A stretch of 64,000 nt of DNA from an uncultured delta proteobacterium. GTDB taxonomy: Bacteria > Myxococcota_A > Polyangia > Polyangiales > Polyangiaceae. Below are positions 1-64,000 of the stretch, one piece after another. Made by a program: the position numbers and the translations under genes. Location of the stretch: the NCBI GenBank assembly GCA_963696385.1, contig CAVOKF010000005.1:1344001-1408000 (forward strand), in the 5' to 3' direction. A model generated the notes under the pieces. It saw nothing but the letters and a program-made list of their open reading frames with translations, was not told where the DNA came from and ran no database searches. Each line of letters starts with the position of its first letter. The first letter of the stretch is position 1.

Positions 1-1
1 C

Positions 2-1237
<1,236 letters not shown>

Positions 1238-1421
1238 TCAGCCGCCTGGCGCGCCGCACGCCCGCCCTCCCCCCGCTTGGTCTCGACGAGCACCCTCGAC
1301 TCTTCGAGCCGTCGGTGCCCCACGGGTTTCCGACTCGTCGATGGGGCGTCAGTCGGCACACATCCGCTTTTTCGCCGCGCGCCTCGCCCGTCCCACCTTT
1401 CGCTGCGCCATTCTCGCGCGA

Positions 1422-1583
1422 TCAACCCTTCGAGATCTTGCCTTCTTTGTGCGCGAAGTGCTTGCGGCAGGCGGGGCAGAACTTCTTGATCTCGAATTTT
1501 TCGGACATCGTCCGCTTGTTCTTCGTGGTGGTGTAATTCGCGCGCCCGCAGTTGCCGCACGTCATTTTGATGATGTCACGCAT
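1422..1583 (-). CDS. rpmG: 50S ribosomal protein L33 (Zn-binding CxxC...CxxC type)
   Basis: 53 aa [24 protein letters not shown]...[10 protein letters not shown]; true ATG at 1583 lies within the longer 1422..1748 ORF. Confidence 0.96.
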
Positions 1584-1659
1584 GATCGCTCCGTACTCTC
1601 CGATCCAGTTCGATCGGCATCCCGCCCGGAGGTCCGAGCTGCCCGCGTCAGGGCGGCAG

Positions 1660-1687
1660 AGATTACGCACACCGTTGGCCCCGTCAA
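1660..1687 (-). promoter_or_regulatory. Putative sigma70 promoter of rpmG
   Basis: Minus strand TTGACG-N16-TAATCT, about 80 nt upstream of the rpmG start. Confidence 0.45.
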
Positions 1688-1775
1688 GGTACCCGCCCCG
1701 GCGGGATACTCGAGCTTTGCACCCGGGGGGGGCCTCGGCCGCCGCCATGCGGACCGCTCAGGACTTCTCGGCCGG

Positions 1776-2600
1776 TCAGTCGTCGTCGTCCTTGCCGTAG
1801 TCGACCAATCGCGTGCCCCGTGGCTCGTCTCGTTCGACCCGCTTCTTTTTGGGTCCCCCTCCGTCTTCGAAGGATCGCTTTCGCTTCTCTTCATGCGACG
1901 GCTTTCGGTGGGTCTGGCCGCCACCGGGGCCGCCACCACCGCCACCAAAGGCTGGTTGAAAGGGCGCCGCGAAGCCGCCGCCGCCCTCCGGTCGGGTAGG
2001 ACGATCGCCCTTCGGGTGAGCCAGATTCACGACGAGCCGCCGATTGCGAAGGTCCGCGGTTCGGAGCGCGTCGGCCGCGCTCTTTGCGGCCTCCGCGCTG
2101 GCCATCGTAACGAACCCGAAGCCGCGCTTGCGCCCGTCGGCGTCCATGGGCAGGTGAACCCGGACCACGCTGTCGGCGACGGCCGTGTTGATGAGAGTCT
2201 GTACCTCTTCCTGCGTCGCATCGTAGGGGAGGTTGCCGACGTAAAGCGTCCGGTCCGGCGCCTGCGGCGGGCCCCCGGCCCCACGCGGTCCGGGAGGACC
2301 CCCCGTGATCCGCGGTCCCGGCGCGTCGCCCCGTTTCGGGGGCTCCGCTTGAAACGGGCGTACCGAGATCGACTTGCCCGCCTGCATCGAGCCGTCGAGC
2401 GCATCGCGCGCCGCTTGGGCCTCCTGAGCCGTGGCCAGAGTCACGAAGCCGAAGCCGCGCGGTCGCCCGGTAGTCCTATCTTTCGGCAAGCTGACACTGA
2501 CGACCTTGCCGCCAGTCGCCTCGAAGAGCTGCTTGAGCACATCCTCGGAAATGCTGTCGGGCAGACCCGCCACAAACAACTTCGCGTCCTCGTTGGCCAT
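1776..2600 (-). CDS. RNA-binding protein with two RRM domains and a Gly-rich/charged tail
   Basis: Start MANEDAK; RNP2/RNP1 pairs LFVAGL/RGFGFVTL and LYVGNL/RGFGFVTM. Confidence 0.92.
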   Translation of the reverse strand: MANEDAKLFVAGLPDSISEDVLKQLFEATGGKVVSVSLPKDRTTGRPRGFGFVTLATAQEAQAARDALDGSMQAGKSISVRPFQAEPPKRGDAPGPRITGGPPGPRGAGGPPQAPDRTLYVGNLPYDATQEEVQTLINTAVADSVVRVHLPMDADGRKRGFGFVTMASAEAAKSAADALRTADLRNRRLVVNLAHPKGDRPTRPEGGGGFAAPFQPAFGGGGGGPGGGQTHRKPSHEEKRKRSFEDGGGPKKKRVERDEPRGTRLVDYGKDDDD

Positions 2601-2721
2601 TCGATCACTCACGACCTGTCGTCCGTTCCCTTGTTCAGAGCAGCGCCGGAGCGAGCGTGGACGCGTCGCGCGAGGCGTGTGACCCGAACTACGGTTCACG
2701 ATATCTAGCACGAGTCGCCCG

Positions 2722-4506
2722 TCAACTGTCGCCACCGGTCGCGTTGCGTGCGTCTTGCGTGATGTTGGCAACGTCCGCCGGCAACGTCGTGTCGTTGCCG
2801 GCCGCCCCATGGTTCACAGCCGCCGCCTGGCTCTTGCCCGGCCCGGACTTGCGTAGAGGGATCTCGAGTACGAACGTCGCGCCCCGACGGGGGCCGGCTC
2901 CCGCCGCCCTCGACGCGCCAGTGGCTCCGACTTCCCACGTGGTCTCGACCCAGGCCCGCCCGCCGTGACTTTCGGCGATGTGCTTGACGAGCGCGAGCCC
3001 GATGCCGCTTCCCCGCACTGGAGCGGAGGAGCTCGTCGTGCGCGAGGTCGACCCGCGAACGAACCGTTCGAAGATCCGGTCCCGGTCCTCCAGCGGAACG
3101 CCTGGGCCTTGGTCGATGACCCGTACGACCACGGCGCCGTCCTTCCTGGATGCCTTCACCGTTACCACCTCGGTCCCGGGTGCGTACTTCAGCGCGTTGT
3201 CGATGAGATTAATGACGGCGAGTTGAATCGCTCGCTCGTCGATGGTGACGCGCGGCAGATCGGGATCGATATCCGCCTCGAGCTCGATGCCCTCGCGCTC
3301 TGCGCGATACCGGTAAACGTTGACGGCCTTCGAGACGGCGTCTCCCACGCTTCCATCGGCAAAATCGTACGCGTCGCGTCCCCGCTCGACGCGCGCAAAG
3401 TCCAGCACGTTCTCGATGAGCGAGGAAAGGCGCTCGCTCTCGCTAACGATGATGTCGAGGTACTCGCGCTGCTTGGCTTCGCTCGTCACGCGACCGGATT
3501 GAAGCATCTCTCCGAACATGCGCACCAGGGCGAGCGGAGTCTTGAGCTCGTGGCTCACGTTCGCGACGAACTCGCTCTTGAGCGCCGACATGCGTCGCTC
3601 GCGCTCTGCAGCAACGAGAATGGTCGCGACACCGAGTACGACGATGATGCAAGAGAGAACGACCATGACGAGTTCGAGCATCGCCCGGTTCCGGACACGC
3701 GCCGTGAGCTCATCGCCGGCGCTCGGCGAGACCTGTACCCGCCACCCGTAGAGCGTCGTCGGAAAACGAACGGCCACGGTAAACTCGCCCGTCCGGAGTG
3801 GGGGGCCGAAGATGATGCGTCCGTCCTCGTCGACGACGTTGACTCGACTCGGCTGGGCGCTCGTCTTGGTCTCGCTCCGTTCGCGTTCCGAGAAGAGGGG
3901 CGGCATCGTATCTTTCACGATGCGCCCGATGTCGTGCCAAGCGACGACCAGGATACGATGCGTACGCGGTGGGTCACTCGGTCCGTCGGTCGGGGCGGCG
4001 AGCAGCGCGCGCTGCCAGTAGCTAACGAGATAGCTCTGGCCACGGTATTCGCGATGCAGGTGCCGCAGTTCGTCGGGGCCCTGCTTGGCAAGCTCCATGT
4101 CGCCGCACATTCGCTCTACGAGCAGCCGGCGGAACGCCTCCTCCTCGCCGAACGCTCCGCCCGCGCGTGACGCGAATGCGATCACCGTGTGGGTTTCGTC
4201 GAGCACGAGGATGGCTCGGACCGTCGGCGTCTCGCGTTGCGCGGTCGGAATCCATCGCTGGGCGAGGTCGGCGAGACGGGACGGCTCCGCGATGGCGAAC
4301 ACGACATTGTCCTGCTCCACGATCCGCTTATCGAGGCGGTCCGCCTTCTCGTTGGCCAGCTCGAGTGTGGCCTCGAGGACCGCTTGCTGTCCGAGCCGTT
4401 CGACCTGCAGCGTGGTCCGAAAAGTGAAATACAGCAGAGTTCCGACTGCCGCGAGCAGCGCCGGCAACAGCACAAGACTCCCAAGCCTTTCACGCCGGCG
4501 TGACAT
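2722..4506 (-). CDS. Membrane sensor histidine kinase (HisKA + HATPase_c)
   Basis: Two TM segments; H-box FVANVSHELKTPL, N-box NLIDNALKY, DQGPG, GSGIGL. Confidence 0.95.
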   Translation of the reverse strand: MSRRRERLGSLVLLPALLAAVGTLLYFTFRTTLQVERLGQQAVLEATLELANEKADRLDKRIVEQDNVVFAIAEPSRLADLAQRWIPTAQRETPTVRAILVLDETHTVIAFASRAGGAFGEEEAFRRLLVERMCGDMELAKQGPDELRHLHREYRGQSYLVSYWQRALLAAPTDGPSDPPRTHRILVVAWHDIGRIVKDTMPPLFSERERSETKTSAQPSRVNVVDEDGRIIFGPPLRTGEFTVAVRFPTTLYGWRVQVSPSAGDELTARVRNRAMLELVMVVLSCIIVVLGVATILVAAERERRMSALKSEFVANVSHELKTPLALVRMFGEMLQSGRVTSEAKQREYLDIIVSESERLSSLIENVLDFARVERGRDAYDFADGSVGDAVSKAVNVYRYRAEREGIELEADIDPDLPRVTIDERAIQLAVINLIDNALKYAPGTEVVTVKASRKDGAVVVRVIDQGPGVPLEDRDRIFERFVRGSTSRTTSSSAPVRGSGIGLALVKHIAESHGGRAWVETTWEVGATGASRAAGAGPRRGATFVLEIPLRKSGPGKSQAAAVNHGAAGNDTTLPADVANITQDARNATGGDS

Positions 4507-4519
4507 CCGAGGGCTGAGT

Positions 4520-6443
4520 CTAGCGACGGATGCGATCCGGCTCCGTCACGACCCCATGCTCTGCCACGAACTGAGCAAACTGTTCGGCAATGTACGCCAT
4601 CGCGTACGCATCGGAGTCCGCGAACGGCTGGCCGTCGAGCGGGTCGAGCAACTCGAGAGCGCCGAGAAAGCGCCCCGCCATCATCGCGGGGGCGACGAGA
4701 GCCCCGCGCACTCCACCCATGGCCGCGTATCTTTCGAGCGATTGCGACTCGGCTTCGTTCGCGTAGGTTAGGACGATGGCTCGACGTTTCCCCGTTGCGG
4801 CATGCAGGGCAAGGTCACCTTCGGGATATCGTCGGAGCAAAAGCGACTTGGCGGATTCACCCCGCGTGTTGATGACGAGGAACTCGCGCCGGTCGATGTC
4901 GTAGATGTGGACGATCCCCGCTCGGCACGGTATTTTTTCCATGCTGAGTGCGAGGCAGAAGGCGCCGGCCTCGACCGCGTCGCGCATGAAGTGGAGCTCG
5001 TGCATCGCCTCGAACAAGTCGGCGATCAGAATCTTCGCCGCGCATACGGGCGCGGGGCGCACTCGGTCGATCCGCCGTCGATCCGATCGGTGCTTGCGAA
5101 GGTGCTCCGGCGATTCCAAGGGATGGCTCTTCGGTCCGGACCCCTCCAGGACCCGCCGATAGCCCCGGCTCGAAGGATGCCCCGACGCGGTCTTCGGGTC
5201 GACGCAGGGCGTCGACCCCTTCGGCGCGCGCAAGCGCCTCGGCGGGGGAAACGCGCGAGGACGCGCTGGGTCGGGGCGGATCGATCGTCGGCGCCTCGGC
5301 CTCGCCGGTGGGGCCACTCGGGGCTCGCTGAGTAGCTGTCTCGGCAGCAGTCGGATCGATGGGCAAGCTGAGGCCGTTCGAGACGCGCCCGGACACTTGG
5401 GCTGGCGACGCGGCCGACGGCGCGTGCGATTTCGACGCCGACGATTGCGTCTGCCGACGCGGAAAGGAAACGACGGCCGTCCCCTGCCAATCCTTCCAGG
5501 TCAGCGTTGCGAGGGGCGCGACGGGCGGCCGCCCTTCGAAGGGGACGTCGAACGCCGCTAAGTTGACGAGTTTGCCAACGGGGAGCGGCGTGAGCACCGT
5601 TCGCAACACCTCGAGCTGGACCCGCAGCAAGCGCTCGGCCATGGAGCTCGTCGTGCCGGAAGGAACGAGATAAACGTACTCTCGGTACGTGAGCGGCAGC
5701 GCCGGCGTTCGGTCTTCCTCGCGCTTGAAGAGGATGTGGGACGCCACGCCGGTCGGCGGGGCAGGGGTCGAAGGCGTCCGGTCCGCCGGCACGACCGCCT
5801 CCGCAGCGCCCGCGGCCGATGTCTCGATGGTGGGCACGCGCGGGGCGGGCGGAACCTCGTCCGCGGCCGGCCGAGCGACCGAGCTCGGAACCGGTACGGT
5901 CGAGGCAGCGATCTTCGGCGCTTGGATCCCGTGCCCCGAAAGCCTTGGCGGAATGCTCGAGGCATACCGAGAAGGAGAACTCGTCACGTAGACTGGTGGA
6001 TTGGCCCACGCCAAGGTTTCGGCCTGAAGGGGCGGGACGCTCTGCCGGGGGCCTAGGGTTTCGCGCGGAGGGCCACTCGGCCGCGGGTTTACCGCCTCGG
6101 TGGGCGCCGCGCTCGGCCGAGGGCCCACGTCTCCCGCCGGGGTCGCCGATTCCTGCGGCCCAGCCTCTTGGTCCGGGCGGTCCGCGCCTTCGCGAAAAGC
6201 CGGGCGCACTTGGTACCGAACGCGCGACGTCGGATCGACTGCCCGGCAGCCACTTTCAAGCAGTTCAATCGAGAAGCCGCTCAACCCAGCGGTTTCACCG
6301 CGCTCCGTTCGCACGGCGATGAGAGCGCTCTGCCAGGTGTCGGCCTCGATCATCACGGACTCGGTTTCGGAACCACCGCCGAGCGGCGTCACCTCGACGA
6401 GCCAGCGCATGCGTCGCTTCGCCTTTCCCGGAGAGGGCACCAT
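4520..6443 (-). CDS. Multidomain Pro/Ala-rich protein with C-terminal GAF domain (+1 frameshift near 5030)
   Basis: ORF 4857..6443 joins ORF 4520..5317 if one base is removed at 5029-5033 (...RMRGED-LIADLFEAMHEL...). The C-terminus has a GAF-like LVAPAMMAGRFLGALELLD...FADSD segment. Confidence 0.72.
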
Positions 6444-6536
6444 ACCGGTGCCGACGAACTCTTATCAGGGCGTCGTCCAGACGGTCAACGCGTCGTCGGC
6501 GCGATCCGCCGACCAAATTTCTCGCACCTCGTCGCA

Positions 6537-8144
6537 TCACTCCGCGCGAAGCCCGTCGGCCGGACGGAGCTGAGCTGCGTAAACGGCCGGAAAGATCGTT
6601 GCGACCAAGCAAATGACGATCGCCACGATAGCGGGAACTAGGAACTCGATCGGGTGCATGGAAATGGGCAAGTGGGAGATGAAGTACACTTTTGGATCGA
6701 GCGGAAAGCCGTAGGCCAGAAGAAATCGGCACGACAGCCAGCCGATGAAAACGCCGAGCGTCGTGCCCGCCAGGCCAATCATTCCGCCCTGATAAAGAAA
6801 TATTCGGAGGATCGCATCGTTCTTCGCCCCAATCGCTTTGAGAACTGCGATTTCCTTCTTCTTCTCCAGAACGACCATCGTGAGGGTCGCGATGACCGTG
6901 CAAGCCGCGACCAAGATGATCAAGCCAAGAACGAAGCTCATGCCAATCTGCTGGATGAGGAGCGCCGTGAAAAGGCCATGGTTGAGCTCACGCCAGTCCA
7001 TCGTGTGATACATGCCGTCGTTCAAGAGGTGGTCGATCGTGTGCGCAATCGCATGCGCATGATCGATGTCGTCCACTTTCATCTCGATGCCGGTGACACT
7101 GTCTCCGTACTCGTAGAAGGCCTGCGCTTCGTAGAGGTCGGTGTACACGAGCTTGGAGTCGTACTGATCAAAACCAGCTTCGAAAACGGCGATCACCCGG
7201 AACTCCTTTGCAATGGGTGATCGTGCGCTGCCGAACGCGATCCCGATCTGCGGGGAAGTCACCTGGACGCAATCGCCGAGGCCTACGGCCAGTTGGGTCG
7301 CGAGGGTCCGGCCCACCACGATGCCCGGCATCTTCGCGACCTCTTCGGGGCTCTTGCACGGATCCGGATCGATCGCATCGGGGAGCACATCGTCCTGCGG
7401 GAGCTCGCTCTTGTAGCCGCCGACGGGCGTAAGGTCACCCTGCGGCGCACCTTTCGGCAGGGTGGCCTCTGTGCCGCGGTGTGCCTCGGCAGCGGCCGTA
7501 GGCGGGGCCGATCGTCGCGGTTCTCGGTTCGGAGAGGCGAGACCGGGACTGCGGTAATCGTCGGAGCTCGCGTCCGCGCGATCCATCGCGCGCAGAACCT
7601 CCTCTTGCATCAAGCGGAGGAGCGATTCTGCGCCCGCGTCCCGACCGGAGTCCGGAGGGCCTGCGACGTCAATCTCGTCGCGCAACGAATCGGCGGCGCG
7701 CTCGATCGGCCGCGCACCAGGTCGTCGCAGCCCAGCAAGGCTTCCGGCGACGATGTTCTTGGGCAAGTCGAGCACCTTCAACATGAGCTCGGGGTCGACG
7801 CCCTTCAAGAGAACACCCGTGGCCGTTCGATCGCCGCTCGTCACCATCATGGGGTTGATGACGAACGGCGCGACGCCGATCACGCCGGGCACGTGCTCGA
7901 CTTTCTCCATGATGTCCCGGTACTCCCGGAAGTCGATCGAATACTTGAGAACGAGAACGTGAGCGTTTACGCCGAGGACTTTTTCGCGAAACTGCTCTTG
8001 AAACCCGCCTGTGACGCTCATGACGATCGTGAGAGCAGCCACTCCCAGCGTGACGCCGCCGATGGCGAGCGCCGTGCTGATCGAAATCATGTTGCGCTTT
8101 TTCGACCGCAGATACCTCAATGCAACCGTGAACGAATATGCCAT
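6537..8144 (-). CDS. lolE: LolC/LolE-family lipoprotein-releasing ABC transporter permease with long periplasmic insertion
   Basis: ALRYLRSKKR...SVTGGFQ...KVLG N-terminus; EKKKEIAVLKAIGA FtsX motif; ATIFPAVYAAQLRPADGLR end. Start may instead be 8177. Confidence 0.85.
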   Translation of the reverse strand: MAYSFTVALRYLRSKKRNMISISTALAIGGVTLGVAALTIVMSVTGGFQEQFREKVLGVNAHVLVLKYSIDFREYRDIMEKVEHVPGVIGVAPFVINPMMVTSGDRTATGVLLKGVDPELMLKVLDLPKNIVAGSLAGLRRPGARPIERAADSLRDEIDVAGPPDSGRDAGAESLLRLMQEEVLRAMDRADASSDDYRSPGLASPNREPRRSAPPTAAAEAHRGTEATLPKGAPQGDLTPVGGYKSELPQDDVLPDAIDPDPCKSPEEVAKMPGIVVGRTLATQLAVGLGDCVQVTSPQIGIAFGSARSPIAKEFRVIAVFEAGFDQYDSKLVYTDLYEAQAFYEYGDSVTGIEMKVDDIDHAHAIAHTIDHLLNDGMYHTMDWRELNHGLFTALLIQQIGMSFVLGLIILVAACTVIATLTMVVLEKKKEIAVLKAIGAKNDAILRIFLYQGGMIGLAGTTLGVFIGWLSCRFLLAYGFPLDPKVYFISHLPISMHPIEFLVPAIVAIVICLVATIFPAVYAAQLRPADGLRAE

Positions 8145-8418
8145 CTCGACGATCAGCCTGCGCCGTGTGTACGACACGGACCTCCTACCATATTTCGACT
8201 ATTCGTGCGGCGACCGCATTCGGGACCACTTCTTGCGTGAACGCCATTCGAGAGCCTTCGTCGTGGAGCCCGACGGTCGCCCGCGGTGACCGCCAAGGCT
8301 CCTACGCCGCGCCGCCGCGTGTAGGGCGTCCTCGCTCCGGGAGCGCCATAAAACCTGGCGGAGACCGGGATCCGGTACTGGTAACGTTAACGCTCGAGTA
8401 ATCTTCGTTTGAGGTTCC

Positions 8419-10068
8419 ATGACCGATGTGCCGAAGCCGCCGGGAGCGTCTCCCGTCCGCCCGATCTCGGCGACGTTGAGTGCGGCGATGATCGATCTGC
8501 CCAAGCGCGCCGGAGTCGATTCCGTCGAGTCAGACCCCGTGCCGCCGAGCGCTCCGATCGATCCGTACTTGGGCGTCACGCTGGACGGACGGTACCTTAT
8601 CGAGCGTCGGGTCGGCGAAGGCGGAATGGGAGTGGTGTACGCCGGTCGGCACAAGGTGATTGACAAGCGAGTGGCCATCAAGGTTCTGCGCCGCGACATG
8701 GCGAACGACGATGAGCTCAACGAGCGCTTTTTGCAGGAGGCACGCGCCGCCAGCGCGATCGGCAACCCGCACATTGTCGACATCAGCGACTTCGGACGGC
8801 TGCCGGACGGATCGACGTATTTCGTCATGGAGCTCCTGGACGGGCAGAGCTTGAGCGACGTTCTGGCCCAGGCGAAAGGGCCGTTGCCCGTGCCAAGGCT
8901 CTGCCACATTGCCAAACAGATTGCTCAAGGGCTTGCCGCTGCACATGCGGCGAGCATCGTTCACCGAGACCTGAAGCCCGATAACGTCATGCTCATCAAT
9001 CGTGGCACCGAGCGCGATTTCGTGAAGATATTGGACTTTGGCATCGCCAAGGTCGGCAGCGGAACGAAGAAGATGACTCGGGCTGGAAGCGTCTTTGGCA
9101 CGCCGCACTACATGAGCCCCGAGCAAGCCGCGGGCGCGGTCGTCGATCACCAAACCGACGTCTATGCGCTCGGCGTCATCTTGTACGAAATGGCGAGCGG
9201 CAAGGTCCCGTTCGATGCCGACAATTTCATGGGAATCCTAACCCAGCACATGTACAAATCCCCGGCGCCGATCCGTGCGTTGGTGCCCGAAGTGGACATT
9301 CCCGCCGGGCTCGAAGCCATCATTCTCAAGTGCCTGACGAAAAAGCCCGAGGGCCGTTACGCCAGCATGGATGCGCTCGTCACCGACCTCGCGAAGCTCG
9401 ATCGGGGAGTTCTTCCGGACGCCGTTCACGAGATGATGGCGCGGTCCGGTGGCTTCAACGTCCCGGCCGACTATTTTCGGTCGGCCGCATCGATGCCGGT
9501 TCCGGTCCCGGCAACGCCCTCGAGCGCGCCGAAGCGTTGGCCGATCTATGCCGTGATTGCGGCCTCCGCGACCCTCGTGGGCATGGTCGGAGTCGTCGTC
9601 ATCGCGAAGATCCCGGTCAGCAAAGCGCAGCCGACGCCGGCGTCCGTCGTGCCGAGCGTCGTGGCGCCGATGGTCAGTCCCCCGGGCCCAGGTCCGGGTC
9701 CGAATGCGACTGTCATGGCGTTGGCGTCTGCCGCGCCCAAGGTCCTTCACGAGGTCCTGGTGAGCGTGGTTCCTAGCGATGCGACGGTCACTCGCGACGG
9801 CACGGTGCTCGGTCAGTCGCCCGTGGCGCTGCACCTGGTCGAAGGCGAAGACGCAGCGCTGGTCCTGGATCGAAAAGGATTCAAAACAAAGGCGGTTACC
9901 GTCAAGGCGTCCGAGCCGAAGCAAACGTTCACGCTCGAGGCGCTCGTGACAAGCCCAGCCGCTCCGGTTCGAACGCGCATTCCGACGCAGGAAAAACCCG
10001 GCGCGACGGCGCCGGTAGGGGCGGGTGCGATCGACGACGTTGGGGATCCGTTCACACGAAAGCGGTGA
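8419..10068 (+). CDS. Ser/Thr protein kinase with TM segment and C-terminal PEGA-like domain
   Basis: GEGGMG, VAIKVL, HRDLKPDN, DFG, GTPHYMSPE; hydrophobic TM; V-P-DATV--DG--LGQSP PEGA-like motif. Confidence 0.95.
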   Translation: MTDVPKPPGASPVRPISATLSAAMIDLPKRAGVDSVESDPVPPSAPIDPYLGVTLDGRYLIERRVGEGGMGVVYAGRHKVIDKRVAIKVLRRDMANDDELNERFLQEARAASAIGNPHIVDISDFGRLPDGSTYFVMELLDGQSLSDVLAQAKGPLPVPRLCHIAKQIAQGLAAAHAASIVHRDLKPDNVMLINRGTERDFVKILDFGIAKVGSGTKKMTRAGSVFGTPHYMSPEQAAGAVVDHQTDVYALGVILYEMASGKVPFDADNFMGILTQHMYKSPAPIRALVPEVDIPAGLEAIILKCLTKKPEGRYASMDALVTDLAKLDRGVLPDAVHEMMARSGGFNVPADYFRSAASMPVPVPATPSSAPKRWPIYAVIAASATLVGMVGVVVIAKIPVSKAQPTPASVVPSVVAPMVSPPGPGPGPNATVMALASAAPKVLHEVLVSVVPSDATVTRDGTVLGQSPVALHLVEGEDAALVLDRKGFKTKAVTVKASEPKQTFTLEALVTSPAAPVRTRIPTQEKPGATAPVGAGAIDDVGDPFTRKR

Positions 10069-10306
10069 CGCGACGGTGGGCATCCGGGACGCTCGGGTAA
10101 TAGGCTGCCCGGGCGGGCCAGGGGCGTGAGCTTGCAAAGTACAGCGACCCGCCAAGCGGGACCCTGCTGCACGGGGTACGGCTGCGTTGCGGCTGGCGCT
10201 GTACTTAAGACGGTTTCGTTGGGCCTTCGCCCCAACCTCCAATCGCCTCCCGGCGATTGCAAGTACACCGCCCGGCCGATCCTTTTGTTCTGGGGCGTTG
10301 TGTGCT

Positions 10307-12334
10307 TTAGTCCCCGCCGCTCTTGACGAACTGCGACCCGTTCCAGACGTAACGAACGCTCGCAGGAGCTGCCCAAGGCAGAAGCAACGGTTCAGTGTCG
10401 GTGCCGGGCGGATCTTGCGCCCATGGGTAGGTCCGCGATGTCCAGCCGAAGACCCGGCCCGGCGACGCCAGCACGTCGAACGACCGTCCACCCGGCGATG
10501 GAACGAATTGAACCATGCCCTGCACGCGTTTGCCCGCCTGCTCACGAGCCGACTCGATCGCGAAAATGCGGCTGATGGTTTCGCCGCTGACGTCGTAAAC
10601 GAACATCACGTCCGAATCGACCGCGGTGCGTCCCGCACCCACGCGCCGAACGCCGCGTACCACGAGATCCGCATCACCGTCTCCGGTCAGGTCGCGCGCC
10701 GACAGGTCCTGGATATCCTGGGGCTCTGCGAACTGGGCCAAGGTCGAGTAGGCGTAGCCCCTCCCTTCCTTGAACCCTGGGCCCAACACCACGATGTCCC
10801 GTCCGATAAGCAGGACCCGTTCCGGTCGATCGTCGCCGGCAACCTGCACTTGAAGATCGGTCTTGGGCCGAACGCTTGCCGGTACGCCGCGGTCGCGCCG
10901 GTATGCGTCGAGGACATCGGCCGCCAGATCGCCACCGCGGACCACCTTGGGAGTCGGGGGCTCCGGTGCTCGCGCCTCCTGCTTCGCGTCGTCGGGTTCG
11001 GTGCCTGCAGCGACCGCCGCTGCGGGCCGGGCTTCCTTTTGGAGCACCTCCTTCGCTTTGGCGAAGCGCGATCCGTCCCATCGGTAGGCCTGCGATCGCA
11101 CCCCGCCCCAGGGCAGCAGAATGGGCTCCGCGTCCAGCGCAGTCGGCTCCTTGTAGGATGACGGATCCCACCCGGTTGCCGGGCGTACACTCACGTCGAT
11201 TTCGCCACGAGAAAAGCGTACCGCGTTGTCGACCTGCCGATCCGACTGGCGCACCAAGACCTCGTGCGTGAATGTCACGCGCGGCTCACTCTTGCGGTCC
11301 ATCGCCGTGAGCACTTCGAGATAATCGCGCGACCCGTCGCCGACGCTGACTCGACGAACGACGACCACGTCCTTTTTGCCTCGCCCCGTGACATCGCGAA
11401 CCTGCAGGCTTATGAGCTCGCCGCCGAGATCGCGAAAAAAGAAGCCGGTTCCGCCCAGGTAGGATGGCCCGCATATGGTCAGATAATGCTCGAAGACCGC
11501 GATTCGTTCGATCGTTCCGTCCCCGGTGAGATCCGCGACCAGGTCGGCGATCGGCGCCGTTTTGGCGAGTCCTTTCGGCGTAAGAAGCTGCTCGATCATC
11601 GAGAGCTCCGGCTCGCTCGGGATCCACGGCATCGTGGCGGGATGGCGCGGGTCGCCCGGGCTGGTTGCGATCACCGTCTCGCCGTGCACGTACCGCGCAA
11701 GTCCGTGAATCCCGACGCGCGTCGCGCGTGCGTCTGCGAGAGAGCCCCACGGGATCGCCGCTTCGATGCTGTATCCCGTGCCGGTAGGCGCCTCCACGAT
11801 CCTCGCGCCAGCGACGCTGCCGTGGTTGCCGAGGCGCACGCTGCCTTCGCTCTCGCCGGGTGTGCCGGCGTAAAGGGCGATATCGTAGCTCGCGTACGCG
11901 CCGGCCGACCGCGGGATCGCCAAGACGATCTCCACATGGTCCTGCCCGGCCAAGAACGAGGACTCCGTCACGTCGGCCGCGATGTAGAGCTTGGCTTCGT
12001 CGTACTGCAGACCGACCTTCATCTCCGTCTTCGGATCCGAGCCTTTGACGGCAACGTCTGCTCGCGCGAGCGGCGGCCACTCGGTGAGGACTCCGTCGAG
12101 TTTGACCGGCCGGTCCTTGTCGACGTGCTCGAGCTGCAGGCCGTCGGCCGCGACTTCCGACGCCCCGCCGCCTCCTCCGTTCAGCGTCTGGATCCCGTGG
12201 GCGGCGGCATATTCGCCGAAAGATCGGTCGTCCCCCTCCGCTGGGCTCTCGGGTCCGGCTATCTGCCGTTGCCCGGCCGAGACGCCTCCGCAGGCCGAGA
12301 GGGTGAGAACCGACGCACATAGCAAGCGACGCAT
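10307..12334 (-). CDS. Lipoprotein with CBM9/DOMON-like domain and two tandem FG-GAP-containing repeats
   Basis: Lipobox LSAC; PVKLDGVLTEW...YDEAKLYIAADV...GYSIEAAIPW is CBM9-like; DLTGDG and DVTGRG Ca-loop motifs. Confidence 0.7.
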   Translation of the reverse strand: MRRLLCASVLTLSACGGVSAGQRQIAGPESPAEGDDRSFGEYAAAHGIQTLNGGGGGASEVAADGLQLEHVDKDRPVKLDGVLTEWPPLARADVAVKGSDPKTEMKVGLQYDEAKLYIAADVTESSFLAGQDHVEIVLAIPRSAGAYASYDIALYAGTPGESEGSVRLGNHGSVAGARIVEAPTGTGYSIEAAIPWGSLADARATRVGIHGLARYVHGETVIATSPGDPRHPATMPWIPSEPELSMIEQLLTPKGLAKTAPIADLVADLTGDGTIERIAVFEHYLTICGPSYLGGTGFFFRDLGGELISLQVRDVTGRGKKDVVVVRRVSVGDGSRDYLEVLTAMDRKSEPRVTFTHEVLVRQSDRQVDNAVRFSRGEIDVSVRPATGWDPSSYKEPTALDAEPILLPWGGVRSQAYRWDGSRFAKAKEVLQKEARPAAAVAAGTEPDDAKQEARAPEPPTPKVVRGGDLAADVLDAYRRDRGVPASVRPKTDLQVQVAGDDRPERVLLIGRDIVVLGPGFKEGRGYAYSTLAQFAEPQDIQDLSARDLTGDGDADLVVRGVRRVGAGRTAVDSDVMFVYDVSGETISRIFAIESAREQAGKRVQGMVQFVPSPGGRSFDVLASPGRVFGWTSRTYPWAQDPPGTDTEPLLLPWAAPASVRYVWNGSQFVKSGGD

Positions 12335-12361
12335 CGCCGTGAACGATAGCAAAACAGCGGT

Positions 12362-15196
<2,835 letters not shown>

Positions 15197-15237
15197 CGAC
15201 CGGTGGTACCACGCCGCCCCGACTCTGCGGGTTCGGT

Positions 15238-16065
15238 TCAGCGCCCAGCTTTGCGCTTCGTGTCCGTCTGATGCTCCGCCTCGAGCTCCTCGAGTGCCGC
15301 CGCGAGTTCCGCTTGGTCGGTACTGGCCGGCGACGCGGTCGTTTCCACCCGCGCTTGCACAGGCGGCGCTTTTGCGCTGGCCTCCTCCGGCGGAAGCATC
15401 CCCATCTTGCGCTTGAGCGCGACCAGATCGTCGTCGGAGCTGTGCGTACGTTCGAGCTCCTGGAACTGCTTCGCGACCGAGTCGCCCGAGAATTCTTCCG
15501 CAAGGTCGGTTTGCGCTTCGGCTTCGGCTTCGATCTGATCGATCTTCTGCGACATGCGATCGAACGTTTCGAACGCGCTGTGATCGCGCAGGCCGCTCAT
15601 CGTCTCTTGAATGGCCTTCTGCGCCTCCGCCCTTTTCTTTCGCGCGATGAGCACGTTGCGCTTGCGCTTCGCCTCTTCGATCTTGTCGTTCAAAAGCCTG
15701 AGCGCCGTCTTGAGCTGATCGACGGCCGTCTTCTGCTTCGTCCACTGATCTTTGAGGGTCGCGCTGAGATCCTCGTATTCGCGCTTTCGGGCTAGTGCTT
15801 CTTTCGCCAGCCCCTCGTTTCCGGCGCGAAGCGCCAGCATCGCGCGACGCTCCCATTCTTGGGCGTTGGCCGTCTCTTGCTCGAATTGCTTGGCGAGGCG
15901 CTTCTCGTCGGCGATGGACGCAGCCACCTGTTTTTTTGCCTCGACGAGCTGGTTGTTCATGTCCAAAACGACCTGGTTCAGCATCTTCTCGGGATCTTCC
16001 GAGCGGCTGATGAGGTCGTTCAGGTTGCTCCTGATGAGTTGTGCGAGGCGGCTAAAGATACCCAT
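15238..16065 (-). CDS. pspA: Phage shock protein A / IM30 family protein
   Basis: MGIFSRLAQLIRSNLNDLISRSEDPEKMLNQ; coiled-coil body; LAKEALARK. Confidence 0.95.
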   Translation of the reverse strand: MGIFSRLAQLIRSNLNDLISRSEDPEKMLNQVVLDMNNQLVEAKKQVAASIADEKRLAKQFEQETANAQEWERRAMLALRAGNEGLAKEALARKREYEDLSATLKDQWTKQKTAVDQLKTALRLLNDKIEEAKRKRNVLIARKKRAEAQKAIQETMSGLRDHSAFETFDRMSQKIDQIEAEAEAQTDLAEEFSGDSVAKQFQELERTHSSDDDLVALKRKMGMLPPEEASAKAPPVQARVETTASPASTDQAELAAALEELEAEHQTDTKRKAGR

Positions 16066-16069
16066 CGGT

Positions 16070-16486
16070 TCACTCAGTCGAAGCCGGCTTCAGGCCTTCC
16101 TTGGCCATTCGCGCGAGCTCTGGAAGTTGCTGTGCGAGGACGACATCGATTTCGTCGAGTGTCGCCTGAAGTTCGTTGAAGTCGAGGTTCTCGAGCTCCA
16201 GCGCGCTCGACAACACGACGCGCGCCTCGTCGATTCCGTAACTGGCGTGGACGAGCTGGCGCACGTTGAGTTCGAGCAGGCGACGGTAGAGTGCGGTGGG
16301 GTTGGATCCAGGCGCAATGTCGCCGATGTGCACCCGGACGACCACGAGCGGTGGCTCTACTCGAACGGCGATGGGAGGCATCCCCCCGGCCGTCCCGACG
16401 AGAAATGTGCCCGGGCGGTCCTCGAGCGACCGGTACGGTCGGTTCAGCCGGAGCAAGTACGCTTCGACGTCCTTCTCGGTGCGCAT
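16070..16486 (-). CDS. YbjN/CesT-like (T3SS-chaperone fold) protein
   Basis: 138 aa; LYRRLLELN...HASYGID...LELENLDFNE pattern; 4 nt upstream of pspA. Confidence 0.75.
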   Translation of the reverse strand: MRTEKDVEAYLLRLNRPYRSLEDRPGTFLVGTAGGMPPIAVRVEPPLVVVRVHIGDIAPGSNPTALYRRLLELNVRQLVHASYGIDEARVVLSSALELENLDFNELQATLDEIDVVLAQQLPELARMAKEGLKPASTE

Positions 16487-16568
16487 GGGCCGGGAGCCTA
16501 GACGCGTGCGGCCTCCGACTCAACGCTCGATCGCAGCCGATTCTGTTGCATCGCGCGTTTGAAGGCTT

Positions 16569-17369
16569 ATGGGTATTGGGTCGATGGCCACCCCAGCTCC
16601 CCCGCGCCGTGCGCAGGCATACGTCATCCTCCCTCTGGCGCTAGCCGTCCTCGGCGCCATTTTGGCCGCGCAGACCGTCGGCCGCGACCCGCGCTACCTC
16701 GTGGGTCTCGCCGCGCTCGCGGCTCTGCTTGCGGCCCCGACGGCCATCGGGCGATGGCGCATGCGCAAGATCCTGATCTCTGGCGACGTCGAGCGCGTCA
16801 TCGGCACGTGGGAGGGCTCGGTACGGCTCGTGCCGCACCGAGACACGATGGCCCCGCTGCTCAAGGCGACAGCGTATGCCGCCTATGGCTGCATCGAGCC
16901 CTCGCGGCGCGCTCTCGATCGCGCGGCTCGAGGGCCGGCGTGGGACGCCGCGCTCGAACAGCGCCTTTTCGTGGAAACGCTGCTGGACACGTTCGAGGGA
17001 GACAATGACGCCGCCCTTCGCAAGGCGTCGGTTCTCGAAGGCCTTCCCGTGCCGTCAGCCGGCTTGCTTGTGCGCCGTCGCATTGCTCTCTTGCGCCGCG
17101 GCCTGGCTGCGCTCGTCCGAGCGTTCGCCCACTCCAGTCGCCGCAATGATGCGCACCTTCTGGCCAGGGCCGCCGCCGCATCGCCGCTCGTCCATTGGGC
17201 AATGCGGTATGCAGCCGCCATCGTGGCGGTCGATCAGGGGCGGGCTCGCGACGTGTCATCGCTTCTCTCCGGAGCACCCGAGTGGCCCGCGCAGAGTGCC
17301 TTTCATACCTTTCACCACGATCTTCTCGCGCGGGTGGCGCGGGACGGGGCCCTTGCGGCCCCGTCCTGA
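16569..17369 (+). CDS. Hypothetical membrane protein (two N-terminal TMs, helical/TPR-like body)
   Basis: Hydrophobic N-terminal pair and Ala/Leu-rich helices; fills the gap divergent from ybjN. Confidence 0.7.
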   Translation: MGIGSMATPAPPRRAQAYVILPLALAVLGAILAAQTVGRDPRYLVGLAALAALLAAPTAIGRWRMRKILISGDVERVIGTWEGSVRLVPHRDTMAPLLKATAYAAYGCIEPSRRALDRAARGPAWDAALEQRLFVETLLDTFEGDNDAALRKASVLEGLPVPSAGLLVRRRIALLRRGLAALVRAFAHSSRRNDAHLLARAAAASPLVHWAMRYAAAIVAVDQGRARDVSSLLSGAPEWPAQSAFHTFHHDLLARVARDGALAAPS

Positions 17370-17430
17370 GCGATGATCGGGTCATGAATGCGACTCCCCG
17401 AAGCGCAACTCAGCTTACAATTTAGTGCTG

Positions 17431-19224
17431 ATGACCGAGGCATTCGCCCGCGGCGATAGGCGGCCCCAGCTCGAAAAGTACGAAATCCGCGAGGAGATCG
17501 GACGCGGGGGGATGGCGACGGTATACCGCGCGCTCGATCGGCGGCTCGGACGCGAGGTGGCGGTAAAGGTCATTCATCCGCATCTGCGCGAATCGTTGGA
17601 GGTGGCCTCGCGCTTCCGTACGGAGGCTCAGGCGGTGGCCAAGTTGCGTCACCCGAACATCGTCGAGGTTTACGACGTAAGCGGTGTGGACGAACCGGAG
17701 CAGTACCTTGTCGTCGAGCTGGTTCGGGGTACGACCCTGCGTCGCCTCCTGCAGGATCTGGGGCCCATGCCGCCGGAGATTGCGGCGGCGATTGCCGTCG
17801 AGCTTCTCGAAGCGCTGGCTCACGCCCACGCGTGTGGGGTTGTCCATCGTGACCTAAAGCCGGAGAACGTCCTCATCGAGCACCGCTCCGCGCCGTTCGC
17901 CGCGGCCGACAATCGGGCTGAGCGCGGCAGCCGGGTATCGGTCAAGTTGACCGACTTCGGAATTGCGAAGCTCCTCGACGCGCAGGGTGTCACCTCCACG
18001 GGACAGGTTCTGGGGAGTCCGGCGCACATGGCCCCGGAGCAAATCGAAGGCGGCGAGGTCGACGCGCGATCGGACGTCTTCGGCCTCGGGGTGCTTCTCT
18101 ACGAGTGCATGGTCGGCCATTTGCCGTTCGAGGGGAGCAACCCGGCACAAGTACTACGGCGCGTGCTCGATGGAACGTATTGCCCGGCGAACCTCGAGGA
18201 GCCGCGCATCGGCGCTCGATGGAGCGCCATCATCGACCGCGCGCTCATGGGCACACGCCAGGAGCGATTCGCCGACGCACACGCGATGCGTGACGCCCTC
18301 GTTGCGGAGCTCAAGCGCCTCGGCTTTTGGCCTGCCGATCGGGATCTCGAGGCCGCGTTGGACGATCCCGCGGCATTTGCCGCGTCGCACGCTCAACGGA
18401 TCGTCGAGCGGCTCCGCGAGCTCGCGGACGAAGCGCGAAGGGGCGGCCGGACGCTCGCGGCCGCGTCCGATTACAACCGCGCCTTGGCGAACGCGCCGGA
18501 TGACCCGGGGCTTCTGCGAATGGTCGCGCGAATCCATCGGGTAGAGCTTCGCAATCGGGCTCTTCATCGACTTGGCGCAGGGCTCGCCGCCGTAGCGGCG
18601 ATGGCGGCCGTCGGATACGGGATTCATCGAGGGGTGCGCCGTGGGTTGGGGCATCACGTTCGCGGGACCGAACGCGGAGGCCTTATCGCGCCTCTCCCCG
18701 CGGTCGCCGACGGTGCATCGTTGGCGGAGCCGCGCACGGCAGCTTCGACGATCGCGCCAGCCGAGAGCGCGAGCTCGTCTCGCTTTGCGCGCGCAGCCCC
18801 TTCGAAACCGATCGAGCGCGCGCTCACGATCGATCTGACGCCGCCCATGGGAGTCGTCGTGGCCGTCGACCGCCAGCCGGCGCTGTCGGTGAGCACCGGA
18901 GACGTGCTGACGGTCGACTCGCATGCGCACGTGCTTTCCTTTTCCTGCTCCGTTTGCACGGGCATCCAGGTCCCGGTAGCGTCGGGCGATCGAGACGAGA
19001 CGCTGTTCGTTTCGGTCCCCATCAAGCCCGCCATCTTGGTGGTCGAGGGCGACGTCGAAGTGACCTATCAGATGACCGAGCATCCGGCGATCACCGTTCG
19101 CGCCGGGACGAATACCATCGCGCTCAAGAGCGCATTCGAGCGCGTCACCGTCAAGCAGATCGAGACGGGAACGTCCGTTCCCGTTCGACTCGAGGCCGGT
19201 AAGACGGTTCGTGTTCGCTTTTAG
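17431..19224 (+). CDS. Ser/Thr protein kinase with TPR-like helix, TM and extracytoplasmic domain
   Basis: GRGGMATVY, VAVKVI, HRDLKPEN, DFG, GSPAHMAPE. Confidence 0.94.
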   Translation: MTEAFARGDRRPQLEKYEIREEIGRGGMATVYRALDRRLGREVAVKVIHPHLRESLEVASRFRTEAQAVAKLRHPNIVEVYDVSGVDEPEQYLVVELVRGTTLRRLLQDLGPMPPEIAAAIAVELLEALAHAHACGVVHRDLKPENVLIEHRSAPFAAADNRAERGSRVSVKLTDFGIAKLLDAQGVTSTGQVLGSPAHMAPEQIEGGEVDARSDVFGLGVLLYECMVGHLPFEGSNPAQVLRRVLDGTYCPANLEEPRIGARWSAIIDRALMGTRQERFADAHAMRDALVAELKRLGFWPADRDLEAALDDPAAFAASHAQRIVERLRELADEARRGGRTLAAASDYNRALANAPDDPGLLRMVARIHRVELRNRALHRLGAGLAAVAAMAAVGYGIHRGVRRGLGHHVRGTERGGLIAPLPAVADGASLAEPRTAASTIAPAESASSSRFARAAPSKPIERALTIDLTPPMGVVVAVDRQPALSVSTGDVLTVDSHAHVLSFSCSVCTGIQVPVASGDRDETLFVSVPIKPAILVVEGDVEVTYQMTEHPAITVRAGTNTIALKSAFERVTVKQIETGTSVPVRLEAGKTVRVRF

Positions 19225-19262
19225 ACTCGACGAAAAATCGGTTGCAGTCGTCGAGGGCATGG

Positions 19263-20189
19263 ATGGATCGTTCCGGCGTGCGCAAGGCGCTGACACGGGT
19301 CGTAACGACGTGGGCCGCACTTTCCGCTGCCAGCGGGCCTTCCGACGCGCGCGCCGACGCATCGAGCGACGTCGAGAAGGCTCATAGCGCGTATGTCGCG
19401 CACAAGTACGAAGACGCGGAAAAACGTCTTCGCGCGCTGTTGGACGCGCATGCCGGGCCGCTCGACAATCCGGATGCGGTCGCGGACGCTCGCATGTACC
19501 TCGGCGCAGTGCTCGTCGCCGAGGGCAAGAAGGACCAGGCGGCTGAGGTATTCGAAGCCTTGCTCTTGGATCGACCCGACTACCAGCCGGACCCGCTGCG
19601 GGTATCGCTTCAGGCGATCGACGCGTTGATCGACGCTCGGACGCGACTGCGCGACAGACTGGAGGCGATCACGGCGCAAAGAGTGCGAAAGGCGCAAGAG
19701 GAGAAAGCGAGGATCGAAGCCGAGAAGCATCGGGAGGCTACGCGGTTGGCTCTCCTCGAGAAGTGGGCGAGTGAAGAGGTGTTCATCGAGCACAACTCGC
19801 GCTGGAAGGCCCTCGTGCCATTCGGCGCGGGTCAGTTTCAGAATCGGCAACCGACGCTGGGGTGGTCGTTGGTTGTGACTGAAGCTCTGTGGGTCGTTGG
19901 CAGCGCAGTCGGGGCTTCTCTCACGGTGTACAACGTCAATCAGGCGAACGCGGCGATTACGCGTCGAGACGCGACTGCGGCGCAGGCCTACCAAGGTCGG
20001 GCTCACGATGCGGCCCTATGGGGCGACTCGTTTGCCGCGGCATTTGCCATCACCGCGCTCGTCGGGATCGTCCATGCGGAGGTCACCTTCGTTCCGCAAC
20101 GCGTCGAGGTGCACAAGCGCGCCATTCCCGACGTCACATGGCGGCCGTTCATGGGCCCCGGCGCATTGGGCGTTGTCGGGACTTATTGA
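19263..20189 (+). CDS. Exported TPR-containing hypothetical protein
   Basis: Signal peptide ending ARA; TPR-like ARMYLGAVLVAEGKKDQAAEVFEALL; LVPFGAGQFQN hydrophobic C-terminal region. Confidence 0.72.
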   Translation: MDRSGVRKALTRVVTTWAALSAASGPSDARADASSDVEKAHSAYVAHKYEDAEKRLRALLDAHAGPLDNPDAVADARMYLGAVLVAEGKKDQAAEVFEALLLDRPDYQPDPLRVSLQAIDALIDARTRLRDRLEAITAQRVRKAQEEKARIEAEKHREATRLALLEKWASEEVFIEHNSRWKALVPFGAGQFQNRQPTLGWSLVVTEALWVVGSAVGASLTVYNVNQANAAITRRDATAAQAYQGRAHDAALWGDSFAAAFAITALVGIVHAEVTFVPQRVEVHKRAIPDVTWRPFMGPGALGVVGTY

Positions 20190-20313
20190 GACGCGGCTGT
20201 GGGAAGGCCTAGCGCCCGGCTGGGTTTTGGGCCATTTACACCGACGCCGGACGACGATTGCGGGGGACCGCGAACATCCCCAATGTGGGGCCAAATCCTT
20301 AATAAGAGGCAAA

Positions 20314-21765
20314 GTGCGCATCGGCACCTACACGATTCCTACTGGACTTACGGTACTGTTGTCTTTTTATGGTTGCGCCGCACAGTCGAACTCTTCGTCT
20401 GGCGGCGGCAGCTCGAACGGCAGCGCGTCGAGCGCCTCCGAGACCAGTTCGACCTCGACCGGTTCTGCGGGGGGCGGGGCGAGCAGCTCGAGTCAGGGCG
20501 GCTCCGCCTCGAGCGCATCGGGTAGCTCCGGTTCGGCGTCGAGCAGCAGCTCGAACGGTGGCGCAAGTGCCACATCGAGCTCCAGTTCGGGCGCTGGCGC
20601 GTCCGCATGCACGTTACCGAGTGGGTCAACACCCACCGGTGCATTTGCGTTTCCTCAGAACAAGAAACTCTCGAACTGCACGTATCCGAGCGCGGCAACC
20701 CCAGAGCTCGTCTGCAACGCGTACAACAAGTGGTACGCCGGTATTACCACCACGACCGGAGCGCCGAGCGGTCGACGTGTCTACGACAAGACCTTCGACT
20801 CGGGCAACACGACGTCGGAGGGCATGGGCTACGGAATGCTCATTGCCGTGTACATGGGAGACAAGCCCACGTTCGACGCGTTTTGGCAATATGTCAAATC
20901 CGAGTTGTTCAACGGCTTGATGGGCTGGCACATCAATGCGACGGGCACTGCCATCGATCAGCACTCGGCGACCGACGCCGACGAAGACATGGCCTGGGCG
21001 TTGCTCATGGCAGACAAACAATGGGGCGGCAGCCCGTCATCCGGGGGAGGCACGTATCTGTCGTCGGCCACGAGCATGATCAGCAGCATCAAGAGTTCCG
21101 AGATGACCGGCAATCTGCCCACCGACGGCGACTACAGCGCGCCCGTGACCCATCCGGATTACGCGGCTCCGGACTACAATGCCGAATTCGCGACGGCTTC
21201 CGGCGATTCGAGCTGGAATGCGGTGAGTGCGGCCGAGTATGCGGCATTCGAGTCGGCCCGCAACGCGACGAGCGGCCTCATTCCGGACGCGACAACAGGA
21301 ACCGGCAACAACGTCTTCGGCTTCGACGCGTGCCGCGCGCCGTGGCGCGTCGGTGTCGACTACTGCTGGCACGGCAACGGGACGCAGACTTTCGGGCCAA
21401 CGCAGTTTCTGGGGCCGATGATGACCACCTTCAAGGGGTTGGCCGGAGCCACCTACCCCGGGACACTCGAGCTTCCGCTGAGTTTGACCGGATCGCCCAT
21501 GGCCGGCGCCACGACGACGGGGACGACGACGCAGCCGTCGCTTACCGGTGCGATTTCCGGGCCCGCTGCCGTTGCCGCGATGATGAGCTCCGCCAATCAG
21601 GCCTTCATCGATTCGTCGTGGCTTTGGCTGAAATCCTATGTGCCCACGGCGTCGACCGGCGGCATCTACGGCGCGGATGGGGACTACTTCGGTAGCACCC
21701 TGGCACTGCTCGCGATGATCATGCTCGACGGAGACTTCATCGATTACACCAACCCGCCCCCCTGA
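20314..21765 (+). CDS. Glycoside hydrolase family 8 lipoprotein with Ser/Gly-rich linker
   Basis: TSEGMGYGML and SATDADEDMAWALL GH8 motifs; GTG start after AGAGG; lipobox-like FYGC. Confidence 0.88.
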   Translation: MRIGTYTIPTGLTVLLSFYGCAAQSNSSSGGGSSNGSASSASETSSTSTGSAGGGASSSSQGGSASSASGSSGSASSSSSNGGASATSSSSSGAGASACTLPSGSTPTGAFAFPQNKKLSNCTYPSAATPELVCNAYNKWYAGITTTTGAPSGRRVYDKTFDSGNTTSEGMGYGMLIAVYMGDKPTFDAFWQYVKSELFNGLMGWHINATGTAIDQHSATDADEDMAWALLMADKQWGGSPSSGGGTYLSSATSMISSIKSSEMTGNLPTDGDYSAPVTHPDYAAPDYNAEFATASGDSSWNAVSAAEYAAFESARNATSGLIPDATTGTGNNVFGFDACRAPWRVGVDYCWHGNGTQTFGPTQFLGPMMTTFKGLAGATYPGTLELPLSLTGSPMAGATTTGTTTQPSLTGAISGPAAVAAMMSSANQAFIDSSWLWLKSYVPTASTGGIYGADGDYFGSTLALLAMIMLDGDFIDYTNPPP

Positions 21766-21866
21766 CGGGTTCCGCGTCGGGGCCGTCGCGCGCCTCGCGC
21801 ACCGCCGCGGGCCAGGGTGGGCGAGGAATCGTTGCTTTTTCCGATCGCCATGGGCCGTCGTAACGC

Positions 21867-22789
21867 TCAAAGAGCTTCGCGAACGAACAGATCTTCGAGC
21901 GTTTCCCTTTTGGGCATGATGCTTTGCAGCCTCGCCCCCTCGGCGAGGACGCGCTCGACCACGGCGCGCACGGCGGCGTCGCCTTCGACCTCCATCACCA
22001 GCGTGTCGCCCACTTGGCGCGCCGAGCTCGTCACAGGCTCGAGACCCAGGCGAAGCGCGTCCGTCGCCCCGGCCACGGTGATCTCACTGCGGCGCTTGCC
22101 CTCCGCGAGGAGCTCGTTGAGAGATCCCGACACGACCACTTGTCCCTTTCGCATGATGGACACGCGATCGCAAAGCATCTCGACGTCACTCAGAATGTGA
22201 CTCGAGAAGAAAACGGTCCGGCCGCGATGGCGCTCCTCCACGATGAGGTCGCGCACCTCCTTGCGTCCGACCGGGTCTAGGCCGCTCATCGGCTCGTCGA
22301 GGATCAGTAGCTCGGGATCGTGAACGAGCGTTGCGGCGAGGGCGGTACGCTGCAGCATGCCTTTCGAAAGGGACTTGGCCGGTCGATCGATGGCCTCCGC
22401 GAGGCCGACCCGTTCGATGACGCCGAGGACTCGTTCGCGCAGCCGAACCCCGGATAGCCCGGACAGTCGAGCGCAGAGCGTCACGAACTCGCGCGGCGTC
22501 AGGTAAGGATGAACGTATGCATTTCGGGAAGGAAGCCGACCTGCGCCATCGCATCGGGCGCCGGGATACGCGCGCCGAAAATTTCCATCCTGCCGCGCGT
22601 CGGGGCGACGAGTCCTGCCAGCATCTTGATCGTCGTGGTCTTGCCGGCTCCGTTCGGTCCGAGGAATCCGAAAATCTCGCCGCGCCGCACGTTCAGGCAG
22701 ACGCCTCGCACGGCATCTACACGCCGCCGGGTAAACGGCTTGCGGTACTGCTTGGTCACGTCGACCGCGATGAGCACGGCTTCGGTCAC
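21867..22789 (-). CDS. ABC transporter ATP-binding protein (PilH/CcmA-like; -1 frameshift near 22523)
   Basis: Walker A GPNGAGKTT, LSKGMLQR, LILDEP, SSHIL. The halves join if one A is added in GAAAT (PEN-AYVHPYLT). Confidence 0.88.
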
Positions 22790-24180
22790 GCCTTCTTTTC
22801 CTCCGATCGCGTGTCGGGGGGCCCCCGTTCGGGGAGCTCGTACTCGTGCAGCTTGTATTGGATTTTTCGCGGGCTGACCCCGAGCACGGTCGCCGCTCGG
22901 GACGTGGATCCGCCGCAGGCCTCGAGAGTTTTCAGAATCGCGTAGCGCTCCAGATCCGCAATGGTGGAACCGGGAATGGGAGGTGGTCCGTCGCGTTCGC
23001 TGTACGGGATGACCGCGGGCGGCAGGTGCTTTCGCTCGATGTGCGCCCCGTCGCACAGAACCACCGCACGCTCGATGACGTTTTCGAGCTCGCGGACGTT
23101 GCCCGGCCAGCGGTACTCGAGCAACGCGCGAAGGGCATCGTCGGTGAAGGTGTCGATCGTTTTCCCATTCTCGGCCGCGTAGCGTCGGAGGAAGAAACTG
23201 GCGAGAACGGGAATGTCCGCGCGCCGATCGCGGAGCGGGGGGAGCTCGATCGTGACGACGTTCAGCCGGTAGAACAGGTCCTCGCGAAACGATCCCTTCT
23301 TGATCTCGGCGCCCAGATCACGGTTGGTCGCAGCGATCACGCGGACGTCGACTCGCAGCGTTTCGTTGCCACCGACGCGCTCGAACGTCCTCTCCTGAAG
23401 GAAGCGAAGAAGCTTGACCTGGACGGCGGCAGGCACTTCGCCGATTTCGTCGAGAAACAGCGTTCCCCCGTCGGCCTGCTCGAAGCGTCCTTCGCGTCTG
23501 GCGACTGCCCCAGTGAACGCCCCGCGCTCATGCCCGAAGAGCTCCGACTCGAGGAGCGATTCGCTCAATGCGGCGCAGTGGAGTCGCACGAACGGCGCCT
23601 TGGCCCGAGGGCTCGCGGCGTGAACCGCCTCGGCAATCAACTCCTTGCCCGTTCCACTCTCGCCGATCACGAGCACGCTGGCCCGGCTGGGACCCACTTG
23701 AGCGACGAGCTCCAACACGGAGTCCATCGTCGGGTCGCTCGACACGATGTGACTGAACGCATTTCGCTCCCGCAAGCGATCACGGAGCCGCTGGGCCTCC
23801 TGGACCAAACGAGCCTTCTCCATGGCCCGCTCGACCACGGCGCCGAGCGCTTCGGGGTCCAGCGGTTTGAGAAGATAGTTCTCGGCGCCCTTCTTCATGG
23901 CCAGGACTGCACTCGATATCGTTCCGAAGGCCGTCATGACGACGAACGCGGCGCCCGGGGCCGCGGCTCGGGCCTTTTCCATGAATGCGATGCCGTCCAG
24001 TCCCGGCATCTTCAGGTCGGTCAGGATGACGTCGGGAGCGAACTCGTCGATCTTGCCAAGGGCTTTGAATCCGTCGGCCGCAGTCTCCGTTGCGTACCCC
24101 TCTTCGCGCAAAATTTCGCTCAGCGCTGCACGTGCGTTGGATTCGTCGTCCACGATCAGAATGCGGCCACGGTGCGGCAT
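22786..24180 (-). CDS. Sigma54-dependent response regulator (NtrC/PilR family)
   Basis: Receiver domain (ILIVDDE, DLKMP), [22 protein letters not shown], Fis-type HTH. Confidence 0.97.
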
Positions 24181-24308
24181 GTGCAGGATGCGAATGCTTT
24201 TGACGAAAGGCTTGTGGAGAACGAGCCTAGCTTAGTGATAAAAACCAGCCGGTGAGAATTCGTGGTCGACGCGCATGCTTACTCCGTGTGCGCGCATCGG
24301 GGAGAGGC

Positions 24309-26660
24309 ATGAACCACTACCGCGCGTGGATTTCGACTATAGCGAGAACGGCTGGGGCCGCGGTCGTGGTGTGGGCGCCCATCGTCCACGCGCAATCCAC
24401 CGGCGGGAGCCCACCCCCCGCCGCCTCCTCCGCGCCGTCGAGCGTGGCGGTCCCGGGCGGATCCGCTGCACCCTCGCCCGCGAGCGCGCCCTCGGCGAAC
24501 AGCCCTCCGTCCGCGTCCGCCGCGGCGACAGCGCCACCGGCGACACCGGCGACTTCGGCTCCGACGGCCTCCGCTCCGGCCGCACCGTCTGCCGCAGACG
24601 AGGCTCCGGCTGGCGACGGTTCCGCCTCGCAGGTCCCGCCGTCCGGGGAGGGGGAGGAGTGGGTCGCGCGAGATCGCGACCTCGACGAATCGAACACCCT
24701 GACGGGCGGTGCCGGGCTGCTTCGAACGCAGCACGCCGAGAGCGGTTCACCCGGGCAATTTCGGCTCGGCTTCGTGGCCGAGTGGTTCCGCGCCGGGTTC
24801 CTATGCACATCCGCGTTCCCGTGTCCGACTCCGAACGGCGGCGTCCCGTTGACCCACGACGTGCTCGACCATATTGGTGGGACGCTGTCGCTTGGGGTGT
24901 CGATTGTGAAGATCGGTCCTGGAACGCTCGAAGGGTATGCGTCGACAACGACCTACGCCAACAGCGACACCGCCAACAATCCGGCGCTGCTCCAGGTGCT
25001 CGGCGATACGAACCTTGCCGTGAAGTACGTCGCACCGATTGGCGACGTGATGCGCGCCGGGGCGTTCACCGAACTTTGGCTGATCAATGGGTCCGGCTCC
25101 GTTGGGCTCGACGGCGGCGGTACAAGCGCGAAGTTCGGTGGTGTTGGGACGGCCGATTTTCGCGGGTTGGCCTCGCCCGTGCCTCTCCGATTCAGCGCCA
25201 ACCTCGTGTATTCGCTCGACAATACGGGAGCCGTACTCGCCAGTACCGAGTCGGCGCTCGGCACACCGGTCACACGCATCGAGCGCTACGGTCTCGGCGT
25301 GAACCGTGTCGATCACGTCGACGTGCTGCTGGGCGGCGAGGGCCTTTTTGCCGAGGAGCGCGTTCGGCCTTTCATCGAAGCGCACGTTCTCGTCGCGAGC
25401 AATCGGCAACAGTACCAGTGCCCGCAGGTCAATCCGAGTGGCGACAACTGCTTGAAGTTCGACAGCGACGCGGAATCGACGTTGACGATCGGCAGCCGGT
25501 TTTTCCCGTGGAAGCGTGGATTCTCAATCCTTACGGCACTCGACATCGGCTTGACCGGTACGAAGAACTTCATCGAGGAACTGCAGCCGATTGCGCCGTG
25601 GACCCTCTACATCGGGGGCGGCTGGGCGATCGACACCTGGGACCGGCCTCCCGTGGTCCGGACGGTCGAGAAAGCGATCGAGAGAGGGCCCACGACCGTT
25701 CACGTGGTCGGCTTCGTGCACGAAAAGGACAAGAATGACGCCGTGGCTGGCGCGATCGCGAGCTACCGGGACCGAGCGGACCTCACACCCCTGGCCACCG
25801 GAGCCGACGGCAAGTTCTCCGACGACGTGCCGCCCGGCGCCTACTCGTACGAGATCCGTGCAGACGGTTACAAGCCGGCCACGTGCGACGCCGACGCGAC
25901 CAAACCGGCGCCGGGTCCTCAGGCGCGAGCCCAGGTCGACATCGATTGTCCGCTCGAAGCGGTTCCGCGAGCAGGCACGGTGCTCGGTGTCGTGCGCGAC
26001 GCGGACACGAGTCAAGCGCTGGCCGGCGTGCAGCTCGTGTTGACCGACCCGCAGCACAAGGAGCTGCGGCTCGCGACGGATGCCAACGGACGGTTCCGTT
26101 TCGAGGCCGTGGCACCTGGGACGGGCGAGTTGAGCGTGATCGCGGACGGCTACCTCGCGCTCGTAACGCCGACCGATGTCAAGGCGCGCCAGGAGAGCAC
26201 GATCGATCTGTTGCTGAGGCCCAAGCCGAAACAGCCGAGCGTCGTCGTGACCGCGAAGGAGATCACGATCAAGGACCAGATCCAGTTCGCGCTGGACAGC
26301 TCCGTGATCCTTCCTCAGTCGTTCGGTCTGCTCACGGAGGTCGCCGATACGCTCATTCGGCACAGCGAGCTCAAACACGTCGAAGTCGAAGGCCACACGG
26401 ACAACAGCGGCACCCCGGATCACAACCGCGTGCTGAGCGACGAGCGGGCGTCCGCCGTACGATCGTGGCTCGTTCAACACGGCGTCTTGGCCGACCGACT
26501 CGTGGCTCGCGGCTACGGCCAGGACAAGCCGCTCGTTCCGAACGTCACGGCAGCGAACCGCGCCCGAAACCGACGAGTGCAGTTCATCATCCTCGAACGC
26601 GACGCGACGATCCCGGGCTCGGCGCCTGCCGATCGGAAGCCCGAGCCGCCCGGCTTCTGA
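24309..26660 (+). CDS. Outer-membrane OmpA-family protein with carboxypeptidase-regulatory-like domains
   Basis: Signal peptide, Pro/Ala linker, beta-rich region, two TDANG/TGADG-F domains; C-terminal VEGHTD...LSDERA...GYG...NRRVQF. Confidence 0.9.
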   Translation: MNHYRAWISTIARTAGAAVVVWAPIVHAQSTGGSPPPAASSAPSSVAVPGGSAAPSPASAPSANSPPSASAAATAPPATPATSAPTASAPAAPSAADEAPAGDGSASQVPPSGEGEEWVARDRDLDESNTLTGGAGLLRTQHAESGSPGQFRLGFVAEWFRAGFLCTSAFPCPTPNGGVPLTHDVLDHIGGTLSLGVSIVKIGPGTLEGYASTTTYANSDTANNPALLQVLGDTNLAVKYVAPIGDVMRAGAFTELWLINGSGSVGLDGGGTSAKFGGVGTADFRGLASPVPLRFSANLVYSLDNTGAVLASTESALGTPVTRIERYGLGVNRVDHVDVLLGGEGLFAEERVRPFIEAHVLVASNRQQYQCPQVNPSGDNCLKFDSDAESTLTIGSRFFPWKRGFSILTALDIGLTGTKNFIEELQPIAPWTLYIGGGWAIDTWDRPPVVRTVEKAIERGPTTVHVVGFVHEKDKNDAVAGAIASYRDRADLTPLATGADGKFSDDVPPGAYSYEIRADGYKPATCDADATKPAPGPQARAQVDIDCPLEAVPRAGTVLGVVRDADTSQALAGVQLVLTDPQHKELRLATDANGRFRFEAVAPGTGELSVIADGYLALVTPTDVKARQESTIDLLLRPKPKQPSVVVTAKEITIKDQIQFALDSSVILPQSFGLLTEVADTLIRHSELKHVEVEGHTDNSGTPDHNRVLSDERASAVRSWLVQHGVLADRLVARGYGQDKPLVPNVTAANRARNRRVQFIILERDATIPGSAPADRKPEPPGF

Positions 26661-26679
26661 CGACGGCGGTTCAAGGGAC

Positions 26680-26708
26680 TTGATCGGGGTCGGGTGCGAG
26701 GCTACGGT
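26680..26708 (+). promoter_or_regulatory. Putative sigma70 promoter of the rimP-nusA-infB operon
   Basis: TTGATC-N17-TACGGT upstream of the leader hairpin. Confidence 0.55.
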
Positions 26709-26737
26709 GTGGGGCCCTGTTTGGTGGTTTTGAAGAG

Positions 26738-26772
26738 CGCGGGACCCCAAGTCGGGGCCCGCGTTTTTTTTT
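26738..26772 (+). terminator. rimP leader: intrinsic terminator/attenuator
   Basis: CGCGGGACCCC-AAGTC-GGGGCCCGCG stem followed by T9, between the promoter and the rimP ATG. Confidence 0.8.
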
Positions 26773-26804
26773 GGCACGGCTCCCACCCGCTCGGGCACCC
26801 AGTC

Positions 26805-27359
26805 ATGGCAACCACCTTGAGCTCTACCGTTCACGGCGTCGATCGCGAGGCGCTCCTGCGTGTCGTCGAGCCGATCGCGCACGCTCACGGGGCGGAGCTC
26901 GTCGAGGTCGAATTCCGCCCGGAGCGTGGCGGCTGGGTTTTGCGAGTGTTCGTCGAGAAGCGGGGGGCCGCGGAGCACAACCTGTCGACACGCGACGCGG
27001 CCGTGACGCTCGAGCTGTGCGCGAACGTCTCGCGCGATCTGAGCCCGGCGCTGGACGTCGCCGATCTGATACCGCACGCCTATCATTTGGAAGTCAGCTC
27101 GCCGGGCGTTGAGAGACCGCTGAAGGGGGAGAGAGACTTCGTCCGGTTTGCCGGCCAAAAAGCAAAGGTGAAGCTCCGGCGCGTGCCCGACGGCATGGCG
27201 GGTCCTCGGGTCATCGTCGGGACCCTCGACGGAGTCGCGGGAAACAAAATCAGAATCATCGAGGGCAGGGGCGTTCGCGAAGTGCCTCTCGCTGACGTAG
27301 ACAGCGCACGTCTCATTTTCGAATTCGGCACGCCCGCGGTTGAGCCGCGGCGTGGCTAG
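26805..27359 (+). CDS. rimP: Ribosome maturation factor RimP
   Basis: ELVEVEF...LRVFVE, YHLEVSSPGVERPL; directly upstream of nusA. Confidence 0.95.
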   Translation: MATTLSSTVHGVDREALLRVVEPIAHAHGAELVEVEFRPERGGWVLRVFVEKRGAAEHNLSTRDAAVTLELCANVSRDLSPALDVADLIPHAYHLEVSSPGVERPLKGERDFVRFAGQKAKVKLRRVPDGMAGPRVIVGTLDGVAGNKIRIIEGRGVREVPLADVDSARLIFEFGTPAVEPRRG

Positions 27360-27377
27360 GGAACACCGAGGAACATC

Positions 27378-29046
27378 ATGGCGATTCAACAGCAGCAGTC
27401 CGGCTCGGGCGATCTGACGCTCTTGCAGGCCATCGAGATGGTGGCCAAGGACAAAGGGATCGACAAGACGCGGCTCGTCAAGACCGTCGAGGAGGCCATC
27501 CTCAAGGCTGCGCAAAGTGTCTTCGGGGCGACTCGCGAGCTCGAGGCGCGGTTCAACGAGGACACGGGTCAAGTCGACCTCTTTCAGTATATGACCGTGG
27601 TCGACGACGTGGCCGACGAAGATCGCGAGATCGCGCTCGAGGACGCGCTGCGCCTCGGCCTCGAAGCAGCAATGGGCGAGGAGCTCGGGTTCCAGATCTT
27701 CTGGCATCCTTTGGATGCCAAAAAGGCTGCGGAGCAGGACAAGGACTACGGAGACATCCTTCGCGTCAAGCAAGCGCGCCAGGCCTTCGGTCGCATCGCG
27801 GCGCAGACGGCCAAGCAGGTGCTCATTCAGAGAGTTCGTGATGAAGAGCGCGATCTCATCTTCAACGAATTCAAAGATCGAAAGGGGGAGCTCATCAAGG
27901 GTGTCGTGAGGCGCTTCGAGAAGGGCAACAACCTCATCGTTGACCTTGGTCGCACGGAGGGGATCTTGCCATTTCCGGGAGCAGACACCGCGCGAGACCT
28001 ACCGTCCCGGGGATCGAATCGTCGCGTACGTGAAGGAGATCGACCGCGAAGCGCGCGGTCCGCAGGTCATCTTGTCGCGCAACGATCCGCGTTTGGTCGA
28101 GAAGCTGTTCGAGGCGGAGGTGCCCGAGATCTACGAAGGAATCGTCAAGATCGTCGCGTGCGCGCGCGAGCCGGGGGCCCGTTCGAAGATTGCCGTGACG
28201 AGCCGCGATGCCGATGTCGACCCGGTTGGCGCTTGCGTCGGCATGAAGGGCGCGCGGGTGCAAGCCGTCGTGCAGGAGCTTCGTGGCGAGAAGATCGACA
28301 TCGTGCCGTTCGATCGCGATCCGGCCCGTTTCGTGTGCGCGGCGATCCAGCCGGCCGAGGTGAGCAAGGTGATCGTCGATGAGGCCGACGGACGTATGGA
28401 GCTGGTCGTCCCCGACGAAAAGCTGTCGCTGGCGATCGGGCGTAAGGGCCAGAACGTGCGGCTCGCCGCGCAACTGTCCGGGTGGAAGCTCGACATCATC
28501 AGCGAGAGCAAATTCAAGCAGATGGAAGAGGAGGCGGTTGCGCAGCTGCAGCAGATCGAAGGCGTCTCCGAGGCGATTGCCCGGAGCATGTATCGCCTGG
28601 GGTTCCGTACGCTCGAAGAGCTCGCCGAGGCGAGCGAGCAAGAGCTCGCATCGATTCCGGGCTTGGCCGGCGCCGACGCCGCGTCACGCGTGCGATCGAA
28701 CGCGGAAACGACCATGGAGCGCCTGCGGCAAGACCGGATTCGAGCAGCGTCGGCGCGGACCGAGCCGCTCACCGAGCGAGAACGCCTGCTCTTCATCCGA
28801 GGCGTGGGGGAGCGTACCGTGCAGTTGCTGGAGGATGCGGGCTACCGGACCGTCGAGGACATCCTGCGAGAAGACGAGGACAAGCTGGCGATCAAGACCG
28901 GCTTAGGGATCAAGAAGGCACGCGCCATCAAGCATGGCGCGGAGCACTTCCTGTCCAGTGAATCCAAGGCCATCGAAGCGGCCCGGCGGGAAGCCATTGC
29001 CAAGGCGCGGGAGTCGGCTCAGGCGGCGGCTCAACCTCAGACCTGA
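27378..29046 (+). CDS. nusA: Transcription termination/antitermination factor NusA with C-terminal HhH repeats (+1 frameshift near 27973)
   Basis: FGRIAAQTAKQV, REPGARSKIAV, VDPVGACVGMKG, LAIGRKGQNVRLA. Removing one base in CCATTTCCGG joins the halves (ILPF-REQ). Confidence 0.95.
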
Positions 29047-29072
29047 GCGGAAAAGAAAGCATGCGGGCGGTA

Positions 29073-29744
29073 ATGGACCGACGACGAGACGCCGACCGGC
29101 GAACGCCCACTCGGACGTGCGTTGGCTGCGGCTTGCCCGACGCTGCCGCTCGGATGGTTCGAGTCGTCATGGCCGAGGCTACCGGGCAACGTGCGCGATT
29201 CGCTGAATCCGCGCCAATCGATGCCGGTATCGTCTTCGATCTCGCGGGCGGCTCGTTCGGGCGCGGCGCGCATGTTCATGCTCGCACGGCCTGCCTGTTG
29301 AAGGCGCCCCGGGGCATCGCTCGATCTTTCCGGCGGAACGTCTCGACCGGCGCCGACGAGATGGGGCGACGGCTGGTCGCGGCTTGCGACCAAAGAATGG
29401 TCGGACTCGTCCTCGCCTCGCGACGAATTGGCGCACTCGACATCGGTGCCGACGCCTCGTTCGAAGCCATTCGACGCGGTGCCCCGCTGGCGATCGTCGC
29501 CGTGGATGCCGGAACCGTCGCGTCCAGCTTGGAGGTCACACGCGCGGTAGCCGAGGGGCGCGCGATCGCGTGGAGCAACAAAAGTGATCTCGGGGGCTTG
29601 CTCGGGGAGCGAGCCGTCGCAATTTGTGCGGTTCGCCACGATGCGATTGCGCTGGAGCTGAAGCGGATGCGCGCTGCGGCCGACGCGGGCGTGGCAGTGA
29701 CGAGAGAAGGTGCGGAATGCAGCAGATGTCCGGAGGCTCGATGA
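29073..29744 (+). CDS. YlxR (DUF448) - L7Ae/YlxQ-like fusion RNA-binding protein
   Basis: RTCVGC...GRGAHV (YlxR), then GLVLASRRIG...AIVAVDA...DLGGLLG (L7Ae-like). Confidence 0.8.
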   Translation: MDRRRDADRRTPTRTCVGCGLPDAAARMVRVVMAEATGQRARFAESAPIDAGIVFDLAGGSFGRGAHVHARTACLLKAPRGIARSFRRNVSTGADEMGRRLVAACDQRMVGLVLASRRIGALDIGADASFEAIRRGAPLAIVAVDAGTVASSLEVTRAVAEGRAIAWSNKSDLGGLLGERAVAICAVRHDAIALELKRMRAAADAGVAVTREGAECSRCPEAR

Positions 29745-32578
29745 GCGGAAAGGTGCGCATTTACGAGGTCGCAAAGCAGCTGAACCTCGATCCCAAACAG
29801 GTGGTCGGCCTGTTTCAGGCGATTGGTATCTCCGACGTCCGCAACCACATGAGCTCTGTGGAGCCGGAGGCCATCGAGCGCGTCAAGCGGCACCTCGAGA
29901 AGCAGCGGACCCACGACGTCGTCGAGGAGCGTGTCCGTTTCGGGGTGGTCAAACGCCGGGCCGTCGCCAAGCCGGGGTCGCCCACGCCTCCGGAGCCTGC
30001 TCCGGCCCCATCGCTCCCGCCGTCACCCTCGCTTTCCTTGCCCGCTCTCGACGAGCTCGTGGTGGTTCACGAGCAGAACGGCCGTGCGTTGCCCGAGCCG
30101 GTCGCCGCCCGCGAAGGGCGCGAAGGATCCAGAACCACCCCCAAGGAACCGAGTCGTCCGCCGGTCGTCGAGGACCGGGCGACGGCGCGAACGAGCGAGC
30201 CCGCGCCGGTCCCCGAAGCGCAGCGGCCGCGTGTTGAGACGAGGGCGGAAGAGGAGGTCGTGGCCGTCGCCGTCGCCGAGGCTTCGCCCGTTTCCGCTGC
30301 GCCGGCGGCGCAGGCCGCGCCGGCTCCGCTGCCCGAACGCCCGACGGACGATACGGTGGCGGCAGCCGCGCCCGCGCCGCCTCTGCCGGAACCCGCAGTC
30401 GCGTCGAGTTCTCCACCGATCGCCGTACAGCTCCCTCCGCCGCTGCCGTCGCCGGCCCCTGCACGGCGATCCGAGCCGCACCAGGACGCCGTGGTTTCTG
30501 CACGATCGGGCGCTGCGCCGAAGACCGGCGTGGAATATTGGACGGGGCGGCCAGGGGTGCCCATGCCGGCTCCGAGCGCCACCACCGCGCGCGCCGCTTC
30601 CACGCAGCCCAACATGCCGCGTCGCGTTCAGTACGACCCTCGCGCCGGAACCGCGGGTGGTCCCGGTGCGCGGCGCGACGTGCGTGCACCGGGCCAGCAG
30701 CCCGGCCGACCGATGATGGGTCGCACTCCGGGCGGTGCCGGTGGACGGCGACCGATGGGCCCGCTACCTCCGAAACGGCCCCCGATCATCTCGACGCAGG
30801 AGATGAGTGCGCACAAGAAGGTCATTCGCATCGAGAGTGACGTGACCCTCCAAACCATGGCTCAGCGCATGAGCCTGAAGGGTACCGAGCTGCTGATGAA
30901 GCTCTTGTCGATGGGGATGAGCAACGTTCACATCAACACGACGCTCGACGCAGACACCGCCAAGATCTTGGCCAGTGAGTTCGGGTGGGAAGTGGAGGAT
31001 GTGAGCAAGAGCGAGGAGCAGACCATTGCCGAAGCGCGCGGGGAAGAGGAAGAGCGCGACGCCGATTCATCGAACTTGCGCCCACCGGTCGTGACGGTGA
31101 TGGGTCACGTCGACCATGGCAAGACGAGCCTGCTCGACCGGATCCGGAAGGCCAACGTCGCAGGGGGCGAGGCCGGGGGCATCACTCAGCATATCGGCGC
31201 TTACAAAGTCGAGACGAAGCACGGAACCGTGGTGTTTCTCGACACGCCGGGGCACGAGGCGTTCACGCAAATGCGCGCTCGCGGCGCGAGTGTGACCGAC
31301 GTCGTGGTGCTCGTGGTTGCCGCCGACGACGGAGTGATGCCTCAGACCAAGGAAGCGATCGCGCATGCGAAAGCGGCGAAGGTTCCGATCATCGTCGCGG
31401 TCAACAAGATCGACAAACCGCAGGCGGATGTCGATCGCGTGCGGCGCGAATTGGGAGAGCAAGGGCTCGTTCCCGAAGAATGGGGGGGCGACACGCTCTT
31501 CGTGAACGTGAGCGCGCTGACCGGCGAGGGAGTTGACCGGCTGCTCGAAGCCATCCAGCTCCAAAGCGAGCTTTTGGAGCTGCGGGCGAGCCCCGCGAGG
31601 CCGGCGAGCGGGACCGTTCTGGAGGCCCTGCTCGACAGGGGCCGCGGACCGGTGGCGCGAGTGCTCGTGCAGGATGGGACCTTGCGCGTGGGTGACTTCG
31701 TCCTGGCCGGCGCCGGCTTCGGCAAAGTTCGCGCGATGACCAACGAGCACGGCAAACAGGTTCAGGAGGCGACGCCGGCGACGCCCGTCGAGATTCTCGG
31801 CTTGAACGAGGTGCCCAACGCCGGCGATCGCATGGACGCAGTCAAGGATCCGAAGAAGGCGCAGGAGATCGCCGAGAGCCGCAGAGGCAAGATGGCGAAG
31901 AGCCTTATCCCATCGACGGCCAAGGTGTCGCTCGAGGAGCTTTCCAAACGGATCGCCGAGAGCGGCCAACAGGAGCTCCGCGTGATCATCAAGGGCGACG
32001 TTCAAGGATCGGTCGAGGCTCTCGCCGATGCCTTGGCGAAGCTGACTGGGGAAAAGGTCCGGTTGTCGATCATCAACGCTGCGGCCGGCGCCATTACCGA
32101 GGGCGACGTCAACCTGGCGATCGCCTCAAAAGCCATCATCATCGGGTTCAACGTTCGGCCCGCGGGCAAAGCGAGCGCGTTGGCGGAGGAGAACAAGATC
32201 GAAATTCGTCTCTACTCGATCATTTACGACGCGCTCGAGGACGTGAAGGGGGCCATGGAAGGGCTCCTCCCGCCGACACTCGTCGAGAAGCAGCACGGCA
32301 AGGCCGAGGTGCGCCAAGTCTTCAAGGTGAAGGGCGTTGCCGTTGCGGGTTGTTACGTGACCGAGGGCAAGATCGTCCGTAACGGAAAGGTGCGCATCGT
32401 TCGCGAAGGAGTGGTCGCCTGGGACGGAAAGATCGCGAGTCTCAAGCGTTTCAAGGACGACGTGCGCGACGTGGCGGAAGGCTTCGAGTGCGGTATCAGC
32501 CTGGAGAACTTCAACGATCTGAAGGAGAAAGACGTGCTCGAGTGCTACGAGGTCGAGGAGATCAAGCAGAGGCTGTGA
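29741..32578 (+). CDS. infB: Translation initiation factor IF-2
   Basis: [46 protein letters not shown]. Confidence 0.98.
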
Positions 32579-32651
32579 AGACGACGCCGGTTCGGCTGCG
32601 CAGCGTGGATGTCCCGTCCGAGGGCATTGCCGATCCGGGCCCTGCACGGTG

Positions 32652-32975
32652 ATGTTTGTGGGGGTCCTTCGCTTGACGTTCCACATCCCTCATGCGCGAT
32701 CGCTCAAAGACAAACGGCGCGTCATCCAGCGCGTTCGCGATCGCGTGCGCTCGCGCTTCGACGTATCGATCGCCGAGGTCGGGGCCCAGGACACCCACCA
32801 GCGAGCCGTATTCGGGGTCAGCGTCGTTTCCGGCGATTCGGCGGCGTGCGATTCCGTCCTCGAACAAGTGGCCCACGTGGCCGAGTCTTCGCGCGATGCG
32901 GTTCTGACCGACCGCACGACCGAGGTCATAACCATCGGCGACGACATGTATCCCAGGAGCGATCATGACCTCTGA
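32652..32975 (+). CDS. ylxP: DUF503 (YlxP) family protein
   Basis: MFVGVLRL...ARSLKDKRRVI...FDVSIAEV; canonical position between infB and rbfA. Confidence 0.9.
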   Translation: MFVGVLRLTFHIPHARSLKDKRRVIQRVRDRVRSRFDVSIAEVGAQDTHQRAVFGVSVVSGDSAACDSVLEQVAHVAESSRDAVLTDRTTEVITIGDDMYPRSDHDL

Positions 32976-33339
32976 GCCGGGGATGCGGGCGAAGCGCGTG
33001 GGGGAAGGAATCCGAGAGCAGGTCGCATCCCTGCTCGCTCACGAGGTCAAGGATCCAAAGGCAGCCGGCGCCGTCGTGACTCGGGTCGAGATGACGGCCG
33101 ATCTTCGGACCGCCCGGGTGTACGTCCGCACGCTCGGCGTGACGGACGATGCAACTCGCAGGCGCGAGCTCATCGGCGCTCTGCGCCGCGCCTCTGGATT
33201 GTTGCGGCGCGAAGTGGGCCGTCGGCTTGGGTTGCGCTATGCCCCGGAGCTTCGCTTCACTTACGACGAGGGAGTGGACCACACGAGCCATATCGAGAAG
33301 CTGCTGGCCGAAATCTCCGAGGAGCGTCGCTCGCGCTGA
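32965..33339 (+). CDS. rbfA: Ribosome-binding factor A
   Basis: VKDPK...VTRVEMTADL..ARVY...LRYAPELRFTYD. Confidence 0.95.
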   Translation: MTSEPGMRAKRVGEGIREQVASLLAHEVKDPKAAGAVVTRVEMTADLRTARVYVRTLGVTDDATRRRELIGALRRASGLLRREVGRRLGLRYAPELRFTYDEGVDHTSHIEKLLAEISEERRSR

Positions 33340-33382
33340 CGTGGCGCTGTTCGGCCAAGACGACGCTCCTGCTGCGAAGCAC

Positions 33383-33979
33383 TCACATCAGGCGCGTCAC
33401 GTACCATGCACCTCGCCACGCCGTCATCTCGCGAATCGACATCGCGTGGGTTCGTCCATCGACCACGAACGTCAAGCGGCACTCCCGGATCGTCCAGAGC
33501 GGCTTCCTCCATGCGTGATGGCGGGCGGTCTCCTGCGTCATGGCGTGTCCCATCTCGAGCGACACGAAGCGCGCTCGGTCGAGGCCGGGGTGGCGTCGGC
33601 CCATCGCGCGGATCGCGCGCCGGAACGGTCGGGCCACGCGCTTCTCCCAATCCTTGCCCGGATCGGAAACGTCCCGAGTCGTAAGCCAGCCATCGCGCGG
33701 GAACAGGATGTCGGTGGCGAGTTGAGAGTCATCTCGAGCGATCGCCTCGAGCAAATGCCGCGCTCGCGTCGACAATTCTTCGCCGGAGCTCGATGGGATG
33801 GCGTCGTCGGGGGGCGGCGCCGCATCGATTTCGGTGGCGACCGCCGCATCGTTGCCAGGACCGCCGCCGGCTTCGGTTGCAACCCGACCGCCCTCCAGGC
33901 GTGAGCCGCGACACCCAATCGACAGGCCGACGAGCGCGACGAGAGCCGCGGAGCGCAGGCCCGCGTCGCTCTTTCTCAT
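33383..33979 (-). CDS. Hypothetical lipoprotein
   Basis: Signal/lipobox LSIGC; globular C-terminal domain ending WRGAWYVTRL. Confidence 0.7.
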   Translation of the reverse strand: MRKSDAGLRSAALVALVGLSIGCRGSRLEGGRVATEAGGGPGNDAAVATEIDAAPPPDDAIPSSSGEELSTRARHLLEAIARDDSQLATDILFPRDGWLTTRDVSDPGKDWEKRVARPFRRAIRAMGRRHPGLDRARFVSLEMGHAMTQETARHHAWRKPLWTIRECRLTFVVDGRTHAMSIREMTAWRGAWYVTRLM

Positions 33980-33992
33980 GGGTCGGTCCTGC

Positions 33993-35214
33993 TCATGCCA
34001 GCATCGGCAGCGTGACGAGATCGACATGAAGCACCTCGTCGAAGGCCTTGATCTCGGCCAGGCAGGCTTCGGTCGGGCGCAAGAGGAGGCGCAGTTTGGC
34101 ACACGCGGCGACCCCTCCTTCGAAGACGGTGTTCGTTACTTCTTCGACATTGATGCCGTGACGCTTGAGAACCGCGAGCACGTGAGCGAAGGTGCCGACC
34201 TTGTCCATCATCCGGATGACGAGCTGAAATCGCGCCGCCGTCGATGAAGACACGTTGACCACGTTCGGCACCGTGGCTTCGAGCAAGAACGAACGGATGA
34301 TTCGCACGGTCTCGGTCGCGATGGCGAGCTGTGCCTGATCCGTTGCGGCTGCAATGTGCGGCGTCCCATACACGAGTCCCCCGGAGGGATACGGTCGAAA
34401 AATCTCCGCGGTCGGAAATGTACGCGTTCCACGCGGTTCGTCTGGATAAACGTCGAGCGCGACTCGCAGTCCCCGCTTTTCGACGGCGGCGAACAGCGCC
34501 GGATAATCGATTAAATCGGCGCGGGCGGTGTTGATCACGCTCGCGCCGTGGGGCAGCGTCCCGATGACTCGCGAGTCGACGATTTGTCGGGTGCGGTCCG
34601 TGAGCGCCAAGTGGAGCGTCAAGATTTGACTGCGTGCCGCGAGCTCCTGGATGGAGCTCGCATGAGCTACGCCCATTTCGGCGGCACGCGCTGCCGTCAG
34701 GGACCGGCTCCATGCGAGCGGCAACAGACCAAAGGCTCGCGCGCGCTGCGCCACCTCACGCCCGATGGCTCCGTACCCGGCGATGCCGAGCGTCTTGCCG
34801 TAGAGACCCTCGGCTTTGCCGTACTCTTTGCGCTCCCATTTGCTGGCCCGGAGCGAAGCGACCGCGTCGGGAATCCGCCGATCGAGCGCGAGGATCAATG
34901 CGAAGACCAGCTCCGCCACGGCCGATGCGTTCTTGCCTGGACAGTTGGCTACGTAGATTCCGCGCTTGCACGCCGCACGGACGTCGATGGTGCCGTACTC
35001 GGCCCCGGCTCGGACGATGAGGTTGAGCTGCTTGGCATGGTCGATCGCGGCTCCCGTTACTTCGGTCGATCGAACGACGAGAATCCCGATGCCGTTCAGT
35101 CGCTGCTCGAGACTTTCCTTGGTGAGTTCGGGCTCGTAAACGACTTCGAATCGGTAGAGTCCTGAGCTCTTCGATGGCGCGTGGATGAAGCTTGTCGGCG
35201 ATGAGCAGCCGCAT
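33993..35214 (-). CDS. D-2-hydroxyacid / D-3-phosphoglycerate dehydrogenase with ACT domain (+1 frameshift near 35150)
   Basis: MRLLIADKL; GIAGYGAIG, INTAR, DVYPDEP, TPHIAAAT; ACT-like DKVGTFAHVLAVL. Confidence 0.88.
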
Positions 35215-35295
35215 GGCGGCTGACCATGATACCTGAATCGAGCAGCGACCGCTCCGCCGCGAGCGAGAGCCGAGAGGGACTGCCGCCGGCGCCGG

Positions 35296-35829
35296 CTAAC
35301 CACGGATGGGCGTTGTGCGCCCGCCGAACCGCACCGCGGCGCCGTCGGGTTTCCCTTCGACCAGGATGCGAGCGATCGATGTTTGCGCGTGACGTGTGAA
35401 TTTGGCCTCGTACGGTCCTCCGGGGGTCCGGCCCTTGACCGTCGTGTAAAGCGCTCCGTCCGACCCGACGCGGGTGGCCTCGGGCAGCCAGGGCTCTTCG
35501 TCGCCATCGTTTAGCCGAAGCAGGACGCGCTCCGGCTCGAGTGTCACGTCCGCTCCGACTCGATCGGGCTCGAAGCGCACACCCTCGACCAAGTAAGGGG
35601 CATCGTCGACCGTCAAGTACGTCCAGTCGTATCCGTTCGACAGCACGTAACGCCCGTCGTCCGGGTGCCGCCCGATCCATCGCCGCAGCGCGGCCACCAA
35701 GCCCGGATGCTTGACGAGTTCGCAATCATGCCAAAATCGGCCGCTCGAGTCGAGTCGCAGCGTGCTTTCTCTCGTGCGCCCTTCCGGGCCGGCGGCTTTG
35801 AAGAAGCCGGGATGATCAGAGGGCCGCAT
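35296..35829 (-). CDS. DUF1285-like hypothetical protein
   Basis: LRLDSSGRFWHD...DGRYVL...LTVDDAPYLV pattern. Confidence 0.65.
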   Translation of the reverse strand: MRPSDHPGFFKAAGPEGRTRESTLRLDSSGRFWHDCELVKHPGLVAALRRWIGRHPDDGRYVLSNGYDWTYLTVDDAPYLVEGVRFEPDRVGADVTLEPERVLLRLNDGDEEPWLPEATRVGSDGALYTTVKGRTPGGPYEAKFTRHAQTSIARILVEGKPDGAAVRFGGRTTPIRG

Positions 35830-35879
35830 AGGGTTCGCGAGCCGACATTGGACGCATTCATGCCTAGGGGCAACCCTGC

Positions 35880-35908
35880 TTGACGCACTCAGGCCAGGGT
35901 CCTACAAG
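35880..35908 (+). promoter_or_regulatory. Putative sigma70 promoter of the mqn operon
   Basis: TTGACG-N17-TACAAG, 46 nt upstream of the first ATG, which has a GGAGG RBS. Confidence 0.55.
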
Positions 35909-35954
35909 CCGAGTGCGTTCAAATTATTTCGAAGATTGTTGCGGAGGCCCGGCC

Positions 35955-37513
35955 ATGGCGTGGGACGGAATGGGCGCGTTCGTTCGCGCGCTCGAGCAGC
36001 GATCCGAGCTCGTGCGCATTTCTCGGCGCGTGGATCCCAAGCTCGAGGTCTCGGCGATCGCCGATCGCGTCATGAAGGCCGGTGGTCCCGCGTTGCTTTT
36101 TGAAAACGTGGGCGGCTCCCCGTTCCCGCTCCTCATCAATGCCTTCGGGTCACGGGCGCGCATGTCGTTGGCGCTCGGCGTCGATGACATCGAAGACCAT
36201 GCCCGAGCTCTCGCGGAGCTCGTACGACCCCCGGCGGGGGGGCCGGAGGCATCGTGCAGTTGGTTCGCAAGTTGCCTGAACTCGCCCACGTTCCGCCACG
36301 AGCGGCGGCAAATGGGGCGTGCCAGCAGATCGTGAGGTCGGGCGGCGACGTCAACCTCGACGAACTGCCGATTCTGACGTGCTGGCCGGGCGATGGCGGG
36401 CCGTTCATCACTCTTCCTCAGGTCATCACCCGGGACCCGGAAACCGGGGTGCGCAACGTCGGCTGTTATCGCATGCAGAAAATCGATCGGACCAGTACGG
36501 CTCTGCATTGGCAGGTGCACAAGACGGGGGCACGGCACTTTCGCCGAGCGCAGGAGACCGGGGCGTCGCGTCTTGATGTGGCTGTGGCGCTCGGCGGTGA
36601 CCCGGCGCTCACGTACGCCGCGACCGCGCCGCTTCCCGACGGAATCGACGAATGGATGTTCGCGGGGTTCCTCCGCAAGCGGGCGGTGTCGACCGTCCGC
36701 TGCAAGACCATCGACCTCGAGGTGCCGGCCGAGGCCGATTTCGTTCTCGAAGGCTATGTCGATCCGCGAGAGGACCTCGTGGAGGAGGGCCCGTTTGGCG
36801 ACCACACGGGCTACTACACGCCGATCGATCGATTCCCACGATTCCACGTGACGGCCATCACGCGGCGCACGGACGCCGTTTATCCCGCGACGCTGGTCGG
36901 TCCTCCGCCCATGGAAGATGCGTGGCTCGGTAAGGCCACCGAGAGGATGTTTCTCCCTCTGCTCCGAATGCTGTTTCCGGAGATCGTCGATATGAATTTG
37001 CCCGTCGAGGGCGCCTTCCACAACCTCGTTCTCATCTCCATCAAGAAGCAATACCCCCACCACGCCTCCCGGCTCGCCCACGGACTGTGGGGGGCGGGGC
37101 AAATGACGTTCTCGAAGGTCATCTGCGTCGTGGATGACGATGTCGACGTGCAGGACGTCCGGCAAGTGGCATGGCGACTTCTCGCAAACCTCGATCCGAA
37201 GCGTGACGTTGCGTTCGTCGAAGGCCCCATCGATCAGTTGGACCACGGCGCAAGCCAACCGCTTTGGGGGAGCAAGACATGCATCGACGGTACGCGCAAA
37301 TGGAGAGAGGAGGGGTACATGCGTGAGTGGCCGGAGCCCTGCCGCATGAGCGAGGACGTCTTGGCGCGGGTAGCCGCCCTATGGCCCGAACTCGGCCTCG
37401 GGCCGGGGCGAATCCAGCCGGCGCCGTCGGGCAACGGAAAGCATGGAACTTCCACGATGATCGCGCGCGCACTGGTCATCGCGCGCGATCTGCTCGGCGT
37501 GGGTCGAGCATGA
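35955..37513 (+). CDS. ubiD: UbiD-family prFMN decarboxylase of menaquinone synthesis (MqnL; -1 frameshift in G7 at 36236-36242)
   Basis: GPALLFENV, RNVGCYRMQ, EGPFGDHTGYY, GPPPMED. Confidence 0.92.
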
Positions 37514-38241
37514 ATCGCGATCCGATTCCCGACATCCGCGCGCGCCGCGGGGAAGAGGCCGTTCACGGAGCGGCCGCCCAAGGGATGTTCGATCGGATCG
37601 CGCCGACGTACGACGTGCTCAACCGCGTGCTGTCCGCAGGGGTTGACGAGCGCTGGCGCGATCGCGCGGTGGCAATGCTTGCCGGCGCGCCGTCCGGCCC
37701 TGTTCTCGATCTCTGCGCCGGAACGCTCGACCTCGCGGCGCGGATCGAGTCGGCGCGCCCCGGCGACCCCATCGTTGCAGCCGACTTTTCGCGGGCCATG
37801 CTCGAGGCCGGTCGAGCGAAGGCGCCTCGGACCGATCTCGTCGTTGCCGACGCCACCGCGCTTCCCTTTCGAGACGGGGAGTTTTCGGGAGTCGTATGTG
37901 GCTTCGGTATGCGCAATCTAGCGGACCTGGTCCGGGGCACGAACGAGGTGCGGCGGGTGCTCCGGTCGGGGGGCGTGTTCGTAACGCTCGAGCTGTTCCG
38001 GCCGAGTCGCATCGTGACTCGAGCGTTTCATCAAGCCTATGCGAGCATGATCCTGCCGCTGCTCGGAGGTTGGGTCTCCGGCGATCGTGGCGCCTATCGG
38101 TACCTCGCACGGAGCATGGCTGGCTTCTTGACGCGCGAGGAGTACGAGGGCGTCTTGAACCAGGCGGGCTTCCAGCACGTGTTCGGGTTCGATCTGACGC
38201 TCGGCATCGCTTCGATTGTCCGGGCGGAGGTCGGGTCATGA
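37510..38241 (+). CDS. ubiE: Demethylmenaquinone methyltransferase (UbiE/MenG)
   Basis: MFDRIAPTYDVLN, VLDLCAGT, DATALPF, GFGMRN, AYRYL. Confidence 0.93.
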   Translation: MNRDPIPDIRARRGEEAVHGAAAQGMFDRIAPTYDVLNRVLSAGVDERWRDRAVAMLAGAPSGPVLDLCAGTLDLAARIESARPGDPIVAADFSRAMLEAGRAKAPRTDLVVADATALPFRDGEFSGVVCGFGMRNLADLVRGTNEVRRVLRSGGVFVTLELFRPSRIVTRAFHQAYASMILPLLGGWVSGDRGAYRYLARSMAGFLTREEYEGVLNQAGFQHVFGFDLTLGIASIVRAEVGS

Positions 38242-38798
38242 AAAAGAAGATCGTGGTCGGGGTCACGGGCGCGAGCGGCGCAGCGTACGCGCGCCGGTTG
38301 CTCTCGGTCCTGAGCGTCCGCGAGGACGTCGAACTCGGCGTTTGCGTTTCGAAGACGGCGCCCGAAGTCTGGGCGCTGGAGTGCGGGGGGGATCTTCGCG
38401 AAGCGGTGCCGAAGGCGACTTGGGGGCCTCGTGACTACCGGGCGCCGTTCGCGAGCGGAAGTGCGGGCTGGCACGCGATGGTAATCGTGCCCTGCTCCAT
38501 GGGAACCGCGGCCAGGGTGGCACACGGCATCTCGGATACGCTGTTGACGCGAGCGGCCGACGTGATGCTCAAAGAGCGGCGCCCGCTCATCGTCGTGCCC
38601 CGCGAAACACCTCTGAGCGTGGTCCACCTGCAGAATCTTCTCGACCTTGCGCGCGCAGGCGCGCTCGTGTTGCCAGCCATGCCTTCTTTCTACGGCAAGC
38701 CCAACTCGCTCGAGGAAGCCATCGACACGGTGATCGGTCGCGTCCTCGATCATCTGGGTCTCGAGCACCGTTTGGTACGTCGATGGGGTTCCGCGTGA
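38238..38798 (+). CDS. ubiX: Flavin prenyltransferase UbiX (MqnM)
   Basis: VGVTGASG, ASGS, PCSMGT, RAADVMLKERR, PRETPL, PSFY. Confidence 0.96.
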   Translation: MKKKIVVGVTGASGAAYARRLLSVLSVREDVELGVCVSKTAPEVWALECGGDLREAVPKATWGPRDYRAPFASGSAGWHAMVIVPCSMGTAARVAHGISDTLLTRAADVMLKERRPLIVVPRETPLSVVHLQNLLDLARAGALVLPAMPSFYGKPNSLEEAIDTVIGRVLDHLGLEHRLVRRWGSA

Positions 38799-39392
38799 GC
38801 GCGCTCGTGGATCGCGCCATCGATTCGGCCGGCCTCGGCGAGGTGCTTGGGGCCCGGCGCGATGGTGCGCTCGGCGACGCGGAGCTCACGCGGCTTCGCG
38901 AAGCGGATTTGCTGGTCCTCGGCGCGCTTGCCGATCGAGTTCGAGCCCACGAGGTTGGCCCCGAGGTGCGCATCCACGTCCGGGAACCCCCCGCCGATGT
39001 CCCCGCAGACTTCACGTTTCCCGACCCCGGTCGCAACCTCACGGGCCTCGAGCTTTTGCGTGAAATCGCGATTGCGCGCGTGACGGGACCCTTTCGAGCC
39101 TGTGTGAGGGTCGATTGGGTGCGCTGTGGGATGGAGCTCGCGCAGGTGGCGCTCGGGTTCGGAGCCAATGAGCTCGTAGGTACCATCGCCACCAAGCGCG
39201 GCCTTCCGATCGCCGACGGCGAGCTCGTCGGATTCGGGCAAGAAAAGCCGGCGCGAATCGGCTCAGACGGCCAAGCTCAAGGAGCTTGCGGGTTGCATAC
39301 GCCGCGCCGCCCGACGACCCGTGGTCGTCGGGCACGAGCACGAGGTCGAATTCATGGACGGCGCGTCCCCCATCCAGGAGAAGACGGGATGA
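38795..39392 (+). CDS. Truncated MqnE-like protein lacking the radical-SAM core (+1 frameshift near 39233)
   Basis: About 198 aa after repair. Matches only the N- and C-terminal segments of the adjacent MqnE and has no CxxxCxxC. GTGA and ATGA overlaps on the two sides. Confidence 0.7.
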
Positions 39393-40537
39393 TCGAGGCG
39401 ATCGGCGAGAAGGTCGTGCGCGGCGAGCGCCTCACGTTCGACGACGGGCTCGCCCTTTTCCGGCACCCGGACGTCGTCGCGATTGGACAGCTCGCCAACC
39501 GGGTCCGTGAGCGGATGCATGGGGATCGGACGTATTTCAATCGCAACATGCGCATCGAGGTGACCAACGTGTGCGTTGCCTCGTGTCTATTTTGCTCGTT
39601 CGCCAAGCTCGAGGAGGGTGGCCCGGGGGCACGCACGATGAGCCACGTGGAAGCGTGGCGGGAGCTCGAGGCACGCATGGACGATCCACCGGGCGAGATC
39701 CACATCGTCAACGGGCTGCATCCGAGGCTGCCATTTTCCTACTACGAGGAGCTTTTGACCGGCTTCAAACGCATCAAGCCGGACGTTCACTTGAAGTGTT
39801 TCACCGCCGTTGAAATTCATTTTTTCGCGCGGCACTTCGGCATGAGCTACGAAGTGGTGCTCGATTGTCTGCGCGCCGCGGGGCTCGACAGCTTGCCCGG
39901 CGGCGGCGCGGAGATTTTTCACCCGGAGGTGCGCAGCCGAATCGCGCACGACAAGGCTACCGCCGACGAGTATCTCGACGTGCACCGTGTCGCGCACGGG
40001 ATGGGTATGCGAACGAATACAACGATGCTCTACGGTCACGTCGAGACGTTCGAGCACAGAGTCGACCACCTACTGCGGCTCCGCGCACTGCAGGACGAGT
40101 CCCGTGGCCAGCAGGCGTTCATCCCCCTGGCGTTTCACCCGGACGGCAACGGGATGCGCAATCTTCCGGCGCCCACGGCAATGGATGCGCTGCGAACGAT
40201 CGCGGTATCGCGTCTCGTGCTCGACAACGTCCCCCACATCAAAGCCTATTGGGTGAGCATGACTCCCGAGGTGGCCCAGATCGCGCTGCGATTCGGCGCG
40301 GACGACCTCGACGGGACCATCGTGCACGAGACGATCTACCGAGCCGCGGGGTCGCGCTCGCCGGGTGCCATGACGGTTGCGCAACTGGTGCGGCTCATCC
40401 ACGAGGCCGGCCGCATTCCAGTCGAGCGCGACAGCCTTTATCGAGTCGTGCGCGAGCATCCGCGCGCGTCGGTGGCCGAGGCCGCGCTCAAGGTGCGCGA
40501 CCGCAATGCCCGAAGGCACCTCGAGGTGTCGTCGTGA
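39389..40537 (+). CDS. mqnE: Aminofutalosine synthase MqnE (radical SAM)
   Basis: TNVCVASCLFC, GLHP, FTAVEI, PGGGAEIF, MLYGHVE, HIKAYWV, FGADDLDGT. Confidence 0.9.
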   Translation: MIEAIGEKVVRGERLTFDDGLALFRHPDVVAIGQLANRVRERMHGDRTYFNRNMRIEVTNVCVASCLFCSFAKLEEGGPGARTMSHVEAWRELEARMDDPPGEIHIVNGLHPRLPFSYYEELLTGFKRIKPDVHLKCFTAVEIHFFARHFGMSYEVVLDCLRAAGLDSLPGGGAEIFHPEVRSRIAHDKATADEYLDVHRVAHGMGMRTNTTMLYGHVETFEHRVDHLLRLRALQDESRGQQAFIPLAFHPDGNGMRNLPAPTAMDALRTIAVSRLVLDNVPHIKAYWVSMTPEVAQIALRFGADDLDGTIVHETIYRAAGSRSPGAMTVAQLVRLIHEAGRIPVERDSLYRVVREHPRASVAEAALKVRDRNARRHLEVSS

Positions 40538-42432
40538 GCCAGCCTCGGCTGCGCGTAGCGGCCGTTGGCTTTCTAAACGCACGTCCGCTCTACGAAGGGC
40601 TGGACCGGGAGCCCGCTCGCGCTCGAATGCGCCTCGATTGTGGCGTTCCGAGCGAGGTGGCTCGTCGAGTCGCGGAGGACGAAGCCGACTTGGGGTTGAT
40701 GCCCGTCGCCGCCGCGGCGACCCTCGGCGACCTGCGGATGGTGCGCGGCTGCGCCATCGGAGCGAAGGGTGCCGTTCGCAGCATCTTGATCGTGGGCGAG
40801 GAGCCCGTCGATGCGCTCGAAGAGATCGCCATCGACCTGTCTTCGCGCACGAGCGTCGTGCTGGCGCGACTGATCCTTCGCGCGAGAAATCGGGGGCGCG
40901 AGCCGCGCCTGGTGGGCAAAGAACACGGCGATGCGGTGCAAAGTGTCTCGGGCAAGCGAGGCGCGCTGGTGATCGGCGATCCGGCTCTCGAGATCGAGGG
41001 GCGCTTTGCTCATGGGATCGATCTCGCCCAGGCGTGGCGGGAATGGACCGGGTTGCCTTTCGTATTCGCGGCATGGTGCGGTCGGGCAGGCGCGCTCTCG
41101 GCGGATGACGAGGATTTCATCGCTGCCGCAAAGATCGCCGGACTCGAGCGGCGCGACCAAATCGCGGACGAGCATGCTGCGCGCACCGGGCTGAAGTCCG
41201 CCTCCCTGCGCTCCTATCTGCGAGACGCGGTCCACTACGAGTTCGGCGACGAAGAGCGTCGCGGTTTGGAGCATTTTTACGACAAGGCTGCGCGCGCGGG
41301 TTTGTTGCCCCGAGCGCGCGTGCGCTTCTTCGACGACGACCGGCGCAACGCGTCCTTGCGCTCATCGCTCGACACTCTTCTGTCGAGCGCGGCCGCGGGC
41401 GATCGGCTGAGCGCCGCCGATGGAGAGCGGCTCCACGCCGAGGCGTCGTTGTTCGATCTGGGGCTGGCCGCGGATGCAGTGCGGCGACGAAAGCACCCGG
41501 CCGACGTCGTCACGTACATCGTGGACCGAAACGTGAACTACACCAACGTTTGCACGACGAGCTGCCGCTTTTGTGCGTTTTACCGGCCGATCGGGCACGC
41601 CGAGGCGTGGGTTCTTTCGCGTGAAGAGCTTGCGAACAAGCTCCAAGAAGTCGTCGATGCCGGCGGCGTGCAGATCCTTCTCCAGGGCGGACTGCACCCC
41701 GAACTGCGCATCGAGTGGTACGAAGACCTATTTCGTTGGATCAAGCGCGACTTCGGGCTGGGTCTGCACGCGTTGTCACCCGAGGAGATTTTGCACATCG
41801 GCCGTCTCGAGGGTCTGCCTGTCCGCGGTGTACTCGAGCGGCTCCATGCCGCGGGCCTCGATAGCGTCCCGGGAGGCGGAGCAGAGATTCTCGTGGACCG
41901 CGTGCGACGAAAGATCGCGAAGGCGAAGTGCAGCAGCGACCAATGGCTTGGGGTCATGCGGGTCGCTCACCACATGGGCTTGCGTTCGAGCGCAACGATG
42001 ATGTACGGCACGGTCGACACCGCGCGCGATCGGATCGGTCACCTCGTCAAGGTTCGCGACCTTCAGGACGAGACCGGGGGGTTCACGGCGTTCTTTTGTT
42101 GGGACTTCCAGCACGAGCGCGGAACTCGCATCGAGCCAGGTGACACCGGTACGGTGCTTTACCTGCGCCAGCAGGCCGTAGCGCGCATCATGCTCGACAA
42201 CGTAGATCACGTCGGCGCGTCCTGGGTGACGCAGGGTCCGGAGGTGGGTCAAGTGGCCCTCCGCTTCGGCGCGGACGACTTCGGCAGCGTCATGTTCGAA
42301 GAAAATGTGGTGTCGAGCGCGGGGACCACGTTCTGCATGAACGCGTCCGCAATGGAGCATCGCATCCGCGCGGCCGGCTTCAAGGCTGCGCGGCGAAACG
42401 TACACTACGAGTGGCTCACCACGCCGTCGTGA
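40534..42432 (+). CDS. mqnC: Fused chorismate dehydratase MqnA - cyclic dehypoxanthine futalosine synthase MqnC
   Basis: N-half FLNARPL, SRTSVVL, LVIGDPAL, TGLPFVFAAW (MqnA). C-half DRNVNYTNVCTTSCRFCAFYR, LLQGG, FGADDFGSVMFEENVV (MqnC). Confidence 0.9.
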   Translation: MSQPRLRVAAVGFLNARPLYEGLDREPARARMRLDCGVPSEVARRVAEDEADLGLMPVAAAATLGDLRMVRGCAIGAKGAVRSILIVGEEPVDALEEIAIDLSSRTSVVLARLILRARNRGREPRLVGKEHGDAVQSVSGKRGALVIGDPALEIEGRFAHGIDLAQAWREWTGLPFVFAAWCGRAGALSADDEDFIAAAKIAGLERRDQIADEHAARTGLKSASLRSYLRDAVHYEFGDEERRGLEHFYDKAARAGLLPRARVRFFDDDRRNASLRSSLDTLLSSAAAGDRLSAADGERLHAEASLFDLGLAADAVRRRKHPADVVTYIVDRNVNYTNVCTTSCRFCAFYRPIGHAEAWVLSREELANKLQEVVDAGGVQILLQGGLHPELRIEWYEDLFRWIKRDFGLGLHALSPEEILHIGRLEGLPVRGVLERLHAAGLDSVPGGGAEILVDRVRRKIAKAKCSSDQWLGVMRVAHHMGLRSSATMMYGTVDTARDRIGHLVKVRDLQDETGGFTAFFCWDFQHERGTRIEPGDTGTVLYLRQQAVARIMLDNVDHVGASWVTQGPEVGQVALRFGADDFGSVMFEENVVSSAGTTFCMNASAMEHRIRAAGFKAARRNVHYEWLTTPS

Positions 42433-43676
42433 GGCTGGCTCGGATGCGCGCCGTACACGCTGAGGCTGTGGTCACGGGCGACGGGAACGCGATTCGCGAC
42501 GCCGCCGTCGTCGTCGATTCGCGCGGCGAGGTCGTCGACGTCGGTCCTGCCGGCGAAGTTCTCCCGCGCCACGGTGGCATCGATGTCGAGCGAGCCCGCG
42601 GCGTGTTGCTGCCCGGGCTCGTCAACGCGCACACCCATTTGGAGCTGAGTGCTTTGCGCGGGCGCGTGCCCGGGGGTGCGGGCTTCGTTCCCTGGGTGGA
42701 GCACCTCATCGGGGCGCGGATCGAGTCGCATCCGGAAGAGGACGCGGACGCGATCGAGCGTGCAGTCGATGAGCTCGATGCGTTCGGCACCGTTGCCGTC
42801 GGCGAGGTGACGAATTCTCTTGGAGCCGTCCGAACGCTCGCTCGCCGAGGTTTTATTGGTTGCATATTCCACGAAGTCTTCGGCGTCGATGCCGATTCCG
42901 TCGAACGGCGAGTCGCCGCGCTGCCTCGCATTCTCGAGGAGCGCGTTGGCGAATGGCCGTCCTCGCAATTGGCCTATGCACCCACTCCGCATACCTTGTA
43001 CACGACGCACGAGAGCGTCGTACGTCGTCTTGTAAGAGACGCGCGCGAGAGCAACGCGCGTGCGAGCGTCCATCTCGCCGAGCATGCGCCGGAAAGACGC
43101 TTTCTCGAACACGGGGACGGTCCCATCCGGACCTGGTACGAACAGCGGCTGAAACTGCGTCCAGAGAGCATCCACTGGCCGGGCAAGGCTCCGGTTGCGC
43201 TTGCGGACGAGTGGGGCGTGCTCGCCTCCCATGTGATCTGCGTGCATATGACCGATGCGCGTCCAGACGAACTCGACCTGGTCGCTCGGCGAGGTGCACC
43301 GCTCGTGTTTTGTCCGCGCTCGAACCTGTTCATCGAGACGCGGCTGCCCCCTTTGCTCGCCGCGCGCGCGGCGGGAATCGTCGCGGCACTGGGTACCGAC
43401 TCGCTGGCCTCGAACGGATCATTGGACGTGCTCGCGGAGGCGCGCGCGCTTTCGGATCGGTTTCCGACTGTGCCTGCGACGGAGCTCGTACGCATGGCCA
43501 CCTGGGAGGGCGCCCGCGCGTTGGGTCTGCCGGGCATTGGCCGCATCGCACGGGGCGCGCATCCCGGGATCTTTCTCATCGAGGGTCAACCGGACGGGGA
43601 CCCGTGTGCATTCGTCCTCGCCAACGTGCGAGCGTCGCGTCGGTGGGTCGCGCGCCGCTCGGAGAGCGGACGATGA
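42429..43676 (+). CDS. Amidohydrolase, probable aminodeoxyfutalosine deaminase
   Basis: PGLVNAHTHLE, VHLAE, CPRSN, LGTDS metal motifs; mqn operon context. Confidence 0.8.
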   Translation: MRLARMRAVHAEAVVTGDGNAIRDAAVVVDSRGEVVDVGPAGEVLPRHGGIDVERARGVLLPGLVNAHTHLELSALRGRVPGGAGFVPWVEHLIGARIESHPEEDADAIERAVDELDAFGTVAVGEVTNSLGAVRTLARRGFIGCIFHEVFGVDADSVERRVAALPRILEERVGEWPSSQLAYAPTPHTLYTTHESVVRRLVRDARESNARASVHLAEHAPERRFLEHGDGPIRTWYEQRLKLRPESIHWPGKAPVALADEWGVLASHVICVHMTDARPDELDLVARRGAPLVFCPRSNLFIETRLPPLLAARAAGIVAALGTDSLASNGSLDVLAEARALSDRFPTVPATELVRMATWEGARALGLPGIGRIARGAHPGIFLIEGQPDGDPCAFVLANVRASRRWVARRSESGR

Positions 43677-44551
43677 ATGTCCTCGCGCGTCTCCGAACGT
43701 ACGGCTCGCTGGTCGCGTTTGCGCACACGGTCTTTGCGATGCCCTTCGCCGCAAGTGGTCTCGTGCTTTCGCTGGCCGTACCGCACCGACCCATGACCGC
43801 TTGGCGAATTGCGGAAATGGTCGTCTGCATGATTTGTGCGCGCACGAGCGCGATGGCATTCAACCGTTGGGCGGACCGCGACGTGGATGCCCAGAACCAG
43901 AGGACCCGAGGGCGGCATCTGCCGACCGGGACGGTTCGTCCCGGCGAAGCGCTCGCGCTCTCGGTCGTCGCCGGGATCGGCTTTCTCGGGGTCGCCGCAC
44001 GGCTTGGTTTCTGGCCCGGAGTTCTTGCGCCTTGGGTGCTGGCGATTCTGCTGGGGTACTCTTACGCAAAGCGATTCACGTGGGGAGCGCACGCCTGGCT
44101 CGGCGTCGCGCTCTCATTGGCGCCAGGAGGCGTGTGGGTAGCCATGGGGGCGCGGCCCGGCACCGGCATTCTGCTCCTCATGGCTGGGGTGGTGACTTGG
44201 CTGCTCGGGTTCGACGTCCTCTACTCGCTGCAGGACGAGGCGTTCGACCGCCGCGTGCAGCTGCACTCGATTCCAGCCAGGTTCGGCATGCGCCGCGCGC
44301 TCGATATCAGCGCGGCCGCTCACGTCGTTACGATCGTGGCCTTCGCGGGCTGTGGTATCGCGCTGCATCGTGGTGTCCCCTACGGCTTCGGGGTCGTCAC
44401 GTGCGCCGGATTGCTCGTATACGAGCATTGGCTTGTGCGGCGTCGGGGCCTTTCGGTTATCGACCGCGCATTTTTCGACGTCAACGCATGGGTCAGCGTC
44501 GCGTTCTTCGTCCTCGTTGCGATGGACGAAGTGGCACGCCGATCGAGCTAA
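43673..44551 (+). CDS. ubiA: UbiA-family polyprenyltransferase (MqnP)
   Basis: AHTVFAMPFA, ARTSAMAFNRWADRDVDAQNQRT, YSYAKRFT, FDVLYSLQD. Confidence 0.92.
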   Translation: MNVLARLRTYGSLVAFAHTVFAMPFAASGLVLSLAVPHRPMTAWRIAEMVVCMICARTSAMAFNRWADRDVDAQNQRTRGRHLPTGTVRPGEALALSVVAGIGFLGVAARLGFWPGVLAPWVLAILLGYSYAKRFTWGAHAWLGVALSLAPGGVWVAMGARPGTGILLLMAGVVTWLLGFDVLYSLQDEAFDRRVQLHSIPARFGMRRALDISAAAHVVTIVAFAGCGIALHRGVPYGFGVVTCAGLLVYEHWLVRRRGLSVIDRAFFDVNAWVSVAFFVLVAMDEVARRSS

Positions 44552-44844
44552 ATCGTTTCGGGCCAGCTGCGCGAGTAACGAGTTACGCGGGGTCCGTCTT
44601 CTAAGTCCGGCGGATCCATCCGCGGGCGCGCTTGTGCTTGCGGCGAGTACAGCGCGGCGATGAACGGGAGATGAACTGGCATTATCCTGGTACGCAAACG
44701 GACCACGAGCCTTCCAGTCGCGTTGTTCTTCCCGGGCTCCCCCGCGTACCTCCAAAGCCGCTCCCGCGGCGTTGCGAGTGGCACGTCCCGCAAGAACCAT
44801 CGCACTTATGGATTCGCGCGACTTGCGGAGTGGACCCCTAGTAC

Positions 44845-46305
44845 CTAGTGCGTCGAGCACTTCATCAGGCACATCAGGTCGCCGTTGCAACCGCAGTCGT
44901 TGCCCGCTTTCTTGGCAGCAGGCGGGGCCGGAGCTGGAGCCGCGACAGCGGCTGTGTCGCCGGCTGCGGGGCTGGCGCCTGCCGGCCTAGTGGGTGCCGG
45001 TGCATGGATGCTGACTCCGCCGCCTCCGGGGTACGCTTTTGGCTTGGGGAACGCGGAGGCCGAAGAAACTGCCGAAGCGGACGGGATTGCGCCCGCCGCC
45101 GCTGTTGCAGATTCCACGGGGGCGCTCGCGGTCCCGGTCGGAGCTGGGATCGCGGACGCGGTCGCGCTCGCGGCGGTGACGCTGCTTCCGCCGGCGATCT
45201 TGGTGCCAATTGCGATGCCGGCGCCCAGAAGGAGAGCGACGAGCGCGCCGCCGCCGACGACCAGTGGCAAACGGCTTTTCGGCCGGTCGCCGAGCGGCGA
45301 TGCGACCGCACTTGTCGGCACGCCGAGTGGCGGCATGGCGCCGATCGGGGGCGAAAACACCGCGGCGTCGGCCATCCCGACGGGCGGCCGCATCGATTCC
45401 GTCTTGGCCGCCAGCGCCTTGAGGTCGATGAGACCCGAGTCGTCATCGGCAGCGGCTTCCGCTCTATCCACCGTTGCGCGATGTTCCGCCGTCTTCGTAA
45501 GAACCGCGAGTGAGAATAGAACGGAGTTCTCGTTGCGCTCGCCTGGACGTTTGCCGGACCCGTCATCGAGCAGCGCAATGGCGGGGCCTTGGGTCGCCGC
45601 CACCGCGGTTTCGGGGAAGCCACGCAACTCGTCCGGGCTGATCTTGGAGGCGAAGAGATCTCGCGCGCGGGTTTCGCGTTTGACGACGGCCGCCCTCTTC
45701 GGCTCAGTTCGGGCCGTCGTGGTTTCCGGCGCTGTCGTCGTCGGCTCGGATGCGTCGGCTACCGCACGAGAGTCGTACACACGCGTCGCGTCGCGCCCGT
45801 CGTCTTCCTCGACGGCACCTGCCTGCCCGGGATCCGCAGCGTGGGCGGTGTGAGGGTCGCGCGCGAACCCATTATTGGCAACGGCGCTCGAGGGTGGCGA
45901 CGCTTGGACGGGCGGCTCTTGGACCTGGAGCGCGGAGACAACCGCGTCGACTTCCGCGAGCGCCTTCCAGTCGTCCATTCCGTCGGTCCAGATGAAGGTG
46001 TCCTGGGTGACGACCGCGGAGTTGTACGCGTCGACGAGCTCGTCGAGGCTCATGGTTCGCTGATCGTTCTCTGCGACGTTGACGTGCCAGGGCCGAGGGT
46101 CGATAGGTTCCCGCTTGCCTTCGCCCGACGTGCGACTTCCGCCGCTCGGCACCGGCGCTACCGATCCATTGGCCGCAGCCTGACCCACCCCATCGACGAC
46201 GATGGTCGATCCACACTTTCGGCAACGTATCTTGACGATCTTGCCTTGGACCTTCTCGTCGGCGACGTTGTACTTGGACTGGCACGACTTGCAGGTGATC
46301 TTCAT
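44845..46305 (-). CDS. Zinc-ribbon (MJ0042-type) + GYF_2 domain membrane protein with C-terminal Cys motif
   Basis: MKITCKSCQSKY...IRCRKCG; DTFIWTDGMDDWK; TM segment; terminal DCGCNGDLMCLMKC. Confidence 0.85.
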   Translation of the reverse strand: MKITCKSCQSKYNVADEKVQGKIVKIRCRKCGSTIVVDGVGQAAANGSVAPVPSGGSRTSGEGKREPIDPRPWHVNVAENDQRTMSLDELVDAYNSAVVTQDTFIWTDGMDDWKALAEVDAVVSALQVQEPPVQASPPSSAVANNGFARDPHTAHAADPGQAGAVEEDDGRDATRVYDSRAVADASEPTTTAPETTTARTEPKRAAVVKRETRARDLFASKISPDELRGFPETAVAATQGPAIALLDDGSGKRPGERNENSVLFSLAVLTKTAEHRATVDRAEAAADDDSGLIDLKALAAKTESMRPPVGMADAAVFSPPIGAMPPLGVPTSAVASPLGDRPKSRLPLVVGGGALVALLLGAGIAIGTKIAGGSSVTAASATASAIPAPTGTASAPVESATAAAGAIPSASAVSSASAFPKPKAYPGGGGVSIHAPAPTRPAGASPAAGDTAAVAAPAPAPPAAKKAGNDCGCNGDLMCLMKCSTH

Positions 46306-46538
46306 GTGAGCCCGATGGGTGCGAAGCAGTGTACCTCGATGGCCGTTTTCCCGCCTGCTTTTGAGCCTCGGGAAGAGGCCGGGAGCGCCGACGGCGGTCG
46401 CTATCGAGTCGGACGACGGCGGTCGCCGTCGTGCACCCGGCAACGCAGCTCTCCGCAGCGTTGAGGTGGGCCGTGCACGAGGCTCGACGTGGATCGCCGC
46501 CAACGATCGAGCTTCCGGTCGGCGCCGCCGGGTCGGAG

Positions 46539-47682
46539 CTACCTTCTCGACGCCCCTCTGAGAATCGTCACCGCGCAGGAATGTGGCCTCGCCCTGGAAT
46601 TTCGCGGCGAGCATCGGGCCTTGCGGCTCCGCGCCGGCTGCGCCTGCGGGGGAAGGCTCGGCTGTGGGTGACCGGAAGAACATCGCGACTCGCTGTTCAA
46701 GCGTGGCCTTGCGTGGCAGGAACTCGCCACGCACGAGCTCCGTCTCCCCTTGTGCCTGTCCATCAAACTGTTCGAGCGTCCCACCTTTCGGCACGCCTTG
46801 GAGCTGCGTTTCCTTCGTCGCGGCATAGACCTGTGTGCTGACCGTCAGGCTGACCCGTTCTCCTTCGATGCCCTTTACGCGGAAGGCACGGTAAGCAATG
46901 ACATCCACCCCCCACCATGGCATTCGCGTTTCGGCGATCCACTGAGCGCCGACGCCCACGGCTTTCGACGGTAACGGTACGAGCAACAGCATCAGCGCCT
47001 CGGCGGCGTTTTTGGCCATCGTCTCGAGATCCGGACGGGTCGCTTTGCCGAGGAGGACCTGCTCTTCGCTCGTGCGTCCGTCGGGTGTGACTTTCACCCG
47101 GATCTCCGTCCCCTCGAGCGACGCAATTTCCCTTTCGGTCCCGGGCGGAAGCTCGCCGTATTGCTCCTTGGCGGGAATCGCCTTGCGGATGTCTGCCAAG
47201 AGCCAGTCGCCACCGCTGTCGTCTTTCTTGGCAGCTCCGAGGGCGAGGGTCATGTCCACCGTCGGCAAGGCCGCGCGCGGCCCCATTTGCGTGGCGACTT
47301 CGAGGATCGCGCTTCCGGTTGAGAGCCTGCGGGCCACATCGGACGGTACATTGTTCGGCGCCGCTAGGTTTACGCGCGGTTCGTCACCGTCGTTGACGAG
47401 ATCGACTGTCGTCGCTGCGCCCTTCGGGTGGCGTTGATCTGCGGCACCGGCGGCGAACACCCCTTGAGCCGGGGGCCCCCGATCGGCCGTCGAGGAAGAC
47501 GTGGCCGCGGCCTGCAGGGCTTTCTCCAGTTTCGGATCGGCCGTTGCGTATTTGCCGGCCCCGGCCTCCGCGCGCGCGGACCCCTCCGAAGACGGTTGCT
47601 TTTTCTCTTCGCACCCCGCGGCGAGGACCAGGATGGCTGCGGCCTGAGCAATGACCACCAGTCTGCGAATCGAGCGGCGCAT
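46539..47682 (-). CDS. Hypothetical lipoprotein (+1 frameshift near 46563 hides its stop)
   Basis: Lipobox LAAGC; beta-rich body PLPSKAVGVGAQW. Removing one base gives ...GDDLRGASRR* at 46539. Confidence 0.7.
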
Positions 47683-47860
47683 AGACGCTCATTTACCATA
47701 CGCAGCTCTGACGACACGCCGCCCGCCATCGAGCGGGCACGCTGCTGACTCATGCAGAACGGCGTGCGTGTCACACGGGCCGCTCGCTGGCCGTTCTTAT
47801 CCCTCGGTAGGCGCTTCCAGCGCGGACTGCCCTTGCCTCGCACCCCTACGCGGGGCGTGC

Positions 47861-48517
47861 TTACGCCTCGGTCGGAGCCCCAACGGGGCACGCGACGCCC
47901 GTTCCGCCCGATCCGCAATACCCGCTCGGGTTTTTAGCCAGGTATTGCTGATGATAATCCTCCGCGTAATAGAACTCTCCTGCGGATGAGATCTCGGTGG
48001 ATATGGCACCGTAGCGCGCGTCCTTCAGTCGCTTTTGATAAGCGTCGCGGGAGCGGGCGGCCGCGATGCGCTGAGGCTCATCGGACACATAAATGGCGGA
48101 TCGATATTGGGTTCCGACGTCGTTGCCCTGCCTCATGCCCTGCGTCGGATCGTGGCTCTCCCAAAAGACGCGCAAGAGATCTTCGTACGCGACCTTGGCG
48201 GGGTCGAAGACGACGCGAACGACCTCGGCGTGGCCCGTTTGGCCCGTGCACACTTCACGATACGTGGGGTTGGGCGTGGAGCCGCCCGCGTAGCCGACTT
48301 GGGTCGAGAAGACACCCGGGATCTGCCAAAAGTCCTTCTCGGCTCCCCAAAAGCAACCCATTCCGAAGATGGCCTGCCGCAAATCAGGGGGAAACGGCGG
48401 GATCGTGGGGGTGCCCAAGACGAAGTGGCGATCGGCCACTCGCACGCGTTGAGGACGGCCTGGTAGGGTGTGTTCGGCGGGCGTCACGGTCGACTCTCGG
48501 GTTCGTGTGGGAGACAT
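47861..48517 (-). CDS. msrA: Peptide methionine sulfoxide reductase MsrA
   Basis: [39 protein letters not shown]. Confidence 0.97.
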
Positions 48518-48684
48518 CGTAGCCGTTAGCTGTCCTTAGCGCGCGGGAGCCTGGGGGCAAACGGACCGCGGGACGATCGCTGTACGAACGGATTCGGCCG
48601 CCGAGAGTTCACACGGCGATCGGCTCGCTCGCTATGGCCGTTGCGCGGATCGTGCGAACGGAAAGAGCCGCGGATCTTGGGGCC

Positions 48685-50025
48685 TCATGGCACGACCACT
48701 GTCGGACACGATGGCGTCGGTGGAATTCGAAGGGGGGGATTGACGCGCGCCCTCTCGGGCCTTCCCCACGCCGCGAGCAAGGCGAAGTGCTCGAAGGCGC
48801 ACGGGGTCACCTCCGCGGAACGGACGTCGTCCGCGCGCATCTCGAGGCCACGCGCGATCTGCGAATCGCGGCGATCCCAGTCCGTTCGCCCGGGGCCCGC
48901 GCTCCAGCGACCCGCAAGCGAGCCGAGCCAGACTGCTGCGGCGGTCACGACGCAGACCGCGCCGGCGAGCCGAACGCGGGATTGAACGGTGCGTGCCGCG
49001 AGCGCGGTCGAGTCGGTACCGATGCCTGCGACGACCCACCAGACGGGCGAGAGGGCTCTGGCTGGGTGGTGGGTGGGCGCGCCATCGCGTACGTCGCCGA
49101 TTACGAGAAACGCGACGATCGCCACGATGGCAACGACGGTCCAGCCCCACCGCGCGCGCAGCGAGGAGTCGACGCAGAGGGCCCAAAGCGCAACGGCGGC
49201 GCACCCCGCCAGCTCCGGAGTCTCGGTGGCGAGAGCCCGTGGGAAGCCGAGCAACTTGTCTTGCACCGGAATCTGCGCGGCACCCATGGCGCGCCGAAAA
49301 GCGCTGACACGAGCGAGAAAATGCAGCGGATTGCCGTGCGCGTAGGCATTCCAGACCATCCACGATACCGGGCCGGAGATGGCGACCAGAGCACATGCCA
49401 TCTCACGAACGGCGGCGCGGCCGGAAGAACCGCGAGCCCGGGCGAGACACAGCGCCGCGAAGACCGCGGCCGCAGGCCAGGCTTCGTAGCGTGACAGCGA
49501 CGTCACCAGGAGCGCCCCCGCCGCCACCGGACGCGCTCGATCGCTTGTCATGCCCAACAGTGCGGCTGCGACGAGCGCTCCCGTCCAACCCTCTGGAACC
49601 GTCGCTACGCCGAGCCACGCGTTCCAGGGCAGCGCCATCGCGATGGCCGTTCCGGTCCATGCCGCGGCGCGATCGACGCGTACGGCGCGCATCGCGAGAT
49701 ACGGGGCGGCAACGCACGCGGTCCCCATGACGATCGCAACGGCGCGTGCGACTGCCAGGCTTCGCCCGAACAGGATCATCGCAGCGCCCTCGATCCAGAA
49801 GGGCAACGGCAACCAGCTCGTTCCGCTCGGGTCGAGTCGCGGCGCGTGAGCGAACTGTTCGGAGATCACGGTGCGGGCGTAATCGTCGTCCGAGACGTGC
49901 GAGAAGCCGCTTCGCAGCACGGTTGCGCTGACGGCCAGTTTGAGCGCGTAAAGCAGCGCAACATCGAGGAGTGCGCCGCGCGACCCGCGCTCGTCGGCAG
50001 GCCGAGCGCGGACGTCGCTCGTCAC
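48685..50025 (-). CDS. Polytopic membrane protein, possible GT-C-fold glycosyltransferase
   Basis: Many TM helices; acidic SDDDYAR in the first loop; WLPLPFW and RYEAW motifs. Confidence 0.6.
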   Translation of the reverse strand: MTSDVRARPADERGSRGALLDVALLYALKLAVSATVLRSGFSHVSDDDYARTVISEQFAHAPRLDPSGTSWLPLPFWIEGAAMILFGRSLAVARAVAIVMGTACVAAPYLAMRAVRVDRAAAWTGTAIAMALPWNAWLGVATVPEGWTGALVAAALLGMTSDRARPVAAGALLVTSLSRYEAWPAAAVFAALCLARARGSSGRAAVREMACALVAISGPVSWMVWNAYAHGNPLHFLARVSAFRRAMGAAQIPVQDKLLGFPRALATETPELAGCAAVALWALCVDSSLRARWGWTVVAIVAIVAFLVIGDVRDGAPTHHPARALSPVWWVVAGIGTDSTALAARTVQSRVRLAGAVCVVTAAAVWLGSLAGRWSAGPGRTDWDRRDSQIARGLEMRADDVRSAEVTPCAFEHFALLAAWGRPERARVNPPLRIPPTPSCPTVVVP

Positions 50026-50384
50026 TTTCCGTCGGCGCCGGGAGCCCCCTCGGGCGCCGCACTGGTCTTGGGCTTGGCCTTGATTCGCGTGCCCTCGTTA
50101 CCTTTTCCTTTGCGCTGCTCTTCGACGATGCGTTGCTTCATCGCACGATCGCCCGAAGAGGACAGGTAGGCCAGCGAGACGCTCGTCAGCATAAAAATAG
50201 CCGCACACACGGCCGTCGCTCGGGTGAGAATGTTGCCGGCTCCTCGCCCGCCGAAGACTTGCTGCGTGGCTCCGCCGCCGAACGCGGCGCCCATTCCCCC
50301 CCCTTTGCCCTGCTGCAAGAGGACCACAAACATCAAAAAGCAGCAGACGAAGATATGGACGATGTCGAGCAGGGTGATGACCAT
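50022..50384 (-). CDS. secG: Preprotein translocase subunit SecG
   Basis: VLLQQGKGGGMGAAFGGG...FGGRGAGNILTRAT. Confidence 0.96.
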   Translation of the reverse strand: MVITLLDIVHIFVCCFLMFVVLLQQGKGGGMGAAFGGGATQQVFGGRGAGNILTRATAVCAAIFMLTSVSLAYLSSSGDRAMKQRIVEEQRKGKGNEGTRIKAKPKTSAAPEGAPGADGK

Positions 50385-50403
50385 GGCGAGTGAGCCTCGA
50401 TGG

Positions 50404-51205
50404 CTAGCGCAATTGCGGTCGGGTCGCTTCGGGCCGGGCTGCTATCGATTCGGCGGCACGAGCGATGGGACCGAAGTGTGCGACGTCGAGACTCGCCCCG
50501 CCGACCAGCGCGCCGTCCACGTCGGGAGCGCTCAGGAGAATCGACGGCATTGTCGGGCTTCACGGATCCACCGTAGAGGATGCGAGTCCGATCTGCGAGA
50601 GCCGCGGAGGAGCCTCTCAGCCACGATCGGATGGCCTGATGGACCTCTTGCGCCTCGGCCGGCCCGGCGTTTTTCCCGGTCCCAATCGCCCACACCGGTT
50701 CGTATGCGATGGCGACGTCGCTTGCGGCGTCGGCGATCAAGCCGAGGAAAGCTCGAACCTGCCGCTCGACCACTTCGAGGGTACGGGCGGCGTCGCGTTC
50801 TTGCAGCGTCTCGCCGACGCAAGCGATGGGCACCAGACCGTGTCGCAGAGCGGCGGCGACTTTTTCAGCGACGAAGGCGTCCGTTTCGCGGAAGTGCTGC
50901 CGCCGTTCACTGTGGCCTACGATGACCCAACGGCAACCGGCCGCAACCAACATCGGCGCACTGATTTCGCCGGTGAATGCGCCCGACTCTTTCGGGTGAA
51001 GATTTTGCGCCGCAATCTGAACACGACTTCCGTCGCATTCGTGAGCGCAGGCGGCCAGAGTGGTGAACGGTGGCGCGATCACCACGTCGACGCGGGGCAA
51101 CGCCGCCGCGAACCGCACAACGGCCATCGCAAGGTCGACCCCGGTTGGTCCTCCGTGGTGCATCTTCCAGTTGCCCGCAACGAGCGGGCGACGGTCGCGA
51201 TTCAA
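50404..51205 (-). CDS. tpiA: Triosephosphate isomerase (+1 frameshift near 50540)
   Basis: AGNWKM, GAFTGE, GHSERR, AYEPVWAIGTG, YGGSV; the off-frame continuation gives DVDGALVGGASL. Confidence 0.95.
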
Positions 51206-52413
51206 GTGCCCTCCGACGAGCGCAACACCTCGATGCCCGGCAGCTTCTTGCCTTCAATGAGCTCGAGCGATGCGCCGCCACCCGTCGATATGTGTTTCAT
51301 CTTCTTCGCGATGTCGCCTCCCGCTGCGTTCACCGCTGCCGCGCTGTCGCCGCCGCCGACAACCGTAAACGCACGCGAATCCGCCATCGCACGGGCGATG
51401 GCGAACGTCCCGTTCGCGAAGGGATCCTTCTCGAAAAGCCCCATGGGCCCGTTCCAGAATATGGTTTTTGCGGCGACGAAAACCTTCGAAAACAGGTCGA
51501 CACTTTTCGGTCCAATGTCGAGCGCCATCGTGCCCTGCGGCACATCGTCTACGCTCACCGTCCGTCCACTGACGGCTGCGGTGCTCGCGGCGACGACGAC
51601 GTCGACCGGAAGAAGAACCTCGACCCCTCGCTCTCGTGCCTTGTCGAGCAACGATCTTGCCAGTGGCAGCTTGTCCGCCTCGACGAGGGACGCCTGCATG
51701 TTTTTGCCGCGCGCCGCAAGAAACGTGTTCGCCATCGCTCCCCCGATGACGAGTGAACTGACTCGCTCGAGGAGCGACTCCACGACGGCGATCTTGTCGC
51801 TGACCTTGGCCCCACCGAGCACTGCGACGTACGGCTTTTCCGGGGTCGTGATGATGCGGCCCAGCGACGCTATCTCCTTCTCGAGCAAAAACCCGCAGCC
51901 GCGGTCACGGAAAAGCTTCGCGAGCCCGTACACGCTCGCGTGGGCTCGGTGGACTGAACCGAACGCGTCGTCGACATAAGCATCGGCCAGCGACGCGAGA
52001 TCGCGGCAGAACGCCTCGTCGTCCTTCTCTTCTTCGGCGTGAAAGCGGAGATTCTCGAGCAGGCACACTTGGCCGCCGCGCAAATCGTAAACGACCTTTT
52101 TCGCGGAATCGCCGATGCAATCGTCGGGCAGCGAGACCTCCTGTCCGAGCAGCTCGGCGAGGCGCTTGGCGCAAGGCTCGAGGCTGAACTTGGGGTCGGG
52201 TCCCTTCTTCGGACGGCCCAGATGGCTTGCGCAGACGAGCCTCGAGCCGCGTTCGAGTGCGTGCTGGATCGTCGGAAGGGCCTCGCGGATGCGCGAGTCG
52301 TCGGTGATCGTGCTGCCATCGAGCGGCACGTTGAAGTCGACGCGCAAAAAAACGCGCTTGTTCTCGATAGGCAGGTCCCGGATGGTCCGGATCCCTTGCA
52401 ACGGGTTGCTCAT
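51202..52413 (-). CDS. pgk: Phosphoglycerate kinase
   Basis: RVDFNVP, SHLGRP, LLENLRF, GGAKVSDKI, STGGGASLE. Confidence 0.98.
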   Translation of the reverse strand: MSNPLQGIRTIRDLPIENKRVFLRVDFNVPLDGSTITDDSRIREALPTIQHALERGSRLVCASHLGRPKKGPDPKFSLEPCAKRLAELLGQEVSLPDDCIGDSAKKVVYDLRGGQVCLLENLRFHAEEEKDDEAFCRDLASLADAYVDDAFGSVHRAHASVYGLAKLFRDRGCGFLLEKEIASLGRIITTPEKPYVAVLGGAKVSDKIAVVESLLERVSSLVIGGAMANTFLAARGKNMQASLVEADKLPLARSLLDKARERGVEVLLPVDVVVAASTAAVSGRTVSVDDVPQGTMALDIGPKSVDLFSKVFVAAKTIFWNGPMGLFEKDPFANGTFAIARAMADSRAFTVVGGGDSAAAVNAAGGDIAKKMKHISTGGGASLELIEGKKLPGIEVLRSSEGT

Positions 52414-52438
52414 TGGGGGCGAGGTCTCCGGTTCCGGT

Positions 52439-53455
52439 TCAAAGCTTCGAGGCGACGAGCTGAGTCAGCTCCACCATCCGATTCGAGAAGCCCCACTCGT
52501 TGTCGTACCAAGAAAGGATCTTCGCGAACCTCTCACCGAGTACCTGCGTCAAGGTCGCGTCGAAGATCGAAGAATGGGGGTCACCGATGAAATCACCCGA
52601 AACGAGCGGGATGTCCACGCAAGCGAGAATTCCCTTCATCGGACCTTCGGACGCCGCCTTCATGGCCGCATAGATGGCGTCCTTGGTCAGGGGCTTCTCG
52701 GATTCGAAGGTCAAGTCGACCACACTGACGTCCGCGGTTGGCACGCGCATCGCCTGCCCGTCGAACTTTCCCTTGAGCTGGGGGATGACCTCCGACAGGG
52801 CTTTCGCCGCGCCAGTCGTCGATGGAATCATGTTCACGGCGGCGGCGCGGGCCCGACGTAAATCGCCCTTGCGATGGGGGATATCGAGCACCGCTTGGTC
52901 GTTCGTGTACGAATGGATGGTGGTCATCAAACCGCGCTGAATCCCGAAGTTGTCGAGCAGCACCTTCGCCACGGGGGCAAGACAGTTGGTCGTGCACGAT
53001 CCGCACGAGATGATGGTGTGCTTCGCGGGATCGTAGACCTCGCTGTTTACGCCCAAGACCACCGTGGCATCCTGCCCTTTGGCCGGCGCGCTGATGACGA
53101 CCTTTTTCGCGCCGGCGCTCAGGTGGCCCACCGCCTTTTCCCGGTCCGTAAAAAGGCCGGTGCATTCGAGAACCACGTCGACGCCCAAGTCCTTCCACGG
53201 CAGCTTGGCCGGGTCCTTCTCCGCCACGACTTTGGGACGAAAGGCGCCGAAGTCGATCGTATTTTCCAGCGCCTTGGACGGATGCTCCGCGCGGCCGTGA
53301 ACACTGTCGTAATTGTACAGGTGCGCGAGGGTCTTCGCGTCCGTGAGGTCGTTGATCGCGACGAGGTCGAGATCCTTCACCTTGCGCTCGGCGATTGCAC
53401 GCACGATGCACCGGCCGATGCGGCCAAACCCGTTGATGGCGATCTTGGTGGACAT
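52439..53455 (-). CDS. gap: Glyceraldehyde-3-phosphate dehydrogenase type I
   Basis: INGFGRIGR, SCTTNCLAP, WYDNEWGFS. Confidence 0.98.
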   Translation of the reverse strand: MSTKIAINGFGRIGRCIVRAIAERKVKDLDLVAINDLTDAKTLAHLYNYDSVHGRAEHPSKALENTIDFGAFRPKVVAEKDPAKLPWKDLGVDVVLECTGLFTDREKAVGHLSAGAKKVVISAPAKGQDATVVLGVNSEVYDPAKHTIISCGSCTTNCLAPVAKVLLDNFGIQRGLMTTIHSYTNDQAVLDIPHRKGDLRRARAAAVNMIPSTTGAAKALSEVIPQLKGKFDGQAMRVPTADVSVVDLTFESEKPLTKDAIYAAMKAASEGPMKGILACVDIPLVSGDFIGDPHSSIFDATLTQVLGERFAKILSWYDNEWGFSNRMVELTQLVASKL

Positions 53456-53485
53456 GATTGGGCTGCTCCTGAGCTGAGGAACCCA

Positions 53486-53514
53486 ACGCTAGTCCCGCCC
53501 TTGTCGCCGAGCAA
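53486..53514 (-). promoter_or_regulatory. Putative sigma70 promoter of gap-pgk-tpiA-secG
   Basis: Minus strand TTGCTC-N17-TAGCGT upstream of the AGGAG RBS. Confidence 0.4.
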
Positions 53515-53603
53515 GGCATCGCCCCGCCCGTTCTTGCCGATCCGGCCTCCCGGATGGGTGATCGTGCGTGGTGCAGGGGACTCGTGGTGCAGTGGGGTTG
53601 GCG

Positions 53604-55544
53604 TCAGCTCCCGCTCGTTGCCGGTTTGGGCGGGCCGCCGAAGATGCTCGCGACGCGACGCTTCTCCTTGCTCGCCTTGTCCTTTTCGGCGTACGTGGGG
53701 ATGATCACTCGATCCCGCTTCGGCAGCTCGCGGCCCTCGAGGACCGCATGGATCTCTTCGGCGTCCAGCGTTTCGCGTTCGATGAGCAAGTCAGCGAGAC
53801 GCTTCAGGGTCTCCCGGCTCGTCGTGAGCAGGTCCTTCACCCGGATGTACTGCCGCTGCACGATCGCACGCACCTCCTGATCGATCTCCTGGGCGGTCTG
53901 TTCGGAGTAGTCTTGCGTGCGTTGCGCGTAATCTCTCCCGAGAAAAATGGATTCTTCCTTCTTGCCGTAAGCGAGTGGCCCGAGCTTTTCGCTCATCCCC
54001 CATTCACAGACCATCTTGTGGGCGATCTCAGTCGCCTTCTCGATGTCGTTGCCCGCGCCGGTGGTCATGCGCCCGAACACGATTTCTTCGGCGATTCGGC
54101 CTCCCAAGGCGACCGCTATGCTGCTTTCGGCCTGTTCCCTCGAAAGGTTGTGCCGATCGTCCTTCGGCAAATACCACGTCACCCCAAGGGCCGGGCCACG
54201 TGGAATGATCGTCACCTTGTGCACCGGGTCGTGGTGAGTGATGAGAACAGAGATGAGCGTGTGCCCGGCCTCGTGAACGGCTGTGGTGCGCTTTTCTTCA
54301 TCGCTGATGACCATCGAGCGCCGCTCGGTGCCCATGTAGACCTTGTCTTTCGCCAGTTCGAAGTCGGCCATGTTGATGGCATCCTTGTCTTGGCGCGCAG
54401 CGAGAAGCGCTGCTTCGTTGACGAGATTTTCGAGATCGGCCCCGGAGAAGCCGGGCGTTCCACGCGCGAGTACCTCGAGGTCGACGTCCGGAGAAAGCGG
54501 GGTCCGTTTGGCGTGGACACGCAAGATCTCTTCGCGGCCCCGAACGTCCGGGCGCGGCACGGTGATCCGGCGGTCGAAGCGACCTGGGCGGAGAATCGCA
54601 GGATCGAGCACGTCCGGTCGGTTCGTCGCGGCAATGATGATGACGCCGTCATTCGATTCAAAGCCGTCCATCTCGACGAGCAACTGGTTGAGCGTCTGCT
54701 CTCGTTCGTCATGGCCGCCGCCGAGCCCGGCGCCGCGATGGCGTCCCACGGCGTCAATTTCGTCGATGAAGATGATGCACGGGGCGTGTTTCTTGCCCTG
54801 CTCGAACAGGTCACGAACGCGGCTCGCGCCAACGCCGACGAACATCTCGACGAAGTCGGAGCCGGAGATGCTGAAGAACGGAACCCCTGCCTCTCCCGCG
54901 ATCGCACGCGCAAGCAACGTCTTGCCGGTTCCCGGGGGACCGATCAGGAGCACTCCCTTCGGGATGCGTCCGCCAAGTCGCTGGAACTTCTTCGGATCCT
55001 TCAGAAATGCGATGATTTCTTCGACTTCGTCCTTGGCTTCATCGATCCCCGCCACGTCCGCGAAAGTGACTTTGTTCTGCGAGTCGCTCAGCATGCGCGC
55101 CTTCGCCTTGCCGAACGACATCGCTTTTCCACCGCCGGCCTGCAGCTGGCGCATGAACAAAAAGAACATGATTCCGATGAAGAGCATCGGAAGCAGCGTC
55201 ACGAGCGTCGACGACCAGAACGGGGTCGAGTCCTCTTTCTCGAAATAAATCTTCAGCTTGCCGTCCTTGCCGAGGGGATTGTTCTCGAGGTCCTGGACGA
55301 GCGCTTCGTCGGCCACGGGGCCCAGCGTCTCCATTTGCTGGCTTTTCCCATCGACGACGTGTGTGAACGTGTACTCGTGGTCTTTGACTCGAACGTCGGT
55401 TACCTGCCCTTGGTGCACCCAGGATGAAAATTCCGTGAAGCTTACCTGCTGTTTGCGCTCACTTGGTTGAAGGACGTTCCATATCGCGAGGAACATCACG
55501 ATCAACAGTACCCACAGCAGAAGTGTCTTGTGCGATTGCTTCAC
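53604..55544 (-). CDS. ftsH: ATP-dependent zinc metalloprotease FtsH
   Basis: Two TMs, [29 protein letters not shown]. Confidence 0.98.
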
Positions 55545-55737
55545 GTAGACCTCGTCTCGGTTCGGCCGGCGCGAGAGGGGATGCTCAGCGCAAACCTCCC
55601 GGACGTCATCAGTCTAATACCTAAGATGCGTAACATCGAGGGACGGTCGCATCCAGCCCAAGTGGGGTAAATTGCCCCCCAGGGCTGAGCGGCGGCGCGC
55701 CTTTCCGGTGCTTTTCCGACCGCCTCCGCGATTTGGG

Positions 55738-56433
55738 TCAAGCTTTCGTGGCGCAAAGTTCGTCCGCGAGCGCACATAAGTGCTCGACCGCGCGGGGGTT
55801 GAGACGCTCGAGAGCCGGGAGAATCTCGTGCCGGACGCGCGTGCGAAGAAAGCGTGGATCTCGATTCGACGGGTCGAGGCAGTGCGGAATTTGATGTCGG
55901 GTCACGTGGGATTCGATGTCCGATCGTCGGGCGCGGATGGCGGGTCGAACTCGGTCTCCATCGCGGGGCGGCAGCGCGGCCAGGCCGCGATACCCCGTTC
56001 CACGCAAGATGCGCATGAGGATCGTCTCGGCGCGATCGTCGGCGTGGTGGCCCGTCGCGATCCGACTGGCGCCCGCACGCTCCGCCGCGCTCCGGAGTGC
56101 CTCCCAGCGCCCGGCTCGCGCTCGAGCTTGCAAGTTGCCTCCGGGCGCGATCTTCAAGCGTGTGCGCTCGAACGGAACATCCAACGAACGCGCGAAGATT
56201 TCTGCGACGTCCAGCTCGTGCGCACTCTCCGACCTCAGTCCGTGATCGACGCCATGCGCGAAGAGGCCGAATGCAAGGCTCCTGCGGAGACCGGAGAGGA
56301 CGTGCAAAAGGGCCATGGAATCGGGTCCGCCGCTGACCGCGATCAGCACCGTCGCCCCCCGTGGAACGAGATCGCGCTCCCGGAGCACGGCTCGCACGAG
56401 CGTGGCCAAGGTCGGAGGATGAGAGCGGGCCAA
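55738..56433 (-). CDS. tilS: tRNA(Ile)-lysidine synthetase TilS (short form)
   Basis: AVSGGPDS, VDHGLR, TGHHADDRAET, DPSN; upstream of ftsH. Confidence 0.92.
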   Translation of the reverse strand: MARSHPPTLATLVRAVLRERDLVPRGATVLIAVSGGPDSMALLHVLSGLRRSLAFGLFAHGVDHGLRSESAHELDVAEIFARSLDVPFERTRLKIAPGGNLQARARAGRWEALRSAAERAGASRIATGHHADDRAETILMRILRGTGYRGLAALPPRDGDRVRPAIRARRSDIESHVTRHQIPHCLDPSNRDPRFLRTRVRHEILPALERLNPRAVEHLCALADELCATKA

Positions 56434-56451
56434 CGAAGGCGTCCTAAACGG

Positions 56452-56640
56452 TCAGCCGATCTCGAACGTCTTGCAGAGCTCGATGGCGACCCCTTCCAGA
56501 GCGTCGCGTCGCGGCGCCGCCACGTATCCGAGCGAGCAGCAAGCGAGGACGTCGTCGAAATGGCCGCAATCTTCGCATGCGAACCGGAAGTCGAACCGAA
56601 GAGCTTGCCTTCGGAGTCGTTCGTCGACCAGCGTTTTCAC
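56452..56640 (-). CDS. Small Cys-rich hypothetical protein (62 aa)
   Basis: GTG start overlaps the rlmD-like stop (GTGA); FACEDCGHFD...CCSLGY...LCKTFE; fills the gap up to tilS. Confidence 0.65.
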   Translation of the reverse strand: MKTLVDERLRRQALRFDFRFACEDCGHFDDVLACCSLGYVAAPRRDALEGVAIELCKTFEIG

Positions 56641-57920
56641 CGATTGCGCCGATCCAGCGCGACCACGGCCTCGACGTGGCTGGTCTGAGGGAACATCTCG
56701 AACGTCGTGGCCGCTCGGACGGCGTAGGCGCTCTGCAGGACGGCAAGGTCCCGTCCGAGAGTGGGTGCGTCGCACGAGACATAGACCACGTGCTTGACGC
56801 GCGAAGTCAAGAGCCGTCGAGCGACGTCGAGTGCTCCCGCTCGGGGCGGATCCAGCACGACGACTCTCGTCGCGGAGTTCCACGCGTGGTGAGCGGCGTC
56901 GGCTTCGATGACCGAGGCGCGCAAGGCGCGTGCGGCCAGATTCGCACGCGCCGCCTGGCAGGCCGCCCCGCTGGCTTCGACGCACTCGAGCGTGCCCACG
57001 CGGCCCGCCAAGAGGACGCTCAGGTTGCCCGATCCGGCGTAGAGCTCGACCGCCCGGTCCACTCGGCAAGCGCCGACGTGTTCGGCGACGCGGCGGACGA
57101 GCATGGCATTGGCCGTGGCATGCGCTTGGGAGAAGCCCCCCGGCGCCAAGCGAAGGGGAAGACCGTCTGCGGCAGTCGTCCAGGGCGTCGGGTCCCCGAT
57201 GCGAGCCGGGCGCGTCGCGCCATCGATGGCGATCTGCGCGCCCGCAAGCCCGCCGGCGGCGACGCCCCGCTCCAAACGGCCGAATACGTTCGCCGCGAGT
57301 TCCCCGGTCCAGCTGATGTGAAGGACCGGGCGGCCCTTGTCGCCCTGTGCAATCTGGACGGCCCCCTGACCGACGGACCCCTCGAACAGCCCACACAAAC
57401 TGCGTCGCGTGAGCTCAAGGACCGGTTCGAGAATGGCGCAGTCATCGACCTCGACGGGATCGCGCGTGCCCGCTTCGTGAATGCCCACGATGACCCGGCC
57501 ACCGCGCGGACAGCGCACGTGGATGCGCGCCCGCGACCGGTAGCGCAGTCCTTGGACAGCAGGCGTCGCTTCAATCGCGATGTCGCGAAACTCGAGGGGT
57601 AGTGCCGCGCGCACATGTTCGGCGTGAATGCGTGCTTGGGCGGTGAGCGACAAGTGCATCCAGTCGCAGCCGCCGCAACGGTCGGCCCAGGCGCAAGCCG
57701 GCGCGACGCGATCGGTCCCGCTCGCCAGCAGCTCGAGCAAGCGCCCCCGCGCGGGACGCGTCGACACGTCCGCCTCCAAGCGCGCGCGGTCTCCCGGAGC
57801 GGTGCGCGGAACGAAGATGGCTCGCCGTTCGCCATTCACGTCGGCGTGAGCCACACCGTTGCCGCCGGGCGCCAGCGATCCGATCGTCGCTTCGAAGGCC
57901 AACGGACGGGCGGTACGCAT
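56637..57920 (-). CDS. rlmD: RlmD/TrmA-family RNA (uracil-5)-methyltransferase with TRAM domain and Fe-S motif
   Basis: CAWADRCGGC, ELYAGSG, LDPPRAG, YVSCD, MFPQTSHVE. Confidence 0.88.
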   Translation of the reverse strand: MRTARPLAFEATIGSLAPGGNGVAHADVNGERRAIFVPRTAPGDRARLEADVSTRPARGRLLELLASGTDRVAPACAWADRCGGCDWMHLSLTAQARIHAEHVRAALPLEFRDIAIEATPAVQGLRYRSRARIHVRCPRGGRVIVGIHEAGTRDPVEVDDCAILEPVLELTRRSLCGLFEGSVGQGAVQIAQGDKGRPVLHISWTGELAANVFGRLERGVAAGGLAGAQIAIDGATRPARIGDPTPWTTAADGLPLRLAPGGFSQAHATANAMLVRRVAEHVGACRVDRAVELYAGSGNLSVLLAGRVGTLECVEASGAACQAARANLAARALRASVIEADAAHHAWNSATRVVVLDPPRAGALDVARRLLTSRVKHVVYVSCDAPTLGRDLAVLQSAYAVRAATTFEMFPQTSHVEAVVALDRRNR

Positions 57921-57923
57921 GCG

Positions 57924-58823
57924 TCAAGGAAACGGCTGCGCGGGCTGGCCGTTCTCGAAATAGAAGCGGAAATACCCGGTAAGGTGTCCTCGGCAACGCG
58001 GAGGCGGACCCAGGCCGCCGGGACAGACCTCTCGTGGGTCGGCGAAATACAAATCGAACTGAGCGTCGCTGAGGCGCTGCTGCGCGTTGGTCTCGGCGGG
58101 GTTGCCGTCGAATAGGCTGCTAAACACGATCGTGCTCGTCCCGGTGGGCGACGAAGGACCGGCCTCGCCCGCACCTGGTTCGGTCGCAAGCGCCACACTG
58201 GCGTCGGCGCCATTCATGCTGGCGACAGGGGTGCCGTCGAGGTCCGCGTCCGTGACGACGTCCGCGTCCGAAGCGACGGTCGCAGGCGCGCCGCACGGCA
58301 AGGGCTCTCCGCCTTCCGGCTCCTCGCAACTGGCGCCGTCGGGCAACGAGACTGCGGACATCGCGTAAAGGGCCACATTCTGGGTGCGGCAGGAGGCGTT
58401 CAAATAAAGCGATGCGTGCACGATCGATGGGTTGGCCACGGCTTGGACCGGGACGCCGGGCGGCGTCACTCCGGCCGGTAGCCCGACCACCAGAGTTTGC
58501 CCGAGAAGGCTCGGACGCGGGCTGCCGTCGGACGCGGGATCTCCGCGGATTTCGCCCGCATCGTCCACGAGGAAGGCGATGCCATCGCTGAAGGTCTCGT
58601 AGTCGCCTCCATTTTGAATGCGAATCTGCATGGCGTCGCCCGGCGACGACGGGACGGCGGCGAAGAAATCCGGATGGAGATTGAAGCTGCCGGTCCAGCA
58701 GTCGAAGACGTCGAGCGTTCCACTGGCTGCGCCCGTCCCTTCGCCTTGGGTACAGGACGGCGCAAACCCGACCCCCAGCAGGGCAACCAGCGCGACGCTG
58801 ACGCAGGAGGTGCGAGGGCTCAC
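57924..58823 (-). CDS. Hypothetical Cys-containing lipoprotein
   Basis: GTG overlaps the mnmA stop; hydrophobic signal ending APSC; C-terminal GYFRFYFENGQPAQPFP. Confidence 0.7.
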   Translation of the reverse strand: MSPRTSCVSVALVALLGVGFAPSCTQGEGTGAASGTLDVFDCWTGSFNLHPDFFAAVPSSPGDAMQIRIQNGGDYETFSDGIAFLVDDAGEIRGDPASDGSPRPSLLGQTLVVGLPAGVTPPGVPVQAVANPSIVHASLYLNASCRTQNVALYAMSAVSLPDGASCEEPEGGEPLPCGAPATVASDADVVTDADLDGTPVASMNGADASVALATEPGAGEAGPSSPTGTSTIVFSSLFDGNPAETNAQQRLSDAQFDLYFADPREVCPGGLGPPPRCRGHLTGYFRFYFENGQPAQPFP

Positions 58824-59959
58824 GCCGAAGAAGGTAGCGTAGACGCCCCGTCGTCGGCACTGTCGTTCATGGCTGCGGCGATGCGCCCTCCGCCGAGCAC
58901 GCGATCGTGTGCATAGAACACGGCGACTTGGCCTCGCGACACCGCCCGAACAGGCCTGTCGAAGACGACGCGCGCGCCCCCGTTCGGCAATGGCTCGACG
59001 AGGGCGTCGTCCCCGACGTGCCGGTATCGGACGCGGACGCGAGCTCGGACTGGAAGCGTCGTGCCTTCGGCGAGCGCCACGTGGCTGAGCTCGGCGCCGC
59101 GTGCCTGCAACCCGCGCTCGTCTCCCACGTGAACCGTGGCCCGTTCGGCGTCGATACGCGTCACGAAGGCGCGGTGGCCGAGCGCAATGCCTAGACCTCG
59201 CCGTTGCCCGACGGTGAACCGATGCACACCGTCGTGCTGGCCAATAGTGGCCCCCTGCTCGTCGAGGATGGCCCCCGGGCGAACTCGTCCCGTGGCGCGC
59301 GCCGATACGAAGTCCACATAGGCGTGAGATGCCGCGGGGACGAAGCACAACTCTTGACTCTCGCCTTTATGGGCGCCCGGCAGACCGCGCGCGATCGCTT
59401 CCGCGCGAACGTCGGCCTTGGTCGACTCGCCAAGCGGAAACGCAAGCCGATCCAGCCATTCGCGGGGACTGGCGTACAAGAAATAGCTCTGATCCTTGGC
59501 CCGATCCGTTCCCATGGCGAGGCAAGGCGAGCCTTTTTCGTTGCGGACGATTCGTGCGTAGTGGCCGGTCGCGACGAACGAGGCACCGAGTCGTTCGGCG
59601 AGGGCGAAAAGCTCGGCGAGTTTCACTTCCCGATTGCAAGCCGTGCACGGGCTGGGTGTTTCCCCTGCGAGGTACGCGTCGACGAAGGGCTCGACGACCG
59701 TGCGTGCGAAGAGGGCGCGGCGGTCGAACGTGAAATGCGCAAAGCCAACCGCATCCGCCACGCGTCTCGCGTCGTATTGGTCCTCCGGGGCGCAGCAACG
59801 GCCGTGACTTGTGCCGGCGCTCGGGTCAGCGGAATAGTCCCAGAGATGCAGGGTCACGCCCACGACCTCGTGGCCTGCGTCGTGGAGGCGAGCCGCGGCA
59901 ACCGACGAATCGACGCCGCCGCTCATCGCCATCAGGACACGGGTTTTCGGAGGCAGCAA
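58820..59959 (-). CDS. mnmA: tRNA 2-thiouridylase MnmA (start uncertain)
   Basis: AMSGGVDSS, PSPCTACN, ATGHYA, DQSYFL, ESQELCF, TVGQRRGL. Confidence 0.95.
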   Translation of the reverse strand: MLPPKTRVLMAMSGGVDSSVAAARLHDAGHEVVGVTLHLWDYSADPSAGTSHGRCCAPEDQYDARRVADAVGFAHFTFDRRALFARTVVEPFVDAYLAGETPSPCTACNREVKLAELFALAERLGASFVATGHYARIVRNEKGSPCLAMGTDRAKDQSYFLYASPREWLDRLAFPLGESTKADVRAEAIARGLPGAHKGESQELCFVPAASHAYVDFVSARATGRVRPGAILDEQGATIGQHDGVHRFTVGQRRGLGIALGHRAFVTRIDAERATVHVGDERGLQARGAELSHVALAEGTTLPVRARVRVRYRHVGDDALVEPLPNGGARVVFDRPVRAVSRGQVAVFYAHDRVLGGGRIAAAMNDSADDGASTLPSSA

Positions 59960-60008
59960 GGGGATCGTGGGCTGCGGCGTAGCATGGCTCCCGAAGAAAT
60001 CCGCGGCC

Positions 60009-60786
60009 TCATGCTCCGACGTCGTCCCGGCTCTCTTGGAGGCCGGTATCCTCGTGGCGGAGCTCTCTGGCGATGAAGTCAATGGCGCGGGCGTGAAGGC
60101 GGCTGCCCCAGGATTTCGAAAGGCCCACCGCCGCGGCAGCCTCGTCCAGCGTTTCTTCGGCAAAGTAGTACCGCTCGATCAATGCGCGCTGCGGCTTCGA
60201 CAGGCGCGTGAGAATGCCTCGGACGTGCTCCATGAGCTCGGCACGAGCGACGAGATCCTCCGGGCTCGAGTCCTGCGCCGAGGCTTCTGCGCCCGCCTGC
60301 GGAGCCGGCGCAAGCGTTCCGACGGCCATCGCCGTAGCGATGCCGGCGAGGTAGGACGCCAATCGCTGGTCGGCTGCCTCGGCCGTGACCGTTCGCTGCG
60401 TGGCGTCCTCCTCGTCGTACCGTTCCTGCACGGTGTCGGCCGCCGATAGCGCGCGCAAGTCTCGATACACGCGACGGGGAAGGGCGCCCCAGCGGCGCAC
60501 CCCGTCGATGATCGCGCCCCGAATGCGCAGATTGGCCCATCGCCGAAACGGCACTCCACGACCCACGTCGAAGGTGCGAGCCGCCATCAGAAGACCCTCG
60601 CGTCCGAATGAACGCAAGTCGTCGAGGGTGGTCGGCGAGCCCCGACCGATTCGCCGGGCAAGCTGTCGCGCGTTCGAAATCGACCAGATCGAGTTCCGAC
60701 TCGAATCGGCTCAAAACCTCGGGCGGGTCGCTCGGGCGCACGCCTCCGTCGGGCGGATCGGGGGGGTTCTCTCCATCGGACGGCAC
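60009..60786 (-). CDS. FliA/WhiG-like sigma70 factor (+1 frameshift near 60678)
   Basis: Region 2 GREGLLMAARTFD...RIRGAIIDGVR; region 4 LIERYYF..TLDEAAAAVGLSKSWGSRLHARAI. The N-terminus joins after one base is removed. Confidence 0.85.
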
Positions 60787-60859
60787 GGGCGCGGATTACG
60801 ATCCGTCGCCAAGCGATTTACGTCAAGATGGGTCGGCGGTATCGTGACCGATCTACGCC

Positions 60860-61558
60860 ATGGCAGGCGACGCGGATCACAAGCCGGCGGAGGAGCGTCC
60901 GAGCGGCCTTGGGCTGGAGGCTGCGGTGCCGCCCCCTCATATCCGCGACGCCTGGCGAACGTGGCTATCCGCGCTCGCCACGGACGCGGACGCCGCGATG
61001 GCCGCGGCACTCGCGTACGATTCGCTTCCGCCCGAGGCGCGCGATGCCTGGCTCGACGCCCTGGGCGTGGACAGCGACCATGTCGATGTGCCGGCGATCG
61101 CGCTTTATGCTCCCCTGCTGGCGGTCGAGTCCGATGTCGGACGCCGCGACCGCATCCACTTGGCGATCTCGTCCGACTCGCGCGGCGGCGCGCCGGACGT
61201 CCAGGATGCACGCGCCATGCGCGGCGTCGGCGACGACGGCACGCACGCGTGCGTACTCGTCGCGCCGGTGTATCTCCAATTCGTTCAAGTGCTTCGTTGC
61301 CGTTACACCCCGAGCGGGGGGTTCATCGCCGTCCACCACGAGCCGCTCCGTCATGCGGGCGATGTGACGGCTATCCGTGAGGTCGAGGGGGTCCCGGTCG
61401 AGCCAACTCCTTTGCGCGTCGTTGTCGAAGAGCTCGCTCACGCCATCCTCGCCGACAAGCGCAGTCGTCGGGCAACACCCTCGGCGTTGGCCTCGATTGC
61501 CCACCTATTCGTTCCGCAGCTGGACGATCAAGGCCGCGACGAACCCTCGCGTCCGTGA
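60860..61558 (+). CDS. Hypothetical protein
   Basis: 232-aa ORF with protein-like composition, divergent from the sigma factor. Confidence 0.65.
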   Translation: MAGDADHKPAEERPSGLGLEAAVPPPHIRDAWRTWLSALATDADAAMAAALAYDSLPPEARDAWLDALGVDSDHVDVPAIALYAPLLAVESDVGRRDRIHLAISSDSRGGAPDVQDARAMRGVGDDGTHACVLVAPVYLQFVQVLRCRYTPSGGFIAVHHEPLRHAGDVTAIREVEGVPVEPTPLRVVVEELAHAILADKRSRRATPSALASIAHLFVPQLDDQGRDEPSRP

Positions 61559-61584
61559 GGCATCTCGGATAAGACGGACCCGCG

Positions 61585-62334
61585 ATGTCGGACCCGCTCG
61601 AGGGCCGTTGCGGTACGTGTGCTCGCTTCGTGCGGGTCGTCGAGACGATTGCCGATACCGGCGAAGTGAAGCACGCAGGCGACTGTCTTCTCGGCGTGTG
61701 GCCTTCCCCGCTTTACGAGACGAGCACCTGCTCGCAGTGGGTCCGGCGTGGCGAGTTCAAAGCGCGGCCAGGGGCCGTTGCTCGGTACAAGGGCGACGTC
61801 GGCTCACTGTCTGTGCGGCACGCGCCGTCGCGGGGCGAGATTCGGGATCGCGAGGATCGCGACGATCGCGAGGCGGACCCGGTACTCCCTGCCCGTGGCG
61901 CGTGCAGCCCCGGGCCTGCACGAGGGCGTAGAACGGTTGGCGACATCCACACATTCGCGCTCGAAAGGGACATCGTCGAGATGGATGCCGAAGAATTTCG
62001 TAAGGTGCTGGCCGAGGTCATCCGCGACGAGTTGGGAATCGGCGAGGTCGACCTCGCCGGCAAGTGGGACGGCGGCGAAATGATCCTCAAACCGGCAAGG
62101 GCAGGGCTTCAGGAGAAGCGCATCCCGCTGGACGTCCTGTTTCACAAAGTCATCATGATCCGCGAACGTCTTCGCGTGCTCGAGCAGAAGATCAATGGCC
62201 ACCCCCGGCTCGGCGACGACGAGAAAGTTCAGCTTCAGCAATACGTCACCGCCTGCTACGGGTCATTGACCACCTTCAACGTGTTGTTCGCCAATCGTGA
62301 AGATCAGTTCGTGGGGCAGAAGGGCGAAGATTGA
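61585..62334 (+). CDS. Hypothetical protein with N-terminal Cys4 motif and conserved-looking helical C-terminal domain
   Basis: CGTC...C...C, then KWDGGEMILKP...FHKVIMIRERLRVLEQKIN...YGSLTTFNVLF. Confidence 0.72.
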   Translation: MSDPLEGRCGTCARFVRVVETIADTGEVKHAGDCLLGVWPSPLYETSTCSQWVRRGEFKARPGAVARYKGDVGSLSVRHAPSRGEIRDREDRDDREADPVLPARGACSPGPARGRRTVGDIHTFALERDIVEMDAEEFRKVLAEVIRDELGIGEVDLAGKWDGGEMILKPARAGLQEKRIPLDVLFHKVIMIRERLRVLEQKINGHPRLGDDEKVQLQQYVTACYGSLTTFNVLFANREDQFVGQKGED

Positions 62335-62851
62335 AGCCGCGACGAGCGCCCTCATGGCGTTGTGTGCAGCCGGGTGTGCTGCCTCGGTGGGATCGGCGCG
62401 ACCGATCACGGCTCAAGCTGGTTCATCCTCGCGGCCGGACCCTGTCGCATTTGCTTTCGACTCACTGGACGATCGCCCCCTTACCTCGGAATCCACGCGA
62501 GGAAAGCCGACCGTTCTCGCGTTCGTGACGACGGCGAGTCTGGCCGCGCAGGCCCAGGTCGATTTCCTCGTGGCGATGGCGAAGCGCGACGGCGAGCGGA
62601 TTGGCTACGGTGTCGTGGCGCTCGAGCCGCCCGAGAATCGAGAGCTCGTCGAGCTCTACGTGAAGGCGCTTTCGATCGGTTTTCCCGTCGCCATCGCGGA
62701 CTTGCAAACTCTGGTGGGCGCGAGCGCCTTCGGCGACGTGCGAAGTGTGCCTGTGACCGTGGTGCTCGACTCCGTTGGCCGGGTCGTTTGGCGGGTGGAT
62801 GGCCGGGTCGCCCGCAGCGACGAAATTCGTGCGGCCATGCTGGGGCTGTAG
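62297..62851 (+). CDS. TlpA/ResA-like thioredoxin-fold lipoprotein lacking CxxC (start uncertain)
   Basis: Lipobox AAGC; FDSLDD...RGKPTVLAF, VRSVPVTVVLDSVGRVV. Confidence 0.7.
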   Translation: MKISSWGRRAKIEAATSALMALCAAGCAASVGSARPITAQAGSSSRPDPVAFAFDSLDDRPLTSESTRGKPTVLAFVTTASLAAQAQVDFLVAMAKRDGERIGYGVVALEPPENRELVELYVKALSIGFPVAIADLQTLVGASAFGDVRSVPVTVVLDSVGRVVWRVDGRVARSDEIRAAMLGL

Positions 62852-62895
62852 AATTTTTGGTTGGGTCCCGCCCGACGCCCGAACCCCCCGTCCTG

Positions 62896-63999
62896 TCAGT
62901 GCACATCGCCGACGAGCAGGGCGAACGCGCCGACGAGTACCTCCTCCGGCGAAGCCCCGCCTTGCTGGGCGCTGCCATTCCGATCGATCGAGAAACCGTG
63001 GTCGCCGAAGACGAACAGGAGGGTGTGTGGGACGAGGGTCTCGGCGTGACGCGCGATGACGTCGGCCGTCGCGTCGGCAATCTCGGGGAGCACGCGCATC
63101 ACGGCTCCACGCGCGGAACCGAGACGTGACTCGACGAGGTCGAGCTTGTGGATCTCCCGCGGACCGACGCGCAGCCTGCGTACGTACTCGGCGGTTCGGC
63201 CCCGATGTGGCTCCGCGTCCGCCTCGAGCTCGTCGGGGACACGCAGGGCCTCGACGCCCCTGGCTATCGTTTCGAGCTGGCGCATGGTCGTGGTCGGCAA
63301 TGCACTCCAGAGGAGAAGCTCGTCGGCGAGCACGGCGCGCGAACCGAGCTTTACCGCCAGCCGCTCTTGCACGAGGCGCGACACGTCCCATCGCATCCCG
63401 TCGACCAGCAGCAGTCGCGTCGACCGCGCGCCGTGCAGACGCGCGATTCGCCCCGCCAGATCATGGACCTCGAGAACCATGCGCGGCCGCTTCGTCGTAG
63501 CCGCGAACGTCGCGAATGCGTCCGTGTAGCTCTTGACGAAAGTGTTCCGAAATTCGTCGTGCGCGCCTTTGGCGCGGGGATCGTCGAGTCCGGATGCGAT
63601 CGCGCCGTTGAGCGGCACGTAGCTTTCGGTGAAGAGCTTCTCGAGCACCCCGAGCGGCTGAGGGCCTCGGGCGGCGGAGAGCTGGAGAGCCCACGTCCTC
63701 CATGGTTCGCTCCGATCCCCCTCGGCAGCTGCCGCGCTGCGGATCGAAGGTTCGATCTCCCGATCCGCGTCGACCACGTTTGCAGGCGTCCGATGGGCCG
63801 ATGGTTGCGCGGGGGCCGCCGTCGCAAAACCTTCCGACTGTCCAACGGCGGTGCTGGCGAAGCGGACCGAATCGGCTGCGATGACCTGTTCGAGCGGCAT
63901 CGGGTCGCCGTAGGCTTGGGTCCGAGCGTCGCGTGCATCGAGCAGCACAAGGATCGGCGGATCCGGCGCCGCCTTCGCGAGCCAGCGCAGCGTGGCGCA
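62896..63999 (-). CDS. PglZ/alkaline-phosphatase-superfamily domain protein (5' end beyond window)
   Basis: LLLVDGMRWD, SALPTTT, FGDHGF and QGGASPEEVLV motifs; frame is open to the window edge. Confidence 0.7.
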   Translation of the reverse strand, partial: CATLRWLAKAAPDPPILVLLDARDARTQAYGDPMPLEQVIAADSVRFASTAVGQSEGFATAAPAQPSAHRTPANVVDADREIEPSIRSAAAAEGDRSEPWRTWALQLSAARGPQPLGVLEKLFTESYVPLNGAIASGLDDPRAKGAHDEFRNTFVKSYTDAFATFAATTKRPRMVLEVHDLAGRIARLHGARSTRLLLVDGMRWDVSRLVQERLAVKLGSRAVLADELLLWSALPTTTMRQLETIARGVEALRVPDELEADAEPHRGRTAEYVRRLRVGPREIHKLDLVESRLGSARGAVMRVLPEIADATADVIARHAETLVPHTLLFVFGDHGFSIDRNGSAQQGGASPEEVLVGAFALLVGDVH

Positions 64000-64000
64000 A

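Follow-up and report, generated by a model that had tools for sequence, protein, structure and literature searches.

A gene concealed between ubiX and mqnE

The window, a stretch of 64,000 nucleotides of contig CAVOKF010000005.1 from an uncultured delta proteobacterium, carries on its forward strand a menaquinone operon of the futalosine pathway in which successive genes overlap by an NTGA tetranucleotide. Three of its genes were assigned with curated models: a ubiX-type flavin prenyltransferase gene (38238–38798; Pfam Flavoprotein and NCBIfam UbiX), a complete mqnE encoding aminofutalosine synthase with its CxxxCxxC motif (39389–40537; 466 bits against a TIGR03700 cut-off of 434.55, and E 1e-101 against PDB 6XI9), and a fused mqnA-mqnC gene (40534–42432), in which the Pfam domains VitK2_biosynth, Radical_SAM, and CofH_C lie in one frame and NCBIfam MqnC scores 453.8 bits. 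Between the first two lies a further gene, termed here mini-MqnE, which extends over 38795–39392 on the forward strand and encodes 198 residues once a single extra base is omitted. Six successive NTGA overlaps were found in the window, at the junctions ubiD-like/ubiE, ubiE/ubiX, ubiX/mini-MqnE, mini-MqnE/mqnE, mqnE/mqnA-mqnC, and mqnA-mqnC/aminofutalosine-deaminase-like hydrolase. The GTG start of mini-MqnE overlaps the ubiX stop (GTGA, 38795–38798) and its TGA stop overlaps the mqnE start (ATGA, 39389–39392), and the GTGA at the start of mqnA-mqnC overlaps the mqnE stop. A gene for about 198 residues with such overlaps on both sides had been proposed in an earlier note on this DNA, and both its extent and its junctions are borne out.

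The ORF listing hides this gene, as had also been claimed: it reports a single 584-aa frame (38783–40537), which begins shortly ahead of the stop of the ubiX-type gene and absorbs mini-MqnE as an N-terminal extension of mqnE. Read in frame 1 from the GTG at 38795, the DNA encodes 147 residues of plausible protein and thereafter becomes Arg/Gly-rich as far as the start of mqnE, while a second frame over the Arg/Gly-rich stretch reads ...KKSRRESAQTAKLKELAGCIRRAARRPVVVGHEHEVEFMDGASPIQEKTG and stops at 39390–39392, inside the ATGA. Removal of the extra T of the TT at 39233–39234 joins both frames into 199 codons, corresponding to 198 residues and a stop, and the closest relative, genome G003 (94% protein identity), carries an intact ortholog of 198 residues. 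The repair of one nucleotide that had been placed at 39231–39235 is thus located to this dinucleotide.

The TT reads as a single T in near-identical DNA, so that the apparent frameshift corresponds to a one-base insertion. Alignment with G003 indicated one surplus base in the window near 39233–39238. Public contigs were compared over 38700–39700, and those of the runs X1, X4, and X10, which come from three studies, each lack one letter at 39233 (the contig of X7 does not reach the site). The X1 contig shows no further difference over these 1001 bases, and X1 may be the source sample. No RNA run was among the 20 sequencing runs retrieved for this sequence. In addition, a recorded 202-aa protein, P0004, is made up of the 150 residues of the window before the break, an S, and the 51 residues after it. 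Since the contigs of three runs lack the T and an intact matching protein is recorded, the extra T is best read as an assembly error, namely a consensus error, or at most a change private to this assembly. A further indel of one base interrupts the ubiD-like decarboxylase gene approximately 3 kb upstream, where a base near 36236 is missing from the window; this base is present in G003, whose ubiD-like gene reads in one frame. Broken mqnE frames were also observed in the assemblies of other relatives (L008, L028/L096, and L098).

Conservation and selective constraint

Within the same genus, a full-length match to mini-MqnE was found in 22 of 24 genomes, at 52–94% identity; the remaining two genomes (66% and 92% complete) gave only weak matches of the kind that MqnE and MqnC give. 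The loci of 19 relatives were fetched, and 17 of them contain an open gene of 181–217 aa that ends at mqnE. One of the two others is cut by a contig end, and the tail of the other one is garbled, in an assembly that is prone to errors and whose mqnE is broken as well.

The strength of selection was estimated by the Nei-Gojobori method on 18 same-genus loci, giving 153 pairs, after L008 (frame errors) and L022 (partial) had been dropped; L007, from genome G010, which is flagged as unpublished, is among the 18 loci, and no figure rests on it alone. The median dN/dS is 0.32 for mini-MqnE, against 0.14 for ubiX and 0.11 for mqnE, and the three closest pairs of mini-MqnE give 0.14, 0.13, and 0.20. 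Mini-MqnE is under purifying selection, yet the constraint on it is weaker than that on its neighbours, whose rate of evolution it exceeds two- to threefold. Conservation of length and position together with a dN/dS below 1 had been put forward in the earlier note as a test of the gene, and this is the pattern observed, the open loci of 181–217 aa lying always upstream of mqnE.

We conclude that 38795–39392 is a genuine separate protein-coding gene, neither an extension of mqnE nor a decaying duplicate, and that the 584-aa "long MqnE" is an artefact of the assembly. Two other readings of the locus in this genome, a pseudogene in decay and a genuine N-terminal extension of MqnE, would agree with the single 584-aa frame of the window as assembled and with the presence of a second single-base indel in the operon, but either is scarcely credible in view of the near-identical contigs without the extra base and of the intact recorded protein. 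Moreover, the stretch from the break to mqnE is Arg/Gly-rich in the fused frame and forms conserved protein in the other one, and all relatives have a stop ahead of mqnE. That the gene is not a recent broken duplicate had likewise been anticipated, and intactness in relatives, purifying selection, and the contigs lacking the extra T all agree with it.

A translated spacer, which would merely couple the translation of ubiX to that of mqnE and whose protein would have no function, was also considered. In its favour, 4-nt overlaps are common at either end of the gene, and the rate of mini-MqnE exceeds that of its neighbours; a functionless product is nevertheless very improbable with a dN/dS well below 1, a confidently predicted fold (see below), and near-invariant motifs that persist across families down to 34–40% identity. 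Lineages without mini-MqnE place mqnE 30–100 nt after ubiX, which indicates that no spacer is needed.

Linkage to mqnE and distribution

Every match to mini-MqnE lies directly upstream of mqnE. In a survey of the junctions of 60 distinct full-length mini-MqnE genes, the 4-nt NTGA overlap with ubiX was present in 47 of the 57 measurable loci, and the spacing between mini-MqnE and mqnE ranged from -20 to +62 nt, with -4 in 20 and -8 in 10 of the 56 measurable loci.

In an even sample of 201 genomes of the order, mini-MqnE was detected in 40, belonging to the families f1, f3, f4, f11, f15, f19, and f22 (G051, whose match is MqnE itself, is excluded from this count). MqnE scores above its curated cut-off in 51 of the 201 genomes, and 38 of these 51 carry mini-MqnE. 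Conversely, 38 of the 40 mini-positive genomes have a passing MqnE, the other two being fragmented at that spot, and among the 150 genomes without a passing MqnE, mini-MqnE occurs only in these two fragmented assemblies. A sample of 401 genomes of the phylum gave 16 positive genomes, all from the same order. A seventeenth match was discarded: it covers only positions 74–141 and lies within a 412-aa frame, which is the pattern of the full enzyme.

Of the 51 genomes of this order sample with a passing MqnE, 13 showed no mini-MqnE. They comprise every genome of family f7 (ten), two genomes of family f3, and a single genome in which the contig starts at mqnE. Four mini-less genomes were examined, and in them approximately 30–100 nt separate ubiX from the mqnE that follows it, with the remaining operon order unchanged. 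Because 13 MqnE-bearing genomes of the order showed none, mini-MqnE is an accessory component and not a core step of the pathway or a general requirement of the MqnE/MqnC machinery. The earlier note had taken the product for a dead accessory or scaffold subunit of this machinery: a conserved paralog without the core stands, whereas a general need for it does not. In a quick tree of MqnE, the base is unsettled and the four mini-less rows need 3 label changes; a single origin of mini-MqnE with later losses may be compatible with its well-supported branches. One mini-less genome of family f3 groups with the mini-bearing genomes of that family, which suggests a loss there.

Larger collections were searched as well. 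Among species-representative genomes, 54 loci were confirmed, labelled Polyangiaceae, Polyangiales, Myxococcales, Sandaracinaceae, or undefined delta- or proteobacterial metagenome-assembled genomes; one metagenome-assembled genome among them bears the label Nannocystis exedens. In a library of 1.84 billion protein representatives, 81 were retrieved at E≤1e-30 and 207 at E≤1e-10, and nearly all of the best 150 are 60–250 aa long. A search of 5.8 billion proteins returned 543 relatives of similar length. For 10 distant representatives, the clusters to which they belong yielded no names of taxa. All members found belong to uncultured metagenome-assembled genomes.

Among longer proteins (7999 candidates scored, 2 matches), no convincing natural fusion of mini-MqnE to MqnE was found. 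Both matches are frame-shifted gene calls, one running from ubiX into the mini-MqnE gene and the other from the mini-MqnE gene through an out-of-frame mqnE. The 490-aa protein P0163, with mini-MqnE and MqnE in one frame, was set aside as a natural fusion, its own C-terminus being garbled and its origin a single 2.4-kb contig. Streptomyces coelicolor likewise has a gene, SCO4493, placed between ubiX and mqnE, and it was rejected as a counterpart of mini-MqnE because it is described as an AsnC-family transcription factor (PMC3784963).

Sequence relation of mini-MqnE to MqnE

Mini-MqnE is composed of two segments that resemble the two ends of MqnE, joined by a short linker. The first 147 residues align to MqnE by BLASTP with an E value of 1e-10 and 31% identity. 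The 51-aa tail alone gave no BLASTP alignment to MqnE, and its likeness required profile comparison to be detected. Profiles were therefore compared with hhalign, using 56 mini-MqnE and 42 MqnE proteins. The C-terminal segment (39032–39329), inside which the frameshift falls, corresponds to the CofH_C region of MqnE: residues 84–182 of mini-MqnE align with MqnE residues 259–346 at a probability of 97.1% and an E value of 5e-11. The alignment takes in the C-terminal helix and strand, where the tail KELAGCIRRAARRPV of mini-MqnE faces QLVRLIHEAGRIPV of MqnE. When the N-terminal 68 residues were compared, residues 22–64 aligned with MqnE residues 6–50, which run from the helices into strand β1, at a probability of 92% and an E value of 6.6e-7; this N-terminal segment is encoded at 38846–38974. 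A second, weak stretch also recurs in the hmmsearch matches on MqnE ORFs. Likeness to MqnE at both ends, as read by eye in the earlier note, is hence recovered by three alignments, all of them better than chance.

In place of the radical-SAM core of about 200 residues, mini-MqnE has a linker (38978–39031) that is variable in length, rich in indels, and devoid of conserved columns among relatives (alignments A2 and A3). Neither the alignments nor the profiles gave a counterpart in mini-MqnE of MqnE residues ~51–258, including Cys62, Cys66, and Cys69, so that the absence of the CxxxCxxC loop and of the SAM-binding barrel, the most striking point of the earlier note, holds. The CxxxCxxC motif that serves as a test of radical-SAM membership is missing from mini-MqnE, and in the alignment of 56 mini-MqnE sequences no column contains Cys in more than 32% or His in more than 30% of the members.

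The family models gave a consistent picture. Pfam PF04055 (Radical_SAM), the domain with the SAM-binding strands β2–β6, has no match in the 147-aa N-terminal part, and its sole match in the 584-aa fused frame covers residues 258–431, inside MqnE proper. Pfam CofH_C (PF19288) scores 21.4 bits on the first 147 residues, below its gathering score of 27; the conserved block TGLELLRE...VDW...ELAQVALGFGA.EL.G of mini-MqnE aligns to model positions 28–77. PF19288, the C-terminal region of CofH and MqnC, is known in these enzymes and in related ones of the BioB, ThiH, and HydE type, and in mini-MqnE it occurs without an attached radical-SAM domain. The NCBIfam MqnE model TIGR03700 reaches only 38.5 bits, against a cut-off of 434.55, over model positions 257–312, and ranks first among the partial NCBIfam matches, above MqnC and CofH. 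Mini-MqnE as such is covered by none of the curated families of Pfam and NCBIfam.

The retained C-terminal region has diverged at the positions that are fixed in the enzyme. Within MqnE residues 259–346, 13 of the 34 invariant columns keep their residue as the majority residue in mini-MqnE, and most of the invariant acidic and polar residues are lost, including Asp266, Asp279, His283, Lys285, Asp305, Asp306, Asp308, Glu314, and Tyr317. Judged from these comparisons, mini-MqnE is an MqnE paralog without the whole radical-SAM core and is catalytically dead: since Cys62, Cys66, Cys69, and the SAM-binding strands have no counterpart, the protein is ruled out as a radical-SAM enzyme and cannot bind a cluster or SAM in the manner of these enzymes.

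Predicted fold of mini-MqnE

AlphaFold2, run on the alignment of 56 sequences, returned a model with a mean pLDDT of 89.2 and a pTM of 0.86, in which four N-terminal helices are followed by alternating strands and helices. The best solved matches of this model in Foldseek are the MqnE entries 6xig and 6xi9 (E 4.5e-4 over ~100 columns), followed by ThiH, PylB, and BioB. Comparison with 48,161 chains by VIA-align also placed 6xi9_A at the top, with a Z-score of 11.1 and an r.m.s. deviation of 4.1 on 170 aligned residues. In this superimposition, residues 3–193 of the model map onto residues -4 to 380 of 6xi9_A, from end to end, and the middle of MqnE is skipped. The runners-up BioB, HydE, PylB, and ThiH have Z-scores of 8.5–9.8 (7.4–9.8 when HydG and NosL are included), and unrelated barrels score approximately 5.

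According to the model, the product of the gene appears to be the outer shell of MqnE, apparently still able to fold. MqnE itself (TIGR03700; 6XI9 and 6XIG, from Pedobacter heparinus) is therefore the closest known relative on three counts, as it resembles mini-MqnE at both ends, is the best structural match, and is encoded by the adjacent gene; it differs from mini-MqnE in possessing residues ~51–258, in the score against its own family model, and in the invariant columns of the C-terminal region. Mini-MqnE can be regarded as a natural experiment in enzyme reduction, in which a (β/α) barrel has been deprived of its catalytic middle.

Proposed origin and role

Taken together, these data indicate that mini-MqnE is probably a pseudoenzyme paralog made by excision of the catalytic core, to which a role can be assigned by inference. 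It would most likely have arisen by tandem duplication of mqnE, after which the central ~200 residues, with the iron-sulfur cluster loop and the SAM-binding strands, would have been lost. What was left, the N-terminal helices with strand β1, the closing part of the barrel with its strands and helices, and the C-terminal subdomain, would form a compact "MqnE shell", co-produced with MqnE from the overlapping-gene chain of the operon. We propose that this shell binds MqnE in the way a pseudoenzyme subunit would and that it modulates or stabilises the enzyme, both the binding and the effect being deduced from the genes and the models.

Mini-MqnE resembles the pseudoenzyme partners of active paralogs in its derivation from the neighbouring enzyme, its catalytic loss, its purifying selection, and its predicted co-expression. 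Most described pseudoenzymes retain the full fold and have suffered point losses, whereas in mini-MqnE the whole catalytic core is gone. We know of no subunit without cluster or SAM that is derived from a radical-SAM enzyme, and a record-level search of the literature on MqnE, on radical-SAM pseudoenzymes, and on the futalosine pathway in myxobacteria found neither a core-less paralog nor a partner of MqnE.

The pairing with MqnE, the sole partner modelled, was examined by complex prediction with a separate alignment for each chain. The median score was 0.54, whereas the highest of three controls scored 0.00; this speaks weakly for the pairing, in a range that is more often wrong than right unless the pairing is likely beforehand. 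In the calibration of this score, 116 of 157 solved complexes and 2 of 215 mismatched pairs attain the mark, but at values of 0.60 or less only 18 of the 157 solved complexes do so, together with both of the passing mismatches. At least 75% of the contacts are common to the runs, and the pLDDT of the partner is at least 72. The predicted complex may recall the MqnE homodimer, because the crystal entries of MqnE (2 entries, 4 chains) hold two chains each. The idea that this catalytically dead MqnE derivative acts as a noncatalytic partner, which binds MqnE and modulates or stabilises it, stands in our judgement at an even balance.

A different partner within the same pathway is a further reading of this conserved gene. 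Mini-MqnE might act other than through MqnE, by binding an intermediate (the product of MqnA, or aminofutalosine) or by docking on MqnA-MqnC in order to pass intermediates between steps 1, 2, and 4. It lies in the same operon and is coupled to the whole overlapping chain, including the mqnA-mqnC fusion, its retained C-terminal region is common to MqnE, MqnC, and CofH, and the complex score of 0.54 for MqnE leaves room for another partner. The loss of most MqnE-invariant polar residues from the retained region argues, however, against a kept substrate pocket, and mini-MqnE is always found beside mqnE, so that we consider this alternative rather unlikely.

Contact with MqnE could also serve inhibition. 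Dominant-negative small paralogs typically possess interaction-competent ends and no catalytic core, and a regulatory microprotein of this type would keep the contact surfaces of MqnE and tune the menaquinone flux by forming inactive heterodimers. The architecture of mini-MqnE fits such a protein, as do its absence from some lineages that keep the pathway and the weak support for contact with MqnE in the complex prediction; obligatory co-translation from overlapping genes would, on the other hand, impose a fixed and not a regulated ratio of both chains, and we hold inhibition to be improbable.

Returning to the noncatalytic partner of MqnE, a more specific version can be offered tentatively, with the doubts outweighing the support: the MqnE shell might serve the futalosine pathway of Polyangiales as a dedicated subunit, which heterodimerises through the self-association surfaces of MqnE and either gates the access of reductant or substrate or tethers MqnE to MqnA-MqnC in a menaquinone metabolon. 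The enzymes that make menaquinone by the futalosine pathway are regarded as a fixed set, with MqnE assumed to act alone, and mini-MqnE represents an additional conserved gene wedged against mqnE in Polyangiales, an order of soil myxobacteria. If the binding to MqnE is true, it would provide a handle on the stabilisation or control of this unusual radical-addition enzyme and constitute the first case of a pseudo-subunit derived from a radical-SAM enzyme.

The relatives of mini-MqnE, where they are named at all, are recorded as hypothetical protein or, at JGI, as "2-iminoacetate synthase ThiH", and the family needs a dedicated model for annotation pipelines to stop fusing or mislabelling it. As a possible lead, the ESM Atlas contains a cluster of 167-aa proteins (score 0.93), mostly from Actinomycetota, of which 34% carry CofH_C.

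A chain of overlapping genes from ubiD-like to hydrolase

The operon runs in the order ubiD-like, ubiE, ubiX, mini-MqnE (the core-less MqnE paralog), mqnE, mqnA-mqnC and deaminase-like hydrolase, and its six successive junctions, at positions 37510, 38238, 38795, 39389, 40534 and 42429, are all NTGA overlaps of start and stop codons, with the start codons placed from homology and from the ends of the open reading frames. Six such overlaps in succession suggest, at the level of sequence, that the whole operon forms a single translationally coupled chain.

The first gene of the chain, a UbiD-type decarboxylase of the menaquinone pathway (35880-37513), is split near position 36236. The ORF at 36254-37513 corresponds to positions 96-433 of the NCBIfam profile TIGR03701, which describes this type of decarboxylase, while the N-terminal part lies in a different frame (ORF 35880-36335). 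Near 36236 the window is one base short of the genome of the closest relative, G003, in which the same gene is uninterrupted in a single frame. This missing base is probably a second consensus indel of the operon, besides the extra T in the mini gene.

Assemblies of several relatives also show mqnE or the mini gene in pieces across different frames, at loci L008 (genome G005), L028/L096 (genome G012) and L098. These breaks appear to be indels introduced by assembly and not signs of decay, since the genes are intact in neighbouring species.

The mqnA-mqnC gene (40534-42432) encodes one protein that combines MqnA, the chorismate dehydratase (Pfam VitK2_biosynth), with the radical SAM enzyme MqnC, so that the first and fourth steps of the futalosine pathway are united in a single polypeptide. 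Many relatives have long open frames at the equivalent position, which suggests that such a fusion is widespread in the order. In genomes of family f7, the deaminase-like gene directly follows mqnA and mqnC is located elsewhere. The last gene of the operon encodes an amidohydrolase (42411-43676); among NCBIfam models it matches that of aminofutalosine deaminase best, with a sub-threshold score of 144 bits (cut-off 320). This best match hints that aminofutalosine is converted to futalosine in these organisms.

Related proteins outside the operon

A third MqnE/MqnC/CofH-class member of the genome lies on another contig, outside the window (G000:C4:464733-465800); it scores 312 bits against the MqnE model, below the cut-off, and is a putative CofH or other member of the class. 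By language-model features (score 0.93), the mini protein resembles an ESM Atlas cluster whose members are hypothetical proteins of 167 aa, most of them found in Actinomycetota. CofH_C is present on 34% of its members, and the cluster may represent a core-less CofH_C family in another phylum, either independent or related.
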